Virus record (IMG/VR): IMGVR_UViG_3300030012_004221
Span: 1 to 64,000 of that record
From: a virus
Length of the DNA: 64,000 nucleotides
Direction: 5' to 3' (one strand)
Shown here: positions 1-64,000 of the stretch, piece after piece
Layout: every line of letters starts with the position of its first letter
Position numbering within the stretch: the stretch's first letter is position 1
Program-made: the position numbers and the translations under genes
Notes under the pieces: model-generated
Told to the model about the DNA's origin: nothing
Database searches by the model: none
Seen by the model: only the letters and a program-made list of their open reading frames with translations

Positions 1-1226
1 AATGCATCACCTACAAAGTGTACATTTGGATATTTTGTTAATGAAAGATCTGAATAATTAACTAATGGTTCAGGAGCTAGATATTTAACTTCAGGTACAT
101 ATATTCCCCAATCATCTTTTAATGTTGGAAATATTTTTTTCATATCATTAATAAAATCTTCTATATACTTATAGTAACCTTGAAATGCATCTTTAACTAC
201 ATCTAAATTATCAATTTTAGTAGCTGATACATCTACACCTTCTGATGTTATAGATGGTTCTCTACTAGGACTGTAGAATAAACCTGTACTATTTTCTTGT
301 ACTTTACCTACTAGCTCTCTTGCCCATTTAAATGGTTTTTCAATACCTCTAACTTCCATTAATATGCCAAAATTAGTCATATCATTTCTAAATGACTCAT
401 CTTTTTTAGCATGTCCATTATAACTGTGATCACCATAGGTTTCTTCAACTGCTACATATGCAGCATTATTATTTGTACAAAATGATCTTAAACTAACATT
501 ATCTAATTTTCTATACAATTTAAAATCATAAGCAACATCAATTAACTTTTGGAAGTGTTTTTGTGGCGCTTCAAATCTAACACCTACTTGAGCTGGTTTT
601 TCTTCAGTTGGTAAATCATATTTTTGCATTATATTTGAAGTAAAGTCAATTCCTGATTTACCTACACCAAAAATAAGTTTATCGTAATTAAAAGTAAGAT
701 CTCTAGAATCACCTAAACCACAAATAACTTCTCTATTATCAAAATCAATATCACTAACTTTAGTTTCCCAAATAAATTCAACACCTTTACTAACTAAATA
801 ATCATACCAACTTTTACCTATTTCATGTAAGTAATCAGTACCAATGTGCCAACATGGAAATAATCTTAAACCAAAATACGGTTTAATAAATTCGGGTTCT
901 TCCTCTGGATTTGATAATATAATTTGTTCTGGATGTGGGTGAAATCTACTAAAATTATCTACTACTTGCTTCATAAGCTCCATAGCTTTATCTTCACCTA
1001 CATACTTAGATAATTGCCCACCAATTTGGGTTGAGTAAGTTAATTTACCATCACTCCAACCACCTGCACCTAAGTAACCTGTCATTACCTCTTCATAGGG
1101 TCTTAAATATGGATCTTGACCCATATCTATAATTGTTATTTTACCATCAAAATTATTATCAACTAATTTAGTAGCAGCATTTACACCTGCTACACCTGCT
1201 CCTACAATTACTACATTTTTATTCAT
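1..1226 (-). CDS. FAD/NAD(P)-dependent oxidoreductase (COG2509-like), 3' end outside the window
   Basis: Not in the ORF track. Hand translation from ATG 1226: MNKNVVIVGAGVAG (Rossmann GxGxxG)...GAGGWSDGKL...HFVGDA at the window edge. Confidence 0.85.
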   Translation of the reverse strand, partial: MNKNVVIVGAGVAGVNAATKLVDNNFDGKITIIDMGQDPYLRPYEEVMTGYLGAGGWSDGKLTYSTQIGGQLSKYVGEDKAMELMKQVVDNFSRFHPHPEQIILSNPEEEPEFIKPYFGLRLFPCWHIGTDYLHEIGKSWYDYLVSKGVEFIWETKVSDIDFDNREVICGLGDSRDLTFNYDKLIFGVGKSGIDFTSNIMQKYDLPTEEKPAQVGVRFEAPQKHFQKLIDVAYDFKLYRKLDNVSLRSFCTNNNAAYVAVEETYGDHSYNGHAKKDESFRNDMTNFGILMEVRGIEKPFKWARELVGKVQENSTGLFYSPSREPSITSEGVDVSATKIDNLDVVKDAFQGYYKYIEDFINDMKKIFPTLKDDWGIYVPEVKYLAPEPLVNYSDLSLTKYPNVHFVGDA

Positions 1227-1250
1227 TTAGATTTTAATTTATGTGTTATT

Positions 1251-1280
1251 AATATACGAAAAAAAAATGTGACCTCCAAA
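1251..1280 (-). promoter_or_regulatory. Early (host sigma-type) promoter TTTGG-N15-TTCGTATATT
   Basis: Matches the motif repeated >10 times in the window with an exact 15-nt spacer; 25 nt upstream of ATG 1226. Confidence 0.8.
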
Positions 1281-1291
1281 TGGAGGCCACA
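1259..1291 (-). terminator. Intrinsic terminator overlapping the promoter
   Basis: Minus RNA UGUGGCCUCCA-UU-UGGAGGUCACA followed by U9. Confidence 0.8.
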
Positions 1292-1344
1292 GATCTCAAA
1301 ATTGATTTATATAATCGCCCGGCTATGAATCGAGCTGTAAGTTT

Positions 1345-2094
1345 TTAATTATCATTATCCCAAAAACTATTTTGTCCACCTTTTAGTAAACCATATCCTA
1401 ATCCTAACCATCTTCCAGCTGCTTGTTCATCAGTCATACCACTAGTAATAGTTAAACCAAAATCTGCAGTAGCATCTGCATAATATGCTAAATCAGATAA
1501 ACCACTAGCTAAAGCATTATTTGCAAACCTAAAAGTAATTCTTGTTCCTTGTCTGTTTGCTGTTGGCTGTCCATTTTTATTATTAGATAGTAGACATACT
1601 GTGTAATCTGTTCCTGACCCACCAACATCTCCAGCAGTTTCATATTGAGCAAAACCATCATCAACTGAGTACATTCCATCTACATTATTCCCATCGATTT
1701 TATTTGCAGCAGCAACTCCACTACCATTATAGGTAGCATAATTTACACAACCTATATAATAATATCTTTTTCCTGTTCCTCCTAATTCATCTCCATTATT
1801 AACTCCTCCCATAAAACTTGCTCCTTGGGTAGTTGCAGCTTCTCCCCCATTTCCTGTAGCAATTGCTGATCCCGCTCTTGCATTATCTATAGGAACATTT
1901 CCTGTTCCAACTGTTACTACATTAGGGGTATTAATTTGACATGATACTTGAGTAGCAACTGTCATATAAGTAGAACTTCCTTCATTTGAGTCAAATTGCC
2001 CAAATACATTATATCCAGCAGAGGCAAAAGTTGTTGCACTTGCCCCACTTAGATTTCCACTTGCTGCTCCTCCAAAAAATGAATGTTTAGCCAT
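1345..2094 (-). CDS. Gly/Asn/Ala-rich putative virion protein
   Basis: 249 aa, small-residue-rich; TATTTATA late motif upstream. Confidence 0.6.
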   Translation of the reverse strand: MAKHSFFGGAASGNLSGASATTFASAGYNVFGQFDSNEGSSTYMTVATQVSCQINTPNVVTVGTGNVPIDNARAGSAIATGNGGEAATTQGASFMGGVNNGDELGGTGKRYYYIGCVNYATYNGSGVAAANKIDGNNVDGMYSVDDGFAQYETAGDVGGSGTDYTVCLLSNNKNGQPTANRQGTRITFRFANNALASGLSDLAYYADATADFGLTITSGMTDEQAAGRWLGLGYGLLKGGQNSFWDNDN

Positions 2095-2110
2095 AATTTA
2101 ATTTTTTATT

Positions 2111-2118
2111 TATAAATA
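2111..2118 (-). promoter_or_regulatory. Late promoter-like motif TATTTATA
   Basis: Recurs shortly upstream of start codons of structural/late genes. Confidence 0.6.
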
Positions 2119-2127
2119 TAATTTTTT

Positions 2128-2196
2128 TTAACAATTACAACAAGAACAACCGCAACTAGTTCCACAATTACATACTTGGCAATTACATTTGTTCAT
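2128..2196 (-). CDS. 22-aa Cys-rich metallothionein-like micro-protein
   Basis: MNKCNCQVCNCGTSCGCSCCNC*; 9 Cys in CxC/CC motifs; start overlaps the end of the upstream gene; below ORF-track cutoff. Confidence 0.65.
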   Translation of the reverse strand: MNKCNCQVCNCGTSCGCSCCNC

Positions 2197-2461
2197 TTTT
2201 ATATATTTTTAATGTTAATACTCCAGTACCTTTAATTACTCTGTGCCACTGGTGTCGAGGTATAAATATACGTTCTTGTATTGAAGTTGGAAGGGAATTA
2301 TCAAGTTGTAACTGCCAATCTGTTTCACCTATAATTTCAACTACTCTATCTTCATCATCACGATGCCAGAGTAATTCTATTGGATCAATATTTTCACTAA
2401 ATTGCCTTAGAATATATTCATCTGTAACCTCTAAATCAATATAGGGTTTACCAGAATCCAG
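2183..2461 (-). CDS. Small cupin-like protein (probable CTG start at 2461)
   Basis: WHRD...IFIPRHQWHRVIKG cupin-type His motifs; track start 2593 lies deep inside the upstream gene. Confidence 0.7.
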   Translation of the reverse strand: MDSGKPYIDLEVTDEYILRQFSENIDPIELLWHRDDEDRVVEIIGETDWQLQLDNSLPTSIQERIFIPRHQWHRVIKGTGVLTLKIYKNEQM

Positions 2462-3722
2462 AGAAACTTGATTTGAGTCCGAGTAATTTTGCATAACGTG
2501 GTAATCTACAGCTCCAATATGATGCTTTTGTTTTGTCATTCCTAGTTGAGCATTTATGTCTTTTAGCAAATGCTTGACGAGCTTTTCTATCATTAATTTT
2601 AGCTCTTAATCCTCCAGATCCAAATCTAACAGTTTTAATATTTCCTGTTTTAGGATCCTTAACATATACTTTATATGCTTTTCCACCTGAAGATGAACGC
2701 ATTGGTTTATTTAATTTAGGACCTTTTTTCTTTGCTTTTTTCTTTTCATTTAATACATTAGTAATAGCTTCATCTATTCTTTTTATTTCCGCCACTGAAA
2801 TATCTCCTTTTTTTAAGTAAGGAAGTATATCTTTATAAGGTACGTATTTAATTCCATCAAATGTTTTAATTTTACCTGCTATAGATTTTCTTTCATCTTT
2901 ACCTCTAGTAGTTGTTTTATCAGCATCATCTAATTTAAATAATTCATCTCCTAATCCTAGTTTAGCAATTATAAAACCCATAACAGCTGCTGGAGGGAAC
3001 CCAATAGCAGCTAAAGCAGCACCACTAATTTTAAAAAGATCTTTTAATTGTGTTTTTAAAAATTCATTTTTTTCTTTACCAACAGTTTCACCTTTCATAT
3101 ATCGAGCTACTATTTTCATAGCTTCTCTAGTTTCACCCGCTTCTTCAACTGCAGTTTTTACAAGTGTATTAACTTTACCTTGTAAGTTATCTATACCTTT
3201 AGATATCATAGGTCCAATAACTGGTATTTTTTCTATTTTATCTTCAAATTTATCTACAAAGGCATTAATTTTATTTTCATTTAATGATTCTCTCATAGAC
3301 ATATTATCTATTTCATCACGAACAAATTCTTTTTCACCTGGGCCTAATTGATCATAATCCATTCCAAATTCCATATTTGCAATTTCATCATATATGTCCA
3401 TTTGCTCATTTAATTCAATAGGAAAATCTAATGGTACTTTTTTACCTTCAAACATACCAAAATGACCTAAATGTGTTTCTTTTAATAAAGCTAAATCATC
3501 CTCATGAGTAAATTCTAAAATACCTCTACTATATAATGATCTTGCCTCTGCAAATAAATCAAAGTAAGCACGTGAACCAGCACGATATAAATGCTCAGTA
3601 AGCGGTTTATTATTGTCTATATGGTGTTTTAAACCTTCAGACAGTATAGAACGTGGTGCTACACTTTCGTTTAGCATTAACGTTGGTTTTGTTTCACAAG
3701 TATTACATCCGCAGTCGCACAT
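2448..3722 (-). CDS. Multi-segment putative head-internal protein with N-terminal CxCxCxxC and basic C-terminal domain
   Basis: Repeated LNE/LSE/IDE sites between segments; C-terminal VRFG...FAKRHKC...YWSC domain. Confidence 0.7.
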   Translation of the reverse strand: MCDCGCNTCETKPTLMLNESVAPRSILSEGLKHHIDNNKPLTEHLYRAGSRAYFDLFAEARSLYSRGILEFTHEDDLALLKETHLGHFGMFEGKKVPLDFPIELNEQMDIYDEIANMEFGMDYDQLGPGEKEFVRDEIDNMSMRESLNENKINAFVDKFEDKIEKIPVIGPMISKGIDNLQGKVNTLVKTAVEEAGETREAMKIVARYMKGETVGKEKNEFLKTQLKDLFKISGAALAAIGFPPAAVMGFIIAKLGLGDELFKLDDADKTTTRGKDERKSIAGKIKTFDGIKYVPYKDILPYLKKGDISVAEIKRIDEAITNVLNEKKKAKKKGPKLNKPMRSSSGGKAYKVYVKDPKTGNIKTVRFGSGGLRAKINDRKARQAFAKRHKCSTRNDKTKASYWSCRLPRYAKLLGLKSSFSGFW

Positions 3723-3732
3723 ATTATTTTAT

Positions 3733-4815
3733 TTAAAAATCATAAGACCATCTAGGAAGACCGTCTTTAATATATATTTTAACACCTTTACCTAATTCAT
3801 CTAATAGCTTATCAGTAGATACTCTTTTATAATTACCTGATATGTCATTTAAAAAGAATACTTCTTGAAATCCTTCAGACTTAATATAGAGTCTAACTAT
3901 TTCTTTAGAAAAATCTTGTTCAAGTTGAAGCCAATTAAAATCATTACCACTTACATAAGATTTTATATTTAATTTAGAAAAATCTAAACCTGGGTAATTT
4001 TTCTTTAAAGCACTATCTAATACCACTAAATAATCATTTATAGCTTCTGGTTGCTCTTCTTTAATTTGATCAAAAATAATACCAATTCTATTCATTGGTC
4101 TTTTTCTTACTACTCCTTTTAATGATATATCATTTGCAAGTTTTGGATTAATTCCTTTTTCAATATCAGTATAAACAGTTTCCATTGTGTTAACTCCAAA
4201 CTCTGCTTTTTGTCCCATTGGGACTGCTCCTTTATTTTTAACTTCAATTTCTTTTCCACCTGCTTCAATATCACCTCCTGATACTGCATCTTGAACGTCT
4301 TTAAGCATTATAGATAATAGTATTTCTCCTTTACCTGTAGAAACTCTACCAATTGAAGGTTCTAATTTTAGAATAAATTCTACTAATTCATCAGATAAGA
4401 AATTAAACTTTTCTTTTAAGTTACCTCCATCACCTAAATAAGAATAATCTTTCATATTATCAAGGTATTCAGCATATTTAGGTACGTCTCCAGTAGATAC
4501 CATTTTATTGTAAATACTATCAGCTACTTTAGCAGGACCCTTACCTTTTGATTGAATATAATCAATAATCCCTTGTTTAAACTTAATTCCAGATACTGAA
4601 GATAATATACGAGCTAATTGTTCTGGTGTGAATTCTTCATCTTGAAGAACTTTAATAATTTCTTCTTTAGAAACTACCCCATCTGCTTCATCTTCTTTAA
4701 TAAGATTATTAACCATTTCTAATAACATAGTTTTTTCCTCAGGATTATTTACATCAGGGTATCCTTTAGGAAATTTATAAGAAATTTTATTTAAATATTT
4801 AGTTATATTATCCAT
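3733..4815 (-). CDS. PD-(D/E)xK-like nuclease with targeting-type N-terminus
   Basis: GKGE...GGD-IEAGGKEIEVK catalytic-type motif; leader ends in LIKE. Confidence 0.55.
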   Translation of the reverse strand: MDNITKYLNKISYKFPKGYPDVNNPEEKTMLLEMVNNLIKEDEADGVVSKEEIIKVLQDEEFTPEQLARILSSVSGIKFKQGIIDYIQSKGKGPAKVADSIYNKMVSTGDVPKYAEYLDNMKDYSYLGDGGNLKEKFNFLSDELVEFILKLEPSIGRVSTGKGEILLSIMLKDVQDAVSGGDIEAGGKEIEVKNKGAVPMGQKAEFGVNTMETVYTDIEKGINPKLANDISLKGVVRKRPMNRIGIIFDQIKEEQPEAINDYLVVLDSALKKNYPGLDFSKLNIKSYVSGNDFNWLQLEQDFSKEIVRLYIKSEGFQEVFFLNDISGNYKRVSTDKLLDELGKGVKIYIKDGLPRWSYDF

Positions 4816-5276
4816 TATATATCTATCTCAACATTATCATCAACTTCAACGTCAACATCTTCTGCACCACCACCAGCTTCACCACCTGCATCTGTTTCAG
4901 CAGCTTCACCTTCTGGTGCTCCATATCGTAATATACGAGCAATAGCTAAAGTAGCTCTTTCTTCTTCAGGTAAATTTAATAAATAATATTTTTTACCTTC
5001 AACCTGAGCTATCCAGCTTGTTTTTGAGTATATTAAATAAAAATCTTGATCGTTTTTTAGATTAATTCTAAATGTAGTTGGTTTTGGAGCTACCCAATCT
5101 ATAGATGCTAAGAAATTATCAAACTCATGTGTTAATAAGTCAATAATTACTGCTTTTAATTCTGGGAATTTTGTTAGCTCGTCGTATTCAACTGCAGCTG
5201 CCTCTGCCTGTTTAATATTGCCCACAACAGTTGGGACAAGCAATCTTATCTTTTCCCTTAGTTCTGCTGCTGTCAT
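4815..5276 (-). CDS. Hypothetical phage protein with acidic tail
   Basis: 153 aa, coupled to neighbours. Confidence 0.7.
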   Translation of the reverse strand: MTAAELREKIRLLVPTVVGNIKQAEAAAVEYDELTKFPELKAVIIDLLTHEFDNFLASIDWVAPKPTTFRINLKNDQDFYLIYSKTSWIAQVEGKKYYLLNLPEEERATLAIARILRYGAPEGEAAETDAGGEAGGGAEDVDVEVDDNVEIDI

Positions 5277-5278
5277 AA

Positions 5279-6781
5279 TTATTTATCTTCTTTTTTCTCG
5301 TCTTCTCTTACTAAACCTTCACCGTAAGCTGCTCTAATAGCACCACATACTTTTTTAGCTCCTTCAACACCATATTTACCTTCATTATCATCTAAACATT
5401 GGTCAAATGGATAAGAACCTTCAGCTATTTTGGCTTTAGCTTCTCTAATAGTTTCTTTTAGTTCTTTTCTATCATCCATAGAAAAACCTTTTTTACCTAT
5501 GCCAAATTTTTTCTTAAAGTATCCTTTATTTACTTCATCTAATGCAAATCCTATTTCAGCATCTTTATCTGGTCTATCAACTGTTACATTATCAATATTA
5601 TCGGAATCAATTTCATCACCACCTGATCCTATAAATCTTTCTGGATCACCAGGCATTTGTTCTGCAACAGCCATTTCTTGCTTAAATTTAGCAAACAATT
5701 CTCTTGCTTTATCTCCTGATATTTTAGCTTCTTTTGCTGCTTTTTCCAACGCATCTAAAGCCATATCAATTTTACCACCTTTTTTAAGTAGGTCTTCTTT
5801 TAATTTTTTAGCTATTTTTTCAGCTATTTTTTTATTTTGCATATTAGTTTTTTTATTTTCTTCAAACGCACCTGACGCTGCTCTTCTATGAACTGCTGAA
5901 TCACCCATTTCATTTGGTGTGTATAACGATGGAGTAAACCCTGTATCATCGTCTGTGCCTAATTGGTTAATATCTTCGTCTACTACATCTACAGCTACGT
6001 CAACTACAGCATCTATTTTTGGTTCGTTAAGCTCAAATTCTAAGTACTGTTTTGCCCCAACTAATGCTTCCTTAGCTTTAAATACTTTACTTTGCCACCA
6101 TGATGGAAAATCTACTTCACCTGCACCATCAAATTGATCAACCATTTTATATAAATCCATAGCTGCCTTCCCAACTCTATATAAGTCAGCTTTTATCATA
6201 TGTGGTTCATTATCTTGATGTCCTAAATCTAGATCTTCATTTACTGCTGGTTCTGCTGCTTCTTCATCATCTGATAAATCTTTTAAAAATTGAAGTACTC
6301 TACCAAATTTTTGATTTTTAGAGTAATCTTTTTGTTCTTTATCTTGAATAGCATTATAAATTCCTAACATTGCTTTTGCAAACCCAGGAGCATCTTTAAT
6401 CTCATTAGCTAATTTTTGAATAATTGATGTTGGTAATTCTACTTCATTAACTTCTAAATCTTTTTTAATAGTTACTTTATGCATTTTACCACTACCTTCA
6501 GGAAATTCAAATTCTTTTTTTCCTGCATCTCTAGCTTTGTCTGCAGCTACAATAAAAGCATTTGCTTCTTTCATTGGTTTTCTTAAAGCATCTTTAATTA
6601 ACTCAGTTAATTTAGGATCCTTTTTGCCTTTAGCAATATTAGTAGCACGACCGTACATTACAGCTTCAGCGTCTTTACCATACTTTTTAACAAGATCTCT
6701 CTTGTTTTTTTTCATATTCATAATAACATCTTCTCTTTTATCGAGTTCTGCTTTTGTAAGTTTACGTTCGTTTAATGCCAT
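5279..6781 (-). CDS. Multi-segment putative head-internal/core protein
   Basis: Charged 500 aa, begins MALNE, many VNE/LKE/IRE/IAE sites. Confidence 0.7.
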   Translation of the reverse strand: MALNERKLTKAELDKREDVIMNMKKNKRDLVKKYGKDAEAVMYGRATNIAKGKKDPKLTELIKDALRKPMKEANAFIVAADKARDAGKKEFEFPEGSGKMHKVTIKKDLEVNEVELPTSIIQKLANEIKDAPGFAKAMLGIYNAIQDKEQKDYSKNQKFGRVLQFLKDLSDDEEAAEPAVNEDLDLGHQDNEPHMIKADLYRVGKAAMDLYKMVDQFDGAGEVDFPSWWQSKVFKAKEALVGAKQYLEFELNEPKIDAVVDVAVDVVDEDINQLGTDDDTGFTPSLYTPNEMGDSAVHRRAASGAFEENKKTNMQNKKIAEKIAKKLKEDLLKKGGKIDMALDALEKAAKEAKISGDKARELFAKFKQEMAVAEQMPGDPERFIGSGGDEIDSDNIDNVTVDRPDKDAEIGFALDEVNKGYFKKKFGIGKKGFSMDDRKELKETIREAKAKIAEGSYPFDQCLDDNEGKYGVEGAKKVCGAIRAAYGEGLVREDEKKEDK

Positions 6782-6782
6782 T

Positions 6783-6956
6783 TTATTTTGCTTTATCTTC
6801 TGCTACAGAAGCTTTTCTATATTCAGTTACAAGTTTTTTAATTTCACCTAATGCTTTTCTTGCACGACCATGAGCTGCTTTTGACTTACCAGCATGCTCA
6901 ACTTTAAATGTTTCAAACAAAACATCTAATCTTTCGAATAGTTCTTGAGTATTCAT
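6783..6956 (-). CDS. Histone H1-like (Hc1-like) small DNA-binding protein
   Basis: Not in track: MNTQELFERLDVLFETFKVEHAGKSKAAHGRARKALGEIKKLVTEYRKASVAEDKAK; KAAxxRARKA motif. Confidence 0.75.
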   Translation of the reverse strand: MNTQELFERLDVLFETFKVEHAGKSKAAHGRARKALGEIKKLVTEYRKASVAEDKAK

Positions 6957-6983
6957 CCTATAAATTTTATTATTAATAACTTA

Positions 6984-7598
6984 TTAAAGTAATCCAGCTA
7001 ACTTTTTGAATCTTTTAACTTCTTCAGTTAATTCTTCTTTAACGTCTTTTTTATCTTCTTCATCTATGTCTTTAGGTCCTCTCATAGCTTCATCTACATC
7101 CTTTTTGTCTTCTTCATCTATGTCCTTAGGTCCTCTCATAGCTTCATCTACGTCTTTTTTGTCTTCTTCATCAAAGACTTTTTTACCTCTCATTGCTTCA
7201 TCTACATCTTTATCCATTTCTTCAGAAACTTCACCTGATTTAACAACATGAGTTCTAGTGTAATAAGTGATTGTATTTCCAATTTGATCTAGTAGTTTTT
7301 CATCTCCCATTCCTTCAGCTTTTTCTTGAGCTTTAGTTAAAAGACCTAATACTGCAGATACATCAGATGATTCACCTGGTAATTCTGATTTTACTTCAAT
7401 GTCAGATTCTTTAGATACATCATCAACATCAACGTCTTTTTCAACGTCAACATCTACGTTTTCTGTGTCTTTAACATCCACATTGTCTTCTACTTCAACG
7501 TCTTCTTGTTCTTTTACGTCGTCGTATTTTTCATTAAGTTCATCAGCTTCAGCTAAAAACGCCGATTTGATAATCTCTTTTAATTCCGATTTTTTCAT
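6984..7598 (-). CDS. Acidic scaffold/core-like protein with tandem repeats
   Basis: MKKSELKEIIK...LAE leader, D/E-rich, ends RFKKLAGLL. Confidence 0.7.
   Translation of the reverse strand: MKKSELKEIIKSAFLAEADELNEKYDDVKEQEDVEVEDNVDVKDTENVDVDVEKDVDVDDVSKESDIEVKSELPGESSDVSAVLGLLTKAQEKAEGMGDEKLLDQIGNTITYYTRTHVVKSGEVSEEMDKDVDEAMRGKKVFDEEDKKDVDEAMRGPKDIDEEDKKDVDEAMRGPKDIDEEDKKDVKEELTEEVKRFKKLAGLL
7040..7215. repeat. 54-nt tandem repeat, about 3 copies (EEDKKDVDEAMRGPKDID)
   Basis: Visible in both DNA and protein. Confidence 0.9.
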
Positions 7599-7627
7599 TT
7601 TTATGTTTTATTTTAGTTGGGTTTATT

Positions 7628-7635
7628 TATAAATA
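7628..7635 (-). promoter_or_regulatory. Late motif TATTTATA
   Basis: Upstream of ATG 7598. Confidence 0.6.
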
Positions 7636-7684
7636 TATTAAAATATTTTCTAATTGCGTTAGTATTGTTAATTTTTTGCGGTTT

Positions 7685-7963
7685 TTAAGATTTTTTCTTA
7701 AATTTAGCTTTTTTAGTATTTTTTACAAATTGTTTACCTTTTTTACTGCCACGTACTTTTTTAGCTACAGTAGCTTTTCTTTGAGCTTTAGTTAAGGATT
7801 GTGCTTTTTTCTTAGGTAAACATCTAGTAGTTGGTTTACCTTTTTTCATAGTACCACATGGACCTGTGATATTACCTGATGTGTTAATACGCACCCAGTT
7901 TTCTTTTTTAAACCAGTCACGTAGTGATTCTTTAATTATTTCGTCTAGTCTTTCTCTAGTCAT
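7685..7963 (-). CDS. Small basic protein (LRDWFKKENW...CG...CLP)
   Basis: Lys-rich; leader ends IIKE. Confidence 0.7.
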   Translation of the reverse strand: MTRERLDEIIKESLRDWFKKENWVRINTSGNITGPCGTMKKGKPTTRCLPKKKAQSLTKAQRKATVAKKVRGSKKGKQFVKNTKKAKFKKKS

Positions 7964-7964
7964 T

Positions 7965-8480
7965 TTATCTAGCGTTCAAATAATTACTAATTCTTCTAAT
8001 AGCATAATCATCCCCATAATTACCGGCCATCCAATTATTATGAATGTAATAAATTACATCTTCAAATCTATCTTTATTTAATCTAGGTCCTGCCTTTATT
8101 AAATCTTCCATTTCTTGATCATAACCATCATCTAACTCATCAAATGCTTCATTTAATTTATCTTGCTCATCATAATAATCTTGTGGGTGAAATTTCATTT
8201 CAACTACTTTACCATCTGGTTTAATGCTTACACCATCAACTAATATTTCAACTGGGTAAGGTTTATCTGGTTTATCATACCAGTAAGCCATTGTATATCC
8301 TCCGTTATCTAGTAATTCAACTAGTAAACCTCTTTTATAATCAAAATCTCCTGCTTGTAGTACTACTTCTTTACCCCTAGGTAAAATTAATTCAGCTTCA
8401 GGTACTACATTATCATCTTTATCTTCTTGTTCAGTAAGATATTGTTTGTTAAAATATTTTTTTAAATCGAAATCGTTCAT
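7965..8480 (-). CDS. Putative capsid-targeted internal protein
   Basis: N-terminus MNDFDLKKYFNKQYLTE. Confidence 0.65.
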   Translation of the reverse strand: MNDFDLKKYFNKQYLTEQEDKDDNVVPEAELILPRGKEVVLQAGDFDYKRGLLVELLDNGGYTMAYWYDKPDKPYPVEILVDGVSIKPDGKVVEMKFHPQDYYDEQDKLNEAFDELDDGYDQEMEDLIKAGPRLNKDRFEDVIYYIHNNWMAGNYGDDYAIRRISNYLNAR

Positions 8481-8482
8481 TT

Positions 8483-8806
8483 TTATAAATTATATTTTAT
8501 TACTGCGATTTTCTTATTTGCTATATCAATTATTTCTGGGTCTGTATCATCATCACCAAAACCTCCTCCTTTAAAATCCATAGGTAATTTAGAAGCTATT
8601 TTAAATGAAAATCCAGTTAATTCATCTACATCAGTAGCAGATGCATCATCCATATCGTCTAGTTTCCAATTAGCTAATTTAGTACCTAATTGTTGTTCTA
8701 CTTCAGGTTGATAAGCTTTTAATACTTTAAGAAGTAATTTTGATGATCTATCTTCTTTTAATAGCTTGTTTTCAGCTAAATATTTTCTTAAATCAAAGTT
8801 TTCCAT
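8483..8806 (-). CDS. Putative capsid-targeted internal protein
   Basis: N-terminus MENFDLRKYLAENKLLKE. Confidence 0.65.
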   Translation of the reverse strand: MENFDLRKYLAENKLLKEDRSSKLLLKVLKAYQPEVEQQLGTKLANWKLDDMDDASATDVDELTGFSFKIASKLPMDFKGGGFGDDDTDPEIIDIANKKIAVIKYNL

Positions 8807-8824
8807 TTTTTTTAGTTATTTTAT

Positions 8825-10732
8825 TTATTTTTTCTTTTTACTTCTTCCACTTATTTGACCTTTACAAACCTTAACTGCTCTACCACTTAAATAAGCTGAT
8901 GATTTTTCCCCTGCTGCTTTACGTCTTTTAATATATGCTTTTCCTTTAGGACATAATTCTTTTTCGTTTAGTTGTAATCCTAATTTAATAGTTTCAGCTA
9001 TTTCTTTTGCTAATTCTTCTTTAAGTAATTTATCAAGTGTTTTAGCTTGTTTATCATGTGCCTTAACTGACTTTTTAAGTTGGCCAGATATTTTTTTAAC
9101 TTTATTTTTTTCTGATTTTGATAATTCTGCTTCGTTCATGTCGTAATCATTAATTAATTTATTAACTCTATATAATTTATCTTCTAATTTATTTAGTTCA
9201 GCTCCATATCTATCAGCTATTTCTCCTCCTTCTGGTTCAGCTTCTTGCTCCATATCCCTGTATAATTGAGAAATTCTATCTTCAATATCTCTTTTTTCAT
9301 CTCTTAAATCTAATACATATTCAAAGTCAATACGTTCATTTACTACATCAATTTTTTTACCATCTAAATCTTTTAAAGTAATTGAAGTATATATTTTACC
9401 TAATCTATCAGGATCTTTTTGTGCTAATTCTAAAGCTAAATCTGGGTTTGATAAAATCATTCTTTCATATTTTGACTTACCTTTTAATGCTTCTCTCCAT
9501 TCAGGAGTATTACCTGCTTTAATATCTTTAAGAGTTTCCTCATATTTTTTATCTTCAAAACCATATTTACCTGAGTATATATCTAGTAGTTGTTTATCAT
9601 CACTCATAGTATTAGCAACTGTTCTATAAATAGACCCTGCACTTGTAGGATCTAATTTATCTATAGCTCCCATTACTTGTTTATTAAAAAGACCATACTT
9701 ACCTTTTGCAACATTACCTATAGCACTTGCTACAGCTTTTCCAGCTTTGCCTATTGGTTCTAATAAACTAGATAATTTTACTTCTAATAAAGCCATACTT
9801 AATTCAGATTTTGCATCCATGTCTATAAAATCATCTGACACTGCAAATAATTGTACTTTGCCATTTTCTAAATCTACTATTTCAATGTCTTCTAAATCAA
9901 ATTTATTTTTTAATCTATCACCTATAACCTTCATATTCATCATGGCTGCCGCAGCACCTAATCTTCTCATTTGTCCTGACATTGTTTCTTTACCCAATGC
10001 TGTTAGTGCTCCACTTCCAGTAGGGTAATCAATAAATGCATATAAAAAATTAGGATTATTTTTATCTTTTTTAAATCTAGGTTTTGATATTTTAGGTCTT
10101 TGATTTTCATCAACTTTACCTTTCATAAAGATTCTATCTCTATCAATTTCGTTTGGGTCTTCTTCTTTACTTCTCATCCACTTAGCTAATATTTCTCTAG
10201 CTTCTCTTTTATCTAGACCAAATTCTGCTGATATATAAGGACCAGCTCCAAACATATTAGTTACACCCGAATCTCTTAGACCATCTAAAAATGTAAATAT
10301 TGTTTTTTCAACACCTTCTTTTATGTTAGCTTTATCTATAGAGAAAAATGAAATTGAAGCCGGATAATCTCTATCACCCCCAAATTCCATTTCATAATCA
10401 CTAGTATCATAAAATTCAAAATTATATTTTTTAGTTTGATTGTTTGCTTTTTCAAAAGCATTTTTTACTTTTTGAATATTTTCAGCTGACCAATCTTGTA
10501 AACCAAATGTTTTTAAATAATATCCTTCTCTACCATTATAAGAACCACCTCTAAACATATCATCAAATCTAAGATCGCCTAACTCTTTTCTTAAAGCAGC
10601 TAATAATATTTGGGCGTCATCTTCTTTATGTAAAAGGCGAGGTTTGGGGGTTGCAGAAGGTAATTCGAAATCTTTATCAATTTCATTTAGATATTGTTTC
10701 TTAAAGTACCCAGTTATATTAAAGTTATCCAT
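8825..10732 (-). CDS. Multi-domain putative capsid-targeted polyprotein
   Basis: [17 protein letters not shown] leader; internal IKE/VDE/LLE/VNE/MNE/LNE boundaries; contains [12 protein letters not shown] and SAYLSG modules. Confidence 0.7.
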
Positions 10733-10743
10733 TAGATTTTATT

Positions 10744-10751
10744 TATAAATA
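10744..10751 (-). promoter_or_regulatory. Late motif TATTTATA
   Basis: 11 nt upstream of ATG 10732. Confidence 0.6.
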
Positions 10752-10763
10752 TATAAAAATATG

Positions 10764-11339
10764 TTACTTTTTAAGGCTTTCTAAATGTTCAATAGTTTTA
10801 CTTAATCCCTCATATACTTTCTTTACATTAGGACCACCTACCCACTTTTCAACATCACCTTGCTCTGTTATAAATGAATTATTTGATATAGTTAATTGTG
10901 ATTCTATATATTTTTTTATATCATCTATAAATCCATCTATGTCAGAATTTATGATTCTAGCTTCATAAGCTTCATATAACCCTGCAGTACGTAATTCGTG
11001 TTCAAATTTAATAACACAATCCATACATTTTTTATGAATATTCCAATATGGTTTATCAAGATCATTACGCATTTTAGATCCACAACAAGGACAAAATATA
11101 GGCATTATATGTGCTTTTTTAGCAGCATCTAATTTTGTAATATTTTGTTTTAAGCCATTTTTTATAGTCCATTTACGACCATCTGCTTCCCAAATATCAC
11201 CTTCTTTATATTGTTTTTCTGATTTAGAGTAACCAACACTTTGACCTACTTTATCACCATGTTTACCTTGAATAAGGTTACGCATTCTATTAACATCTCT
11301 TTCAGTAAATTGTTTTTTTAACCCTTGTACTTTGCTCAT
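10764..11339 (-). CDS. Zn-ribbon-containing phage protein
   Basis: CPCC...CMDC. Confidence 0.7.
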   Translation of the reverse strand: MSKVQGLKKQFTERDVNRMRNLIQGKHGDKVGQSVGYSKSEKQYKEGDIWEADGRKWTIKNGLKQNITKLDAAKKAHIMPIFCPCCGSKMRNDLDKPYWNIHKKCMDCVIKFEHELRTAGLYEAYEARIINSDIDGFIDDIKKYIESQLTISNNSFITEQGDVEKWVGGPNVKKVYEGLSKTIEHLESLKK

Positions 11340-11342
11340 AAA

Positions 11343-11549
11343 CTATATTTTTTGTAACTCTGTAATTATTGTCTGTATTTCTTCAGATGTTAATTTACCA
11401 TCAACTTTCCAAACTTTAATTTGATTTACTAATTCACTTATTAATATTTTTTGTTGTGGTGGGGGTGGTGTAAATGATTTAGTATTATTACTTCTTACTC
11501 GTGGAGAGCCACCTTTATAACCACCTCCTAAAGTTTTTATTTCACTCAT
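11343..11549 (-). CDS. Hypothetical protein
   Basis: 68 aa; ATGA overlap with upstream stop. Confidence 0.55.
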   Translation of the reverse strand: MSEIKTLGGGYKGGSPRVRSNNTKSFTPPPPQQKILISELVNQIKVWKVDGKLTSEEIQTIITELQKI

Positions 11550-14185
11550 AATCCTAGTTGTTTTAGTTGTTCAATTGTATCAGCAGCTGATGTGTGTAGT
11601 ATTCCTATACCACCTTGTGATCTCCATTGTTCAATATTTGATTCTCTATCGTCAATCAATATATGATTTGGTGCTGCATAATTTTGTTTTTTAGCTGCTT
11701 GAGCTAATGTTAATTTAATTCCAGGTAAATTATTTCTAACCCATAGTCTTTTACCTAATCTAGATGTTTGAGATCTAGAAGGGGATGATAATAATTCTAC
11801 ATCATAATTTTTAATGTAATCCCAATATCTTTTACCATCAGACATCCAAGGCATGCCTACCCAAAATGCTACACCTTCACCATCAGCTAATTCCCAAAAT
11901 TTTTCTTTACCAAATCTTTTTTCATATTCTGAAGGTGAAATACCATCAGAGTATTTTTCAAACCTACCATTAAAGTCAGTTATGACCCCATCCATATCCG
12001 AAAATATTTTATATTCTTTTTTATTCATAGCGTTTTCTACTTCTGTAGCTATTTCTCTTGCAAATTGGTTTAACCCAAAAGGATCCTTACCCAATTTATC
12101 ATTAAAACCAAATTTATGCTTGTATACTTCATTTAATGAGTCTGTCCAATTTCTAAATGTCATTGTACCTCTTAAATTAGCTTCTTGTTCTAATTTATTA
12201 AGACGTTCATCCTCTAATGTATTAGTAGTTTGTACATTATCCAACCTATTTTCTAAATACTGTATGTGATGTATCATTTCATGAGCGTATGAACGCGCTA
12301 TATCTTTAGGATGTCTACCTTCAGTATATAATGCTATAGTTTGTGTATTTGGGTCATAATACGCTGTTTTACCAAGAAATTGACTAGCATTATCAACATC
12401 ACCATCAATCATTTGTAACATAGGTAATGGTTGAATATTCATACCTTTATCTAACATATGTTGAGTAAATCTAGATAATATATCTATAAGATCTATTTTT
12501 TTAGAATATGTAGCATTTTCATTTATATTTTTTTTAGATTTTCTAACTAAACCCCATTTTGGTAATTTTTTACCTTTATACTCACCATCCATTTCATAGT
12601 TACGAACTGAGTATTTTTTACCATTTTCATCTTCTAATGATAATTTATATCTATTAACTCCTTCTCTACTATTTTTTATTACTTTAAGTTGTAATGATTT
12701 TTCTAATTTTTTACCTCCTAATGGAAAACCTTTAGGTGCCCTTAAAACATCACCAGGTAGTATTTGACCGTCATAATTTGTTAAGTCAATTGCTATTTCA
12801 TTGACATTAGTTGTTGTTTTTAATGTCTTAGATAATTGTAATGCCTTATAATATTTTTGATTTTTATCTCCTAATTGTACACCCTTTTTATCTTTATCTT
12901 TATCCATTTTTCTTAAACGAGCTAACTCTTTATTAATTTTAGATAATGGAATTTTTTTACCTTTAGGTATATTTAATCTTTTTCTAACAGTACCTTGTTT
13001 TAACTTACCTGCTTTTTTTCCTTTAGCAGCCATTTTTTCGTATGTGTCTCCTTCACCTATATCTCTATAATTGTTAGATGGTGGGAACGAATTCATTTTC
13101 TTTTTAGCTTGTTCTTTTGTTTTATAAGGACCAAATTCTTGTCTTATACCTGGAGAGAATGGATTATCTTGTATAAAGTAATACTTATCTCCTCGTTTTT
13201 CAATAGCTCTATAACGACTTCTACCTCCAAATCCTTTTCTTTCTTTTACTTTATCGTATCCAGATCCAAATGGAGCAGCTTTACCATCGTGGTTAGGCGC
13301 TACATTTTCATTTTTTTGTTTTTGTTTTTTTAAACGTTGAGTTTTCTTTTTAGATGCTTCTTTTTTATCTTTAATATATTCAAATCCAGCTTTTAATTTT
13401 TTCTTTTTAGCTGGGTCCTTAGTTCTAGATAAGGCTGCTCTTACTCTTTGATGAATTAAATTTATAATTTGGGATTGTCTAGCATGTGATTTAGCTTTAA
13501 ATGATGCTTTACCTAAAGTATCTACTATATCTTGTCTAGTACTAAACTTAACACCTACAGTATCTTTAGGATCTTCATCTGTGTATAGTCTTCTACTTGA
13601 TCCTTTAGGTTTTTTACCTGTTCCTTTTTTGGGATCATTTTCATCTAACCAAGCTTCTAATAAAGCAATTTCATCTAATCTTTGTACTAGTTTATATATT
13701 TCAGATTTTTCTTTTACTTCATCAGGTATAAATTTAATAAAATCCTCTTCTTTATCTAATGCTTTTCTAGCATTAGTTCCACTCATATCAGGATCATAAG
13801 TAGGGATTACTTTAACAATAATATTAGGATATTTATCTAAATTACTAGTTCTAGCAGATACATCATCTAAATCATCTTGTCTTCCTTCTCTATAACCAAT
13901 AACAAAATAAATAATATCCTGAGGGTTATCTTTAGCTAAACGTAAAATATCTCCAATTGGTGATTTTGATGGTTGTATATTAACTTTATTAGCTAAATAT
14001 TTTTTATATATGTCCCAAATTTGAATAGCTTCAAATTGGTCTATACCATCACGTACTTTACCTCCTACATAAATGTAAAATTCATCTATTTCAGGAAATT
14101 CCTGAAGAGCATTTTTTACAATTTCAAAATGACCTGCTGTTGGTGGTTTAAAACCCCCTCCATATGCTGCTAATACTTTACCCAT
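11546..14185 (-). CDS. Polyprotein: HIGH-family nucleotidyltransferase + basic modules + HExxH metallopeptidase-like domain + HAD 5'(3')-nucleotidase-like domain
   Basis: Likely start MGKVLAAYGGGFKPPTAGH (ATG 14185, overlapping kinase gene end); MSGT motif; AHEMIHH...E; C-terminal FSDMDGV...LIDD. Confidence 0.8.
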   Translation of the reverse strand: MGKVLAAYGGGFKPPTAGHFEIVKNALQEFPEIDEFYIYVGGKVRDGIDQFEAIQIWDIYKKYLANKVNIQPSKSPIGDILRLAKDNPQDIIYFVIGYREGRQDDLDDVSARTSNLDKYPNIIVKVIPTYDPDMSGTNARKALDKEEDFIKFIPDEVKEKSEIYKLVQRLDEIALLEAWLDENDPKKGTGKKPKGSSRRLYTDEDPKDTVGVKFSTRQDIVDTLGKASFKAKSHARQSQIINLIHQRVRAALSRTKDPAKKKKLKAGFEYIKDKKEASKKKTQRLKKQKQKNENVAPNHDGKAAPFGSGYDKVKERKGFGGRSRYRAIEKRGDKYYFIQDNPFSPGIRQEFGPYKTKEQAKKKMNSFPPSNNYRDIGEGDTYEKMAAKGKKAGKLKQGTVRKRLNIPKGKKIPLSKINKELARLRKMDKDKDKKGVQLGDKNQKYYKALQLSKTLKTTTNVNEIAIDLTNYDGQILPGDVLRAPKGFPLGGKKLEKSLQLKVIKNSREGVNRYKLSLEDENGKKYSVRNYEMDGEYKGKKLPKWGLVRKSKKNINENATYSKKIDLIDILSRFTQHMLDKGMNIQPLPMLQMIDGDVDNASQFLGKTAYYDPNTQTIALYTEGRHPKDIARSYAHEMIHHIQYLENRLDNVQTTNTLEDERLNKLEQEANLRGTMTFRNWTDSLNEVYKHKFGFNDKLGKDPFGLNQFAREIATEVENAMNKKEYKIFSDMDGVITDFNGRFEKYSDGISPSEYEKRFGKEKFWELADGEGVAFWVGMPWMSDGKRYWDYIKNYDVELLSSPSRSQTSRLGKRLWVRNNLPGIKLTLAQAAKKQNYAAPNHILIDDRESNIEQWRSQGGIGILHTSAADTIEQLKQLGL

Positions 14186-14975
14186 TAATAAATGATTTAA
14201 TTTTTGCTTGAGCTTCTTCCCTTGAAACTGAATTATCAATTATATCTTTAACACCTTCATCCGATAATAATGCCTTAATATCAGCATTTAATTGTGCTTT
14301 TGCTTTATCTGATCTTGCCTGTGCTTTTTCGTCTTTTGGTTTTGTGTTTTGTGGTTTAAAAGGATCTAAATATTTTTTTACTATATCTTCTAAATTATCT
14401 AATTTTTCATCTTGTAATAAATTTGATACAGATACAAAATTATTACCAAATAAATCTTTGTATGGTTGATAATTTTTCGTAACTGAGTTCCATGTTCTCA
14501 TTACTATAGCAGGTGCTAAACTTCTATCACCTGATTTATCAAATCTGTCTTGATTTTGTTTTAATGATCTTTCTAAATCAGTATAAACATAAAGCATAAA
14601 TACTTCATAACCAGCATCTTCTAATTCTCTTTTTAATTTTTCTGTTTGTCCATATGATGCGGCAGTTCCATCTAATATAAATGATTCTCTATTAGCTATT
14701 GCTTTAGGTAAGTCTTCATCTTTTAATTTTGCAGTAGCTTGTCGCATTAATTTAGCTGCTTGGCTTCTTTCTTCAGGGGTAGCATTTTTTAAATCTAAAC
14801 TTACACCTGCTTTTTTTAGTAAAGGAACAAAATCAAAATCTATATTATATGTAGTTAAACTAGATAAGTCTAACCCTTTAAGGATATATCCTTTTCCAGC
14901 TCCAGGTGCACCTGCTAATATAATTGCTTTAGGTGATGATGTTGCTTCTTTTAGTAATTGCATTAATTTTATCAT
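14178..14975 (-). CDS. P-loop kinase (zeta-toxin/AAA_33-like) with targeting leader
   Basis: GAPGAGKG Walker A, FILDGT, R-rich lid; leader MIKLMQLLKE. Confidence 0.8.
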   Translation of the reverse strand: MIKLMQLLKEATSSPKAIILAGAPGAGKGYILKGLDLSSLTTYNIDFDFVPLLKKAGVSLDLKNATPEERSQAAKLMRQATAKLKDEDLPKAIANRESFILDGTAASYGQTEKLKRELEDAGYEVFMLYVYTDLERSLKQNQDRFDKSGDRSLAPAIVMRTWNSVTKNYQPYKDLFGNNFVSVSNLLQDEKLDNLEDIVKKYLDPFKPQNTKPKDEKAQARSDKAKAQLNADIKALLSDEGVKDIIDNSVSREEAQAKIKSFING

Positions 14976-15505
14976 ATTCTTGGTTTTCCAAACATTGTTT
15001 TTCTATACTTTTTACCACCTAATATTCTATCATATGAACCATCATCATACATTTTTATTTCTTTACCTTTAAGTGCTTTACGAATTGTTTCTTCATCAGT
15101 AACTTGTATTACATTTGCATTACGTAAAATACCTTCAATAGCACCTGATGCCTCAATATAATTTCCAGGTTCATCTAATTTATCAATTGTACGACCTATA
15201 GCTCCTCTTTTACCTGGGCTAGTTCCATCATGTCCTATACCAACATGTTTAGTACCACCTGCTCTTTGTTTTGTTACTGTTACAGCATCTAAACCTGAGT
15301 CATCATCTAAATCAATAATTTCATAGTCTGAACCTGCTAAATCACTAACCGATTTATAATTAGGATGACCTCCAATAGGTCCATAAGCATTTTGGATTAA
15401 ATCTAGAATATCTACTTCTAAATCTTTTATATCATTGCCCGATAGCGGTACCCATTTGTTTTTAGGTATACTCACTTCTTTTAACAGCTGTACTAATGAT
15501 ATCAT
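14972..15505 (-). CDS. Hypothetical enzyme, possibly GNAT-like, with targeting leader
   Basis: Leader MISLVQLLKE; AYGPIGG, GHDG, YIEASG motifs; fold assignment is a guess. Confidence 0.6.
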   Translation of the reverse strand: MISLVQLLKEVSIPKNKWVPLSGNDIKDLEVDILDLIQNAYGPIGGHPNYKSVSDLAGSDYEIIDLDDDSGLDAVTVTKQRAGGTKHVGIGHDGTSPGKRGAIGRTIDKLDEPGNYIEASGAIEGILRNANVIQVTDEETIRKALKGKEIKMYDDGSYDRILGGKKYRKTMFGKPRI

Positions 15506-15521
15506 GAATTGAATATTTTGT

Positions 15522-15529
15522 TATAAATA
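15522..15529 (-). promoter_or_regulatory. Late motif TATTTATA
   Basis: Upstream of ATG 15505. Confidence 0.6.
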
Positions 15530-16327
15530 TCACAATTTCCGTTTAGCTGTAGTTCTAAATTCAGTAAAGCTTGGTTTATGTCTAGGATTTTCTAAGTCAA
15601 ATAATTTTTTAACAGTATTAAATATACCAATATTTTCTTCTTGGGTACGTTTTGACTCAAATAACTCCCATCCTTTACCTTGTATAGCACCTTCTTTAGG
15701 TCCTCTTTTAGATGATTTTAACCATAAAATACCATATCTATCTGCTGTTTTACCAAAACATTCTTCATAACATTTACCATAAACTGCTGTTTGTAGTTCA
15801 TATGTAGTTTGTAAATGATTAGATGTTTTAAAATCAATAATCCATAATTCACCATCAATTTCACATATCATATCACAGGTACCTGCTACTTTAAGTTTAT
15901 CCGAAAATATGTGCACTTCAGTTTCAATTAATGTTGGATTATATGTTTCCCAAAAATCAACAAATTTTAAAAACATTTGCCATACATCTGGATTATACAT
16001 TGGTTGACCATTAACTAAGAAATTTAATTCTTTACCTTTTAAATAGTCTTCACACATTTCATGTACTTTTGTTCCTTCTTCACCTGCTTTTTTTACTATC
16101 CAATCAGCACTATAACCAACCTTTTTTAGCCAATCCTGAAAATGTTTGCCTTTAGGATAATAACTTAAAACATAAGTTATAGATGGATAATATTTTCCAT
16201 TTCGTTTATAATACCTAGCATCTGGTAAGGTTATTTGTTTTGAATCTTCACTAATTTCTAAGACTCTATTATATGACTTTTTATAATAAGTCGTTGAATT
16301 TGTTAGATTAATTTTTTTCTTACTCAT
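15530..16327 (-). CDS. PD-(D/E)xK exonuclease (RecB/Cas4-like)
   Basis: YPSIT, GTKVH, AGTCD, IIDFKTS, QTAVY motifs. Confidence 0.85.
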   Translation of the reverse strand: MSKKKINLTNSTTYYKKSYNRVLEISEDSKQITLPDARYYKRNGKYYPSITYVLSYYPKGKHFQDWLKKVGYSADWIVKKAGEEGTKVHEMCEDYLKGKELNFLVNGQPMYNPDVWQMFLKFVDFWETYNPTLIETEVHIFSDKLKVAGTCDMICEIDGELWIIDFKTSNHLQTTYELQTAVYGKCYEECFGKTADRYGILWLKSSKRGPKEGAIQGKGWELFESKRTQEENIGIFNTVKKLFDLENPRHKPSFTEFRTTAKRKL

Positions 16328-17259
16328 ATAAGTTGTAATTTTTTCTCCATTAAATCATATTGTGATAATGGAAGCGTTTTTTGGATTAAATTTGTAAAAT
16401 AGTTAAATCCCATTTCACTAGGGTCTTTCCCTTCGAGTTCTACTAAGTAGACCTCCTTTCCTTCATCCATAAACTTTTCAGCAAACTTTAATGCTTGCTT
16501 TCTAGCATCAGAATCTAGAGCAATATATATTTTTTCTACTGTTGACTTAACAATTTTCATTAATAAATTTTGTTGTAAATTTTTACCTAGTAATGGTATT
16601 GCATTTCGTTTTATAGCAATAGCATCAAATGGACCTTCACATAAAACTAATGGTAAATCCCAATTAATAAATAACTCAAATGGAATTATATTTCTTGATG
16701 TTTCTGGATTACGGTATTTAATATATGGTTTATCTTCAAATGATCTACCTGTAAAATAATTTAAATGACCTTTTTCATCATATGAAGGTATAATAATCAT
16801 ATTTTGGTATCTACCAGATGTACAATATCCTAAATTATATTTAATAATATCTTCTTCAGTAATACCTCTATTTTTTAAATAAGACATAGCACGTCTACCC
16901 TCTATATCAGACATAGTAATATTAGAAAAATATTTTATTTCTTTAGGTAATTTTAATATTTTTTTATCTGTAGAACTTGGATTATATTCTTGTTCATTAC
17001 CTATTAATTTATATAATTCATTAAATTTTTCGGATGACGCATTTACTTTTTTAAATAATGTAGAAATTCGTGTACCTTTTTTATCACATACCCAACAATG
17101 CCAAGGATTATATCCTTTTTTATTCTGGGAGTAATTAATTTCTAATTTTTGCTTATGGTGATTGCAATAAGGACAAGAATGTGCCTGATTACCTCTTGCA
17201 GTACGTTTACCTGATCCTAGTACTGAATTTACTAGATTTATTAATAGTTCATTTACCAT
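16324..17259 (-). CDS. DNA primase (Zn finger + TOPRIM)
   Basis: CPYC...HCWVC; YLKNRGI; LCEGPFDA; ALDSDA; KDPSE. Confidence 0.9.
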   Translation of the reverse strand: MVNELLINLVNSVLGSGKRTARGNQAHSCPYCNHHKQKLEINYSQNKKGYNPWHCWVCDKKGTRISTLFKKVNASSEKFNELYKLIGNEQEYNPSSTDKKILKLPKEIKYFSNITMSDIEGRRAMSYLKNRGITEEDIIKYNLGYCTSGRYQNMIIIPSYDEKGHLNYFTGRSFEDKPYIKYRNPETSRNIIPFELFINWDLPLVLCEGPFDAIAIKRNAIPLLGKNLQQNLLMKIVKSTVEKIYIALDSDARKQALKFAEKFMDEGKEVYLVELEGKDPSEMGFNYFTNLIQKTLPLSQYDLMEKKLQLI

Positions 17260-17267
17260 GGTGGTTT

Positions 17268-17297
17268 AATATACAAAACTAATTTTATGCATCAAAA
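17268..17297 (-). promoter_or_regulatory. Variant early/middle promoter TTTTG-N15-TTTGTATATT
   Basis: Same spacing as the consensus; directly upstream of primase. Confidence 0.55.
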
Positions 17298-17302
17298 CTA
17301 TA

Positions 17303-17752
17303 TTATTGAAAATCTTTAGTATAAAATTTACCTAAAATATTATCATTCCAAAATTCATCTGGTTTTTCTAATACTTGATAAATCATTTGGAATTTTGTTT
17401 CATAATATGTAAGTAATTTTTTACTATCAGCGGCTGCTAATATTTCTCTTTCCCAATTATCTGCAGGTTCAGTTTTTACTAATTCTAATATTTCTTTATT
17501 AGATCCCCAATATGTTTTCCAATCGGACTCTTTTACTGCTAGTTTATAAGCAGGTCTTCTACCAACAACTCCTTGGTATTCTAATAAATCTTTTTTTGTT
17601 AATTTTACTTTCCTAGTAAAGAATAGTATTTTTTTACCTATATATTTTTTATTTGTAGGTAAATGGGTTATTTTATAAACAAACCCATAAGTATGATCAG
17701 GGAAGTCAGACACTGTGTCTACTTCCTGGTTTTGGTATATCCAATTATTCAT
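17303..17752 (-). CDS. GIY-YIG endonuclease (T4 endonuclease II/DenA-like)
   Basis: GFVYKIT...YIGKK...ESDWKTYWGS...NDNI. Confidence 0.8.
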   Translation of the reverse strand: MNNWIYQNQEVDTVSDFPDHTYGFVYKITHLPTNKKYIGKKILFFTRKVKLTKKDLLEYQGVVGRRPAYKLAVKESDWKTYWGSNKEILELVKTEPADNWEREILAAADSKKLLTYYETKFQMIYQVLEKPDEFWNDNILGKFYTKDFQ

Positions 17753-18753
17753 TATACGTCATAGTTAACTATGATCGTTGTGTCTGTAAATTGTGAAATT
17801 GGTAATGGAAATGACAATTTTCCAACAGCTACCAACTCAGTATTTTCATTATATAATCCAACACAAGTCACATATGGTTCAAAAAATGATGATGTAACAT
17901 AGTCATAATATTCAACATTATAACTTCCACTACTACCATTGTTTTTAAGTAATGAAGGATTTGTTGAGTAACCAAATTCGTTTTCTAAAATTGTACATTT
18001 ATATTGTTGTTCGTAAATAGTAATCGATGATGAAAATTCAAATTTCATATTATCAAGACCACCAACACCAGCTGCCTGTTTACCTATATTTGTTAATGGT
18101 TTTGAATTATTACTTCCTGTTGTAATAACTGCTATTCCCTGGTTGTAGAATATTTGACCCACAACTAAACTAGTATTAGTATCTCCACCTGATGAAGATA
18201 TAGAACTGCTTATAAGATTTCCTTCACCATCATCAACTATTTCAAATTGGCTATAATATGGTGATTGTTCATATGTAAATTTAAAAGTATAAGGTACAAT
18301 TCCTTCACCAAATAATTTTTGAGGTATTGAAAATGTGGTTATCACATCATCAGATGCTGTTGGAAAAAACCTTTTTTGTTCTAAAGTTGATTGTAAATAA
18401 TTATCAAATCTTGGTGCTATAATTGGACCAAAAAAGTAATCATCTTCTCTAGTAGCGCCTGGTAATACACTTTGTGTAGTAGCATTATCACCTGTACTTT
18501 GGGTTAAAAAGTTAGTATAATAAAGATGTTTAGCACTATTATAAACATTTCCTTGAGAAGATGTAAAAACAAATCCAGTTGAAGTACCGTAACTACTACT
18601 TTTAGTTACTAAATCCCAGTTTCTTCCAAAAAAGACATTAAGACCATATTCTGATCCAGTGATTTCAGAACTACCAGATAAAAGCCATCCCTTATCGGCA
18701 CAGAAAGGTGTTTGAATAACATCCTTGGTTGTAAATTGTTTGAATGCGCTCAT
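17752..18753 (-). CDS. Tail/baseplate structural protein (tail-fibre-collar-like C-terminus)
   Basis: C-terminal YVTCVGLYNENTELVAVGKLS; paralogous to next gene. Confidence 0.7.
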   Translation of the reverse strand: MSAFKQFTTKDVIQTPFCADKGWLLSGSSEITGSEYGLNVFFGRNWDLVTKSSSYGTSTGFVFTSSQGNVYNSAKHLYYTNFLTQSTGDNATTQSVLPGATREDDYFFGPIIAPRFDNYLQSTLEQKRFFPTASDDVITTFSIPQKLFGEGIVPYTFKFTYEQSPYYSQFEIVDDGEGNLISSSISSSGGDTNTSLVVGQIFYNQGIAVITTGSNNSKPLTNIGKQAAGVGGLDNMKFEFSSSITIYEQQYKCTILENEFGYSTNPSLLKNNGSSGSYNVEYYDYVTSSFFEPYVTCVGLYNENTELVAVGKLSFPLPISQFTDTTIIVNYDV

Positions 18754-18756
18754 CCA

Positions 18757-19803
18757 TTAGAAGTCTAGCTTAACTCTTACAAGCAACTCCTTAGTAAAGT
18801 CTTTTAATAATGGTCTAGATAGTTTAGCTACTGCTACTAATTCTTGATTATTATTATATAAACCTACTGAGGTAATGTATACTTGTGGGTCGTTAATAAA
18901 TGAATCAAATAATACAGCTCCTGTAGAACCTGATATAAACGATGGGTTAGTTGAGTAATTAAACTCATCTGCTCTTGCTCTTACAAATACAAAATCTGAT
19001 GATAATTGTTCATTTGAATTTAAAGTCCAACCTGGGGATGTTGCTGCTGCACCACCTAAATTTAATGAATTGTAAATTTTCTGTGGGTTATTATTAGCAG
19101 TATTTGATCCTCTTACTGTACCTAAGTCAATACCACCATCAGCAAATGTTCCATCTAATGCAGGTCCGTTTAATAATATTACTCCTATGTCAGGCATAAA
19201 CCAACCATAAGAACCAGAATTTGCTGTCCAACCATTTGCATCTACTCCTGTAAATACTGTACCAGCAGAACCAGATACTAAGTTAAATATTCTACCTGCT
19301 TCTGAAAATACTGCTGCACCACCTAATTTACTATCATCTGTAAGATATAACTCATCTGATGCTCCAGATCCTGATAAACATAAGGTCATAGTTCCTGGTA
19401 GTAATTCTTCTTTATATCCTGATCTTTCTATTGGTAAAGCATAAAAATAAGATGCTGATTGGTTACCAAATACAAATGAATTTCCTTCATCTCCTATAAT
19501 TAATGATCTATATTGACCATAATTAGTTCTAGTAGGTGAAAGTCCAGCTACATTTGGGTTATATAATAAACTTCCACTTCCTTGTTCATCACAATATGCA
19601 ATTGCAAATTGAACTGATCCAGTTGCTGCAGCACCAAAGAATATATTATAATAAAACTGTCCTGTTGTACTTGCTACCTGAACTGATGACGTGAAAAAAG
19701 CCGTCATTGTAGGTGAATTATTTAACCAAACTGTATTGGTAACATTTTCGTTACTTATAAGTAAATCTCTTGGGTCTAATGTTTGAAAAGCTCCACTTGC
19801 CAT
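18757..19803 (-). CDS. Tail/baseplate structural protein (tail-fibre-collar-like C-terminus)
   Basis: C-terminal YITSVGLYNNNQELVAVAKLSRPLLK. Confidence 0.7.
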   Translation of the reverse strand: MASGAFQTLDPRDLLISNENVTNTVWLNNSPTMTAFFTSSVQVASTTGQFYYNIFFGAAATGSVQFAIAYCDEQGSGSLLYNPNVAGLSPTRTNYGQYRSLIIGDEGNSFVFGNQSASYFYALPIERSGYKEELLPGTMTLCLSGSGASDELYLTDDSKLGGAAVFSEAGRIFNLVSGSAGTVFTGVDANGWTANSGSYGWFMPDIGVILLNGPALDGTFADGGIDLGTVRGSNTANNNPQKIYNSLNLGGAAATSPGWTLNSNEQLSSDFVFVRARADEFNYSTNPSFISGSTGAVLFDSFINDPQVYITSVGLYNNNQELVAVAKLSRPLLKDFTKELLVRVKLDF

Positions 19804-19814
19804 ATTTTTTTATT

Positions 19815-20483
19815 TTATGATGTTTTAGTTATGTTAATTGGAACTTGTAATCTTGCACCTGAGTCTCTACCTACTATAGTTAATAAACTAAATAGTGTTG
19901 AAGCTGCTGTACCTGTTGTACCATACAAAGTATTAACTCCTGTTGCTACAAGTGTACAAGTCTGTCCAATTACTGTTTTAGATACATCTGTTCCATTTGT
20001 TGATGTTGAATTTAATGCAAGTGCTGCGTCTGTATCAATACCAGATCCAATTACAGAGCTAAATTGTCTAACATCACTTACAGTAAATACATATCCTGAT
20101 GATTCAACTACTGAGTTATTACCTAGATAATTTAATGTTTGTGGTTGAATTGTTGTTTGAGCTGTTTGAGCTAATTTAATTAAACCTAAACCAATATCAA
20201 GTATTGGCATTTTAGCTGTATCTCTTGGTAAAGTAGCTAATTTATATTTTAGCATTTGGTTTTCATCTGGGAATGCTTCTAACAATGGCATATTTTGGAT
20301 AGCTTCTCCATAAAATGCAGATCCTGAAGGGTTATTTGGATTATATAATGTATAATCAATTTCATCATCAGATAAGGCAAATTGTGTAATGTTAAAAGAA
20401 CCATCTCCTCTTGCCAAGAGTTCCCTTCCTTTTGTTGTTAAGATAGCATCTACTGTTACTACCTGATTATTTAAATATCCCAT
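19815..20483 (-). CDS. Tail/baseplate structural protein
   Basis: DAILTTKGRELLA...FALSDDEIDY, resembling tail-fibre N-terminal collar motifs. Confidence 0.7.
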   Translation of the reverse strand: MGYLNNQVVTVDAILTTKGRELLARGDGSFNITQFALSDDEIDYTLYNPNNPSGSAFYGEAIQNMPLLEAFPDENQMLKYKLATLPRDTAKMPILDIGLGLIKLAQTAQTTIQPQTLNYLGNNSVVESSGYVFTVSDVRQFSSVIGSGIDTDAALALNSTSTNGTDVSKTVIGQTCTLVATGVNTLYGTTGTAASTLFSLLTIVGRDSGARLQVPINITKTS

Positions 20484-20500
20484 GTTTAATGTATTTTAGT

Positions 20501-20508
20501 TATAAATA
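20501..20508 (-). promoter_or_regulatory. Late motif TATTTATA
   Basis: Upstream of ATG 20483. Confidence 0.6.
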
Positions 20509-20563
20509 TATAATTTTTTAGTTTCTATTCCAAGTTATAGTTTAAATTTGTTGATTTAGGTGA

Positions 20564-23500
20564 TTATGGTACTGGGTCTGGTAATTCTGAATCATCTCTA
20601 AATGCATTTTTAAGTTTTAGTTGGTTAATTAATGTTAAAGCGTTTCTTTTTTGTTGTGGTGTAAAATCATTTGGTATTAAGAATCCACCACCTGATCCAG
20701 TTGTTGCTCCTACACCTATTGTTGTTGGTGGTGTTTGGTAAACAATTACTCTATCATCGGCATTTACTCTTCTTCTAATTGTAAATTGTCCTATTAATCC
20801 CCCAATTACATTTTGTTGAGATGGATCTGGGTAAACAAAAACTTTATTTCTAATATTATCTTGTTGTGCTAAAGGTGACATTGCTTCTGCTGCAAAACAT
20901 TGTGAACTATCACAATATGAAGCACTAAATAAACCTGCTGCTGGTACTGAGGGTCCAAACGATCCAGTTATAGATGTTACGTGAAATACTGTTGTTTTAA
21001 AAACTGGGTCACTTTGTGCAGAAAACTGAGTGTTAGATATATAAGTACATTCTATTTCATCATTTACTTTTATTAAGAATGGTAATGGTGCATCTGCTTC
21101 TTTATATCCACCTAAAGTACTTCCCGAGAAGTCTTGTCTCCAATAAAATTCACTATCTTCATTATTATTGTCACCCACAGCAAATGATGCTGATAGTGCT
21201 TGTGGAATACCAGGTATTACCATTGTAGGAACTCCATCATCGTCTAATAATGCTCTAAGTGATTGACTTACACAATGGTTCATACTATTTACAATAGCTA
21301 ATCCAGGACCAGATACAAATTGTGTATTTTCATCTCCTTTAGTTGAAAACGCAGCTTCAAAAATTCCTCCAGCACCTCTTAAAAATAAACAATTACTTCC
21401 TGTTGCTAAAAACCCATCAGGAGTATTAACACCTGATACTGCTAGTGATGCAGAAACATCTGCAAAACTTTCATTACTATCATTAACCCAACTTGCAGTA
21501 AAGAAAGACATGGTAGGAGTAAAAGTTGGGTATCTAAATTCGTTTGGTGGGCCTGTTTTTCCAGTTGTAGCAGCTCCAATTGTTTGCATTTCTAAAGCAC
21601 CTTGGAATATAACATTATCACCTGTTTTTAATTTACCATAATCAACTGATTTAAATTTAAGTGAATCATATGCTACAGCTACTTTTCTATCTAATTCAAA
21701 TGTACTTCTAACTTCAGTTAAATTATTTCCACTACCGTCTACTTTAATAACTTCTGGGGTTTGAGGTGCTTTTCTACCTAATACACTAGATGTAGGGGAT
21801 TGAATTAATGATTCAATTTCAAATGTATAAGTTCCTGGTAGGTTTAAGTTATTATATGATGATTTAAATCTAGCAAAATAAATTGGGTTTTTATTAATTA
21901 CAGCTTGATTAGCATAACTATTATCTCCAGGCCATGTTGATTGTGATACTACACTACCACTTAAAGCGTTTAAGAATGTAATACTTGATGTTGCTGGAGT
22001 ATAGAAATTATAATCAGCACTTTGTATTTCACTACCTACGTATCTAGGATTAATTATTCTAGTTTTAGTATAATTACTATCTGGTACCTGAGCTTTTTCT
22101 GCTGTTCTTTGTACTATTGGTATAATATTTGAAGGTGTATCTTCCCCATCATCATATTCAACTTTCATAATGTAAGTATTTTTAATACTTGAAGATGCAT
22201 TATTAATTAATGGGTTAAATGCTGTATTGTAAAATTCATCTTGGTTAGGTGCTGTTGGATCGAATGCTATAAATTGTGAATTTGCAAATGAAGATGAATA
22301 TATACCATTGTTAGCTGTTTCAAGTGAAAGTGTACCAAATGCCTCACTACTACCTTTGTTTGTTGTCCACTCATCACCATTACTGTTTCCAAATCCTCCA
22401 TTTATTATAGTAAATGTAGCAAGTCCTCCAGATCCTACAACTGAATCTACTCTAATTATTATACCAGTATCAGTTCCTGTGGTAACATTAAGTACTGAAT
22501 ATTCTTGACCAACTGAAAATCCACCTCCAACATTATCAATAGTTAAAGCTCCAGCAGCTGTTGAAACATATCCTTCAGCTGATCCGCTTAATACTCTAGT
22601 ACCATTTCTACCGAGTGAATTTGCTTCATATGCAAAACCTATTGTTGAACCTTCGTTATTTGATACAATACCTTTTATTTGATTATAAATTTGTCTAAAT
22701 CTACTTCCTGATGTATTAGTCCAATCTAAAAATGGTTCACCACTTTGACTAACATTTAAATCAAAGTTAAAATCAACATTTGGGTTTAATAATGTAGATA
22801 CATTATCAACAAGATTATTTTGACTATCTATACTAAATCTACTAAATACTAAAGCTGATGGTACCCAATTTCCAATATCATGAAAATATGATGAGGTAAA
22901 GGATGTTCCTAATAAAAATAAACTACCTGTTCCAGGTGCATAAGATGCTGTTGCAATTGTATCTAGGAAATTTTGTTGTTGAGCTGCAAAAGTACTAAAA
23001 TTAAATGGTAAATTTACTCCTTTTTCATTACCTACACCATCACAAACAATAGTTACAAAAGAAGTACCCGATCCAGCTCCTCCTGGTTTAGTACCATCAT
23101 TAGCTTCTAATCTTATTGGTCTACCTTTTTCTAAAGATGTATTTGGGAATCTATAGTATACATAATCCTCTGTACCTAAAGCAGCATCACTTACCTGTGA
23201 ACCAGTAGCATCAAGGAAGTCTCTTTCTACAATACGGGTTCTTCCAAAATACCCAGAATGAAGTATTCCTGAATTTAAATTTCCTAATAATCCAGTGTTT
23301 AAGAATGACCAAGTTTTTCCTGATGTGTTTGGATTTGCTATGGACATTTGAGTAAATTTTATAAGAGGATTAGTTTGGTTAAATCCGTAAATAACTGTTC
23401 CATCATCTTCAAATTGTGGGTTAGTCCAAGTTGAATACATATCAGTTTCATCATGTGCCCCAAATGATGGGAATGGTACTAATAAATCTGATCTAAATTC

Positions 23501-26500
23501 ACCTGATGTTGCTGCTAAATCTGCACTCTCTGCCTTTGCCCCATCTGGATCTCTAATAACTTGCATTGGCAATATTAAACTATATATAAAGTGATTTTCT
23601 GCATTTGTACCTGATTGTACAATAGCTAATGCACCTGTGTTTGTAGTAGGTGTTAATACTCCATCGAAAAAATCACCTTTAATACTACTTAAAGCAGCAT
23701 CAGCAGAATCATATTCATATATTAACATCCTCATTCCAAATAATGCTGTTGATGTAACTGGAGAATCTAATCCATTATATTGATCTATTATTAAATGATA
23801 AGTTGTATCTGGCATTGGTGCTCTAGCAAATGGATTATTTAATAGTGATTGGGTCATTGCTACAACCTCACTTCCACTATATTCCCCATTAAAAAATTGT
23901 TCTTGATAGCCATTCCATTCTAATACACTACCTGATATGGTTTCATATTCATCAAACCATCCTTGTTGTGAAACTGGATCCCCTATAAATTTACCTATAC
24001 TTCCTGAGTGTTCATCTTTTAAATCACCAAATCTAAGGAATGTATTTGTAAAAGTATTTTCAGCACCTTGCATTATAAAATTAAAAAACAATCTTTCATC
24101 AGGGAAGAATTCTAAATATGAAGATGTATGAGTTAATTCAGTTGGATTAGGGAATGTCTCTGTTTGGTTATATATAACTCCTCTTTTACTTGAAGTTATT
24201 TGGAATTGAGGTTCAAGATCTGCTCCATCTGAAACTCTAGTCATATCAAACTGAACTTTAGATTTTATATGTTTTGTTGTTTTTAAACAACTACTTCCTG
24301 GGGTATTTCCTTCGAGATCGTTAAGTTTTTGAATGTAAACATTATTAAGATCCATTGTAACTCTATTACTAGAGCCAGTCATTTGGAATCCAGCTTGTAT
24401 AAAACTCTGTAATTCTCCCTCAGGTGCTAATGCAGTTTCAGTAGAAGAACTATAAAAGAAAGATCCTGAATTTGATAATGGAATTTGTGATGTTGAACCT
24501 GTAATGCTAACTGTACCACTTTGTGTAAAATATGTAAAATCTACTGGGGTAGAATAAAATGCTGGACCACCTGTAAATGTTGGTATAGCACCTGAGTAAG
24601 AACCTAAAGGTATATTAGCATTTAACTCTAAATTTTGAAATACTTGAGCTACATTTAATGTATTAGCACCCCAAGCTGTGTCTGTTCCTTCAGTACCATA
24701 AACTCCTGTTCCATAAACTCCTGTACCATATAAAGCTCCTGTATCAGCTGATGATGTAACAAACGAACCTGATGTTCCAAAAGCTATTGTTGTATTTGGC
24801 GTTATTTGTACAGCTGGGCGACGATTACGCTCCAACATATGTTGTTTGATTATAACACCTGTAGTTACGCTAGAACGCGCAGGTACATATGATTTAATTG
24901 CTTTAAATAATGAATTATCAAAGTATTTTATTAATCTAATATAATCCCAAACATTACCTTGTGTGTATTTTTTAAAGTAATCTTCTGCTGTTTCTCTTAG
25001 TTTTGGATAAAAATAATCAGATGAAGTTATAAATCTTGGATCTGCAATAGCGTCAGATATTACTCCATGACCATATGTAGCTATAATGTCATCATTTACT
25101 TCATCCTGAGGTGAAAATCCTACTTCTAAATTATTAGTATCTTCAGTATAACTTTTACTTATTTTATAATTTTGATCTATACTTATTTGTCTTGATAATA
25201 CATTACCATAAGCATCTCCATCTTCAACTTGTATTTTATTTGATATTCTATTTCTAATTCCTATTGATGGTTGATCTAATTGATAAACTTCATAATTAGG
25301 TTTACTATAAGTTCTACTATTAAGATTGTAATATATAATCCAATCATAACTTGATGTTACTGTAGAATTAGCTGGGTTTATAAATGAACCTGTTATTACT
25401 AATGGAGCTGATCCTGTTATTGCTGGGTGTGAAGAGGTAATTTGAACTGTATAAGGATCACTACCAGATGATGTAAATAATTGTTCTAATTCATTTCCTA
25501 AAGGTGCTCTAAAGTTTACTATATCAAATGATGATTGTGAACCTGTGATTGCATTACCTTCAACTGATTCAGGATTCATTACAAAATCATGAAATACTGA
25601 CTCACTAATAGCATTTGAATAGTATCTAAATTCTTGGAATGATCCTGAAAATATTTTACTTGATGGATTAGTTATAGCTGTAAACCCATCACTTCCACCT
25701 GATCCACTTTTTACTGTACCTACATTAGATCCTGATATATAACCACCTACATAAACTCCATTAGGATCACCTACTCCAAATGCATTCCAAGATTCATTTA
25801 ATGATGATGAATTACCAGGGTCAGAAATAGTTATACTTGCTGATCCTGTCCATCCTATAGTATTACCATCATCTCCATTATATTGATTATTAGCTGCAAA
25901 TAAAGTATATGTTGTTGCAGATGTATTTAAACTTTGACTTACGTGTGTATCTCTTTGTAGTAAAACTGACCACCAACCTTTATTAAAGAATGGTAGATAT
26001 ATTTTTGGAGATTGAACTGTACCACCTTCACTTTCAGAACCTGATAAGAAAAATGATAAATTTCCATACTCATAAAAATTACTAAAACTAGATCCACTAT
26101 ATGAACCTGATGGTTGTTCATCATATTGTAATGATATAGCCCAATCTACTTTATTGTCTGCTGTAGTATTTGATTTTTTAGATAAAATGGATTGACTAAA
26201 ATTAGTACCAGCAAAACTAGAAGATGGGAAACCTGTAGTTTTAAATCTTACAGCTACACCATCTGGTACTATAAATTCATTATCACCTGCTTCTGTTACA
26301 TTAGCTATATGGTTTCTTTCTAATGGCATCCATGGTACTAAAACAGATGAACTAGCTAAATACTGTGTTGCTACAGGAGTATAGGCATAACTAAATCTAT
26401 TATACCATAAATCATAATCATTACTATTATCTCTATTTTTACCTCCAAACTCATTAATTCTAAGTATAGTATTTGGTATACCCCAAATATTAATTAATTG

Positions 26501-28510
26501 TCTTAAACCAGATATTGTACCTTTCTTTTTAGTAAGATAAGCCATATTATGGAATAGACGTTTATAAATTTCTTTACTTACTTTATCTATAGCATAAGGG
26601 AAACCTGGGTTTATAATTGATTCTACATAACCTTCCCATGAGTATTCTGGGTCCCAATAATTTACTACTGATCCACTATTTACAGCTATATATTGTGTAA
26701 TTAATTCACTTCCTGTTGGTGGTACATAACTACCATTGTCTTCACCTGCTAAACCTATAAAATTACCTTGATTATTATAATTGTTTCCAAACGTTTCAAA
26801 TCCTAAACTTTTAATAGCATCAGCAGCTAATCCTAATGGTAATCCTTCATCTGGGTTGTTTGTTGTATTGTATCTTTCACTTAATGCTTTTGTATAAAGC
26901 CATACTTCATCAAAAGATTGACCTACCATATTAGCAAAAGTTACATAATTTTCATTTTCAGAATTTTCAACAATGTATTGTGGTATAGTATAATATAACC
27001 AATTTTGATTATTTTCATCATATAAAGATGCTGATAGAATGATACCTCCATAGTATTGGTTACTTTCAATATCACTACCTAGCCATTCTAATACTTCTGT
27101 ACTTCCTGTTGGTAATAATTCAAACGGATAGGCTGATCCTGTTTTTGGATACGCAAATACTGATGATGTGTTGTAATATAAATAAGTTTCATATCCATCA
27201 AAATTCTCTATTAAATTTGTAATATTGGTTTGTAAGCTAGCTAAACTTTGAGATATAGCAGTTACATTAGGATTAGAACCCGTTATTGAAGTTATACTTT
27301 CTATATCTGCTTCAAAAGCTTGTATTTGTGATACTTTTTCATAAAAATTATTAACTCTTTCTTTAGCAGAAGAAAAATTAACAAATTCATTATATGTGTT
27401 ATATGAATAATTAGGTGTTATAGTTACACCTCTTTGATTTAAAATATTTAAAACTTGATTTAATGATTCAGATGATTTTGTTTCTACTAAATCATTTCTT
27501 GATTTTAATGTAGTTGAATTATTAACTAAGTCTTGTAATGATATATTAATATTAGGTCCTTTAATATAAGTTGCATTATCAATAAACGTTTGTATATCTT
27601 CAGCATAATTAATTTTATAAGCAACACTTTCTCCTACTTTAGTTACTACATATAATTCATCTTTTGTTTTAAATTGAACTGGAAGGGCATCATATAGTTT
27701 AATTAATACTCTTGGTTCTACTCCTGTTTCATCTAAGATACAATTTACAGCTATTTGATAATCATTATTAAATAAACTAATATAAAACTCATCAAAATTT
27801 TCTGATGAATCTAATGATTCTTTTAAAGATTTATAACTATCTAAAATTTCATCTTTTGATATAAAATTAGATTTTAAAGCTATTTCTGTTCTATCACCTG
27901 ATATTTCTGATATATAAAAAGTTTTTTCTATACTAGATCCTAACTCATAATTAATAAAATTATAAGCTGTAAATACTTGACCAGCATCAAACCCTAAATT
28001 AAATGCATCTGTTGTTGGGTCTAATTTAATAGCATTAGTTATAGAAGATGTAGGAGGATTTTCAACTACTACGTTTTCACCTGTTTCTGCGTTTGTATAT
28101 GAACCTGTTAATAGTGTACTATCTGAATTTTTACCTATTGACCATCCTGTAAAATTATAATTTACACTTGCTAAATTTTTATCTGCATCATATACAAAAA
28201 ATTCGACTAAATTTTCTCCTTGAGTAAATGAACCTGTTATATTTTCACTTGGAATAATTTCTTGATCTTGTAATTCAAAACCATCACCAAATTCTGTTAA
28301 TGTATTAGGATTAATAGGGACACAAGAAGCACTAACAGGAATAGCAATATTATCACTTTCTACTACTTCATCTGTTTTTAAAGGTTCTACTGGGTTAGGT
28401 AATTGAATTGAAGAAGTAGTTACTAATTTTTCTTCTTTAATTTCTCTTACTCTTCCAGTTCCTCTTTCTAATGGACTTTCTTCTCTAAATTCGTCTCTAT
28501 ATCTTGACAT
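20564..28510 (-). CDS. 2648-aa baseplate wedge (gp7/P2 gpI-like) and receptor-binding-type structural protein
   Basis: LTKKKGTISGLRQLINIWG (KGT motif of the gp7/gpI family); beta-rich; located in the baseplate module. Confidence 0.75.
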   Translation of the reverse strand: MSRYRDEFREESPLERGTGRVREIKEEKLVTTSSIQLPNPVEPLKTDEVVESDNIAIPVSASCVPINPNTLTEFGDGFELQDQEIIPSENITGSFTQGENLVEFFVYDADKNLASVNYNFTGWSIGKNSDSTLLTGSYTNAETGENVVVENPPTSSITNAIKLDPTTDAFNLGFDAGQVFTAYNFINYELGSSIEKTFYISEISGDRTEIALKSNFISKDEILDSYKSLKESLDSSENFDEFYISLFNNDYQIAVNCILDETGVEPRVLIKLYDALPVQFKTKDELYVVTKVGESVAYKINYAEDIQTFIDNATYIKGPNINISLQDLVNNSTTLKSRNDLVETKSSESLNQVLNILNQRGVTITPNYSYNTYNEFVNFSSAKERVNNFYEKVSQIQAFEADIESITSITGSNPNVTAISQSLASLQTNITNLIENFDGYETYLYYNTSSVFAYPKTGSAYPFELLPTGSTEVLEWLGSDIESNQYYGGIILSASLYDENNQNWLYYTIPQYIVENSENENYVTFANMVGQSFDEVWLYTKALSERYNTTNNPDEGLPLGLAADAIKSLGFETFGNNYNNQGNFIGLAGEDNGSYVPPTGSELITQYIAVNSGSVVNYWDPEYSWEGYVESIINPGFPYAIDKVSKEIYKRLFHNMAYLTKKKGTISGLRQLINIWGIPNTILRINEFGGKNRDNSNDYDLWYNRFSYAYTPVATQYLASSSVLVPWMPLERNHIANVTEAGDNEFIVPDGVAVRFKTTGFPSSSFAGTNFSQSILSKKSNTTADNKVDWAISLQYDEQPSGSYSGSSFSNFYEYGNLSFFLSGSESEGGTVQSPKIYLPFFNKGWWSVLLQRDTHVSQSLNTSATTYTLFAANNQYNGDDGNTIGWTGSASITISDPGNSSSLNESWNAFGVGDPNGVYVGGYISGSNVGTVKSGSGGSDGFTAITNPSSKIFSGSFQEFRYYSNAISESVFHDFVMNPESVEGNAITGSQSSFDIVNFRAPLGNELEQLFTSSGSDPYTVQITSSHPAITGSAPLVITGSFINPANSTVTSSYDWIIYYNLNSRTYSKPNYEVYQLDQPSIGIRNRISNKIQVEDGDAYGNVLSRQISIDQNYKISKSYTEDTNNLEVGFSPQDEVNDDIIATYGHGVISDAIADPRFITSSDYFYPKLRETAEDYFKKYTQGNVWDYIRLIKYFDNSLFKAIKSYVPARSSVTTGVIIKQHMLERNRRPAVQITPNTTIAFGTSGSFVTSSADTGALYGTGVYGTGVYGTEGTDTAWGANTLNVAQVFQNLELNANIPLGSYSGAIPTFTGGPAFYSTPVDFTYFTQSGTVSITGSTSQIPLSNSGSFFYSSSTETALAPEGELQSFIQAGFQMTGSSNRVTMDLNNVYIQKLNDLEGNTPGSSCLKTTKHIKSKVQFDMTRVSDGADLEPQFQITSSKRGVIYNQTETFPNPTELTHTSSYLEFFPDERLFFNFIMQGAENTFTNTFLRFGDLKDEHSGSIGKFIGDPVSQQGWFDEYETISGSVLEWNGYQEQFFNGEYSGSEVVAMTQSLLNNPFARAPMPDTTYHLIIDQYNGLDSPVTSTALFGMRMLIYEYDSADAALSSIKGDFFDGVLTPTTNTGALAIVQSGTNAENHFIYSLILPMQVIRDPDGAKAESADLAATSGEFRSDLLVPFPSFGAHDETDMYSTWTNPQFEDDGTVIYGFNQTNPLIKFTQMSIANPNTSGKTWSFLNTGLLGNLNSGILHSGYFGRTRIVERDFLDATGSQVSDAALGTEDYVYYRFPNTSLEKGRPIRLEANDGTKPGGAGSGTSFVTIVCDGVGNEKGVNLPFNFSTFAAQQQNFLDTIATASYAPGTGSLFLLGTSFTSSYFHDIGNWVPSALVFSRFSIDSQNNLVDNVSTLLNPNVDFNFDLNVSQSGEPFLDWTNTSGSRFRQIYNQIKGIVSNNEGSTIGFAYEANSLGRNGTRVLSGSAEGYVSTAAGALTIDNVGGGFSVGQEYSVLNVTTGTDTGIIIRVDSVVGSGGLATFTIINGGFGNSNGDEWTTNKGSSEAFGTLSLETANNGIYSSSFANSQFIAFDPTAPNQDEFYNTAFNPLINNASSSIKNTYIMKVEYDDGEDTPSNIIPIVQRTAEKAQVPDSNYTKTRIINPRYVGSEIQSADYNFYTPATSSITFLNALSGSVVSQSTWPGDNSYANQAVINKNPIYFARFKSSYNNLNLPGTYTFEIESLIQSPTSSVLGRKAPQTPEVIKVDGSGNNLTEVRSTFELDRKVAVAYDSLKFKSVDYGKLKTGDNVIFQGALEMQTIGAATTGKTGPPNEFRYPTFTPTMSFFTASWVNDSNESFADVSASLAVSGVNTPDGFLATGSNCLFLRGAGGIFEAAFSTKGDENTQFVSGPGLAIVNSMNHCVSQSLRALLDDDGVPTMVIPGIPQALSASFAVGDNNNEDSEFYWRQDFSGSTLGGYKEADAPLPFLIKVNDEIECTYISNTQFSAQSDPVFKTTVFHVTSITGSFGPSVPAAGLFSASYCDSSQCFAAEAMSPLAQQDNIRNKVFVYPDPSQQNVIGGLIGQFTIRRRVNADDRVIVYQTPPTTIGVGATTGSGGGFLIPNDFTPQQKRNALTLINQLKLKNAFRDDSELPDPVP
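24693..24730. repeat. 15-nt tandem repeat encoding YGTGV/YGTEG
   Basis: ALYGTGVYGTGVYGTEG. Confidence 0.85.
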
Positions 28511-28521
28511 TAATTTTTATT

Positions 28522-28923
28522 TTAAGCTTCTCCTCTTGTGGATACAGCTGATGCTACATTAGAGTTACTATTTTCATTAAAATTAGCTATTACGTCAGCT
28601 ATTTCTTGTCTTACTTCTAAATTTTCAGTTCTTAATTCTGCTATTTCTTCTAGTAAGGCTTCAATTTCTTCTTTTTGTGGTTCATAATCAATATACTCAC
28701 CACTTGTTTTTACTAAATATTCATGTGAATTTATATCACCCGTTTTAGGAATTTCATAAAAAAACTTCTCATACAAGCTCCAAAAATCTTCTAATGTAGC
28801 CAAATTTAAATCAAAAAACTGAGGGTCAAGTTCACTCTGTAATTGAGTAAAATCAGTATTAACTGTTTCATTAAATTTAGTTTTATCAAAAACTGTTCTT
28901 TTTAAATCTATATTTTTACTCAT
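28522..28923 (-). CDS. Structural-module protein with coiled-coil C-terminus
   Basis: SHEYLVKTSGEY; heptad C-terminus. Confidence 0.7.
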   Translation of the reverse strand: MSKNIDLKRTVFDKTKFNETVNTDFTQLQSELDPQFFDLNLATLEDFWSLYEKFFYEIPKTGDINSHEYLVKTSGEYIDYEPQKEEIEALLEEIAELRTENLEVRQEIADVIANFNENSNSNVASAVSTRGEA

Positions 28924-30071
28924 CCATTAACTACTTTAAACATTATATTTTCATCAAAAACTTTAGTTACATCTCCTATTTTAGTTTTTACTAAAATTGT
29001 ATAGTATCTTTCAGGTTCTAAACCATTCATATATAAATCAAAATAACTTGAAGTGGCATCAGCACTAATTCTCGTATAATCACTATCGAAATCTATCACA
29101 AATTCATTTGTTTCTGTGTCTTTTACAGCATATAATGAATGTGATTCTGGAAGATAAAAATTAGTAGTGTATAAAGATGCTGTTAAAAATACTCTATCTG
29201 GGTATTTTGGCATTGCAGCAAATCTTAATCTTGGTACACTTTGAGAATAATAAGTTCCTTGATTATTAAATAATGAAATAAAACTTTCTACCTGTGGTAA
29301 TATAGTATTAGTAGATGAACCAGTATCAAATGTATAATCATTCCATCTAAATTCTAATTCAGGTGGGTATATAGTATTAGTATCAATTGAAAAATATTTA
29401 AATGTTGTTGTTGTTTCTTTTGTTCTTTTAAATTCAACTGAATCAGTATTTTTAACTAAAAATCCTTGATTAGCAAATCCATCAGTATTATCTAAAGAAT
29501 AACTATACCAAGTTTCAACTGTGTTTTTAACATCTACTAAAATATCTTTTGGATTAGCATATGTAAATACTTGAGATTGTGTTACTGGATCTAATGATGA
29601 TATATTTGATCCTGTATACCAATTTCCACCTCCCGTTACACTTCCTGAAAATGATGCTGTTACATAAGTTGCAAAACCACTTGTAGGCCATAAAGTAGAC
29701 CCAGAAAAATCTAACCAATTCCAACTTGTTCCATTTACAACTTCTGGTGCATCATTAAATTTTCCTGTTCCCATACCCCAATTACCAGCTACTGGGTAAA
29801 ATTCTAATGTTTGATCTAAATTTAATCCTGTTACTACAGCATGATAATTTCTTAAATATGCTGTCCATTCAGATTTACCTGTTCCTATTTTATTTGTTAT
29901 TACATTTGTAATTTCACTATCAGAAAATTTAAGTACATATCTACTTACTTGGCCTAAACCACTTGCTAAATAGGTTCTTGCTTCTAATAGTTCATCTCTA
30001 CCTGTGTTTCTATTTGGAAACTCAGTGTATAATGTTGCATCTTTTTCTGGGAATATTTTATATACAGCCAT
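28920..30071 (-). CDS. Virion structural protein (DNRLRE-like beta-sandwich N-terminus)
   Basis: KDATLY...NTG...SRYVLKF...FSID...PPELE. Confidence 0.65.
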   Translation of the reverse strand: MAVYKIFPEKDATLYTEFPNRNTGRDELLEARTYLASGLGQVSRYVLKFSDSEITNVITNKIGTGKSEWTAYLRNYHAVVTGLNLDQTLEFYPVAGNWGMGTGKFNDAPEVVNGTSWNWLDFSGSTLWPTSGFATYVTASFSGSVTGGGNWYTGSNISSLDPVTQSQVFTYANPKDILVDVKNTVETWYSYSLDNTDGFANQGFLVKNTDSVEFKRTKETTTTFKYFSIDTNTIYPPELEFRWNDYTFDTGSSTNTILPQVESFISLFNNQGTYYSQSVPRLRFAAMPKYPDRVFLTASLYTTNFYLPESHSLYAVKDTETNEFVIDFDSDYTRISADATSSYFDLYMNGLEPERYYTILVKTKIGDVTKVFDENIMFKVVNG

Positions 30072-30074
30072 GTC

Positions 30075-30650
30075 TTATACGGTTTTATTATCGGTTTTAT
30101 ATTTAATTATAGATTCCATATAAGTGTTTTCTGGAGTATATGCATTTAATTCTGACGTTGAATCCTGACCATCTCTAGTTTTTAAAGGAGTACCCATACT
30201 TGGAAGTGGGGTTGTAGGACTTGTTGATGCTTTATAATTAGTATAAGTACCTTCACCACCTACAGTATTAAATTGATTTGGAGCTACCCTATTTGGACCT
30301 CCTGTTCCTCCTTGTCTTACCCCGGCTTCATCTGAGGTATTATCTAATGCTGTTACTTTTAAAATGCCTTCATCAGTAACTTCACCACCAGCATCAACTG
30401 ATACTAACGCTGATTTTTGGTTTCCTTCTTGCATATAAGGTTCTGTTGGTGAATATCTAGCCGAAAAACCACCATATTCAACACCATTTATTGTAACAGG
30501 ATCAGTATTAATAGGACCTCCTAAGGGTTCTTTATTTTCTAAATCTAGATTAGTTTTATTAAAACTTCCTCTTAACCCTTCTCTAGTACCTTTAACATCT
30601 AAATCTTCATTCGGTTTAATATTTGGTATGTCATTTCTTCCTTTTGCCAT
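30075..30650 (-). CDS. Low-complexity structural-module protein with internal duplication
   Basis: Two (T.LD...GGP...Y.P...YM) halves. Confidence 0.6.
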   Translation of the reverse strand: MAKGRNDIPNIKPNEDLDVKGTREGLRGSFNKTNLDLENKEPLGGPINTDPVTINGVEYGGFSARYSPTEPYMQEGNQKSALVSVDAGGEVTDEGILKVTALDNTSDEAGVRQGGTGGPNRVAPNQFNTVGGEGTYTNYKASTSPTTPLPSMGTPLKTRDGQDSTSELNAYTPENTYMESIIKYKTDNKTV

Positions 30651-30660
30651 AATTTAAATT

Positions 30661-32523
30661 TTATATTGGTACTACTCTACCTTTAATATCTGAATTAGGG
30701 AATTTAACTTCAAAAATCATAGGATCAATTGATGGATAAACAACACCATCAATTGTAGCACCTGGGATGTCATAAGCAAAATCACTATATCCTAATGCTA
30801 CACCTGTTAAATTATTAATTTGAATGTTTTTTACAGTTTGAACTCCTTCTACTTTATCTAATAAAACAAATAGATCTGAAAATAATATTGGTTGGTTTAT
30901 TTGCCAGTCATCTATATCAAAGTAATTAGATAATGAATCTATACATCTAGTTAAAACTTCACTATTGTTATAATTAGGTAATACTATTATATCAAATACT
31001 ACTTCAATATTAATAACAAAAGCATCTTTTATTTTAATAGAATCATTAATCATTCTATATTCTGCTAAATATGTTCTTAAATTTCTTTTAATTAATGATG
31101 ATGCTGATCTTAATTTTTTATCTGCATCATAAGTTAAAACATATAAATCTAAAATTGTTGGTAATTCACCTGGTTGGTAATCAGCTATTTTAGTTGGAAT
31201 AGCATATGCCTTTGCAATAGTACCTAAATTAGAAGGCATTGATAAAGTTCTAATTAAATAATCTTCTTTAGTTACTGCTCTTAATTGGTTTTGGAAATTA
31301 CCTACTGCATTTAATCTTAATTCTTCTATAGTATCACCATCTTGACCTCCATCTGCAGCTAATGGATTATTAGCTGATACTGATGCAAATATTGTGTTTG
31401 CTAAAGCTGTATCTGCTAAGTTTGGATTAACAAAAGTAAAATTAGTATCATCTAAAACAGTTAATGTACCTGCTTCTACATTTGAACTTACACCCCCACC
31501 AGTTAAATATCTAAATGTTAATGTTGTATTATATGGAGCAATTCCATAAGTATTTGTAAATATGAAGTTTAAAGGGGAAAATGCTGTTGTTAATTGGTCT
31601 CTTTCAAATGGTAAACCTAAACCTACATTATCAGGATTAGGAATTATTGTTTCATCATTATTTTTAGTTGAACCAGCCCCAAATTGAATTTGTAAAGAAC
31701 CTGAGTCTAAAAATCTAGTTACAAATCTTCTTTGTACTTGTTTTAACTGTAATAAATAAGGAGCATCTTCTTCTATATTATATGTTGGATCATTTGTATT
31801 TGTGTTTCTTATTGTATCATATACGTTTTCTTGCGCCATATTAGGTACTTCATACCACTCATTATCATCTGTATCTTTACAATCTAAAACGCCTATAATA
31901 TTAGAAGCTTTTATTGTTCTACTATCAAATCTTTCAGCTGCTGTAAAAGTAAAATCAATTGTGTTTATTGTAGCTGATATTGCTTTTCTACTCTTTTTTA
32001 ATAGATAAAATGTTGGGTTAACACCTGATATTTGGTATACAGAAACTGTAGTTGGATCTAAGGATCCTGATGCAGAAAAATCAACAACATCTTCTATTAA
32101 GAATTGTTGAGATGAATCAATATTAGATGTAATTTGAGTGTTTTCTGGTATAATCATTGCATAATCATAGTCAGGAACATATTCTCCACCCTCTAATTTA
32201 GCAGGAACTTGTTGGAAAAAATCTATATTAACACTAGCAGCTGTTGTTACTTTAGGTTCATAACCTAGTAAATAAGCCATTTGATATAAATTTTCTTGTT
32301 GTCTTGCTTTTTGAATAAATGTTTCTTGTATTTGATTATCTAAATAAAATGATAAAACATCACCTACATAAGAAGCCATTTCCATAAATAGCATACCTGT
32401 AGATGTATCTGAAAAATCATTAAATGTATCAGGAAAATAAGTTTTAGAATAGTTAATTAAAGCATTTCTAAATTGGTTAAAATCCCTATCAATATATCTT
32501 ATGTCTCTTTTTAAATCAGCCAT
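30661..32523 (-). CDS. gp6: Baseplate wedge protein (T4 gp6/baseplate J-like)
   Basis: RDFNQFR...YVGDVLSFYLD; FG; GGQDGDTIEELR; QLRAVTKEDY. Confidence 0.9.
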   Translation of the reverse strand: MADLKRDIRYIDRDFNQFRNALINYSKTYFPDTFNDFSDTSTGMLFMEMASYVGDVLSFYLDNQIQETFIQKARQQENLYQMAYLLGYEPKVTTAASVNIDFFQQVPAKLEGGEYVPDYDYAMIIPENTQITSNIDSSQQFLIEDVVDFSASGSLDPTTVSVYQISGVNPTFYLLKKSRKAISATINTIDFTFTAAERFDSRTIKASNIIGVLDCKDTDDNEWYEVPNMAQENVYDTIRNTNTNDPTYNIEEDAPYLLQLKQVQRRFVTRFLDSGSLQIQFGAGSTKNNDETIIPNPDNVGLGLPFERDQLTTAFSPLNFIFTNTYGIAPYNTTLTFRYLTGGGVSSNVEAGTLTVLDDTNFTFVNPNLADTALANTIFASVSANNPLAADGGQDGDTIEELRLNAVGNFQNQLRAVTKEDYLIRTLSMPSNLGTIAKAYAIPTKIADYQPGELPTILDLYVLTYDADKKLRSASSLIKRNLRTYLAEYRMINDSIKIKDAFVINIEVVFDIIVLPNYNNSEVLTRCIDSLSNYFDIDDWQINQPILFSDLFVLLDKVEGVQTVKNIQINNLTGVALGYSDFAYDIPGATIDGVVYPSIDPMIFEVKFPNSDIKGRVVPI

Positions 32524-32930
32524 TATTGTAGTAGTATGTTTATTTCATCACTTATATCAAAATTTTCTATTTGATAAGTTAATGTAAAATTAATTTCATT
32601 ATTATCTGGTTGATTATCAAATTGAATCTCTAAGATTATAACATTAGGGAAAAATAGTGATATATCATCCTGAATTCTTGCCTTCAAATCATCAGTAGTT
32701 CTATCTAAAATTTGTTCAAATAATAAAGCTCTTAAATCAGCCCCAAAATTTGGATTAAAAACTCTTTCACCTCTATTAGTTAATAAATAATTAATTAAAT
32801 TAGATTTTGTTTGTTCTCTAGTTGTAAATGTAGGGTTAAACACAGCAGGTCCATTAAAAGGAAGAGAAAACCCTACGGCTTTTCTTCCGATTGAATCTAT
32901 TGGATATTTACTTGCTATTATTCTTGCCAT
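32523..32930 (-). CDS. gp25: Baseplate protein gp25/GPW-like
   Basis: NLINYLLTNRGERVFNPNFGADL...LFE. Confidence 0.9.
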   Translation of the reverse strand: MARIIASKYPIDSIGRKAVGFSLPFNGPAVFNPTFTTREQTKSNLINYLLTNRGERVFNPNFGADLRALLFEQILDRTTDDLKARIQDDISLFFPNVIILEIQFDNQPDNNEINFTLTYQIENFDISDEINILLQ

Positions 32931-33274
32931 TATTTTTTCATTAATGATGCTATTTGTGACATATCAACTTCTCCTGCTGGTAGTGCTCCATTAGCTGAAT
33001 CAAAACCAGGTTGAGGTGTAAAACTTTGAGGTACATTATTAGTTGTAAAAGCAGCTGCAGTATCACCTAATATATTTTGATAAGCTGCTCTTTTTTCGGA
33101 AGCTGACATAACTGGTTGTTGTGGAGCTTGATGTTCTACAACTGGAGTTGATGTTATCTGTTGAGGGGCAACTTTAGGAGTTTTTACAGCTTCCAATAAA
33201 ATATCTTTTAATTCTTCTTGAATTGCTTCTCTAACTGCTTCTTTTATTATCTTTTTTAACTCTGATGACTTCAT
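32930..33274 (-). CDS. Hypothetical late protein
   Basis: MKSSELKKIIKEAVRE leader; late motif at 33282-33289. Confidence 0.7.
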   Translation of the reverse strand: MKSSELKKIIKEAVREAIQEELKDILLEAVKTPKVAPQQITSTPVVEHQAPQQPVMSASEKRAAYQNILGDTAAAFTTNNVPQSFTPQPGFDSANGALPAGEVDMSQIASLMKK

Positions 33275-33281
33275 TTTTTAT

Positions 33282-33289
33282 TATAAATA
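33282..33289 (-). promoter_or_regulatory. Late motif TATTTATA
   Basis: 7 nt upstream of ATG 33274. Confidence 0.6.
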
Positions 33290-33325
33290 TTATTATTATT
33301 AATTTTTTTAATTATTTTCGATGAT

Positions 33326-34936
33326 CTAATCATCATCTGTTTGTTCTAGTCTCACATATGTTTCAGCTTGATACTGAGGTAATATGTTATCTTGTTGAAT
33401 TACATTTAATTTAAATGAATATTCTCCAATTTCGTTGTAAGTGTATCTAAAAACTCTAGTTGCATTTTCAGATGTATATGTTTTAGTTGAAAAATCTGGG
33501 TTTTGATTAGTATTTAAATTTAATAATATATCTGGAACAAATGTTACCCCTACTATAGGGTCTTGTGTTTGACTTGAACCAAACCCTGTTGTATTATTAA
33601 ATGGGTTAATACCAGTTTTTATATAAATTCCTACAGACTGGGAAACAGCTGTTGTAATAACTCTACCTAATATTTGATTTAGAGAAGGATTGCTAAAGTT
33701 TGTAGGTAAATCAATGTGTCTACTTTCAGTACCATCATTTTCTAAATTACCCATATCAAATGATATAGCTAACCCTGGTGTTTGGTTAGTTGTACCTTGA
33801 GGACCAGATGAACCTTGTACACTAACTGCAGCCGTTGTATCTGTAGTTGTTTGATTACCTCTATTAAATTCACCTGATGTATTAAAATTAGTATTATTAT
33901 TTATATACCAAGTAGTATCTAGTTGTTCTATTACAAATTTTGCTTCTTCAACTAATACCTCAACAGAAGTACTATATGAATATTTTTTACCATAAATGTT
34001 ATAAACAACAATACCTTTATAAGGATTACCATCAAATTGGTTTATATTTTCTGCTCTAATTCTTCTTTGTGGAAAAGCAAATTCATTATTGGGATTATAT
34101 TCTAAAGTAAGTAACCAATCAGGGTTTGGAAATCCTGTTTTTTGATATAGAAACCTAGGATTAGCTCCTGGTTGTAATCTTCTAGTTAATTCTTCCTCAC
34201 TTGCTACATTTATATTAACATCAGTAGATATACCAGAAGTTGCTGCTACATTTCCTATTGTATTCATTAACCAATTTAAAGCACTAGCTTCATCTGATAA
34301 TGTCCAAGACACAGGAACTGTTTCCGGTATAGGAGGTATATTTAAGTTTAGGTCAATTTGAGAAGCATAGTAATTTCCATTAAAGGTAACATGATCTCCT
34401 ATATTATATTCAACATCAGGTCTCCATTCAAGATCACCTAATAATTCTTCAATACATTCATTTAAAACCCCATCTAATATTGTTAATTTATCTAATACTA
34501 TTTGAGATGATTCTGTTACTGTTTTTGCAACTGGTGGGACTATTTTAAGTGATGCTTTTGCTCCTTTTACTAAATCCCCTAATGTATCTAAGGAATCAGC
34601 TAATAAGGTTATTACATTAACTGGAATACCAATACCCGGAGGGACTGATGTTGGTAATGGTATACTTTTAATTACTTTAACAGCCGTTCCAACTGTTGTA
34701 ACTATAGTTTTAGTAGCATTTACTGTACTATTAACTCTTGAAAACTCACCTAATACATTAGATAATGCAGACTGAATTTGATTTTTTTGTTGTACTATTT
34801 TTAATAATTCATCCTTAGGAGGACATGATTCTTTAAATTTTTCAATCAAATCATCAATAGCTAATTCAAACTTCGAAGTATTTTTTATAATTCGAGTTGT
34901 AGATTTTACTAATAATTTCCCTAATGCTGAGCTCAT
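33326..34936 (-). CDS. Baseplate/tail-associated protein with helical hydrophobic N-region and CBM5/12-like insert
   Basis: PTSVPPGIGIP; EWRPDVEYNIGDHVTFNGNYY...PP...SW. Confidence 0.65.
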   Translation of the reverse strand: MSSALGKLLVKSTTRIIKNTSKFELAIDDLIEKFKESCPPKDELLKIVQQKNQIQSALSNVLGEFSRVNSTVNATKTIVTTVGTAVKVIKSIPLPTSVPPGIGIPVNVITLLADSLDTLGDLVKGAKASLKIVPPVAKTVTESSQIVLDKLTILDGVLNECIEELLGDLEWRPDVEYNIGDHVTFNGNYYASQIDLNLNIPPIPETVPVSWTLSDEASALNWLMNTIGNVAATSGISTDVNINVASEEELTRRLQPGANPRFLYQKTGFPNPDWLLTLEYNPNNEFAFPQRRIRAENINQFDGNPYKGIVVYNIYGKKYSYSTSVEVLVEEAKFVIEQLDTTWYINNNTNFNTSGEFNRGNQTTTDTTAAVSVQGSSGPQGTTNQTPGLAISFDMGNLENDGTESRHIDLPTNFSNPSLNQILGRVITTAVSQSVGIYIKTGINPFNNTTGFGSSQTQDPIVGVTFVPDILLNLNTNQNPDFSTKTYTSENATRVFRYTYNEIGEYSFKLNVIQQDNILPQYQAETYVRLEQTDDD

Positions 34937-34938
34937 TT

Positions 34939-36171
34939 TTATTTAGATTTACTAACCTTTGATTTATATGATTGAATTTTATTAAGCATATTTTGTGCTT
35001 TAACTAATGTTTGTGTTGCTGGAGCTGGTATAGCCCCATTAATAGCAAAAGGTGGTCCTGATCCTATAGGTGTACCTAATGCTGAGCAAAGTGAAATTAA
35101 AGATGATAATAATCTAGATAAATCACCTAAAAATTTATCACCTAATATTACTGGTTCTGTTGCATTTTTATCTCCTAAATAAATTTCTTTAGAAGCAACT
35201 ACTGTTTTTGGTGTATCTACATTTAGACTATTAACTGAATTTAAATTTATAGTATCAAAAGATGATAGTAATATATTATCTGTTTTAGAATTAAATAATA
35301 ATCTACCTGAGTTTATAATTACTTGTTCACCTGTAAATTTAGGAGCTGCTTCAGGAGATGAATCATATGATTTATAATTATCACTTGCTAATTCTATAGG
35401 TATTTCTTGTGTTGATGTTAAATATATACTTGATAAATCTGTGTTTATATCTTCAACTTGAGGTACCCAAGGTTCAGCATCATCTTCATGCTGACCATTT
35501 TTTAATATTGTAATAGGATCCCCATCATTACCTGATTTAGACCAAGGATTAGGTATTTGAGCTCCTTGTATAGTTGAACCAAATCTAATTGTTTGCCCCC
35601 ATCTACCTTGATATATTAAATCTCCAGCATAAGGTTGTAAATTTCTTATTTCTAACTTTTCCTGAAAATCAGTTCCTAAATCAATTTCAGTTCCACCATC
35701 TGTTACTCTTCTAACTGATCCAGCTTCTGTTTGTTGATAATCTGCTTGTTGAGATTCAGGATTTGCATCACCATAAATAGGATCTGGGATAGCATTATGG
35801 TGGGTGCTATTCCATATATTAATAGATTGAAAATAATAATATGATAAATTATTAACATCTGATTGAACACTACTATTAGGTAATGCTAAAACATATACTA
35901 TTTCATTATGTAATGGTATATTTGAATTATTTGGAAATAATGGTTTAGCAAAATTATCTGACGTAAATTGAGGATTTGAGTTTGGTTGGTTTAATCTATC
36001 AAAAAATATACAACCAATAGAGCTCCATTCCCCAAAATCTTTAAATACTTGACTTTGAGTTTTATCATCTATCATTGAAAACTTTACTCTAGCAGCAAAT
36101 ACTCCTGCTCTATTTACTTGAGCCGTTTTAATCTTATTAAACGAAGCTAATGTAGTTGATAATCTTGGCAT
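34939..36171 (-). CDS. Baseplate hub/central spike protein (gp5/gpV-like)
   Basis: OB-like N-part (PLHNEIV), GRWGQTIRFGS, beta-repeat C-part, EPVILGD. Confidence 0.75.
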   Translation of the reverse strand: MPRLSTTLASFNKIKTAQVNRAGVFAARVKFSMIDDKTQSQVFKDFGEWSSIGCIFFDRLNQPNSNPQFTSDNFAKPLFPNNSNIPLHNEIVYVLALPNSSVQSDVNNLSYYYFQSINIWNSTHHNAIPDPIYGDANPESQQADYQQTEAGSVRRVTDGGTEIDLGTDFQEKLEIRNLQPYAGDLIYQGRWGQTIRFGSTIQGAQIPNPWSKSGNDGDPITILKNGQHEDDAEPWVPQVEDINTDLSSIYLTSTQEIPIELASDNYKSYDSSPEAAPKFTGEQVIINSGRLLFNSKTDNILLSSFDTINLNSVNSLNVDTPKTVVASKEIYLGDKNATEPVILGDKFLGDLSRLLSSLISLCSALGTPIGSGPPFAINGAIPAPATQTLVKAQNMLNKIQSYKSKVSKSK

Positions 36172-36173
36172 GT

Positions 36174-36515
36174 TTATGCTTTTTTGTCTGAATGGATTTT
36201 ATCCATCTCAGCTAATAATTGTTGCTTTTCTTCTTCTGTAATGCCTAACCCACCATCATCATTTTGGTTTTGGAGTACTCTTTGAACTATTGTAGCCATT
36301 TTTATCAAAGCATCATCGTTTTTAACTCCTATCTCCATATATTCTTTTATAAGTGGTACTATAAGTGTTGCATCACCTATTTCTTGGACTAAAGGTTTTA
36401 ATTCAGAAATTAAAGCAACAACTTGAGCATCTCTCTTTTTTTGGTTTTGGTAAATTTCTTCTAAAATATCCGAAAATGTTTTTTTACCAAAAACTAGTGA
36501 ATCTAATTGTCCCAT
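36174..36515 (-). CDS. Conserved helical phage protein
   Basis: PLIKEYMEIGVKNDDALIKMATIVQR. Confidence 0.75.
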   Translation of the reverse strand: MGQLDSLVFGKKTFSDILEEIYQNQKKRDAQVVALISELKPLVQEIGDATLIVPLIKEYMEIGVKNDDALIKMATIVQRVLQNQNDDGGLGITEEEKQQLLAEMDKIHSDKKA

Positions 36516-36526
36516 AATTTTTTGGT

Positions 36527-36534
36527 TATAAATA
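36527..36534 (-). promoter_or_regulatory. Late motif TATTTATA heading the baseplate operon
   Basis: 11 nt upstream of ATG 36515. Confidence 0.65.
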
Positions 36535-36547
36535 TATATTTTTAAAA

Positions 36548-37363
36548 CTATTTTGGAGGAAAATAACCGTGATCTAAATAAAACAAATATTTTTCTTTAA
36601 AAATACTATATAGTTTATTTGCTATTTTTGTAATTTTTGGTGTTTTTACGTCAACCATTTCCCTAATGTAAATATAAAGTGCTTTTTTATTAAAAACATC
36701 TATATTATCTCTTTTTCTAAACAATTCTAGAATAGCATCTGCTATCATAGCATCATTACCCTTAGGAAACAAATCATATATTCTATCTGTACAGTACTCT
36801 ATATACTCATCTACAAATAAAGATAATCTATCTTCATATTTATAATCTTTTGGGATTTTAGAATCTGGTATGTTACTAAACTCTTCATTTTTTATGACAG
36901 TTTGAACATCATCTTCTACTCTTTTAGATGTAATAAAAGAAGGATCAGTTGTATCTAATTGGGAATAGTGGTTTAGATCTGATATTGAAATATTTTTAAT
37001 CTTTTTACCATAATTCTTTTGATTATATACTATTAACCATCTTTTTACTATAGTACCAAAGTAAGAATAGGCTTTAGCCCCATTAGTAGGGTCAAATTTA
37101 TGGATTTTAGATAATAAAAATACCATAATTTCATGTTGAAGATCTTCTAAATTTTCAACACCATCAGTATAATAAAATTTAAATGTGTGGATTATGTTTT
37201 CTGTTAATTTATAAAAGGCCCAATGAATTTTTTCTTCATATAATTTACTTCGTTCGTCCGGATCAGAAGAGCGATTATAATCAACAATCGCTTTTTCTGT
37301 TTCTTTGGTAAAATAAACTCTGCTCTGTTTTTGAGCTTTATGCCTTCTTATTATTTCATCCAT
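36548..37363 (-). CDS. Phage RNA polymerase sigma factor (late, gp55-like)
   Basis: Region-2 motif EDLQHE...KFDPTNGAKAYSYFGTIVKR. Confidence 0.85.
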   Translation of the reverse strand: MDEIIRRHKAQKQSRVYFTKETEKAIVDYNRSSDPDERSKLYEEKIHWAFYKLTENIIHTFKFYYTDGVENLEDLQHEIMVFLLSKIHKFDPTNGAKAYSYFGTIVKRWLIVYNQKNYGKKIKNISISDLNHYSQLDTTDPSFITSKRVEDDVQTVIKNEEFSNIPDSKIPKDYKYEDRLSLFVDEYIEYCTDRIYDLFPKGNDAMIADAILELFRKRDNIDVFNKKALYIYIREMVDVKTPKITKIANKLYSIFKEKYLFYLDHGYFPPK

Positions 37364-37656
37364 TATTTAAATTTTTTCAGTTGAAACTCATTTAGAATAT
37401 TTTGTATTTGTTTAATTTGTTTAAAGAAAAAACCTATTTCATCATCTGACGCAAATGAACCTTTAATGTCAATTTTTTTAACTTTTGCCTCTGCAGCTTC
37501 AATAACTCTAGATATTTTATCTAAGTATTCAAGATATCCAACTACAATGTCCTCTGCTTTTTCGTTTTTTCTAAGTAAATTTAACGTTGTAAATCCTAAA
37601 ATGATACAAACAACTGAAAGAAGAATTATAATAATGGTTGGGACTGTTATAATCAT
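37363..37656 (-). CDS. Single-TM membrane protein
   Basis: N-terminal TM; FASDDEIGFFF. Confidence 0.75.
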   Translation of the reverse strand: MIITVPTIIIILLSVVCIILGFTTLNLLRKNEKAEDIVVGYLEYLDKISRVIEAAEAKVKKIDIKGSFASDDEIGFFFKQIKQIQNILNEFQLKKFK

Positions 37657-38429
37657 AATTTATCAAATATATTTTTTAAGCCTTCACTTTTAATAGTGCC
37701 CAATGCTTTATTTTTTACATTAGATTTTTTGCTATCAGTACTCAATGTATAATTTCCCTTTTTACCATCCAAGTTATTTTTAAATTTAGGTAACCATTCT
37801 CTTTCAAATTCAATTCTAGCAGCCATCATATCTGCAAAATGTAATATAAAAGGCAATGCAGTCCTTGGTTTTGTTTCTGGCATATATGATTTTAAATATT
37901 TTTCATTTGCTACATCATATAAACCATCATGTGTTTGAATAGCAACCATTTCATTAAAAGTATATTTAACATCATGTTGTTGAAGTAAAAATAAACCTCT
38001 ATCTGGAACAGCTGCAAAAGCAATTTCTTTATTATGCATATAATCCTCACCTAATTTTTCTCTTCTCCATTTATCAGTTTGAGGTAAATATGATTCATGG
38101 GTTTCATCTCCCATTTTACCTAAATCATGATTAATAGCTGAAAATACTAGTTCTTCTTTTGTAAAAGTAGACATATCTGTACCTTCTTCTTTCCATAATT
38201 CATATTGTTTTAAAGCACAATCAACTACTCTATTAACATGCTCAACATACCCACCTGGGAATGCGTTATGATATTCTTTTTTATGTGAAGCAGGCATTAA
38301 CATTAGTCTATCCTGGAATTTAGAATAGAAGTCTAGTAATTTTTGTTTACGATCGCCTGTAATATAATTGCTGATATTAGCGTTAAATGTTTCCCAATTA
38401 TTTTGGATTTGTTCTGCTGATAATTTCAT
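37653..38429 (-). CDS. HD-domain phosphohydrolase (YhaM-like)
   Basis: HNAFPGGYVEH...HDLGK...HDG...HFAD. Confidence 0.85.
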   Translation of the reverse strand: MKLSAEQIQNNWETFNANISNYITGDRKQKLLDFYSKFQDRLMLMPASHKKEYHNAFPGGYVEHVNRVVDCALKQYELWKEEGTDMSTFTKEELVFSAINHDLGKMGDETHESYLPQTDKWRREKLGEDYMHNKEIAFAAVPDRGLFLLQQHDVKYTFNEMVAIQTHDGLYDVANEKYLKSYMPETKPRTALPFILHFADMMAARIEFEREWLPKFKNNLDGKKGNYTLSTDSKKSNVKNKALGTIKSEGLKNIFDKL

Positions 38430-38446
38430 AACTTTTATTTTTTGGT

Positions 38447-38644
38447 TTAACCTTGTCTTAATGGTGATGCTTCTCTTTCTACTAATGATTCTAGATCTTC
38501 TATAGTTTCATATAAATCTTTTAAACCATTTCTAAAATCTTGAGCTGAGGATTGACCTCTTGCCACCATTAAATCTAAATTTTTGATTTTTGATTTGATA
38601 TTAGTAAATCTTTTGTCTACTAATTCTTTATTTCTAAATGCCAT
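38447..38644 (-). CDS. Hypothetical protein
   Basis: 65 aa, helical. Confidence 0.65.
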   Translation of the reverse strand: MAFRNKELVDKRFTNIKSKIKNLDLMVARGQSSAQDFRNGLKDLYETIEDLESLVEREASPLRQG

Positions 38645-38754
38645 AATTGTAATTTATTAATTAATATACTGGAATATATGAATTATTCCTGTTCCATCCA
38701 CCCCTTATTCCTAATTCCCTTATCTCTCTATTTTCTTTAAAACCCTGTATCTCC

Positions 38755-38784
38755 AAGGTACTAGAAAAAAATTAGGTAACCAAG
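38755..38784 (-). promoter_or_regulatory. Variant -33/-7 promoter (CTTGG-N15-CTAGTACCTT)
   Basis: Same spacing; TACCTTGG resembles TAnnTTTG. Confidence 0.4.
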
Positions 38785-38790
38785 CTTAGA

Positions 38791-39216
38791 TTAGTTTTTT
38801 CGTGAAATATTTTTGATTTTTAGTATTTTAGCACACTTCTCATACTCCTCACATTCAGTAAAGTGTTTAAGCCCCATTTCTAATGTAGCAATAAATTCTT
38901 CATTACTATAACTTAAAATAGTGAGTATGTGATCATCATTATTTAAATCTAATTTGTTTAAATAAGACCATGCTCTATTGAATGCAACAAACTTTCCTGC
39001 TTCTCTAATATCACTTATATCAAATTCACCATTAGATTGTTTAAAGAAATTAGCTACTTTTTTTGAAAAATTAATATGATTTAAAATTAACTTTTTCCAC
39101 ATTCCACAAAAATAAAGTGGTTGATTTTCAAAATCAAGATGGGTTTTGTTTTCTTTTCTTAAATCTTCGGGAGTAAATAAGTTAAATAAGTTTTCTAGGT
39201 TAAGCATTTTTATCAT
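38791..39216 (-). CDS. Protein with C-terminal UVR (UvrB/C)-like motif
   Basis: EEYEKCAKI. Confidence 0.7.
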   Translation of the reverse strand: MIKMLNLENLFNLFTPEDLRKENKTHLDFENQPLYFCGMWKKLILNHINFSKKVANFFKQSNGEFDISDIREAGKFVAFNRAWSYLNKLDLNNDDHILTILSYSNEEFIATLEMGLKHFTECEEYEKCAKILKIKNISRKN

Positions 39217-39221
39217 AAATA

Positions 39222-39410
39222 TTAGTATTTGTCAAGTGATGGACCTCCTTTAATCCTATAGAGGGCATAACTCCACCTTTCTTTTGCAGATTTATGACTA
39301 TGCTTGTCCTGACGTGCCATTTTTTCAAGCTGGTTATCAAATTCTTTTTTGATACCATCAGCAACAACCGTATTGTAAATTTCAACTAATTCGTCTTCGT
39401 AGTGACCCAT
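39222..39410 (-). CDS. Hypothetical protein
   Basis: 62 aa; variant promoter at 39418-39447. Confidence 0.65.
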   Translation of the reverse strand: MGHYEDELVEIYNTVVADGIKKEFDNQLEKMARQDKHSHKSAKERWSYALYRIKGGPSLDKY

Positions 39411-39447
39411 AACACTTAATATATGGTATAAATACTACAAATCCAAC

Positions 39448-39630
39448 CTATTTTGTATTTTTTTGTTGTTTAATGTTATAGAAGTAATCTTCAGCTTCTT
39501 TTTGTTCTTGAAATAATTTTTCTTTATCTTTATCAGATAAACTATTCCACCATTCATCATGTTGAGCTACCATTTCTTCCATAGTAACTGGTTTAGATTC
39601 TTTTTCCCACTTATTATTCATATCTTTCAT
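39448..39630 (-). CDS. Hypothetical protein
   Basis: 60 aa. Confidence 0.6.
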   Translation of the reverse strand: MKDMNNKWEKESKPVTMEEMVAQHDEWWNSLSDKDKEKLFQEQKEAEDYFYNIKQQKNTK

Positions 39631-39636
39631 TTTTAA

Positions 39637-39819
39637 TTATTTTCTTGAGTAATTACCTGTATATTCATAAAATAATCCTTTAGTAGGATGATTGATGCTA
39701 TTTCCTGTTACTACAAATTCATGTAATTTAGAATTCATCATTTGAGCTTTTAAAGCTGTTATATATAATCTATTATTTAATAATATACTGTTTTTTGAGT
39801 TTACGTTTATTCTTGCCAT
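39637..39819 (-). CDS. Hypothetical protein
   Basis: 60 aa; AAAAGTTATG leader. Confidence 0.6.
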   Translation of the reverse strand: MARINVNSKNSILLNNRLYITALKAQMMNSKLHEFVVTGNSINHPTKGLFYEYTGNYSRK

Positions 39820-39838
39820 AACTTTTATTTATTTTAAA

Positions 39839-40006
39839 TTAATATTCATCTTCACCAATCTCCCAACTTTTGGGATGTTTTGATTTTCTTTTATAATCTT
39901 TTTTACTTTTAACTACTTTTTCAGTTAATTTTTTTCCAATATGGTGGGCAGCTTCTCCATGAGACCACCCACCGTTGAAATCCAACTTCTTCTTCTTCTT
40001 TTTCAT
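39839..40006 (-). CDS. 55-aa basic protein with ArfA-like C-terminal motif
   Basis: Not in track: MKKKKKKLDFNGGWSHGEAAHHIGKKLTEKVVKSKKDYKRKSKHPKSWEIGEDEY; start overlaps upstream TAA. Confidence 0.6.
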   Translation of the reverse strand: MKKKKKKLDFNGGWSHGEAAHHIGKKLTEKVVKSKKDYKRKSKHPKSWEIGEDEY

Positions 40007-40803
40007 TATATCATATTCATTGGCTCATCAAATAACCAATTAACTTTATTTCTAGAATTTAAATTAAAGTATAATTTATTACCATTACCACCTCTTCGGT
40101 TTTTACTAAAATGTAAGTATCTACCTTGATCATCAAATTTCAAATGACCCATTGCTGTTGTCATGTGTTTAATTTTATTTGAACCAACGAACGTACCACC
40201 TTTAGTAACTTGTTGAATAATTAAAAATGTAGTATTGGTTTTAGATTCATTATTACCTAAATTATGCTCATCAAGTAATTGAAGAATTCTATTGGTATTT
40301 GACTTTCCAGTACCACCAAAGTAATCTACATAACTATCTGATATCTCAGCAAGTGAATCAATTAATACACAATCATATCCTTCTTTAAGAGCTGTTCTTA
40401 AAACAACATCAGGATTAACTTCTGTATAATCACCCATAAATAAAATATCTAATTTACCAAATTTAGGGAATCTTTTAACATAACCAACCATATCAATAGC
40501 ATTCATCTCACCTGATATAAATAAACATTTTTTCTTGTTTTTATTAAGATCACCTAAAATATCTAATAAAACAGTAGTTTTTCCAACACCTGGATCACCT
40601 GTAATTACAACATTTGTACCTGGCATAATACCATTATCTGAACTAAAAAATGCATCAACTTTAGTTTTAGTTCTCATTGGTTTAAATAATTTCTTATCGA
40701 AACTTAAATCATTCATTTTAACAGTTTTTACATTAATGCTTACTGTTTGAGGAGAATTAATTTTACTTGGACGACCTCTTTTAATTGTGTTTGAATTTGA
40801 CAT
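40006..40803 (-). CDS. RadA/Sms-like RecA-family ATPase
   Basis: GDPGVGKTT, ISGE, LIDS, QVTKGG...GS...KH, KNR. Confidence 0.85.
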   Translation of the reverse strand: MSNSNTIKRGRPSKINSPQTVSINVKTVKMNDLSFDKKLFKPMRTKTKVDAFFSSDNGIMPGTNVVITGDPGVGKTTVLLDILGDLNKNKKKCLFISGEMNAIDMVGYVKRFPKFGKLDILFMGDYTEVNPDVVLRTALKEGYDCVLIDSLAEISDSYVDYFGGTGKSNTNRILQLLDEHNLGNNESKTNTTFLIIQQVTKGGTFVGSNKIKHMTTAMGHLKFDDQGRYLHFSKNRRGGNGNKLYFNLNSRNKVNWLFDEPMNMI

Positions 40804-40835
40804 AACCTTTATTATTATTAATTATTTACTCTGTA

Positions 40836-40865
40836 AATATACGAACCCTCTCTCAGGAAACCAAA
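40836..40865 (-). promoter_or_regulatory. Early promoter TTTGG-N15-TTCGTATATTTAC
   Basis: Full consensus. Confidence 0.85.
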
Positions 40866-40882
40866 TATCTTCGTGGAAGTCT

Positions 40883-41779
40883 TTAAATTACTTTATTAAA
40901 TATTGCTTGTTCTTTTAATTTAGCTTCAATAACAATATCAGGATCTAAACCGTAAGTATTGATTTTATTGTAAATTAAATCTGAGTGTGCCTGTGGTCTA
41001 ATGGACTCATCTAATTTTTCTTTTCTCCTACTTTCTGAATAGTGACAACATTGTTTAACATTATCAGGCCAAGTTGCATATGCTGCTATTAACGCTTCTT
41101 CTTCAGTTAACCCACCTGTATTAAATTTATGATGGAAATAATCAAATACAACAGGTATCCCAATATTTAAATGGACTCCCTTTATTAAATCTTTAACAGA
41201 AAACTCATTTGGGGAATCATCATTTTCAACTACAAGTCGTTTTTTAGTATTATCATCTAATAATTCAAAATTTTTACAAAAACGTTCTAATGCTGCCTCT
41301 TTATCTCCATAAGCACCACCTACATGAATGTTAATTTTATTATAATTACTAGGTTCAAATCCCATCATATCAAATTGTTCTGAATGTTTATTTAGGCCTA
41401 TAACTGTACGTTTAACAACTTTATCATTTGGAGATGCTAAACAATGAAATGGACCAGGATGCATTGTAAGTCTTTGTTCTGATTCAGTAGCTATATTACC
41501 ACATTTTAACATTAATGATTTAATTTCATCCCAATCTTTTAAGTCTTCCCAATTATATTCTTCCATCCAAGGAAATATTTGAGATGATAATCTAAATAAT
41601 TTAATATTATGCTCATTATTCCAATGAATATGTGTTTCTAAATCTTTTACATTTTGAAGTGATAACTCAGAAACATAATCTAAACCCTTTGATTCAAATG
41701 TTTTTCTACGCATAGTCCTATTAGTAAAAATTCCATTTGATTTTAAAGCAGTATTAATACAGGCATAACCTAAATTCAT
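40883..41779 (-). CDS. uvsE: UV damage endonuclease
   Basis: LGYACIN, FRLSS, MHPG, INIHVG, ENDD, FDYFHH, HYSE, AHSD, IEAK. Confidence 0.95.
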   Translation of the reverse strand: MNLGYACINTALKSNGIFTNRTMRRKTFESKGLDYVSELSLQNVKDLETHIHWNNEHNIKLFRLSSQIFPWMEEYNWEDLKDWDEIKSLMLKCGNIATESEQRLTMHPGPFHCLASPNDKVVKRTVIGLNKHSEQFDMMGFEPSNYNKINIHVGGAYGDKEAALERFCKNFELLDDNTKKRLVVENDDSPNEFSVKDLIKGVHLNIGIPVVFDYFHHKFNTGGLTEEEALIAAYATWPDNVKQCCHYSESRRKEKLDESIRPQAHSDLIYNKINTYGLDPDIVIEAKLKEQAIFNKVI

Positions 41780-42417
41780 AATATAATAATTTTGATATTC
41801 TTTTCTATAGTAATATTTTCTCCCATATCTGAATTAAATAATGTTTTAGTAAATACGTTAATTGTATCTCCAATCATTTCATTATCTAACATAAAATTTT
41901 GCCTAGGTGTATAATTATATTTAGAATGTGATCCTAAGAGTGTAGAAGCATATGGACACTCAGAGCAAAAATTTTCAGGAATTTGATAACCAGCTATGTT
42001 GGTTGGTGGGTGAATATCCATTAAGTTAGACATAGTATAAACGTAGTTACCAATTGGAATTGGATTTTCCAAATTATCGTCATTAAACCAACCTAAATAA
42101 CTATACATGGGGGTTTGAAATTGTATTGAATCCATAATAATCCAATAATCGGAATCAAAACTAGATTCTACTAAAGGTACCCCATTTATAACATATTCAT
42201 CATTTAAAGGGGTTAAACTACCTTGTATTTGAAAATAATCTAAATCATCCCATTGAATTTCATAATAACCATTATTATTAGGGGATACAAATTGATTTTT
42301 ATAAACTACTTCCCATGATGTTTCACAATCACCATTACATGGTGTTGGATAAATTGTTTCTTTAGTACATGAGAATAAACTAAAAAAACTAAATAATATT
42401 AATATATTTTTATACAT
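41776..42417 (-). CDS. Lipoprotein
   Basis: Signal peptide ending SLFSC-TKE. Confidence 0.75.
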   Translation of the reverse strand: MYKNILILFSFFSLFSCTKETIYPTPCNGDCETSWEVVYKNQFVSPNNNGYYEIQWDDLDYFQIQGSLTPLNDEYVINGVPLVESSFDSDYWIIMDSIQFQTPMYSYLGWFNDDNLENPIPIGNYVYTMSNLMDIHPPTNIAGYQIPENFCSECPYASTLLGSHSKYNYTPRQNFMLDNEMIGDTINVFTKTLFNSDMGENITIEKNIKIIIL

Positions 42418-42865
42418 AACATTCTCCTATTTCATTAATAATTTCTTTTACTTCCTCCAAATCAACTTGAAAAAATTCACGTTGATTACTCAAGCGATAT
42501 TCACTTAATCTTTCATGAACATCCTTTTCCATATCTAACCCATTCCAACAACTATAAGCATACTCAACTTCATAGGGTAAAGCAACACCTGTTGCATTTG
42601 ATAATTGTCTTGCCCTTTCTTCGGGAGTATTATTAGTATAACCTATTTTAAATATTCCCGGTTGAACAGGATTAGATAAAACATAAACCCAAGAATCATG
42701 ATCACCATCACGATTTGTGTAAGAAAGTTTTTTACGATTTGTAAAATAATTTACATCTTCCCACCCATCACCTTTTAAAGAAGGGGATAAAGTAAAATAA
42801 GAAGCATCGGATACATCTTTAGCGGGAAAAAATTGGTTTGATTCTTTTATTGAAATTCTTTGCAT
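42410..42865 (-). CDS. GIY-YIG T5orf172-domain protein
   Basis: WVYVLSN...KIGYT...ERARQL...ATGV...REFF. Confidence 0.85.
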   Translation of the reverse strand: MQRISIKESNQFFPAKDVSDASYFTLSPSLKGDGWEDVNYFTNRKKLSYTNRDGDHDSWVYVLSNPVQPGIFKIGYTNNTPEERARQLSNATGVALPYEVEYAYSCWNGLDMEKDVHERLSEYRLSNQREFFQVDLEEVKEIINEIGECYV

Positions 42866-42891
42866 TTTTATAACCTTTATTTTGTGACATG

Positions 42892-42921
42892 AATATACGA
42901 AAGATATCTTGCTTATCCAAA
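42892..42921 (-). promoter_or_regulatory. Early promoter TTTGG-N15-TTCGTATATT
   Basis: Consensus; nearly identical to 51156-51185. Confidence 0.8.
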
Positions 42922-43009
42922 TTTATTTATAAAAGCGGTCTCGAAACTTCTCTCTTCTACAATATAGCATCTATAAATACGTATATACAGTATTATACAT
43001 TATTATACA

Positions 43010-43378
43010 CTATGATATAACTAAACTAAAATTACCAGTTGATTTTATGTAATATGAGTTAGCAGCAACTGTTTGTGTTGGTGTAAATTGAAATGATCCA
43101 CTACCATCTCCTCTTCCAATTGGTATAGCCCAGTGGGTAGAGCTTGAGACAATAAGGGATTGAGTTACATTACCATTAAATGTTCCAAACGATCCAGTAA
43201 GTAGTGTAGTGGAATTTAGATTTTGGTTTGCGGTAGCATTCCCCTCCAGTGTAAGATATCCTATTGGGAAATTATTATTAGACGCCGTTACGTTAAGAAC
43301 GGTAAATGTTTTAGCTCCTGACAGTTCTTCTCCTAACGTTCCGCTATTATGCATTTGTGCTGCTGTATATGTTGCCAT
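43010..43378 (-). CDS. Small beta-rich putative virion protein
   Basis: Late motif at 43395-43402; TAS/TGS/TQS/SSS/SGS triplets as in the baseplate proteins. Confidence 0.65.
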   Translation of the reverse strand: MATYTAAQMHNSGTLGEELSGAKTFTVLNVTASNNNFPIGYLTLEGNATANQNLNSTTLLTGSFGTFNGNVTQSLIVSSSTHWAIPIGRGDGSGSFQFTPTQTVAANSYYIKSTGNFSLVIS

Positions 43379-43402
43379 ACTGGAATTATTTTATTATAAA
43401 TA

Positions 43403-43810
43403 TCACGAGTTGTGGGCTCCGTTTATAATATCCGAAGAACTTAAATCACCATATCTCTTAACATATATTATTTCCTTGATGAATTCACTACCTATTATCT
43501 TTTTATCTTTATAGTCATCACCAATTAACATATATCTTGGGGAGTGTGCTTTGATTAGTTCAATTAATTCGTCATCCGTTGAAAAAGATACTACCGCATC
43601 TATATATTTAATAGCCTTTAAAAATTCTACTCTATGTTGTAAGTTATTTATAGGACGGTCATTTCCTTTCATCGACTGAATTCTATCATCCGTATCTATC
43701 CCCACTATTACCGGAAGACCCATTTGTCTTGCTCTTTGGAAGAGTTTGATATGCCCCATGTGGAGCACATCAAAACATCCATTTATCCAAACTATATTTT
43801 TATGAGGCAT
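43403..43810 (-). CDS. rfaE2: ADP-heptose synthase-like nucleotidyltransferase (HldE/RfaE domain II)
   Basis: NGCFDVLHMGH, GIDTD...KG..RPIN, GDDY, SSSDII. Confidence 0.85.
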   Translation of the reverse strand: MPHKNIVWINGCFDVLHMGHIKLFQRARQMGLPVIVGIDTDDRIQSMKGNDRPINNLQHRVEFLKAIKYIDAVVSFSTDDELIELIKAHSPRYMLIGDDYKDKKIIGSEFIKEIIYVKRYGDLSSSDIINGAHNS

Positions 43811-44615
43811 ACTCTAATGCAACATTAAATAATTCTTTATTTATTTTCATGTCTTGTTTGAAATTTTTAATTTCTCTAGCTTTTCTAAGCTTTCCACCTG
43901 CCATGTAATCAAAATCACCTTCAATGATTTTTTCTTGTACTACATTAAATACTGACCATAAATCATTTCCTTCATCTTCTTTTCTAACTGGTTTGATGAA
44001 TTCATCCATATTTATCTTAATTCTATTAAGTTCATCTTTTTTAAATCTAGTATTTAAAGCTTCTTTAGCAAATTCTAAAATTTGATTTTGCTCTAACTCT
44101 GTAGCTTTCATTTTATTCATTGATTCAACTGTTAATGGAAGATTTTCAACCATTTCTTTAATTTTAACTTGTAAATCATCAAATGAATAACCCATATGTC
44201 TCATTTTAACTGATTCAAATCTTGTATCGGCAATTACCAATCCATTAGAACAAACTAATCTGTATAAACCTGCTTCAAAATTAAAAGCATTTTTACCATC
44301 ATGAGAATTAGTCATTAATATTTGTGGAAATACTGTATCTCCATCCTGACCATTAATTACAACATCATCATTTCTAAATACCAATAAATGTTTTTGGAAT
44401 CCTTGTGTTGATTTTTTCCTTGCTTTTACCTCTTTTGCTTCAATTGGTTTCCAACCTAACAATTCCATATCATCAATTACTCTTTCTGTTGGAATATGAG
44501 TATAGTGTTTTGACACCTCACTACTTGGTGTTTTAGCAAATACTGCTGGTGCAAGTGATTTAATATTTTCTTTACTTAAATACTTAGCTGTTTGTAATGT
44601 TTCTTCGTTTAGCAT
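43800..44615 (-). CDS. DUF932/DUF945-family protein
   Basis: YTHIPT, KHLLVFR, NSHDG, GLYRLVCSNG, LWSVFNVVQE. Confidence 0.85.
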   Translation of the reverse strand: MLNEETLQTAKYLSKENIKSLAPAVFAKTPSSEVSKHYTHIPTERVIDDMELLGWKPIEAKEVKARKKSTQGFQKHLLVFRNDDVVINGQDGDTVFPQILMTNSHDGKNAFNFEAGLYRLVCSNGLVIADTRFESVKMRHMGYSFDDLQVKIKEMVENLPLTVESMNKMKATELEQNQILEFAKEALNTRFKKDELNRIKINMDEFIKPVRKEDEGNDLWSVFNVVQEKIIEGDFDYMAGGKLRKAREIKNFKQDMKINKELFNVALEYAS

Positions 44616-44646
44616 AACCTTGATTTTTAATTATTAATATGGGGTG

Positions 44647-44676
44647 AATATACGAACCCTCTCTCGGGGAACCAAA
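44647..44676 (-). promoter_or_regulatory. Early promoter TTTGG-N15-TTCGTATATT
   Basis: Consensus. Confidence 0.8.
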
Positions 44677-45001
44677 CATTTTACCGGAAGTCTTCAAAAG
44701 TTTTTAAAGAGCTGTTACAAATATAACAACCATTATAATCACATATATTATTGGGCTGAGGTCAATTTTTCTTTCCATGCTGATATATACATTACAACAT
44801 TCTATTATATGTGGTTTTAATATTAAGTAGTTATTACCAATATTATATCAATATATATTTTATCGATGCCAAAAATTTTGTTAAAAAAAGAATCCACATA
44901 TCACGATTTTTTAATCCCTTTACCCATATATATCCTTATATACAATCGATGCTTTAAGATCGTTTTCGAACCATAAAGACAGCTAAAACTTTTTTTGCGC
45001 A

Positions 45002-45340
45002 TATACACGCCCGATGGACGGCGGCTATCCGTGGGTAATTACGCGGGCGGTACGGCGTACCACGGCGAAAATATTATGTAAATATGTAAGTGATATAGCG
45101 GTGAGGATATATCATCCAGTAAGTACAACGGTAGGGATAGTTACGTACTAAGTACTAACCACCCCTACACAAGGTACTACATAAATAATAATTAAATAAT
45201 ACTAACTTACGTTACATTAAGGTAAGCGGTACGGCTAAGGTACTGATGTATGCCTCCCTACCGTCGTATTCTGCACCACCAATGCATGCTCATAACACAC
45301 AATCACCGTTATCCACCGCACCTCCGCGCGTGTTTACCAT
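45002..45340 (-). ncRNA. Candidate ~330-nt structured ncRNA (or structured origin/primer element)
   Basis: GC-rich ORF-free island directly downstream of the promoter at 45351-45380; nested helices whose G-U wobbles work only on the minus strand. Confidence 0.55.
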
Positions 45341-45347
45341 ATTTTAC

Positions 45348-45590
45348 CTAAATATACGAACAATTTTTTGCTTTTCCAAACCATTTTACACATGCCTTTT
45401 GTGAATAGTTGCGAACAACGCGTTTACTTTGCGGTTCGTAATATATACTCGTTCCTATAGGTAAGGGTTGGCTGCGCGGAATAAAGGGGTTAATGTGAGT
45501 GTGGTTTTGGTTTATATTCCCCCTCACTAGTTGTTCATATACTATTTGACTTCTTTTTGGTTGTGTCATACTTGGTATTTTGTTTGTCAT
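45348..45590 (-). CDS. Hypothetical protein (doubtful)
   Basis: 80 aa; 3' end runs through the promoter. Confidence 0.35.
   Translation of the reverse strand: MTNKIPSMTQPKRSQIVYEQLVRGNINQNHTHINPFIPRSQPLPIGTSIYYEPQSKRVVRNYSQKACVKWFGKAKNCSYI
45351..45380 (-). promoter_or_regulatory. Early promoter firing into non-coding DNA
   Basis: TTTGG-N15-TTCGTATATTTA with no ORF of 60 aa or more for ~670 nt downstream. Confidence 0.8.
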
Positions 45591-45717
45591 ACTTGGCTAA
45601 CCTCTTCTTAAACGCATTTAAGTTCTTTGATTTGTAATGATCCTCCACTACAGCCCAAATAACTGCTAACGTAAACACAACAGCAACACCCATAAAACCT
45701 AATAAACCTTCACTCAT
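45535..45717 (-). CDS. Small membrane protein
   Basis: N-terminal TM. Confidence 0.6.
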   Translation of the reverse strand: MSEGLLGFMGVAVVFTLAVIWAVVEDHYKSKNLNAFKKRLAKYDKQNTKYDTTKKKSNSI

Positions 45718-45733
45718 CGTTTAGTTATTTTAA

Positions 45734-45967
45734 TTAATATTCGTTTGAATCTTCCCCGTCGTCGCTGGAATTATCATCACCGTCACTCCATCTATCCCAA
45801 TCATTATTATCCTCATCTACCCATGGTTTGGTTTTAGGATCCTTTTCGGTTAATTTTTTCATATTAGCCTCCATTGTCATTTGTTTTAGAGCATTAATAT
45901 AATTAAACCTTTCAGTTACACTCATCATACGAAGCATATCTTTATCTAACTCACTATACTTTGGCAT
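45734..45967 (-). CDS. Hypothetical protein with acidic tail
   Basis: 77 aa. Confidence 0.6.
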   Translation of the reverse strand: MPKYSELDKDMLRMMSVTERFNYINALKQMTMEANMKKLTEKDPKTKPWVDEDNNDWDRWSDGDDNSSDDGEDSNEY

Positions 45968-45968
45968 A

Positions 45969-46295
45969 TTATAAATTTAATGATTTAACTTTTTTACTTA
46001 TTTCATTTGCAGTTTGAGCTGAACTCACAATAGCAATTACTTTAGCTACAGTGTCAGTTGACAACCACCCAGCAATCTGATCATCTTCTCTAATCTCAAT
46101 AAATCTTGAATCATTATCAAATACAGCAATTTCAGCACTTACTGAATCCCAGTAATCTTGTTTTTGAGGAGTACCATATGCATCTTTTTCTCTAACAGCA
46201 CAGTAATTACCTATACCCCACTGAACAGAAATACTAAATCCATTTTGGAAATCCATTTGAAATCCTTTATTCAAACAACTTGTAAACTTAGACAT
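45969..46295 (-). CDS. Conserved early phage protein (FQNGFSISVQW...GNYC...AEIAV...GW)
   Basis: Motif pattern; AAAGTTATG leader. Confidence 0.75.
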   Translation of the reverse strand: MSKFTSCLNKGFQMDFQNGFSISVQWGIGNYCAVREKDAYGTPQKQDYWDSVSAEIAVFDNDSRFIEIREDDQIAGWLSTDTVAKVIAIVSSAQTANEISKKVKSLNL

Positions 46296-46402
46296 AACTT
46301 TATTTTTTAACTATTAATAATCCTAATAATAATCCTAAATTAATACTAGCTAAAACTACTATCAACACTTCTAAAATACTCACTTCTATCATAACTTTTA
46401 TT

Positions 46403-46600
46403 TTAATAAAACATTCTATTCCAAGTCAACCAACTAGGTTCACTAACTAATTTACCATCTCTCTCAACAGTACATTTATTACCACATTTAGATACCTTAA
46501 TTAACTTATTATTCCCACAATAATCTTTACCAATTGATTCTCTTAATTCACCAATCTTATTAAATCCATCTAATTTATCTGTAATACTTAAATCTATCAT
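46403..46600 (-). CDS. Hypothetical early protein
   Basis: Follows promoter 46627; TAAAGGTTATG leader. Confidence 0.65.
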   Translation of the reverse strand: MIDLSITDKLDGFNKIGELRESIGKDYCGNNKLIKVSKCGNKCTVERDGKLVSEPSWLTWNRMFY

Positions 46601-46626
46601 AACCTTTATTTTTTATTTACAGGGTA

Positions 46627-46656
46627 AATATACGAACCCTTTCTCAGGTAGCCAAA
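46627..46656 (-). promoter_or_regulatory. Early promoter
   Basis: TTTGG-N15-TTCGTATATTTAC. Confidence 0.85.
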
Positions 46657-47096
46657 TCCTTTTGCATAAATCTATATAGTTCTAAAATAGTACCATCAAA
46701 ACTATAAACAATATCATGCATTTTACTTCTTTGAACTCTAAAATGTTTACTGAAATTATTAACTAGTCTATCCATCCTATCAGCTTCATCTTTCATTCCA
46801 TCTTCATACAATTTATTATAACGTTTTCTAGCTTTACTTTCAATTTCAATATAACGAATATCTTGTTCTATTTCATCTAAATTACCTTGATAATTATCTT
46901 TAAAATCCTTTTGTTCTTCTTTCATCCAATGTAATTCCCACTCAGCTTCTTGAAAAAATGGAGTTGGATCAAAATCACCATTTGTAATTTTATCTAATAA
47001 CCTTGCTTTGTAAGGTAAATTTTTATGTGATCTAAAACGTCTCCACCAATAGAAAGGCATTGCTCGTCTACCACTTGGTTTTTTAGGTACTCTCAT
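46644..47096 (-). CDS. Hypothetical protein
   Basis: 150 aa, FYWWRRF. Confidence 0.7.
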   Translation of the reverse strand: MRVPKKPSGRRAMPFYWWRRFRSHKNLPYKARLLDKITNGDFDPTPFFQEAEWELHWMKEEQKDFKDNYQGNLDEIEQDIRYIEIESKARKRYNKLYEDGMKDEADRMDRLVNNFSKHFRVQRSKMHDIVYSFDGTILELYRFMQKDLAT

Positions 47097-47569
47097 ACTC
47101 CTAAGTATTTTTTATATTTACTATCCATTTTATCATAATATTTAGTTTTTAAAATATTTTTATGAGCTAAATTTATGTCATTTAAATTGTTTATCAAAAC
47201 TAAAAAACAAGGAGCTAATGCTCTAGCATTAAAACCATCCACCTCTAATTTATCATTAGGATTAATACATAACGCTTTCCAATTACTTTGATCTGATGCT
47301 TCTAATACTTTATTTAAAAAATGCTGATAACGTTTAGTATCCCTTTCATCCATCTCAGCATGCTCTTGAATAAACACAGCTGAGTTTTTACCTGACTTAA
47401 TAAATTTATGCATACAAATAATAAAATCATTTTTAGTAGTTATACTATCTATGTAAATATTATCTGTTTCTCTTTCTTGTTTAGCAAAAGGACAAACAGG
47501 CATACCATTATATTCATCTCTTGGTATTTCTAGTACATTTTTAATATAATCTAATACTTTATTTTTCAT
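47093..47569 (-). CDS. DUF1415-like protein
   Basis: PVCPFAK motif; C-terminal YY. Confidence 0.6.
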   Translation of the reverse strand: MKNKVLDYIKNVLEIPRDEYNGMPVCPFAKQERETDNIYIDSITTKNDFIICMHKFIKSGKNSAVFIQEHAEMDERDTKRYQHFLNKVLEASDQSNWKALCINPNDKLEVDGFNARALAPCFLVLINNLNDINLAHKNILKTKYYDKMDSKYKKYLGV

Positions 47570-47684
47570 AAGCCCAAATTGAAGGAAGTCCTGAGTACTT
47601 ACAAATTAATTTATTATTAACTTTGTATAATTCTTCTTCCCATTCTTCATCTTCAATTTCATAATGTATTCCTGACATACACAT
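47559..47684 (-). CDS. Small hypothetical protein (CKYSGLPS)
   Basis: Likely start 47684, not the track start 47768. Confidence 0.5.
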   Translation of the reverse strand: MCMSGIHYEIEDEEWEEELYKVNNKLICKYSGLPSIWAYEK

Positions 47685-47685
47685 A

Positions 47686-47856
47686 TTAATGATCTTTATT
47701 TTTACAATTCTTTTTATGTTTAAACCATCCCCCACATTTACATTTAACATAGTAAATAGCTGGTCCAACGATTGGAACTGAAGCTGCTAAAGTAAAAATG
47801 TTTGGATGCCAATGTTCACCACAAAACCCAAATAAATGTTTTAAAAATTCTATCAT
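47686..47856 (-). CDS. 56-aa Cys/His-containing membrane-associated protein
   Basis: Not in track: MIEFLKHLFGFCGEHWHPNIFTL...CKCGGWFKHKKNC; ATGA overlap with ligase stop. Confidence 0.6.
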   Translation of the reverse strand: MIEFLKHLFGFCGEHWHPNIFTLAASVPIVGPAIYYVKCKCGGWFKHKKNCKNKDH

Positions 47857-49130
47857 AATTCTCTTTTTTCTCCGTGTATTATTTTTACTGTAGGAAATCT
47901 TAAACTTATCCCACCTTCTTGATTTGCAGTTTCCTCAAAATATTGTACAGTTATTGTTTTTCCTACAATAGAACCATCCATATATTGCAAACGCTGCTCT
48001 TGAGTAAATCCACTACCTACTTTTACTAAATAACCTTTATGCTCAATCCATACTTGTGATAACATAGTCATTGACTCTGACTTACCATCTCTAACTACTT
48101 CATGTGTATCAATATCCCAACCTAATACTTCATATTCAGCATCATGGAATTTTTTAACTTTAACTAGGTTTTTACTACGTTTACCTTCATAACCTACATT
48201 TTTACGTAACATAAATCCTTCCCAACCTTTTTCAGCTGATAGTTTATTCCATGTTTCAAAATGATCATCATCTGTTATTTGGAATTGATCTACATAATGT
48301 AATATTGATGTATCTGTAAACCTACCTCCTTGCCAAGCTCTTAAAGCACGTAACCTTTCAGTTAAGGGGGTATCACCTTTCTTTTGATTAAACTCCCATC
48401 TATGAATCATATCAAATATCATAAATATAGGATTTTCAATTTGATGATCTTTACGTCTAAGTTGTTTCATAACACCCTGAAAATCTTCATTACCATCTTC
48501 ATCCATTAAACATATTTCACCATCAAACACATAATTAACAATACCTGTGTTTTCAATAGCTTCTTTTACTTTATTTAAGGTAGTTAATTCTTTACCCATT
48601 CTAGAATATAATGTACAATCTCCATTTTGATCTACCACAGCTAAACATCTAACTCCATCTAATTTTCTTGAAGCATACCATCTATCATTCCAATCACATT
48701 TACCTTTATATTCTTGAGCCAATGCAACAGAAAATGTAGGAATTAAACCAGGAACTGCTTTATTAATAACTTTATCTCCTGCTCTAATTTTAAGATCTTT
48801 ATCTATAATACTTAAAACTAATTCTTCATGTTTAACACTATCACAAGTAGCCATAAGAAAACCATTTACAGCAGCAATTGCATCATGTCCTGTAATTTTT
48901 CTACTACTTAAATCATCTAATAACTCAAATATGGTTTGATAAGTATTATACTTAAATAACCCAGAATTCTTCCTACACGTTTTACCTGTGACAAAATACT
49001 GTTTGAAGGGGTTATATGTATATTCTAATACCTTATGTATAAACGCGTCACTTTGCGCTATAATCGCAACTTTTTGCGTGCTACTACTGGTAGCACGCAT
49101 TTCATTTACAAATCCTCTTAATATCTCCAT
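47853..49130 (-). CDS. ATP-dependent DNA ligase
   Basis: RKLDGVR, FDGEI, IFD, EGFMLR, KVK, VGSGF, LRFP. Confidence 0.95.
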   Translation of the reverse strand: MEILRGFVNEMRATSSSTQKVAIIAQSDAFIHKVLEYTYNPFKQYFVTGKTCRKNSGLFKYNTYQTIFELLDDLSSRKITGHDAIAAVNGFLMATCDSVKHEELVLSIIDKDLKIRAGDKVINKAVPGLIPTFSVALAQEYKGKCDWNDRWYASRKLDGVRCLAVVDQNGDCTLYSRMGKELTTLNKVKEAIENTGIVNYVFDGEICLMDEDGNEDFQGVMKQLRRKDHQIENPIFMIFDMIHRWEFNQKKGDTPLTERLRALRAWQGGRFTDTSILHYVDQFQITDDDHFETWNKLSAEKGWEGFMLRKNVGYEGKRSKNLVKVKKFHDAEYEVLGWDIDTHEVVRDGKSESMTMLSQVWIEHKGYLVKVGSGFTQEQRLQYMDGSIVGKTITVQYFEETANQEGGISLRFPTVKIIHGEKREL

Positions 49131-49131
49131 A

Positions 49132-49407
49132 CTAAGCTTTTCTTAATAAACCTGGTGAAACATTAAATCTCCCAAAACCATCATTTTCAACAACTTTAAT
49201 ATTTTTACTATTAATTTTAGTAATTCTAAATATTTTACTAGGATCCATTTTTTTATGAACAATAGTAACTACATCACCTACTCTAAATGATGACTTAATT
49301 TCATTTCTTAATTCTGATTTACGAATATTGATTTGATCAACTATTGAATTTAAATTTTCGTTTTCTGAATTTTTAATGAATTCTAACACTTCGTTTAAAT
49401 TTACCAT
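49132..49407 (-). CDS. Small SH3/KOW-like protein
   Basis: FRVGDVV...ITKINSKNIKV...VSPGLL. Confidence 0.7.
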   Translation of the reverse strand: MVNLNEVLEFIKNSENENLNSIVDQINIRKSELRNEIKSSFRVGDVVTIVHKKMDPSKIFRITKINSKNIKVVENDGFGRFNVSPGLLRKA

Positions 49408-49438
49408 AACCTTTATTGTTTTTATTATTTACGGGGTA

Positions 49439-49468
49439 AATATACGAAAGGGATCTGGCTAAGCCAAA
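49439..49468 (-). promoter_or_regulatory. Early promoter embedded in a hairpin
   Basis: Consensus; inverted repeat 49449-49473. Confidence 0.85.
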
Positions 49469-49496
49469 TCCCTCTGCGGAAGTCTTTAAATAATTT

Positions 49497-49652
49497 TTAG
49501 TGATCTAAAAATACAGCATACACAGGTACTTTTTTATTTTTAGGAAAGTGTACTGTAGTTATTAACTCTTTTTTCTTGATTACAGGCTGTTCAGTTTTAT
49601 CAACTGGCCAATATTTAGGATTTTTACTATTTAATTTTCTTTTCTTAGGCAT
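49497..49652 (-). CDS. 51-aa basic protein
   Basis: Not in track: MPKKRKLNSKNPKYWPVDK...YAVFLDH. Confidence 0.55.
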   Translation of the reverse strand: MPKKRKLNSKNPKYWPVDKTEQPVIKKKELITTVHFPKNKKVPVYAVFLDH

Positions 49653-50221
49653 TATTGATAATAGTCATCATCATCATATTCATCATATTCATCATAATCA
49701 TCCTCATAATCTTCTTCATCTTCAAATTCAGATTCGTAATTAAACATATCTTCATTTGACTCAGTATAATTACCATCTTTACCCTCAATGTAATCTAATA
49801 CTTTTTCTAATGCAAAATTAAGCAATCTTTCATACCCATCTTCTGGAGCATCTATTGCCTTGTTAAATGTGCTTGTTAATGTAGATTGTATTTCTAATGG
49901 AATTTCCCTTGAATTAGTTAAAAATGAATGAGCAGGACCTGCTGTTTCAGCTCCATATCCTTTATAAAAGAAATCACCATCATTATAATAACGATAAATA
50001 ATTCTATTAATTGCTCTTAACATTTCACCTTCAATAAAATCAGAATTACCTGATCCAGGTACTAATTTATCATATAATACTTCATTTCTTTTTTCTAACT
50101 TTCCACCTACAAATTCTTTCATTAAATTTGGACCTGCAGGTTTAGATCTAGGCTTACCATCTGGAGTATAACCACAAGTACCTTCGTTCAAAAATTTTCT
50201 AAATGTGTTTAATTCTTTCAT
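49652..50221 (-). CDS. Putative capsid-targeted protein with acidic tail
   Basis: Leader MKELNTFRKFLNE; LVPGSG...GEMLRAINRIIYRYYNDGD. Confidence 0.7.
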   Translation of the reverse strand: MKELNTFRKFLNEGTCGYTPDGKPRSKPAGPNLMKEFVGGKLEKRNEVLYDKLVPGSGNSDFIEGEMLRAINRIIYRYYNDGDFFYKGYGAETAGPAHSFLTNSREIPLEIQSTLTSTFNKAIDAPEDGYERLLNFALEKVLDYIEGKDGNYTESNEDMFNYESEFEDEEDYEDDYDEYDEYDDDDYYQ

Positions 50222-50640
50222 TTTAAATCGGATAATATATCTTCTACTACGTTTATAAAATCATTCATATCAATATTACCGTCTAATAATTGATCAACGT
50301 GAATCATCATTTCTTTCTTTAATGAATCTTTTTTAGATCTACCCATTTCCATTTCAAATTCCTCATCATCAATGTACATTTGTTCATCAACATCTTCTTT
50401 ATCTTCTTTATACATTGTATTTATGTAAAAGTCATCAGCTACTTTTTGTAATTGATCTCCTGAGTATTCCATAGTTTCACCTGTCTCTTTATTCTTAACA
50501 ACATAAGCTTTTAAATCAGATGCAAACATATCTCTAACTGACATTACTTTCATTTTTGTATCATCACCTTTAAGGACGACAGTATCACCCCTCATTATTT
50601 CTTCATTAAGGAATCTTCTAAAATTTTGTAATTCTTTCAT
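50218..50640 (-). CDS. Putative capsid-targeted protein
   Basis: Leader MKELQNFRRFLNE. Confidence 0.7.
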   Translation of the reverse strand: MKELQNFRRFLNEEIMRGDTVVLKGDDTKMKVMSVRDMFASDLKAYVVKNKETGETMEYSGDQLQKVADDFYINTMYKEDKEDVDEQMYIDDEEFEMEMGRSKKDSLKKEMMIHVDQLLDGNIDMNDFINVVEDILSDLK

Positions 50641-50644
50641 GATT

Positions 50645-51136
50645 TTATTTTACTATTTTATTATACATATCAATAAAATCAGTAAGAGGCACTCTATGCC
50701 CCATCGTTTTAACCGATTGAATATCTGACTTCACCCACTTATCTTTAACATGATCTTTAAGCCAATCTAACGTTTTATTAGGCTCTATAACCGTGTCTTT
50801 TTCACCAAGCACCACAGTAAATTCATCAGGAAAATGTTTTTTCACAAACTTAGGAAAAGCAGGTTCTATTGGTCTAGAGTGTAAAGCTGGGTTAAAAGCT
50901 AAAATAGGAATTTTATAAAGAGCACCTAAAATAAAAGCAGAATAACCACCCATACTTGAACCTATAATTAAATCTGGTTTAAACTCTTCAATAGTAGAAC
51001 ATAAAAATGAAAATATATCACTTCTAGTATAATCAATAGCTGGGGCATGAACAAATGCTTTAGTTGCTAAAAAATCTACTTTTTCACCGCCTTGAGGGCT
51101 TTCTAAACCATGTAGATATAATATCTTTTTTGTCAT
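50645..51136 (-). CDS. YqiA/YcfP-family alpha/beta hydrolase
   Basis: YLHGLES, GSSMGG, FNPA, D and GH catalytic residues; ATG 51136. Confidence 0.85.
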   Translation of the reverse strand: MTKKILYLHGLESPQGGEKVDFLATKAFVHAPAIDYTRSDIFSFLCSTIEEFKPDLIIGSSMGGYSAFILGALYKIPILAFNPALHSRPIEPAFPKFVKKHFPDEFTVVLGEKDTVIEPNKTLDWLKDHVKDKWVKSDIQSVKTMGHRVPLTDFIDMYNKIVK

Positions 51137-51155
51137 AATCAATTTTTACTCTGTA

Positions 51156-51185
51156 AATATACGAAAGATATCTTGCTTCTCCAAA
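51156..51185 (-). promoter_or_regulatory. Early promoter
   Basis: Full consensus. Confidence 0.85.
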
Positions 51186-51255
51186 TATTTTCACAAATGA
51201 AGCCCACAACACGTTTCCCAGGTTAAAACCGAGGTATGCCAAGCGAAAAGGTTTT

Positions 51256-51474
51256 TTACATAACTTCAACTACTTCCGCGTCTTGGATTGTTTCACAAAA
51301 CAAAAAATGTGTTTGTGTTCTTAACACATGATCACATCCTAACCAATCTCTAAAGGCTTGTACCATATCCATATTCAATCGATTTTCACCTTTAACACTA
51401 AAATTGTGTGTGGCTACTTCCCTTTTCACAACATAAGCATTGTCATTTAGGTACTTCAAATAATCTGTTATCAC
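51256..51474 (-). CDS. Hypothetical protein
   Basis: 72 aa, GTG start; CDHVLR. Confidence 0.65.
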   Translation of the reverse strand: MITDYLKYLNDNAYVVKREVATHNFSVKGENRLNMDMVQAFRDWLGCDHVLRTQTHFLFCETIQDAEVVEVM

Positions 51475-51497
51475 TGTATATACGTATTAATATCTGG

Positions 51498-51851
51498 TTA
51501 GTTGTCAAAAAGCTCTTTCGTTGACTCTTTATATAATGAGTCTACATATTCCCATCTTAATCGCTCATCTCTAATTGAATCTTGCTTTGTATAAGTAAGT
51601 AATTTACCATCTATAATTTCCCAATGTATTATATTTGGATCCTCATCTAATGAATATTTTTTTTCGGCTTCATATAGTGATTTATTTAACTCATCTACTT
51701 GATCTTGATATTTTGTTTCTGTTGGTGGTTTCATAGGTGCTTTTGCCTCTTTAGTTGAAAACACTAACATTATAGTAAAAAATATTATTAAAACTATCAT
51801 TATATAATAGTCAATAAAAAATTGTTTTATTTTTAATTTCGTTATTTCCAT
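51498..51851 (-). CDS. Single-TM protein
   Basis: Likely start MEITKL; TM segment. Confidence 0.6.
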   Translation of the reverse strand: MEITKLKIKQFFIDYYIMIVLIIFFTIMLVFSTKEAKAPMKPPTETKYQDQVDELNKSLYEAEKKYSLDEDPNIIHWEIIDGKLLTYTKQDSIRDERLRWEYVDSLYKESTKELFDN

Positions 51852-52198
51852 AATACTTGTATACATATTAATATTAATGCTATACCTAAACTAACTAATG
51901 TTTTTGGTGTTAGTGTTTCACCAAAATGATGATTTACTAATAACGCATAGATAATTATTCCAACACCAAACCCAATAAATCTAGCAGGCCATAATAACCC
52001 ATCAAATCCTTGAACAGAATATTTAGTTCCCCAAATATAAAAGTATGATATAATTAAACCAAAACAAGCTAATATAAATTCATTTTTTCTAAACCAATCT
52101 GTTGACTTAAAGAATTGTCCATTTAATTGGTAAAATGTAACTATATGAGCCATAAAGAACCAAAATACACCTACTAATATTTCTTTATATGCTATCAT
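51842..52198 (-). CDS. 4-TM DMT-like membrane protein
   Basis: Four hydrophobic helices; FGETLTPK. Confidence 0.7.
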   Translation of the reverse strand: MIAYKEILVGVFWFFMAHIVTFYQLNGQFFKSTDWFRKNEFILACFGLIISYFYIWGTKYSVQGFDGLLWPARFIGFGVGIIIYALLVNHHFGETLTPKTLVSLGIALILICIQVLWK

Positions 52199-52578
52199 TT
52201 TATTGTTTTATATATTTCTTGTTCTAATTCTTCTTCAGTCATTTCCCAAACATCATCATTATCTTCTACCACTTCTTTAGATAATTCTTTTGCTAAATCA
52301 TCTTTCCAAGCAATTTCAGGTAATAAACCAGCATTTTCAATTAATGACCAAATTCTTTCTTTCCATAAATCCATTTTAACACCCTCAATAACACAATCCC
52401 AACCAAATTCATGTGTAAATTCTCCAATTATATCTACAAATTCACGTGTTAATTTATCTAATTCACCCCCAATAGCAAAGTTAGTACCGTACTTATCAGA
52501 ACCATTAGTTCCTTCTTCATACATTAATTTAACTTCTAACCATTTAGGTGTTAAAAACGATTTTTTTATTTTTACCAT
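52195..52578 (-). CDS. Hypothetical acidic protein
   Basis: 127 aa. Confidence 0.65.
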   Translation of the reverse strand: MVKIKKSFLTPKWLEVKLMYEEGTNGSDKYGTNFAIGGELDKLTREFVDIIGEFTHEFGWDCVIEGVKMDLWKERIWSLIENAGLLPEIAWKDDLAKELSKEVVEDNDDVWEMTEEELEQEIYKTIK

Positions 52579-52583
52579 AACTT

Positions 52584-52838
52584 TTATTTAATTTTAATTT
52601 TAGATTTTGTTTTTTTAATTTTTGTTCTATGCATTGGAACCCTTCCTTGATTACCAATACCATCCATATCAACCCCATTTGAACTATTAAGTACTTTATC
52701 ATAGTAATTACGTAGTTCTGGGTCTTGAAGCATTTCATCTCTTTGAGAATTATGCCCCCAAATAATTGCTGTTAATAATCCTACCATATAACCCGCAAAG
52801 ATTATAAAACCAATAATAAACATCCAAGCGTTCATCAT
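52584..52838 (-). CDS. Small membrane protein
   Basis: N-terminal TM; DMDGIGNQGR. Confidence 0.6.
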   Translation of the reverse strand: MMNAWMFIIGFIIFAGYMVGLLTAIIWGHNSQRDEMLQDPELRNYYDKVLNSSNGVDMDGIGNQGRVPMHRTKIKKTKSKIKIK

Positions 52839-53041
52839 TTTATTTTTCTTTTAGGGTTAATACTACCTCTTCTTTGTCTAATAGCTATTGAAAATGCTAA
52901 TATTGATGGAACCCATATTCCAACAAATATTCCTTCTAATTTATTACCTGTAAACCATAACGTTACAGAGTATAAAAATGATATAAAAGCCAATATTATT
53001 GGATAATATATCTCCCAGTATAATTTAATTTTATTCTTCAT
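52835..53041 (-). CDS. 2-TM membrane protein
   Basis: GIFVGIWVPSIL. Confidence 0.65.
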   Translation of the reverse strand: MKNKIKLYWEIYYPIILAFISFLYSVTLWFTGNKLEGIFVGIWVPSILAFSIAIRQRRGSINPKRKIK

Positions 53042-53213
53042 CTGATTTTATTATTACATTAACATTATTACCTTCAAATGATAAACCTACCACTTGGGTT
53101 TTTTCTTTTTCTTCAACACTTTTTATAAATTTAACTAAATCAAAAGCCCTGAAATAATAACCGCCTTTAGCAGTACCTTGAAAGTCATCTGACCAAAATA
53201 TTTTATCGCTCAT
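53031..53213 (-). CDS. Hypothetical protein
   Basis: Likely start MSDKIFW. Confidence 0.6.
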   Translation of the reverse strand: MSDKIFWSDDFQGTAKGGYYFRAFDLVKFIKSVEEKEKTQVVGLSFEGNNVNVIIKSDEE

Positions 53214-53436
53214 CTTGTACAGTTTTAAATTCTTGGTTAGTATCAATTTCATCTAAATGACACATTGCTTCATTTAAATAATCTCTCATTTCATACACCA
53301 TATAATCTAATTCAGATGAACGTACACAATTTTTTATTTCATATATAAAATGATGACATTTATCTATTGCATCAACTGCTAGTTGTAATTTAGGTTCGCA
53401 GTCCCAACCATCTTCGTATGTTTTTATTTCTGCCAT
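53203..53436 (-). CDS. Hypothetical protein
   Basis: 77 aa. Confidence 0.6.
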   Translation of the reverse strand: MAEIKTYEDGWDCEPKLQLAVDAIDKCHHFIYEIKNCVRSSELDYMVYEMRDYLNEAMCHLDEIDTNQEFKTVQDER

Positions 53437-53439
53437 AAC

Positions 53440-53622
53440 TTATTTTTTAATACACATTAAACATAAACTACCCATAAATAAATTTAAAATGAAAAATGCC
53501 ATTTCATTTAATTCACCTGAAAATGGGATTATTTTTTGCATTATACCAGCTGCTGTTAAATAGGCAACATAGAATGATGCTAACATACCTAAAAGTGCTT
53601 TGAAATTAATCTTATGATACAT
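53440..53622 (-). CDS. 2-TM early membrane protein
   Basis: Hydrophobic; TAAAGGTTATG leader after promoter. Confidence 0.65.
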   Translation of the reverse strand: MYHKINFKALLGMLASFYVAYLTAAGIMQKIIPFSGELNEMAFFILNLFMGSLCLMCIKK

Positions 53623-53653
53623 AACCTTTATTGTTTTTAATTAATATGGGGTA

Positions 53654-53683
53654 AATATACGAACCCTATTTTGGGAAGCCAAA
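53654..53683 (-). promoter_or_regulatory. Early promoter
   Basis: Full consensus. Confidence 0.85.
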
Positions 53684-53686
53684 TGT

Positions 53687-54064
53687 TTACACAAATTTCT
53701 TCCAGTTTTCTTCTTCTTTTTTTGCTGAGACCTCATATGGATGGGTAAAATAATCATGACCCATCTTATAATATCTTTTCATCCATGATTCTGATTGTAA
53801 AAAATGAACATACTCATGAATAATTCCTCTAATTATATCTTCGACTTTATTAATATAATCAGAGTATAAAAACATTTTATTTGATTTTCTATCATATTCT
53901 GCTTCAGCTGGGTCATCACCTTCCATTTCTGGTTCTCCACTTAATCTAGCAAATATGTTTCTATGAATTTCTATAGGAGGGAATCCTCTTTTTCCTGATC
54001 CATAATAATCCCTAATTTTAGGGTATGCTTCGTTTGCTATTTGTAATATTTCTTTATTATTCAT
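53687..54064 (-). CDS. HExxH metallopeptidase-like protein
   Basis: IIHEYVHFLQ...HPYEVSA; likely start ATG 54064. Confidence 0.75.
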   Translation of the reverse strand: MNNKEILQIANEAYPKIRDYYGSGKRGFPPIEIHRNIFARLSGEPEMEGDDPAEAEYDRKSNKMFLYSDYINKVEDIIRGIIHEYVHFLQSESWMKRYYKMGHDYFTHPYEVSAKKEEENWKKFV

Positions 54065-54071
54065 ATAGATA

Positions 54072-54101
54072 AATATATGAAAAAAAAACCGGGTATCCAA
54101 A
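54072..54101 (-). promoter_or_regulatory. Promoter TTTGG-N15-TTCATATATT overlapping a terminator
   Basis: Exact spacing. Confidence 0.7.
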
Positions 54102-54113
54102 TGGATACACCGG
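54080..54113 (-). terminator. Intrinsic terminator of the beta-barrel operon
   Basis: CCGGUGUAUCCA-UU-UGGAUACCCGG followed by U9. Confidence 0.85.
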
Positions 54114-54137
54114 CTTCTTTATTAGTTTTTAATTAAC

Positions 54138-54365
54138 TTATTTCTTATCGATAAAAAATTTAGCTAAAATAACTAGTGCTACTAATCCAACAAATCCACC
54201 TTCACCGAATACGGTTAGTAAACCTGTTAAATTTGCAACTATATCCATTCCAAATATAGTTGTTCCGGTTAACACATACCATAGGATTGCTACTGGTACA
54301 ACTGCCATCATAATTGATAACAATCCACCAAAAAATCCAGTTACATACTTAATTACATTTTCCAT
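54138..54365 (-). CDS. Small hydrophobic 2-TM protein
   Basis: Almost entirely hydrophobic; GFVGLVAL. Confidence 0.75.
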   Translation of the reverse strand: MENVIKYVTGFFGGLLSIMMAVVPVAILWYVLTGTTIFGMDIVANLTGLLTVFGEGGFVGLVALVILAKFFIDKK

Positions 54366-54392
54366 TTTTATTTTTATTTAAGTTAATAATAA

Positions 54393-54806
54393 TTAAAACT
54401 TCAGCCCAACTCCTAACTGTAAGTTAGTTGTCTTAGCTGCTGAATCGTATACAACTTTAGGATCAACGAATACGCTTTTATGAATCGTAAACATTTTACC
54501 TAATCCTATTTGTAATGCATCTGTGTCAAGTCCTGGAGCTCCTGCATAGATAAAATATTCTTTCCAGAAATATCTAGCATGTAAATCTAACTCCATGTCC
54601 GCAGTTGAATCAGTTTGTGATACATTCAAACCTACCATTAGGTTATCAGTTACACCATATCCAACTGTTGGCGCTATAGACCATTCAGTCCATGATACAT
54701 TAGCAATGTCACCAGTACCTACATACCAGTCACCTTTCGCGTTTTGAGCATTTACTCCTACTACAAAAAGCAGTGATAGAGCAAACGTTAAAATCATTTT
54801 TTTCAT
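54393..54806 (-). CDS. Small outer-membrane beta-barrel protein
   Basis: Signal peptide ...VNA-Q (Bacteroidota Q-rule), amphipathic strands, C-terminal GVGLKF beta-signal. Confidence 0.85.
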   Translation of the reverse strand: MKKMILTFALSLLFVVGVNAQNAKGDWYVGTGDIANVSWTEWSIAPTVGYGVTDNLMVGLNVSQTDSTADMELDLHARYFWKEYFIYAGAPGLDTDALQIGLGKMFTIHKSVFVDPKVVYDSAAKTTNLQLGVGLKF

Positions 54807-54967
54807 TTTTTTGATTTTGGTTAATAATTATTTTAATTTGAAAACGTAGTGGTCTACTACTTAAGATAACTTATCGTAGCCGACTTGTACATTTTTCAAA
54901 TGTCGAACGGGAACGATAATAAATTTGACCGTGTTATCCAACCTAAAATGTTGGTTTTTTAATGGAT

Positions 54968-55648
54968 TTAGCTATCCATTTTATCTGATACGTAATTATC
55001 GAAATCTTCAACATAGTCGTCCATTTCATAATCTACGTAATCTGCTTTAGCGCCTAGTCTAAAGCTATTTTTTAGTGAGTCTATATAAGCGTCTAATGCA
55101 AAATCTTTATCATCAAGACTTTTTTCTTTTTTAATATATGCTTTAATGACATCAAAATTTACATTTTTTGCTTCTGATAAAAATTGAGCCCATTTAGCTT
55201 CATAACCTTCTTCCATAATATTTTCTTCTATTTCATCTACCATATACATTCCTGATTCACCTAACTCATCCTCAATTTGTTTAGCTATATTGGCAATACC
55301 ATTATTTTTTAAAGTAAACCATTTTCCTAATTCTTTTATCCAAACATATCCATAATCACCTCCAAATGAATCTACCATATCACCTATCATTAATCCTGCT
55401 TCAAATGGTGAATCAGCATCTAATACTTTGTAGGTTGGATCTTCATCATATTTTGAATCAATATCTCCTGTTTCCATATCAATTGACGATATATATCCAG
55501 TGCTAGCTAATCTTTCAGCTGCATCTTCATCATTAAAATGTTTTACTAAAACTTTACCTAAATGTTCAGGATAACCATCATAGTGGTTATAGGTTCCGAC
55601 AAGTTGTTTGTCATCATCTAAAAATCCTATTAATGCTCTTGTTGCCAT
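54968..55648 (-). CDS. Conserved phage protein (MATR...YxHxDGYP family)
   Basis: MATRALIG...YNHYDGYPEHLG; C-terminal extension after KWAQFLSE. Confidence 0.75.
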   Translation of the reverse strand: MATRALIGFLDDDKQLVGTYNHYDGYPEHLGKVLVKHFNDEDAAERLASTGYISSIDMETGDIDSKYDEDPTYKVLDADSPFEAGLMIGDMVDSFGGDYGYVWIKELGKWFTLKNNGIANIAKQIEDELGESGMYMVDEIEENIMEEGYEAKWAQFLSEAKNVNFDVIKAYIKKEKSLDDKDFALDAYIDSLKNSFRLGAKADYVDYEMDDYVEDFDNYVSDKMDS

Positions 55649-55676
55649 ATTACTTTTTTATGTTTGGTGATAAATA

Positions 55677-55913
55677 TTATAACTTATATAGAGATCGATA
55701 CTTTTCTATAAAACTCTCTCCTACCGCAAGTTTTAATATTACTGCGCAATCTGGAACTCCTGGTAGTTTAGGAGCTGTGTTAATGTAGTCAACATTTGTA
55801 TTTCTCCATACTTTCATTTTAGTTTTAGCATTACTTCTATTTGAAGTTTTAAATACCATTACAACAGGATTATTACAATACCTTTGATTTTTTTTAATTA
55901 TAGCTTCATCCAT
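55677..55913 (-). CDS. Hypothetical protein
   Basis: 78 aa. Confidence 0.6.
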   Translation of the reverse strand: MDEAIIKKNQRYCNNPVVMVFKTSNRSNAKTKMKVWRNTNVDYINTAPKLPGVPDCAVILKLAVGESFIEKYRSLYKL

Positions 55914-56050
55914 ATTAAAATAAAAATTTAAATATTATGTAATAAGTAAGTATTAATGCAAATCCTAAAAGAGAAATAAAAGTACCTATTACACTACTTT
56001 CATATTGTTTTCTACTTCTACCTTGCCATTCATTTGGATCCCAGTTATCT

Positions 56051-56233
56051 TTAATTGTTTTTTTCATTTTTTCTATTTAAATTAAAACCTATTATAGGTT
56101 TATACCCAGTTAATTTATCTTGTTGATTTTGTAATGTATTCTTTAAACTAATAATTTTAGATACATCTTTTTCATTTTCCATCCAATCAGAAAATAAATA
56201 AGTTAATAAGTGATTTTTAATGTTTTTTACCAT
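56051..56233 (-). CDS. Hypothetical protein
   Basis: 60 aa, ends ...PIIGF... Confidence 0.55.
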   Translation of the reverse strand: MVKNIKNHLLTYLFSDWMENEKDVSKIISLKNTLQNQQDKLTGYKPIIGFNLNRKNEKNN

Positions 56234-56660
56234 TTCTCATTTCTTTAATATGTTTACAATTCCCAAATGATCTCCAAGAACCAGGACAATCACAAAAATA
56301 TTTACCTGAGTCTGGGTAGTATTTTGTAGTGTAAACAGCATCACTACTACCACTATTAAATGTTTTTACAACTGTTTTTGATCTTTGTTTTTTGGGTTTA
56401 GGTTTGATCCAATTAATATCTTTTAATGTAGTATTTGGATCTACTTTTTGCCATGAAGGCACAATATATTTTTGGCCATTAAATGTAGCTAACGTTGGAG
56501 GTAATACCTCATGTTTATATTCATATCTAAACATTCGTACATTTATAAATGAACCAAATCCTTTAGGATTAAAACCAAATGGTTCACCATCAGGTTTATA
56601 GATAATTCTAGACCTGGGGTTACCATATTTATTTAAGTTTGTAAATTTCCAGAGTGCCAT
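56217..56660 (-). CDS. SWIM zinc-finger protein
   Basis: YFCDCPG...CKHI. Confidence 0.8.
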   Translation of the reverse strand: MALWKFTNLNKYGNPRSRIIYKPDGEPFGFNPKGFGSFINVRMFRYEYKHEVLPPTLATFNGQKYIVPSWQKVDPNTTLKDINWIKPKPKKQRSKTVVKTFNSGSSDAVYTTKYYPDSGKYFCDCPGSWRSFGNCKHIKEMRNGKKH

Positions 56661-56782
56661 TATAGGTAAAGCATTTGAAATTCTTCTTCTACTAATTTAG
56701 CAGCTTCTTCTTCACTATAACCTTGTTCTAAATATTTTTCAAACAAGTTTTCTAAAATTTGTTCATTAATTTGATTTGACAT
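56660..56782 (-). CDS. 40-aa acidic protein
   Basis: Not in track: MSNQINEQILENLFEKYLEQGYSEEEAAKLVEEEFQMLYL; TAAAGGTTATG leader. Confidence 0.6.
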   Translation of the reverse strand: MSNQINEQILENLFEKYLEQGYSEEEAAKLVEEEFQMLYL

Positions 56783-56799
56783 AACCTTTATTATTTTAA

Positions 56800-56964
56800 T
56801 TATTTATTATTTTTTTCCCACTCCTGTCTGAAAACTATAACTTGTTTTCCCATTGGACCTCCTTCATCATGAGTGATATTTAATACACTCATACCTTCAC
56901 CTATATTCATAGGCAAACCTTTACTTTTTTTATCTAATAGAAATTCAATTAACTTAGTTCTCAT
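56800..56964 (-). CDS. 54-aa early protein
   Basis: Not in track: MRTKLIEFLLDKKVKG...; first gene after promoter 56989. Confidence 0.55.
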   Translation of the reverse strand: MRTKLIEFLLDKKSKGLPMNIGEGMSVLNITHDEGGPMGKQVIVFRQEWEKNNK

Positions 56965-56988
56965 AACTTTATCTTTATTTACATGGTA

Positions 56989-57018
56989 AATATACGAAAG
57001 TTTTTTCGGGAAACCAAA
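56989..57018 (-). promoter_or_regulatory. Early promoter
   Basis: Full consensus. Confidence 0.85.
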
Positions 57019-57035
57019 TATTTTCGCGGGGGCTT

Positions 57036-57569
57036 TTAATGAAGTTTTAGTGGGTTATATCTTCTACCATCTTTTATGTGTTTTGGGTATGGTATTTCTT
57101 GCATGTTAACAGCAATATTATCTGGGATTGATTTATGTAAAATCGATTTTTCTTTTTCTCCTTGATATTCAATAACATCATTTACAATTTTAATTTCTTC
57201 ACCTGCCATTTCCGTTACTTGATGTAATCTTACAAAATCTTCACGTCTTGGGTAATAAAAAAAACATATATTATCATAATGTTTAATGTCAACATATATT
57301 TGATGTTTATTTAAAGCTAAATCTAACCCTGTTTTAAATATATTGTGTAAATTATTGTAATCGTAAATAGGACCTATTAACAAAATATCAACGTCTTTAG
57401 TGTTAGCGGGATCAATTACATACTTACCCCCTACAAATACATTATATTCTTCTAAATCTACTGCCTCTTTAAATGAACACCACCACTCATTTACTCTATC
57501 TATTGGTGGTGGGCTGATCCATGGTTTTTCAGTTTCTACTTCACCATATCTATAATAAAATTTTCCCAT
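57036..57569 (-). CDS. Pol-beta-type minimal nucleotidyltransferase-like protein
   Basis: FVGG...TKDVDI...YVDI. Confidence 0.55.
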   Translation of the reverse strand: MGKFYYRYGEVETEKPWISPPPIDRVNEWWCSFKEAVDLEEYNVFVGGKYVIDPANTKDVDILLIGPIYDYNNLHNIFKTGLDLALNKHQIYVDIKHYDNICFFYYPRREDFVRLHQVTEMAGEEIKIVNDVIEYQGEKEKSILHKSIPDNIAVNMQEIPYPKHIKDGRRYNPLKLH

Positions 57570-58285
57570 TAATTAATTTTCCCCCTTCTATTTGATGATG
57601 GTTTTGATATAACATTATTACTTGGTCTAGAATAATTATTACTAGGTTTTGAATAATTATTATTTGGTCTAGAGTAGTTATTATTAGGTTTAATTATAAT
57701 ATTGTTACTTGGTTGCCAATTATTATTAGGTTTAACTCTAATATTGTTGTTATTATTACTATTACTAGGTTTATAATTAGCAATAAAATTATCAACAACA
57801 GGCTTATCTATATTAACTCTTGGTTTATTTCTATTAACTCTTAAAGTATTAGATATAGATGTTAAACTACCCCTTCTACTAGCATTATAAATTACATTAT
57901 AACTCTGATTATTAAATGGGCCATTATACCAACTATATATTGGATTTTGGTAATGTGAATAACTCCAATGATTCCAACTATACCACCCATATGGTCTTGG
58001 ATAGTACCAATACCAATATCTATGATGTCTAACCCAATCAGGATGATACCAATTGTACCAATCGTAACTACTACCCCAATACCAACTATGATTTCTAAAG
58101 AATCTAGGTTTAAAATCTAATGTAATAGTATTAAATTCTAATTTTGTAAATATATTTACTGAGTCACCTTTAATTTCATCAAGATAAACTATTTCTGTTT
58201 CACAGCATTTATCTACAGGCACTTGTTGATAAGTCCCACAGCTAAATAATAATACTGCTACAATACTAATTATAAATTTATTCAT
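57569..58285 (-). CDS. Lipoprotein with W/Y-rich middle and Asn-rich repeat tail
   Basis: LLFSC lipobox; NNYS[RK]P repeats; late motif at 58295-58302. Confidence 0.75.
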   Translation of the reverse strand: MNKFIISIVAVLLFSCGTYQQVPVDKCCETEIVYLDEIKGDSVNIFTKLEFNTITLDFKPRFFRNHSWYWGSSYDWYNWYHPDWVRHHRYWYWYYPRPYGWYSWNHWSYSHYQNPIYSWYNGPFNNQSYNVIYNASRRGSLTSISNTLRVNRNKPRVNIDKPVVDNFIANYKPSNSNNNNNIRVKPNNNWQPSNNIIIKPNNNYSRPNNNYSKPSNNYSRPSNNVISKPSSNRRGKIN

Positions 58286-58303
58286 ATGTTTGGTTATAAA
58301 TAT

Positions 58304-59041
58304 TTAAGTAGGTGTTTGAACACCACGTTTACTAACAACCCCAGCTGAGACTTTATTTGCAAATTTAATTGCATTTGGAACTGATTTTGCTGTTGCGTAT
58401 GATAATGCGAATGCAGCTGTAAATGTATCCCCAGCTCCACTAACATCAATTGTTTCTTGAGGTTGGGGAGAAGGATAAATTTTACCTTGATACATTGATC
58501 CCTTAGAACCTAAAGTAATAATAACTTTTTCATCATCTAATTGTTTATTATTCATCCATTCTCCTTCATTTAATTTCACAAAAGTAAAATCTTTAATAAT
58601 ATCATTAGTGAGTTTTCTTTTACTATCTAATATTGACAGTTTTGATTTATACGCAATTATTTGTAAAGCATAATCTGATAAGTATCCTTTATTGTAGTCA
58701 CTTACGACTACTAAATCAGCATCCTGTATAAAATGTTCATAATTTTCAGACCATACAAATGACTCAATTTTATCATCACCCTCATCAACTCTTAAAAACA
58801 TATGGTTTGTTTTTTTCTCAACATACCTAGTTTTAGTTACTTGAGATAAATTACTAAAATGTAATATTTTAGATGTTGGTTCTAATGCCTTAATATTAGC
58901 AACTGTATTACCTGACATACCAGCGTTTTGCTTTGTATACATTGGTTGTAATATTGGTACTGGTGCTTCAGGTGATAACCTATTTATTTTACAGTATATA
59001 AACTTATCTATACACGTTTCTCCTATAACTACTACTTTCAT
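58304..59041 (-). CDS. rfaE1: PfkB-family heptose kinase (HldE/RfaE domain I)
   Basis: RLSPEAPVP, KTRY, LRVD, SDYNKG, DVSGAGDTF. Confidence 0.85.
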   Translation of the reverse strand: MKVVVIGETCIDKFIYCKINRLSPEAPVPILQPMYTKQNAGMSGNTVANIKALEPTSKILHFSNLSQVTKTRYVEKKTNHMFLRVDEGDDKIESFVWSENYEHFIQDADLVVVSDYNKGYLSDYALQIIAYKSKLSILDSKRKLTNDIIKDFTFVKLNEGEWMNNKQLDDEKVIITLGSKGSMYQGKIYPSPQPQETIDVSGAGDTFTAAFALSYATAKSVPNAIKFANKVSAGVVSKRGVQTPT

Positions 59042-59238
59042 GCTATATAATCACTCATTAATGGTTTTCTCTTAAGACGTTCTTTTTCAATTTGAGCATC
59101 TAATGTTATTAAAGAACACATTCTTTTTAATGTTTCAGGATGATATTGAGCCATTTCAATTAATACTTCATCTTCAAAAGTATTAAAATATTCCATAAAT
59201 GTTGGGGCTCTAAATGTTAGTTTTATTTTATCATCCAT
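59038..59238 (-). CDS. Hypothetical protein
   Basis: 66 aa. Confidence 0.6.
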   Translation of the reverse strand: MDDKIKLTFRAPTFMEYFNTFEDEVLIEMAQYHPETLKRMCSLITLDAQIEKERLKRKPLMSDYIA

Positions 59239-59353
59239 ATATTCTAGTTGGTTGTTTCTTTTTTTTATTAATTTTAATACTACCTTTTTGAATCATCATT
59301 CTTCTCCACTCCATAAATTGAGTGTAATTTGATTTGTGTGAATTTTTACTCAT
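59231..59353 (-). CDS. 40-aa basic protein
   Basis: Not in track: MSKNSHKSNYTQFMEWRRMMIQKG... Confidence 0.45.
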   Translation of the reverse strand: MSKNSHKSNYTQFMEWRRMMIQKGSIKINKKKKQPTRIYG

Positions 59354-59356
59354 AAC

Positions 59357-59488
59357 TTATCTACCTTGTCCTTTATATAATTTTTTATAATTTTTACTTC
59401 TTTTTAATTTACTTGTTTTACTTTTTGCATGAACCCCAGGTCTTTTTTTCTTTGTTGTGCCTAGGTATGTGGAAACGTTTAATGCCAT
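59357..59488 (-). CDS. 43-aa very basic protein ending YKGQGR
   Basis: Not in track: MALNVSTYLGTTKKKRPGVHAKSKTSKLKRSKNYKKLYKGQGR; TAATG coupling. Confidence 0.65.
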   Translation of the reverse strand: MALNVSTYLGTTKKKRPGVHAKSKTSKLKRSKNYKKLYKGQGR

Positions 59489-60048
59489 TATTCAAATTTT
59501 TCTTTTAGGTTATTAATTTTAATTACATGCTGCAACGATGATACATATGCATCTGCTTCAGCGTATTGTTTATCTAACAATTTATATAATTGTTTTTCAG
59601 ATTTACATCTATATGCAAAGGTTGAATACCATAAAGCATAATCAGTAACTGATTCTTTCCAACTGTCATAATAAGCATGACCAAATTGAGTACCTTTAGC
59701 TAAATTTAATCTAACTCTAGCTTCTTTCATTCCAAATAAATTGTTATTTTCTTTAAATATTTTAGATTGATAATGACCAGTTTCTAAAATAGATTGTGCT
59801 AATACTATGTGGGGAAATTTAAAATTTAATTTATTAATTTCTTCAATTAATTTATCTTCACTAAATTCATTAATATCATTAACTATTAAAACAGTTTCTG
59901 TATCTGTAATGTATTTTGTTTCAGGTGCTGTAGTAAGACCTAAAAATAAGAATAAAGTAAAAAATACTAATGCTGTTTTTAAAAATACTCCTACAGTATT
60001 AATTGGTTCATATTGTAATTTGCGGTTGTTGTATGTATAATATTTCAT
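59488..60048 (-). CDS. GH73 glucosaminidase (cell-wall hydrolase) with N-terminal TM
   Basis: AQSILETG, NNLFGMK, YAEADAY. Confidence 0.85.
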   Translation of the reverse strand: MKYYTYNNRKLQYEPINTVGVFLKTALVFFTLFLFLGLTTAPETKYITDTETVLIVNDINEFSEDKLIEEINKLNFKFPHIVLAQSILETGHYQSKIFKENNNLFGMKEARVRLNLAKGTQFGHAYYDSWKESVTDYALWYSTFAYRCKSEKQLYKLLDKQYAEADAYVSSLQHVIKINNLKEKFE

Positions 60049-60058
60049 AATGTTAAGT

Positions 60059-60235
60059 TTAAAATTTATCTAAAAAATTGCCTTTAATAACTTTGCTTTT
60101 TAGTAAACTATTTTTTTCATCATCTTTAAGCATTTTATTGGCTAATTTTTCTAAATGCCTTGATTTAACTTTATCATAATCATTTACAATTTGATCATGT
60201 TTTCTTTTTTTTATATTTCTAGTTTTCTTTGCCAT
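60059..60235 (-). CDS. 58-aa basic protein
   Basis: Not in track: MAKKTRNIKKRKHDQIVNDY...FLDKF. Confidence 0.55.
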   Translation of the reverse strand: MAKKTRNIKKRKHDQIVNDYDKVKSRHLEKLANKMLKDDEKNSLLKSKVIKGNFLDKF

Positions 60236-61125
60236 TATAACTCATATTCATTTTCAAAAACACTTTTTAAGTAATCTTCAATTGTCAAATTAACTTGGTT
60301 ATTTGATTTTAAAGCATACCTTTTATCATGCCCTAATCTATCAGGCGCATATTTCCATTTTACTTCTTTACCTAAGATATCACCCATTAATTGAACTAAT
60401 TCTTTATTTTGCCACCTATCTCTGGATCCAATGTGAGCTATTCCTGATGCATTATTTACTATTAGATCAAATATTTCAGTAACATTATCTTCAACCCATA
60501 TCCATTCTCTTACTGCTGTACCATCTCCATAAATTGGTATTTCAACATCAGCCTCAATACAATTCATTATAATTGGTATGAATTTTTCTGGATGTTGCAT
60601 ATCACCAAAGTTATTACAAGTACGAGTAATTAAATATGGTAAACCATAAGTTCTACCTGCTGATTTTACTAACATATCAGCTGCAGCTTTAGATGCTGAG
60701 TAGTATGAAGATGGGTTAAGCATATCTGTTGTAAGTGACTCGCCTATTAATTTATCTCCATATACTTCATCAGTTGATATTTGTACAAACTTCTTTAATG
60801 AAGGTATTTTAATTGCTATTTCTAATAAATTAAAAACCCCATCAATATTAGAATGGACAAATTGCAAACCATTAGATATTGATCTATCTACATGCGATTC
60901 AGCAGCAAAATTAACTATATAATCAACATTTGTTCCTATATCTTCTAATGTAAGATCACAAATGTCTTTTTTAATTAATTCATAAGTACAACCTTCTACT
61001 CTCCTAATGTCAGAAGCATATGTGCCCTTATCTACTATAACTGTTTTAATGTTTGGGTATTTTTCTAACATTCTAACAAATGCGGATCCTATAAACCCTA
61101 ACCCTCCTGTAACTATTATTTTCAT
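60235..61125 (-). CDS. rfbB: dTDP-glucose 4,6-dehydratase
   Basis: TGGLGFIG, FAAESHVDRS, ISTDEVYG, YSASK, HPEKFIP, DRLGHDKRY. Confidence 0.92.
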   Translation of the reverse strand: MKIIVTGGLGFIGSAFVRMLEKYPNIKTVIVDKGTYASDIRRVEGCTYELIKKDICDLTLEDIGTNVDYIVNFAAESHVDRSISNGLQFVHSNIDGVFNLLEIAIKIPSLKKFVQISTDEVYGDKLIGESLTTDMLNPSSYYSASKAAADMLVKSAGRTYGLPYLITRTCNNFGDMQHPEKFIPIIMNCIEADVEIPIYGDGTAVREWIWVEDNVTEIFDLIVNNASGIAHIGSRDRWQNKELVQLMGDILGKEVKWKYAPDRLGHDKRYALKSNNQVNLTIEDYLKSVFENEYEL

Positions 61126-61748
61126 ATTCTTGATATTATGTTTAATTCGTCTTTATCATCTTCACCTAATCCTAATTCTTTAAGTCGTTGCATATGGTAA
61201 TCATCGACTTCCCATTCTACCTTACTTTGATTAGTAGGTACATGGTCTTCAATACCTTCAATTTGTTTATCTGTAAAAATATCACCAACATTTAAAAAAT
61301 AATGATTATAACATAACAATTCAATATTGTCTAATTTATAATTTTGTTTATTATTATCTTTAAAATTTAACAATAAAGGTATTTTATAATCTAATACTCT
61401 CCTTTCCCTAAACCCACATATAGCACATTTTTCTTCTAAATAACCTTCAGTAATTAACCTATATTTAATTTTGTCAGGGGTGAAAGAAGCAGCGTTTGCC
61501 CTTCCTTCTATAATATCCATTAGTGCTGGTTCTTTACCACCTGACTTTAAGAATTTAGGAATACCAACTCCTGATTGATTTTTATGTTGTTCAAATAAAT
61601 TATCATGGGTATCACTCTCATATATTTTAGCCCATTTTTTATAATGTACATAAGAACAATTCAAATATCTAGCTGCTGCTGCATTTGATCTGGTTTTAGC
61701 TATTGCTGCTAAAATTTGTTCTTTAGTAAGTGGTCTTGGTTTAGGCAT
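61122..61748 (-). CDS. HTH + degenerate HNH/Zn-finger protein
   Basis: N-terminal HTH (SNAAAARYL); CAICG...LLLNFKDNNKQN...LLCYNH. Confidence 0.7.
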   Translation of the reverse strand: MPKPRPLTKEQILAAIAKTRSNAAAARYLNCSYVHYKKWAKIYESDTHDNLFEQHKNQSGVGIPKFLKSGGKEPALMDIIEGRANAASFTPDKIKYRLITEGYLEEKCAICGFRERRVLDYKIPLLLNFKDNNKQNYKLDNIELLCYNHYFLNVGDIFTDKQIEGIEDHVPTNQSKVEWEVDDYHMQRLKELGLGEDDKDELNIISRI

Positions 61749-61989
61749 CTAAATTTTTATATGAGTCAAGTTTTATTGGTTTTTGGCTTTTTTCAAAAAC
61801 TTCAACTTGATCAGGTGTCATAATATGAATATCATTCCATGTATGATCACCTTCTCCATTAACTGTACTTACAGCTTTATAAGCACCTACAGTTGAGCAA
61901 TTAACACAAACTTTGTACCCAAATTTAGTTAATCTTAATTCAGGCATAGGTTCCCCACAAGATGTACAAGGTATCATTTTCATTTCCAT
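61741..61989 (-). CDS. DksA/TraR-type C4 zinc-finger protein
   Basis: CTSCGEPMPELRL...CVNCS. Confidence 0.75.
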   Translation of the reverse strand: MEMKMIPCTSCGEPMPELRLTKFGYKVCVNCSTVGAYKAVSTVNGEGDHTWNDIHIMTPDQVEVFEKSQKPIKLDSYKNLDA

Positions 61990-62040
61990 TATTTTATAAT
62001 TTAGTTTATACTTACAGTATAACTATAAACTTATACCGTA

Positions 62041-62070
62041 AATATACGAAAAATAACTAAAAAATCCAAG
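62041..62070 (-). promoter_or_regulatory. Early promoter
   Basis: CTTGG-N15-TTCGTATATTTAC. Confidence 0.75.
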
Positions 62071-62071
62071 C

Positions 62072-62479
62072 TTATTTGGTGGAAGAAGGAGATTTATATT
62101 TGATGTAACCCCAAAGGTCATCTGTGTTTTTAAGAATAAACTGTTTACCATTATGTCCCTCTAATGGGATAATTTTACCATCTGGTCCAATTCTATCATA
62201 AATATACCATAAAATTATTTTAGTTGCTTCACTACCATAAATCATAGACATATAAGTTTCAACAACTACCCAAAGTGGATCAGTTAATTTATGAGCATCA
62301 ATACCACCTATTGATGATAATTCATTTTCCATTGTATCAGCAGCTATTAATTTATTAATCATAATGCCAAATGCTTTTTCTTCATTTTGACTAACATTAT
62401 CTTTAATATTAGCTTCTGTCCCTAATATTTCTTTAAATAACTTTTGCAAGTCTTCTTTACCGTGTATACTATCTTCCAT
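62072..62479 (-). CDS. Hypothetical protein
   Basis: 135 aa, WYIYDR...DDLW. Confidence 0.7.
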   Translation of the reverse strand: MEDSIHGKEDLQKLFKEILGTEANIKDNVSQNEEKAFGIMINKLIAADTMENELSSIGGIDAHKLTDPLWVVVETYMSMIYGSEATKIILWYIYDRIGPDGKIIPLEGHNGKQFILKNTDDLWGYIKYKSPSSTK

Positions 62480-62480
62480 A

Positions 62481-62642
62481 TTATATTTTTTCTACACTAA
62501 ATAAACTAGTAAATGATTCTAATTTTATTTTTTTTCTCTTTGCAGCTATAATTTCTGCATCTGAATTTGATTTAGCTTCTACTATTCCTACTGTTTCTTT
62601 ATTAGGATCATTTTTGATAAAGTATTTATATTTACAACTCAT
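62481..62642 (-). CDS. 53-aa protein
   Basis: Not in track: MSCKYKYFIKNDPNKETVG...AAKRKKIKLESF. Confidence 0.55.
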   Translation of the reverse strand: MSCKYKYFIKNDPNKETVGIVEAKSNSDAEIIAAKRKKIKLESFTSLFSVEKI

Positions 62643-62982
62643 ATTTTTCTATTAATTTTTTAATTTTATGACACGCCTCATATTCTTCATCTTCAATTAA
62701 TAAATGGATCATCTTCATTAGTGGCTTTTTAAATTGGGATCTATTTATTTCTACTATAACTGATAAATTAAGTACATTAAACAACTCAGCTTTTGGTAGT
62801 TTATTTTTTAGAGCATACACTATAGCTTTATATGATTCTTTTAAAACAAAATTATTAAATTTATGACTATTAGCTAGTTCAAATAGATCTTCTTGATTAT
62901 TCCAATCTATTTCAATAAATACAGCTTCTCTTTCGATTTTTTTATCTTCTTTTTCCATCTGTAGTGTATTTAGGGATTCCAT
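62632..62982 (-). CDS. Protein with C-terminal UVR-like motif
   Basis: EEYEACHKI; TATTTATA directly upstream of ATG. Confidence 0.7.
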   Translation of the reverse strand: MESLNTLQMEKEDKKIEREAVFIEIDWNNQEDLFELANSHKFNNFVLKESYKAIVYALKNKLPKAELFNVLNLSVIVEINRSQFKKPLMKMIHLLIEDEEYEACHKIKKLIEKYEL

Positions 62983-62991
62983 TATAAATAT

Positions 62992-63789
62992 TTAAAAATT
63001 TATTCCTCTGATTAACTGTCCTTTAGGTCTATGAGAATTATTTTCTAATAGCTGAGGTGCTATACCCCACTTATACATAAACATTTGTGCAGCTGGTCCT
63101 TCAGTTGCCTTAAATTTATCACCTTCTTTACCATTTTTAGTAGCTGTGCTTCCAAAATGATATAAATGAGCATTGTGGGTTCTAATAAACCCTAACCCCA
63201 TTAAATCTAATTTTAAAAAGAAATCCCAATCACATATAAATGGTGATTGATACATTGTATCAAACCCACCTGCAGCCATATAATATTTTTTATACATTGC
63301 AAACGGAAATATACCACCATCAACAGTTAATGTATCTTTTTTAATAGATTTTTCATATTCAACAAATTCACTATACTTAAATTCTTTTGGATTACTACCA
63401 AAATCCTTAACTGGGAATTTAAATATACCAGGACCTGTTGGCTCTATTTGATTTAATGTTAGTACTGTTTTTTCTTTATCTTTAAGAGTATCTAATATTA
63501 CACCATCCCAATCTTTACAAAATACATTATCATCATTTACAATAAAAATAATTTCATTACTAGCATTAATTACTCCTAAATTAAGTGCTTGTTGCATTCC
63601 CTGATTTTGGCCTAAATCAAGTACATCAATACTATCTTTATATTTATTTAATATTTCTTGACTTTCTTCTATATAGCCATCTACAGCTACAATAATTTCA
63701 TTTTCATTTGTTTGTTGTTCAATAGCTGATTTTAAACAAATATCTAAATACTCTGGGTTTCTATATGTTGGTATTATTAAACTTATCAT
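62992..63789 (-). CDS. Glycosyltransferase family 2
   Basis: ISLIIPTY, VDG, NDD, GGFD, DWDF, YHFGS. Confidence 0.9.
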   Translation of the reverse strand: MISLIIPTYRNPEYLDICLKSAIEQQTNENEIIVAVDGYIEESQEILNKYKDSIDVLDLGQNQGMQQALNLGVINASNEIIFIVNDDNVFCKDWDGVILDTLKDKEKTVLTLNQIEPTGPGIFKFPVKDFGSNPKEFKYSEFVEYEKSIKKDTLTVDGGIFPFAMYKKYYMAAGGFDTMYQSPFICDWDFFLKLDLMGLGFIRTHNAHLYHFGSTATKNGKEGDKFKATEGPAAQMFMYKWGIAPQLLENNSHRPKGQLIRGINF

Positions 63790-63790
63790 A

Positions 63791-63973
63791 TTATTTTTTT
63801 ATTATGTAGGATCCTGTATGAAATCCTGATTCTGATCCTACTACACGTTTCTCTAATGAATATACTTTATCATCATAAGGATTACGTACTTCTAAAGGTA
63901 GGTTTTTTTCTATCATCCAATCTTTTACAGCTGCTGCTGCTTCAAATAAACATAAATCATCAAATATAATCAT
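63791..63973 (-). CDS. C-terminal part of a gene starting beyond the window (class I methyltransferase-like)
   Basis: Reading continues upstream as ...YDKVEKGGMIIFDD, typical of methyltransferase GG.IIFDD. Confidence 0.5.
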   Translation of the reverse strand: MIIFDDLCLFEAAAAVKDWMIEKNLPLEVRNPYDDKVYSLEKRVVGSESGFHTGSYIIKK

Positions 63974-64000
63974 TCCACCTTTTTCAACTTTATCATATAA

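Follow-up and report, generated by a model that had tools for sequence, protein, structure and literature searches.

The transcripts known as ColE1 RNA II and the origin transcripts of phages T4 and T7 are primer RNAs that start from a promoter beside the origin. The put RNA of phage HK022 is a cis-acting RNA that modifies the polymerase, and classical attenuators are built from four competing segments. GOLLD and ROOL are large, ornate, prophage-associated RNAs of 500-800 nt that display rich covariation and are represented in Rfam (PMC12286853).

Here we investigated an interval (45002-45380) in a 64,000-nucleotide window, which spans the initial 64 kb of a viral genome of 158 kb (IMG/VR record IMGVR_UViG_3300030012_004221) and for which an earlier note, made from the letters alone, had proposed a promoter-driven, GC-rich non-coding RNA with mutually exclusive helices. 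The element is a new family within a known kind of phage intergenic structured elements, and no description of it was found in the literature. The best explanation, which we hold with even confidence, is that the interval represents the copy, in this phage, of a structured non-coding RNA element that is conserved and transcribed, with hairpins under selection at the RNA level and a core that is the working part. Consistent with the earlier statement that no tRNA or tmRNA signature was visible, ARAGORN detected neither in the window. Similarly, the Rfam scan that had been proposed as a check revealed no relevant family: the whole window had no match at the gathering score in Rfam 15 (pRNA, GOLLD, ROOL, group I and II introns, ribozymes, riboswitches, 6S, and RNase P included), and cmscan of 44600-45600 at E<10 returned two chance-level matches, both outside the element.

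All genes of the genome are carried by the minus strand. The element is followed on its 3' side by a small hydrophobic ORF of 24 aa, a DUF932 gene (43800-44615), and a cytidylyltransferase gene, and on its 5' side lie small genes and the gene for an ATP-dependent DNA ligase. The function of the neighboring genes examined is mostly unassigned, and DNA ligase and a UV endonuclease were the only replication-type genes recognized among them. The features that delimit the element are as follows.

45351-45380, minus strand: promoter motif of the phage early type (TTTGG box, spacer, TTCGTATATT box) that points into the element; the motif has 13 copies, all on this strand

45385-45534, minus strand: second conserved non-coding block, "U," which combines a promoter-like box with inverted repeats (GTGAAC/GTTCAC) and is common to ∼60 loci in both architectures described below

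44704-44778, minus strand: small hydrophobic ORF (24 aa) that separates the element from DUF932 and recurs in related loci L004, L010, L023, and L041

Block U sits between a small membrane-protein gene and the promoter and contains a GGGG...CCCC hairpin, an invariant TTAACCCC stretch, and a promoter-like GAGTATATA box; its GTGAAC/GTTCAC inverted repeats are operator-like in appearance. The 24-aa small ORF is below the size of the ORF list used, and locus L002 has other sequence in its place. The DUF932 protein (minus strand) has a sub-threshold Pfam match to RNase HII (E 0.006, 16.9 bits compared with a cut-off of 25.8). Elsewhere in the genome, outside the window, an 8-kb stretch (G000:C1:134001-142000) has 37-48% GC, compared with 29% for the genome, and both of its strands carry long open frames; recent acquisition of a gene, or a gene of unusual composition, may account for it.

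The promoter was found to be a genuine repeated motif that points into the element, as had been claimed. The sequence TTCGTATAT occurs 13 times in the 158-kb genome, on the minus strand every time, and alignment of the 11 copies in the window revealed that they have in common a TTTGG box ∼15-16 nt upstream, a spacer, and then the TTCGTATATT box. Most of these 11 copies are followed ∼20-35 nt further on by a ribosome site and a start codon; the copy at 45351-45380 leads into a GC-rich stretch without a conserved ORF, and it is retained in the closest promoter-driven relatives. The consensus (TTTGG box, ∼15-16-nt spacer, TTCGTATATTTAC box) has 11 sites in the window, on the minus strand only and clustered at 40-62 kb (e.g. 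40837-40845, 44648-44656, 46628-46636, and 49440-49448), with AAAGGTTATG usually next, and we take it to resemble the -33/-7 promoter type of the Bacteroidota.

A different promoter-like motif, ATCGAT-TGTATATA, is rare: the genome has just three copies, each on the minus strand, and two of them lie just downstream of the element. It consists of ATCGAT, 1-4 nt, TATATA, and then a TATAAT-like box (44937-44950, 44850-44867, and 55685-55699). As a recurrent promoter class, neither TGTATATA nor ATATGTATA was supported in this genome. A search for intrinsic terminators (GC-rich hairpin followed by a U-run) returned no site in 43500-46500, nor was a discrete 3' end seen for the element.

We compared the reading frames behind the promoter in close relatives, in which the small ORFs amount to 16, 47, 10, and 2 codons and the frame changes at 88% identity. 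A plus-strand ORF of 45 aa and a minus-strand frame through the most conserved part of the element (the core) are both broken by -1/+1 indels, with the bases kept. Because the bases on either side of such compensating indels are retained even though the frame is displaced, the core is non-coding. Overall, the element is without a conserved reading frame on either strand. The earlier description of the downstream region as free of sizeable ORFs thus holds for the element, which has no conserved ORF, but not for the entire stretch, as its ∼735 nt hold the 24-aa ORF at 44704-44778.

A search with DUF932 yielded 46 related loci. By blastn, full-length similarity was confined to the closest of these loci, and a 3' block of ∼100 nt, reaching past the originally proposed interval to ∼44940, was common to 18 loci. 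A search pattern built from the invariant bases of the core has a single copy in this genome. The same pattern was detected in 34 stretches of viral contigs, of which 5 were chance matches in GC-rich contigs and 29 were true, and in at least 120 stretches of marine metagenomes, Tara samples included; 91 distinct versions were obtained after dropping duplicates and two chance matches. A blastn comparison of 1 kb with 50,697 phage records (isolates) gave no match, and the sole true match among GTDB genomes was a phage contig binned into a Flavobacteriales metagenome-assembled genome (MAG). Four other GTDB matches were rejected as chance, being in unrelated genomes. The binned contig (L205; NZWA01000013.1, 22,404 bases, the same as viral contig L003/L058) carries the element, and its place in a Flavobacteriales MAG is either a hint to the host or a binning artifact. 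The closest isolate by DUF932 is the Flavobacterium phage immuto (160 kb, 45% identity), which at the syntenic place has no intergenic gap and no core motif. The element family is specific to a clade of ∼160-kb marine phages that are related to 160-kb Flavobacterium phages and probably have hosts in the Flavobacteriales.

The family has two main architectures. In type A, which includes the window, the promoter lies 30-110 nt upstream and the element measures ∼330 nt; our type A alignment comprised 40 versions in 19 subgroups at 88% identity. In type B, which accounts for about half of the relatives, the element measures ∼230 nt and directly follows the stop codon of a gene for a 166-aa protein (alignment of 32 versions). 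In a few more distant groups, the core is kept in other contexts. The conserved features are as follows.

44997-45036, minus strand: near-invariant family core of ∼40 nt, from an alignment of 77 distinct versions; single copy

44925-44996, minus strand: conserved block outside the originally proposed interval, with an A-run, a conserved spacer, and the ATCGAT-TGTATATA promoter-like motif; alignable in both architectures

The best conservation was observed at the 3' end of the proposed interval and in ∼70 nt beyond it, and the block at 44925-44996 is 98.6% identical to that of L002. The core holds an imperfect inverted repeat, CACG ... CGTG, ∼two helical turns apart, resembles the two downstream ATCGAT-TATATA motifs, and is followed by the A-run. 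Because the most conserved bases never vary, they say nothing on whether RNA or DNA is the working form. We considered the explanation that the locus acts at the level of DNA, such that the core, the A-run, and the AT-rich stretch with ATCGAT-TATATA would make up a transcription-activated origin, with the G-rich RNA as an R-loop primer, or a control region that, for instance, serves the next promoter as an activator or operator site, and the hairpins would be secondary. The lack of covariation in the invariant bases speaks for this explanation, which also draws on the inverted repeat of the core and the likeness of the core to the downstream motifs, on the conservation that extends 70 nt beyond the structured part, and on the arrangement of a promoter directly upstream, a G-rich 5' RNA, and an AT-rich region after it. 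The operator-like inverted repeats close by and the weak RNase HII match of DUF932 (E 0.006, below threshold) could be read in the same way. However, no iteron array was seen, no replication gene besides those for DNA ligase and UV endonuclease was recognized among the neighbors examined, and TGTATATA is not a recurrent promoter box here. The GC skew of the whole genome displayed no turn at which to place an origin, a measure that is uninformative as an origin marker because every gene is on one strand. We regard a DNA-level element as unlikely, and further evidence that bears on it came from the hairpins of the type B relatives (see below).

We then analyzed the fold of the window copy, for which the earlier note had listed four nested helices (here H1-H4) and one competing local hairpin. 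The segments concerned are as follows.

45255-45268, minus strand: 5' strand of H3, with its partner at 45124-45137; 14 pairs in the window

45124-45143, minus strand: C-rich segment that pairs with 45255-45268 (H3) or with 45156-45167 (local hairpin)

45156-45175, minus strand: family-wide G-rich segment that forms a short hairpin (45171-45175/45161-45165) or the alternative hairpin (45156-45167/45132-45143)

45029-45065, minus strand: H4, a 3' hairpin that has 6 pairs in the window and encloses a mini-hairpin closed by GUAC

Each of the listed helices is present in the window at the positions given: 10 of 12 pairs form in H1, H2 consists of 10 pairs and a 2-nt bulge, H3 has 14 pairs including one G-U, H4 has 6 pairs, and the alternative local hairpin has 12 pairs including two G-U, so that the three G-U pairs reported earlier are those of H3 and the local hairpin. 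The GC island was likewise confirmed, with 40-42% GC in 200-nt windows compared with 23-33% in the flanks. The minus-strand fold had an energy of -126.6 kcal/mol (z -3.56), which none of 100 shuffles matched, and the plus-strand fold had a z of -2.08. Four segments of the window copy (45171-45175, 45156-45167, 45124-45143, and 45255-45268) allow two helices or, alternatively, a single one. The proposal of competing conformations therefore stands for the window copy; in the family at large, no more is left of it than a conserved potential of the H3 center to pair and a covariation signal in the local hairpin (see below).

The tetranucleotide GUAC is a further characteristic of the element, with 8 copies observed in the window element and 1.3 expected (six-fold), and it is enriched in all 91 homologs, which have a mean of 6.1 copies in their last 275 nt. 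These motifs mostly serve as self-complementary stem closers, and GUAC-closed hairpins upstream of the core, the H4 region included, recur across the family.

To provide evidence of selection on structure, we compared the distinct versions of each architecture. In type B, a hairpin designated Ha folds at the same place in ∼20 of the 22 different sequences compared, the stems of which include several that are unrelated in sequence; it has a mean z of -2.1, and its reverse complement is never more stable than the sense strand and often far less so (e.g. -7.8 kcal/mol for the sense strand versus -2.0). A second hairpin, Hb, which is homologous to the hairpin of the G-rich segment at 45156-45175 in the window, is a 14-bp stem with one bulge in which 93% of alignment cells pair, and in the core helix a local G-rich segment is paired with the core. 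Taken together, Hb and the core helix have 94.8% of cells in standard pairs, compared with 32-65% when the partner is slid, and they contain many G-U cells and few non-pairs. They also have 11 double-sided changes compared with 3.5 expected, and a covariation score of 0.150 versus 0.125; none of 500 shuffles was as high on either measure. The covariation signal of Hb is modest, with just three pairs that have a double-sided change. The strand asymmetry and the G-U pairs of the type B hairpins point to selection on the gene-sense single strand, i.e. on RNA. In the gene-linked relatives, Ha, Hb, and the core helix are kept by compensatory and G-U changes on one strand. These results also count against a DNA-level element, as the G-U pairs of Ha and Hb correspond to A-C mismatches in the opposite strand and in a cruciform. 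Pairing between the 3' end of the upstream type B gene and the linker had a mean z of -0.9, which is not significant.

The results with type A were different from those with type B: the check for covariation in relatives that the earlier note had suggested came out positive for Ha, Hb, and the core helix of type B but not for H1-H4. On the alignment of 40 type A homologs, 68% of the cells of H1-H4 pair, and 473-497 of 500 shuffles reached their covariation measures. The RNAalifold consensus of the whole type A element was almost nil (-5 kcal/mol), and averaged pair probabilities were 0.34 at most. Whole-element z-scores of ten diverse homologs were -3.5 (window), -2.4, -2.1, -2.0, -1.9, -1.1, -1.0, 0.0, +0.1, and +2.0. 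Two of the six positions of H4 are broken in most homologs. The nested ∼330-nt architecture is consequently not retained as proposed, as covariation in H1-H4 does not exceed that in shuffles and the 7-bp center of H3 alone persists. These 7 central pairs are standard in most of the 40 homologs, and an A-U/G-C exchange at one position marks the window's group. In an alignment-free duplex test, H3 had a z of -1.3 to -5.8 in 19 of 19 subgroups, and cognate partners did not pair better than non-cognate ones; the potential for H3 therefore reflects sequence conservation rather than covariation. The alternative local hairpin had a covariation of 0.183 versus 0.090, with 0 of 500 shuffles as high and 53% of cells pairing, on a MAFFT alignment, in which hairpins fall in shifting registers. 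A pairing of the core with the 5' arm instead of the local G-rich partner reached a z of -2.9 to -5.2 in some subgroups and of -0.5 in the window, and it was rejected.

The G-rich 5' arm of type A is where the two architectures meet.

45250-45345, minus strand: G-rich 5' arm, specific to type A; relatives have a coding gene that ends here

MAFFT aligned the G-rich arm of the window with the last codons of the type B 166-aa gene, and tblastn of type B C-termini against type A arms gave weak collinear matches in several independent subgroups (E 0.02-0.4 in a tiny database). The 166-aa gene belongs to no Pfam family and was not found in the window's genome. The arm and the middle of the element are 58-59% identical to those of L010, compared with 81% for DUF932. 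On these sequence comparisons, the 5' arm may derive, as a relic, from the 3' end of the lost 166-aa gene, and it may have been retained for pairing with C-rich segments that are found only in type A. In the 166-aa protein (L021:1360-1860 and further type B loci), a Cys close to the N terminus and a His in the C-terminal half are conserved and, judged from the residues, look like a papain-type pair.

Such a relic could also mean that the structures are a by-product, with the type B hairpins being ordinary 3'-end stabilizers or terminators of an early operon and the fold in the window being a decaying gene fragment that pairs by chance. We consider this improbable. Under this explanation, it would be expected that the type B hairpins begin right after the stop codon, that the arm and middle diverge faster than the neighboring genes, that the arm is weakly collinear with the C terminus of the 166-aa protein, that the fold z-scores are inconsistent, and that H1, H2, and H4 are not conserved, all of which was observed. 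However, a relic should drift to 29% GC and lose its promoter, whereas 19 subgroups keep the promoter, the G-rich arm, and the matching C-rich segments. Moreover, a family-wide invariant core of ∼40 nt far exceeds the needs of a stabilizing hairpin, and the U-run of a terminator is absent.

To obtain RNA-level information, we used contigs from four marine metatranscriptome runs from four studies. A 472-nt contig covers 44843-45281 at 94% identity with a depth of 244, compared with 67 for the DUF932 contig, and short contigs in several runs cover parts of 45278-45546. As these short contigs bridge the promoter, read-through from upstream is possible. The top summed depth in the RNA libraries falls on block U (45385-45534), the depths being per contig and summed over relatives, such that depth differences between bins and stretches without contigs are not interpretable. 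A contig that joins 44866 to 45014 is a single one with a 21-nt side. The non-uniform depth profile argues against plain carry-over of DNA and indicates presence in RNA libraries rather than a discrete RNA; the contigs give no strand and no ends, and they document presence and are not proof of transcription. The metatranscriptome check proposed earlier therefore succeeded in that contigs cover the element, but it does not extend to the strand, the ends, or a discrete transcript. Overall, the earlier suggestion of an undescribed phage non-coding RNA is upheld in that the element is conserved, non-coding, located behind a promoter, outside every Rfam family, and present in RNA-library contigs, but not with respect to the specific fold.

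We posit that, in the lineage of the window, the 166-aa gene and its neighbor were lost and that the early promoter would now drive the element directly. The transcript would begin with the G-rich arm, probably left from the 3' end of the lost gene, and the RNA would presumably be made early. The invariant core might then dock a conserved host or phage protein; alternatively, it could act in cis on the transcribing polymerase at the border of the early unit and the next promoters. The hairpins would hold the core in shape and protect the RNA, and in the window's lineage the competition between H3 and the local hairpin may modulate access. A protein-docking or polymerase-directed role at the end of the early transcription unit is favored because 19 diverged subgroups keep the promoter and the element with no gene between them. 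More tentatively, and somewhat short of even confidence, we propose an ocean-wide, undescribed structured-RNA family in Flavobacteriales-type phages, the core of which would work as an RNA module, for example by docking a host factor or the polymerase, by catalysis, or by countering defense. Such an RNA would be expressed at the tail of an early operon in some phages and from an RNA gene of its own in others, with the lineage of the window adding a conformational switch made from a recycled gene fragment.

The non-coding RNAs of Bacteroidota phages are almost unexplored, and such phages are abundant in the sea. The element offers a defined target, namely an invariant core of ∼40 nt together with covarying hairpins. 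As an RNA gene, it would point to an unknown phage-host interaction, and as an origin or control region, it would mark the regulatory hub of an uncultured phage clade. The element also illustrates how a non-coding transcript may retain or co-opt the tail of a lost gene as its 5' end.

Compared with the known systems, the element is like ColE1 RNA II and the T4 and T7 origin transcripts in that a dedicated promoter leads into a structured transcript several hundred nt in length, in which C-rich segments come after a G-rich one, with AT-rich sequence downstream. Unlike them, it is without iterons and without an adjacent RNase H or replication gene, and in half of the relatives it is the 3' tail of a protein gene. 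It is like put and the classical attenuators in that a structured RNA lies close to a promoter, where an early unit has its border, and in the window its four segments can form two helices or one. Unlike them, it has no terminator hairpin with a U-run and no Rfam match, the downstream genes have their own promoters, and the competing pairings are weakly conserved. Although it has no cmscan match to phi29 pRNA (RF00044, early promoter), belongs to another phage type, and bears no sign of a link to packaging, the element is, like that RNA, phage-encoded, promoter-driven, non-coding, single-copy, and a few hundred nt long. Finally, the element is smaller than GOLLD and ROOL (230-350 nt), has modest covariation, and has no cmscan match, but like them it is a phage-associated structured RNA that was found by comparative genomics.
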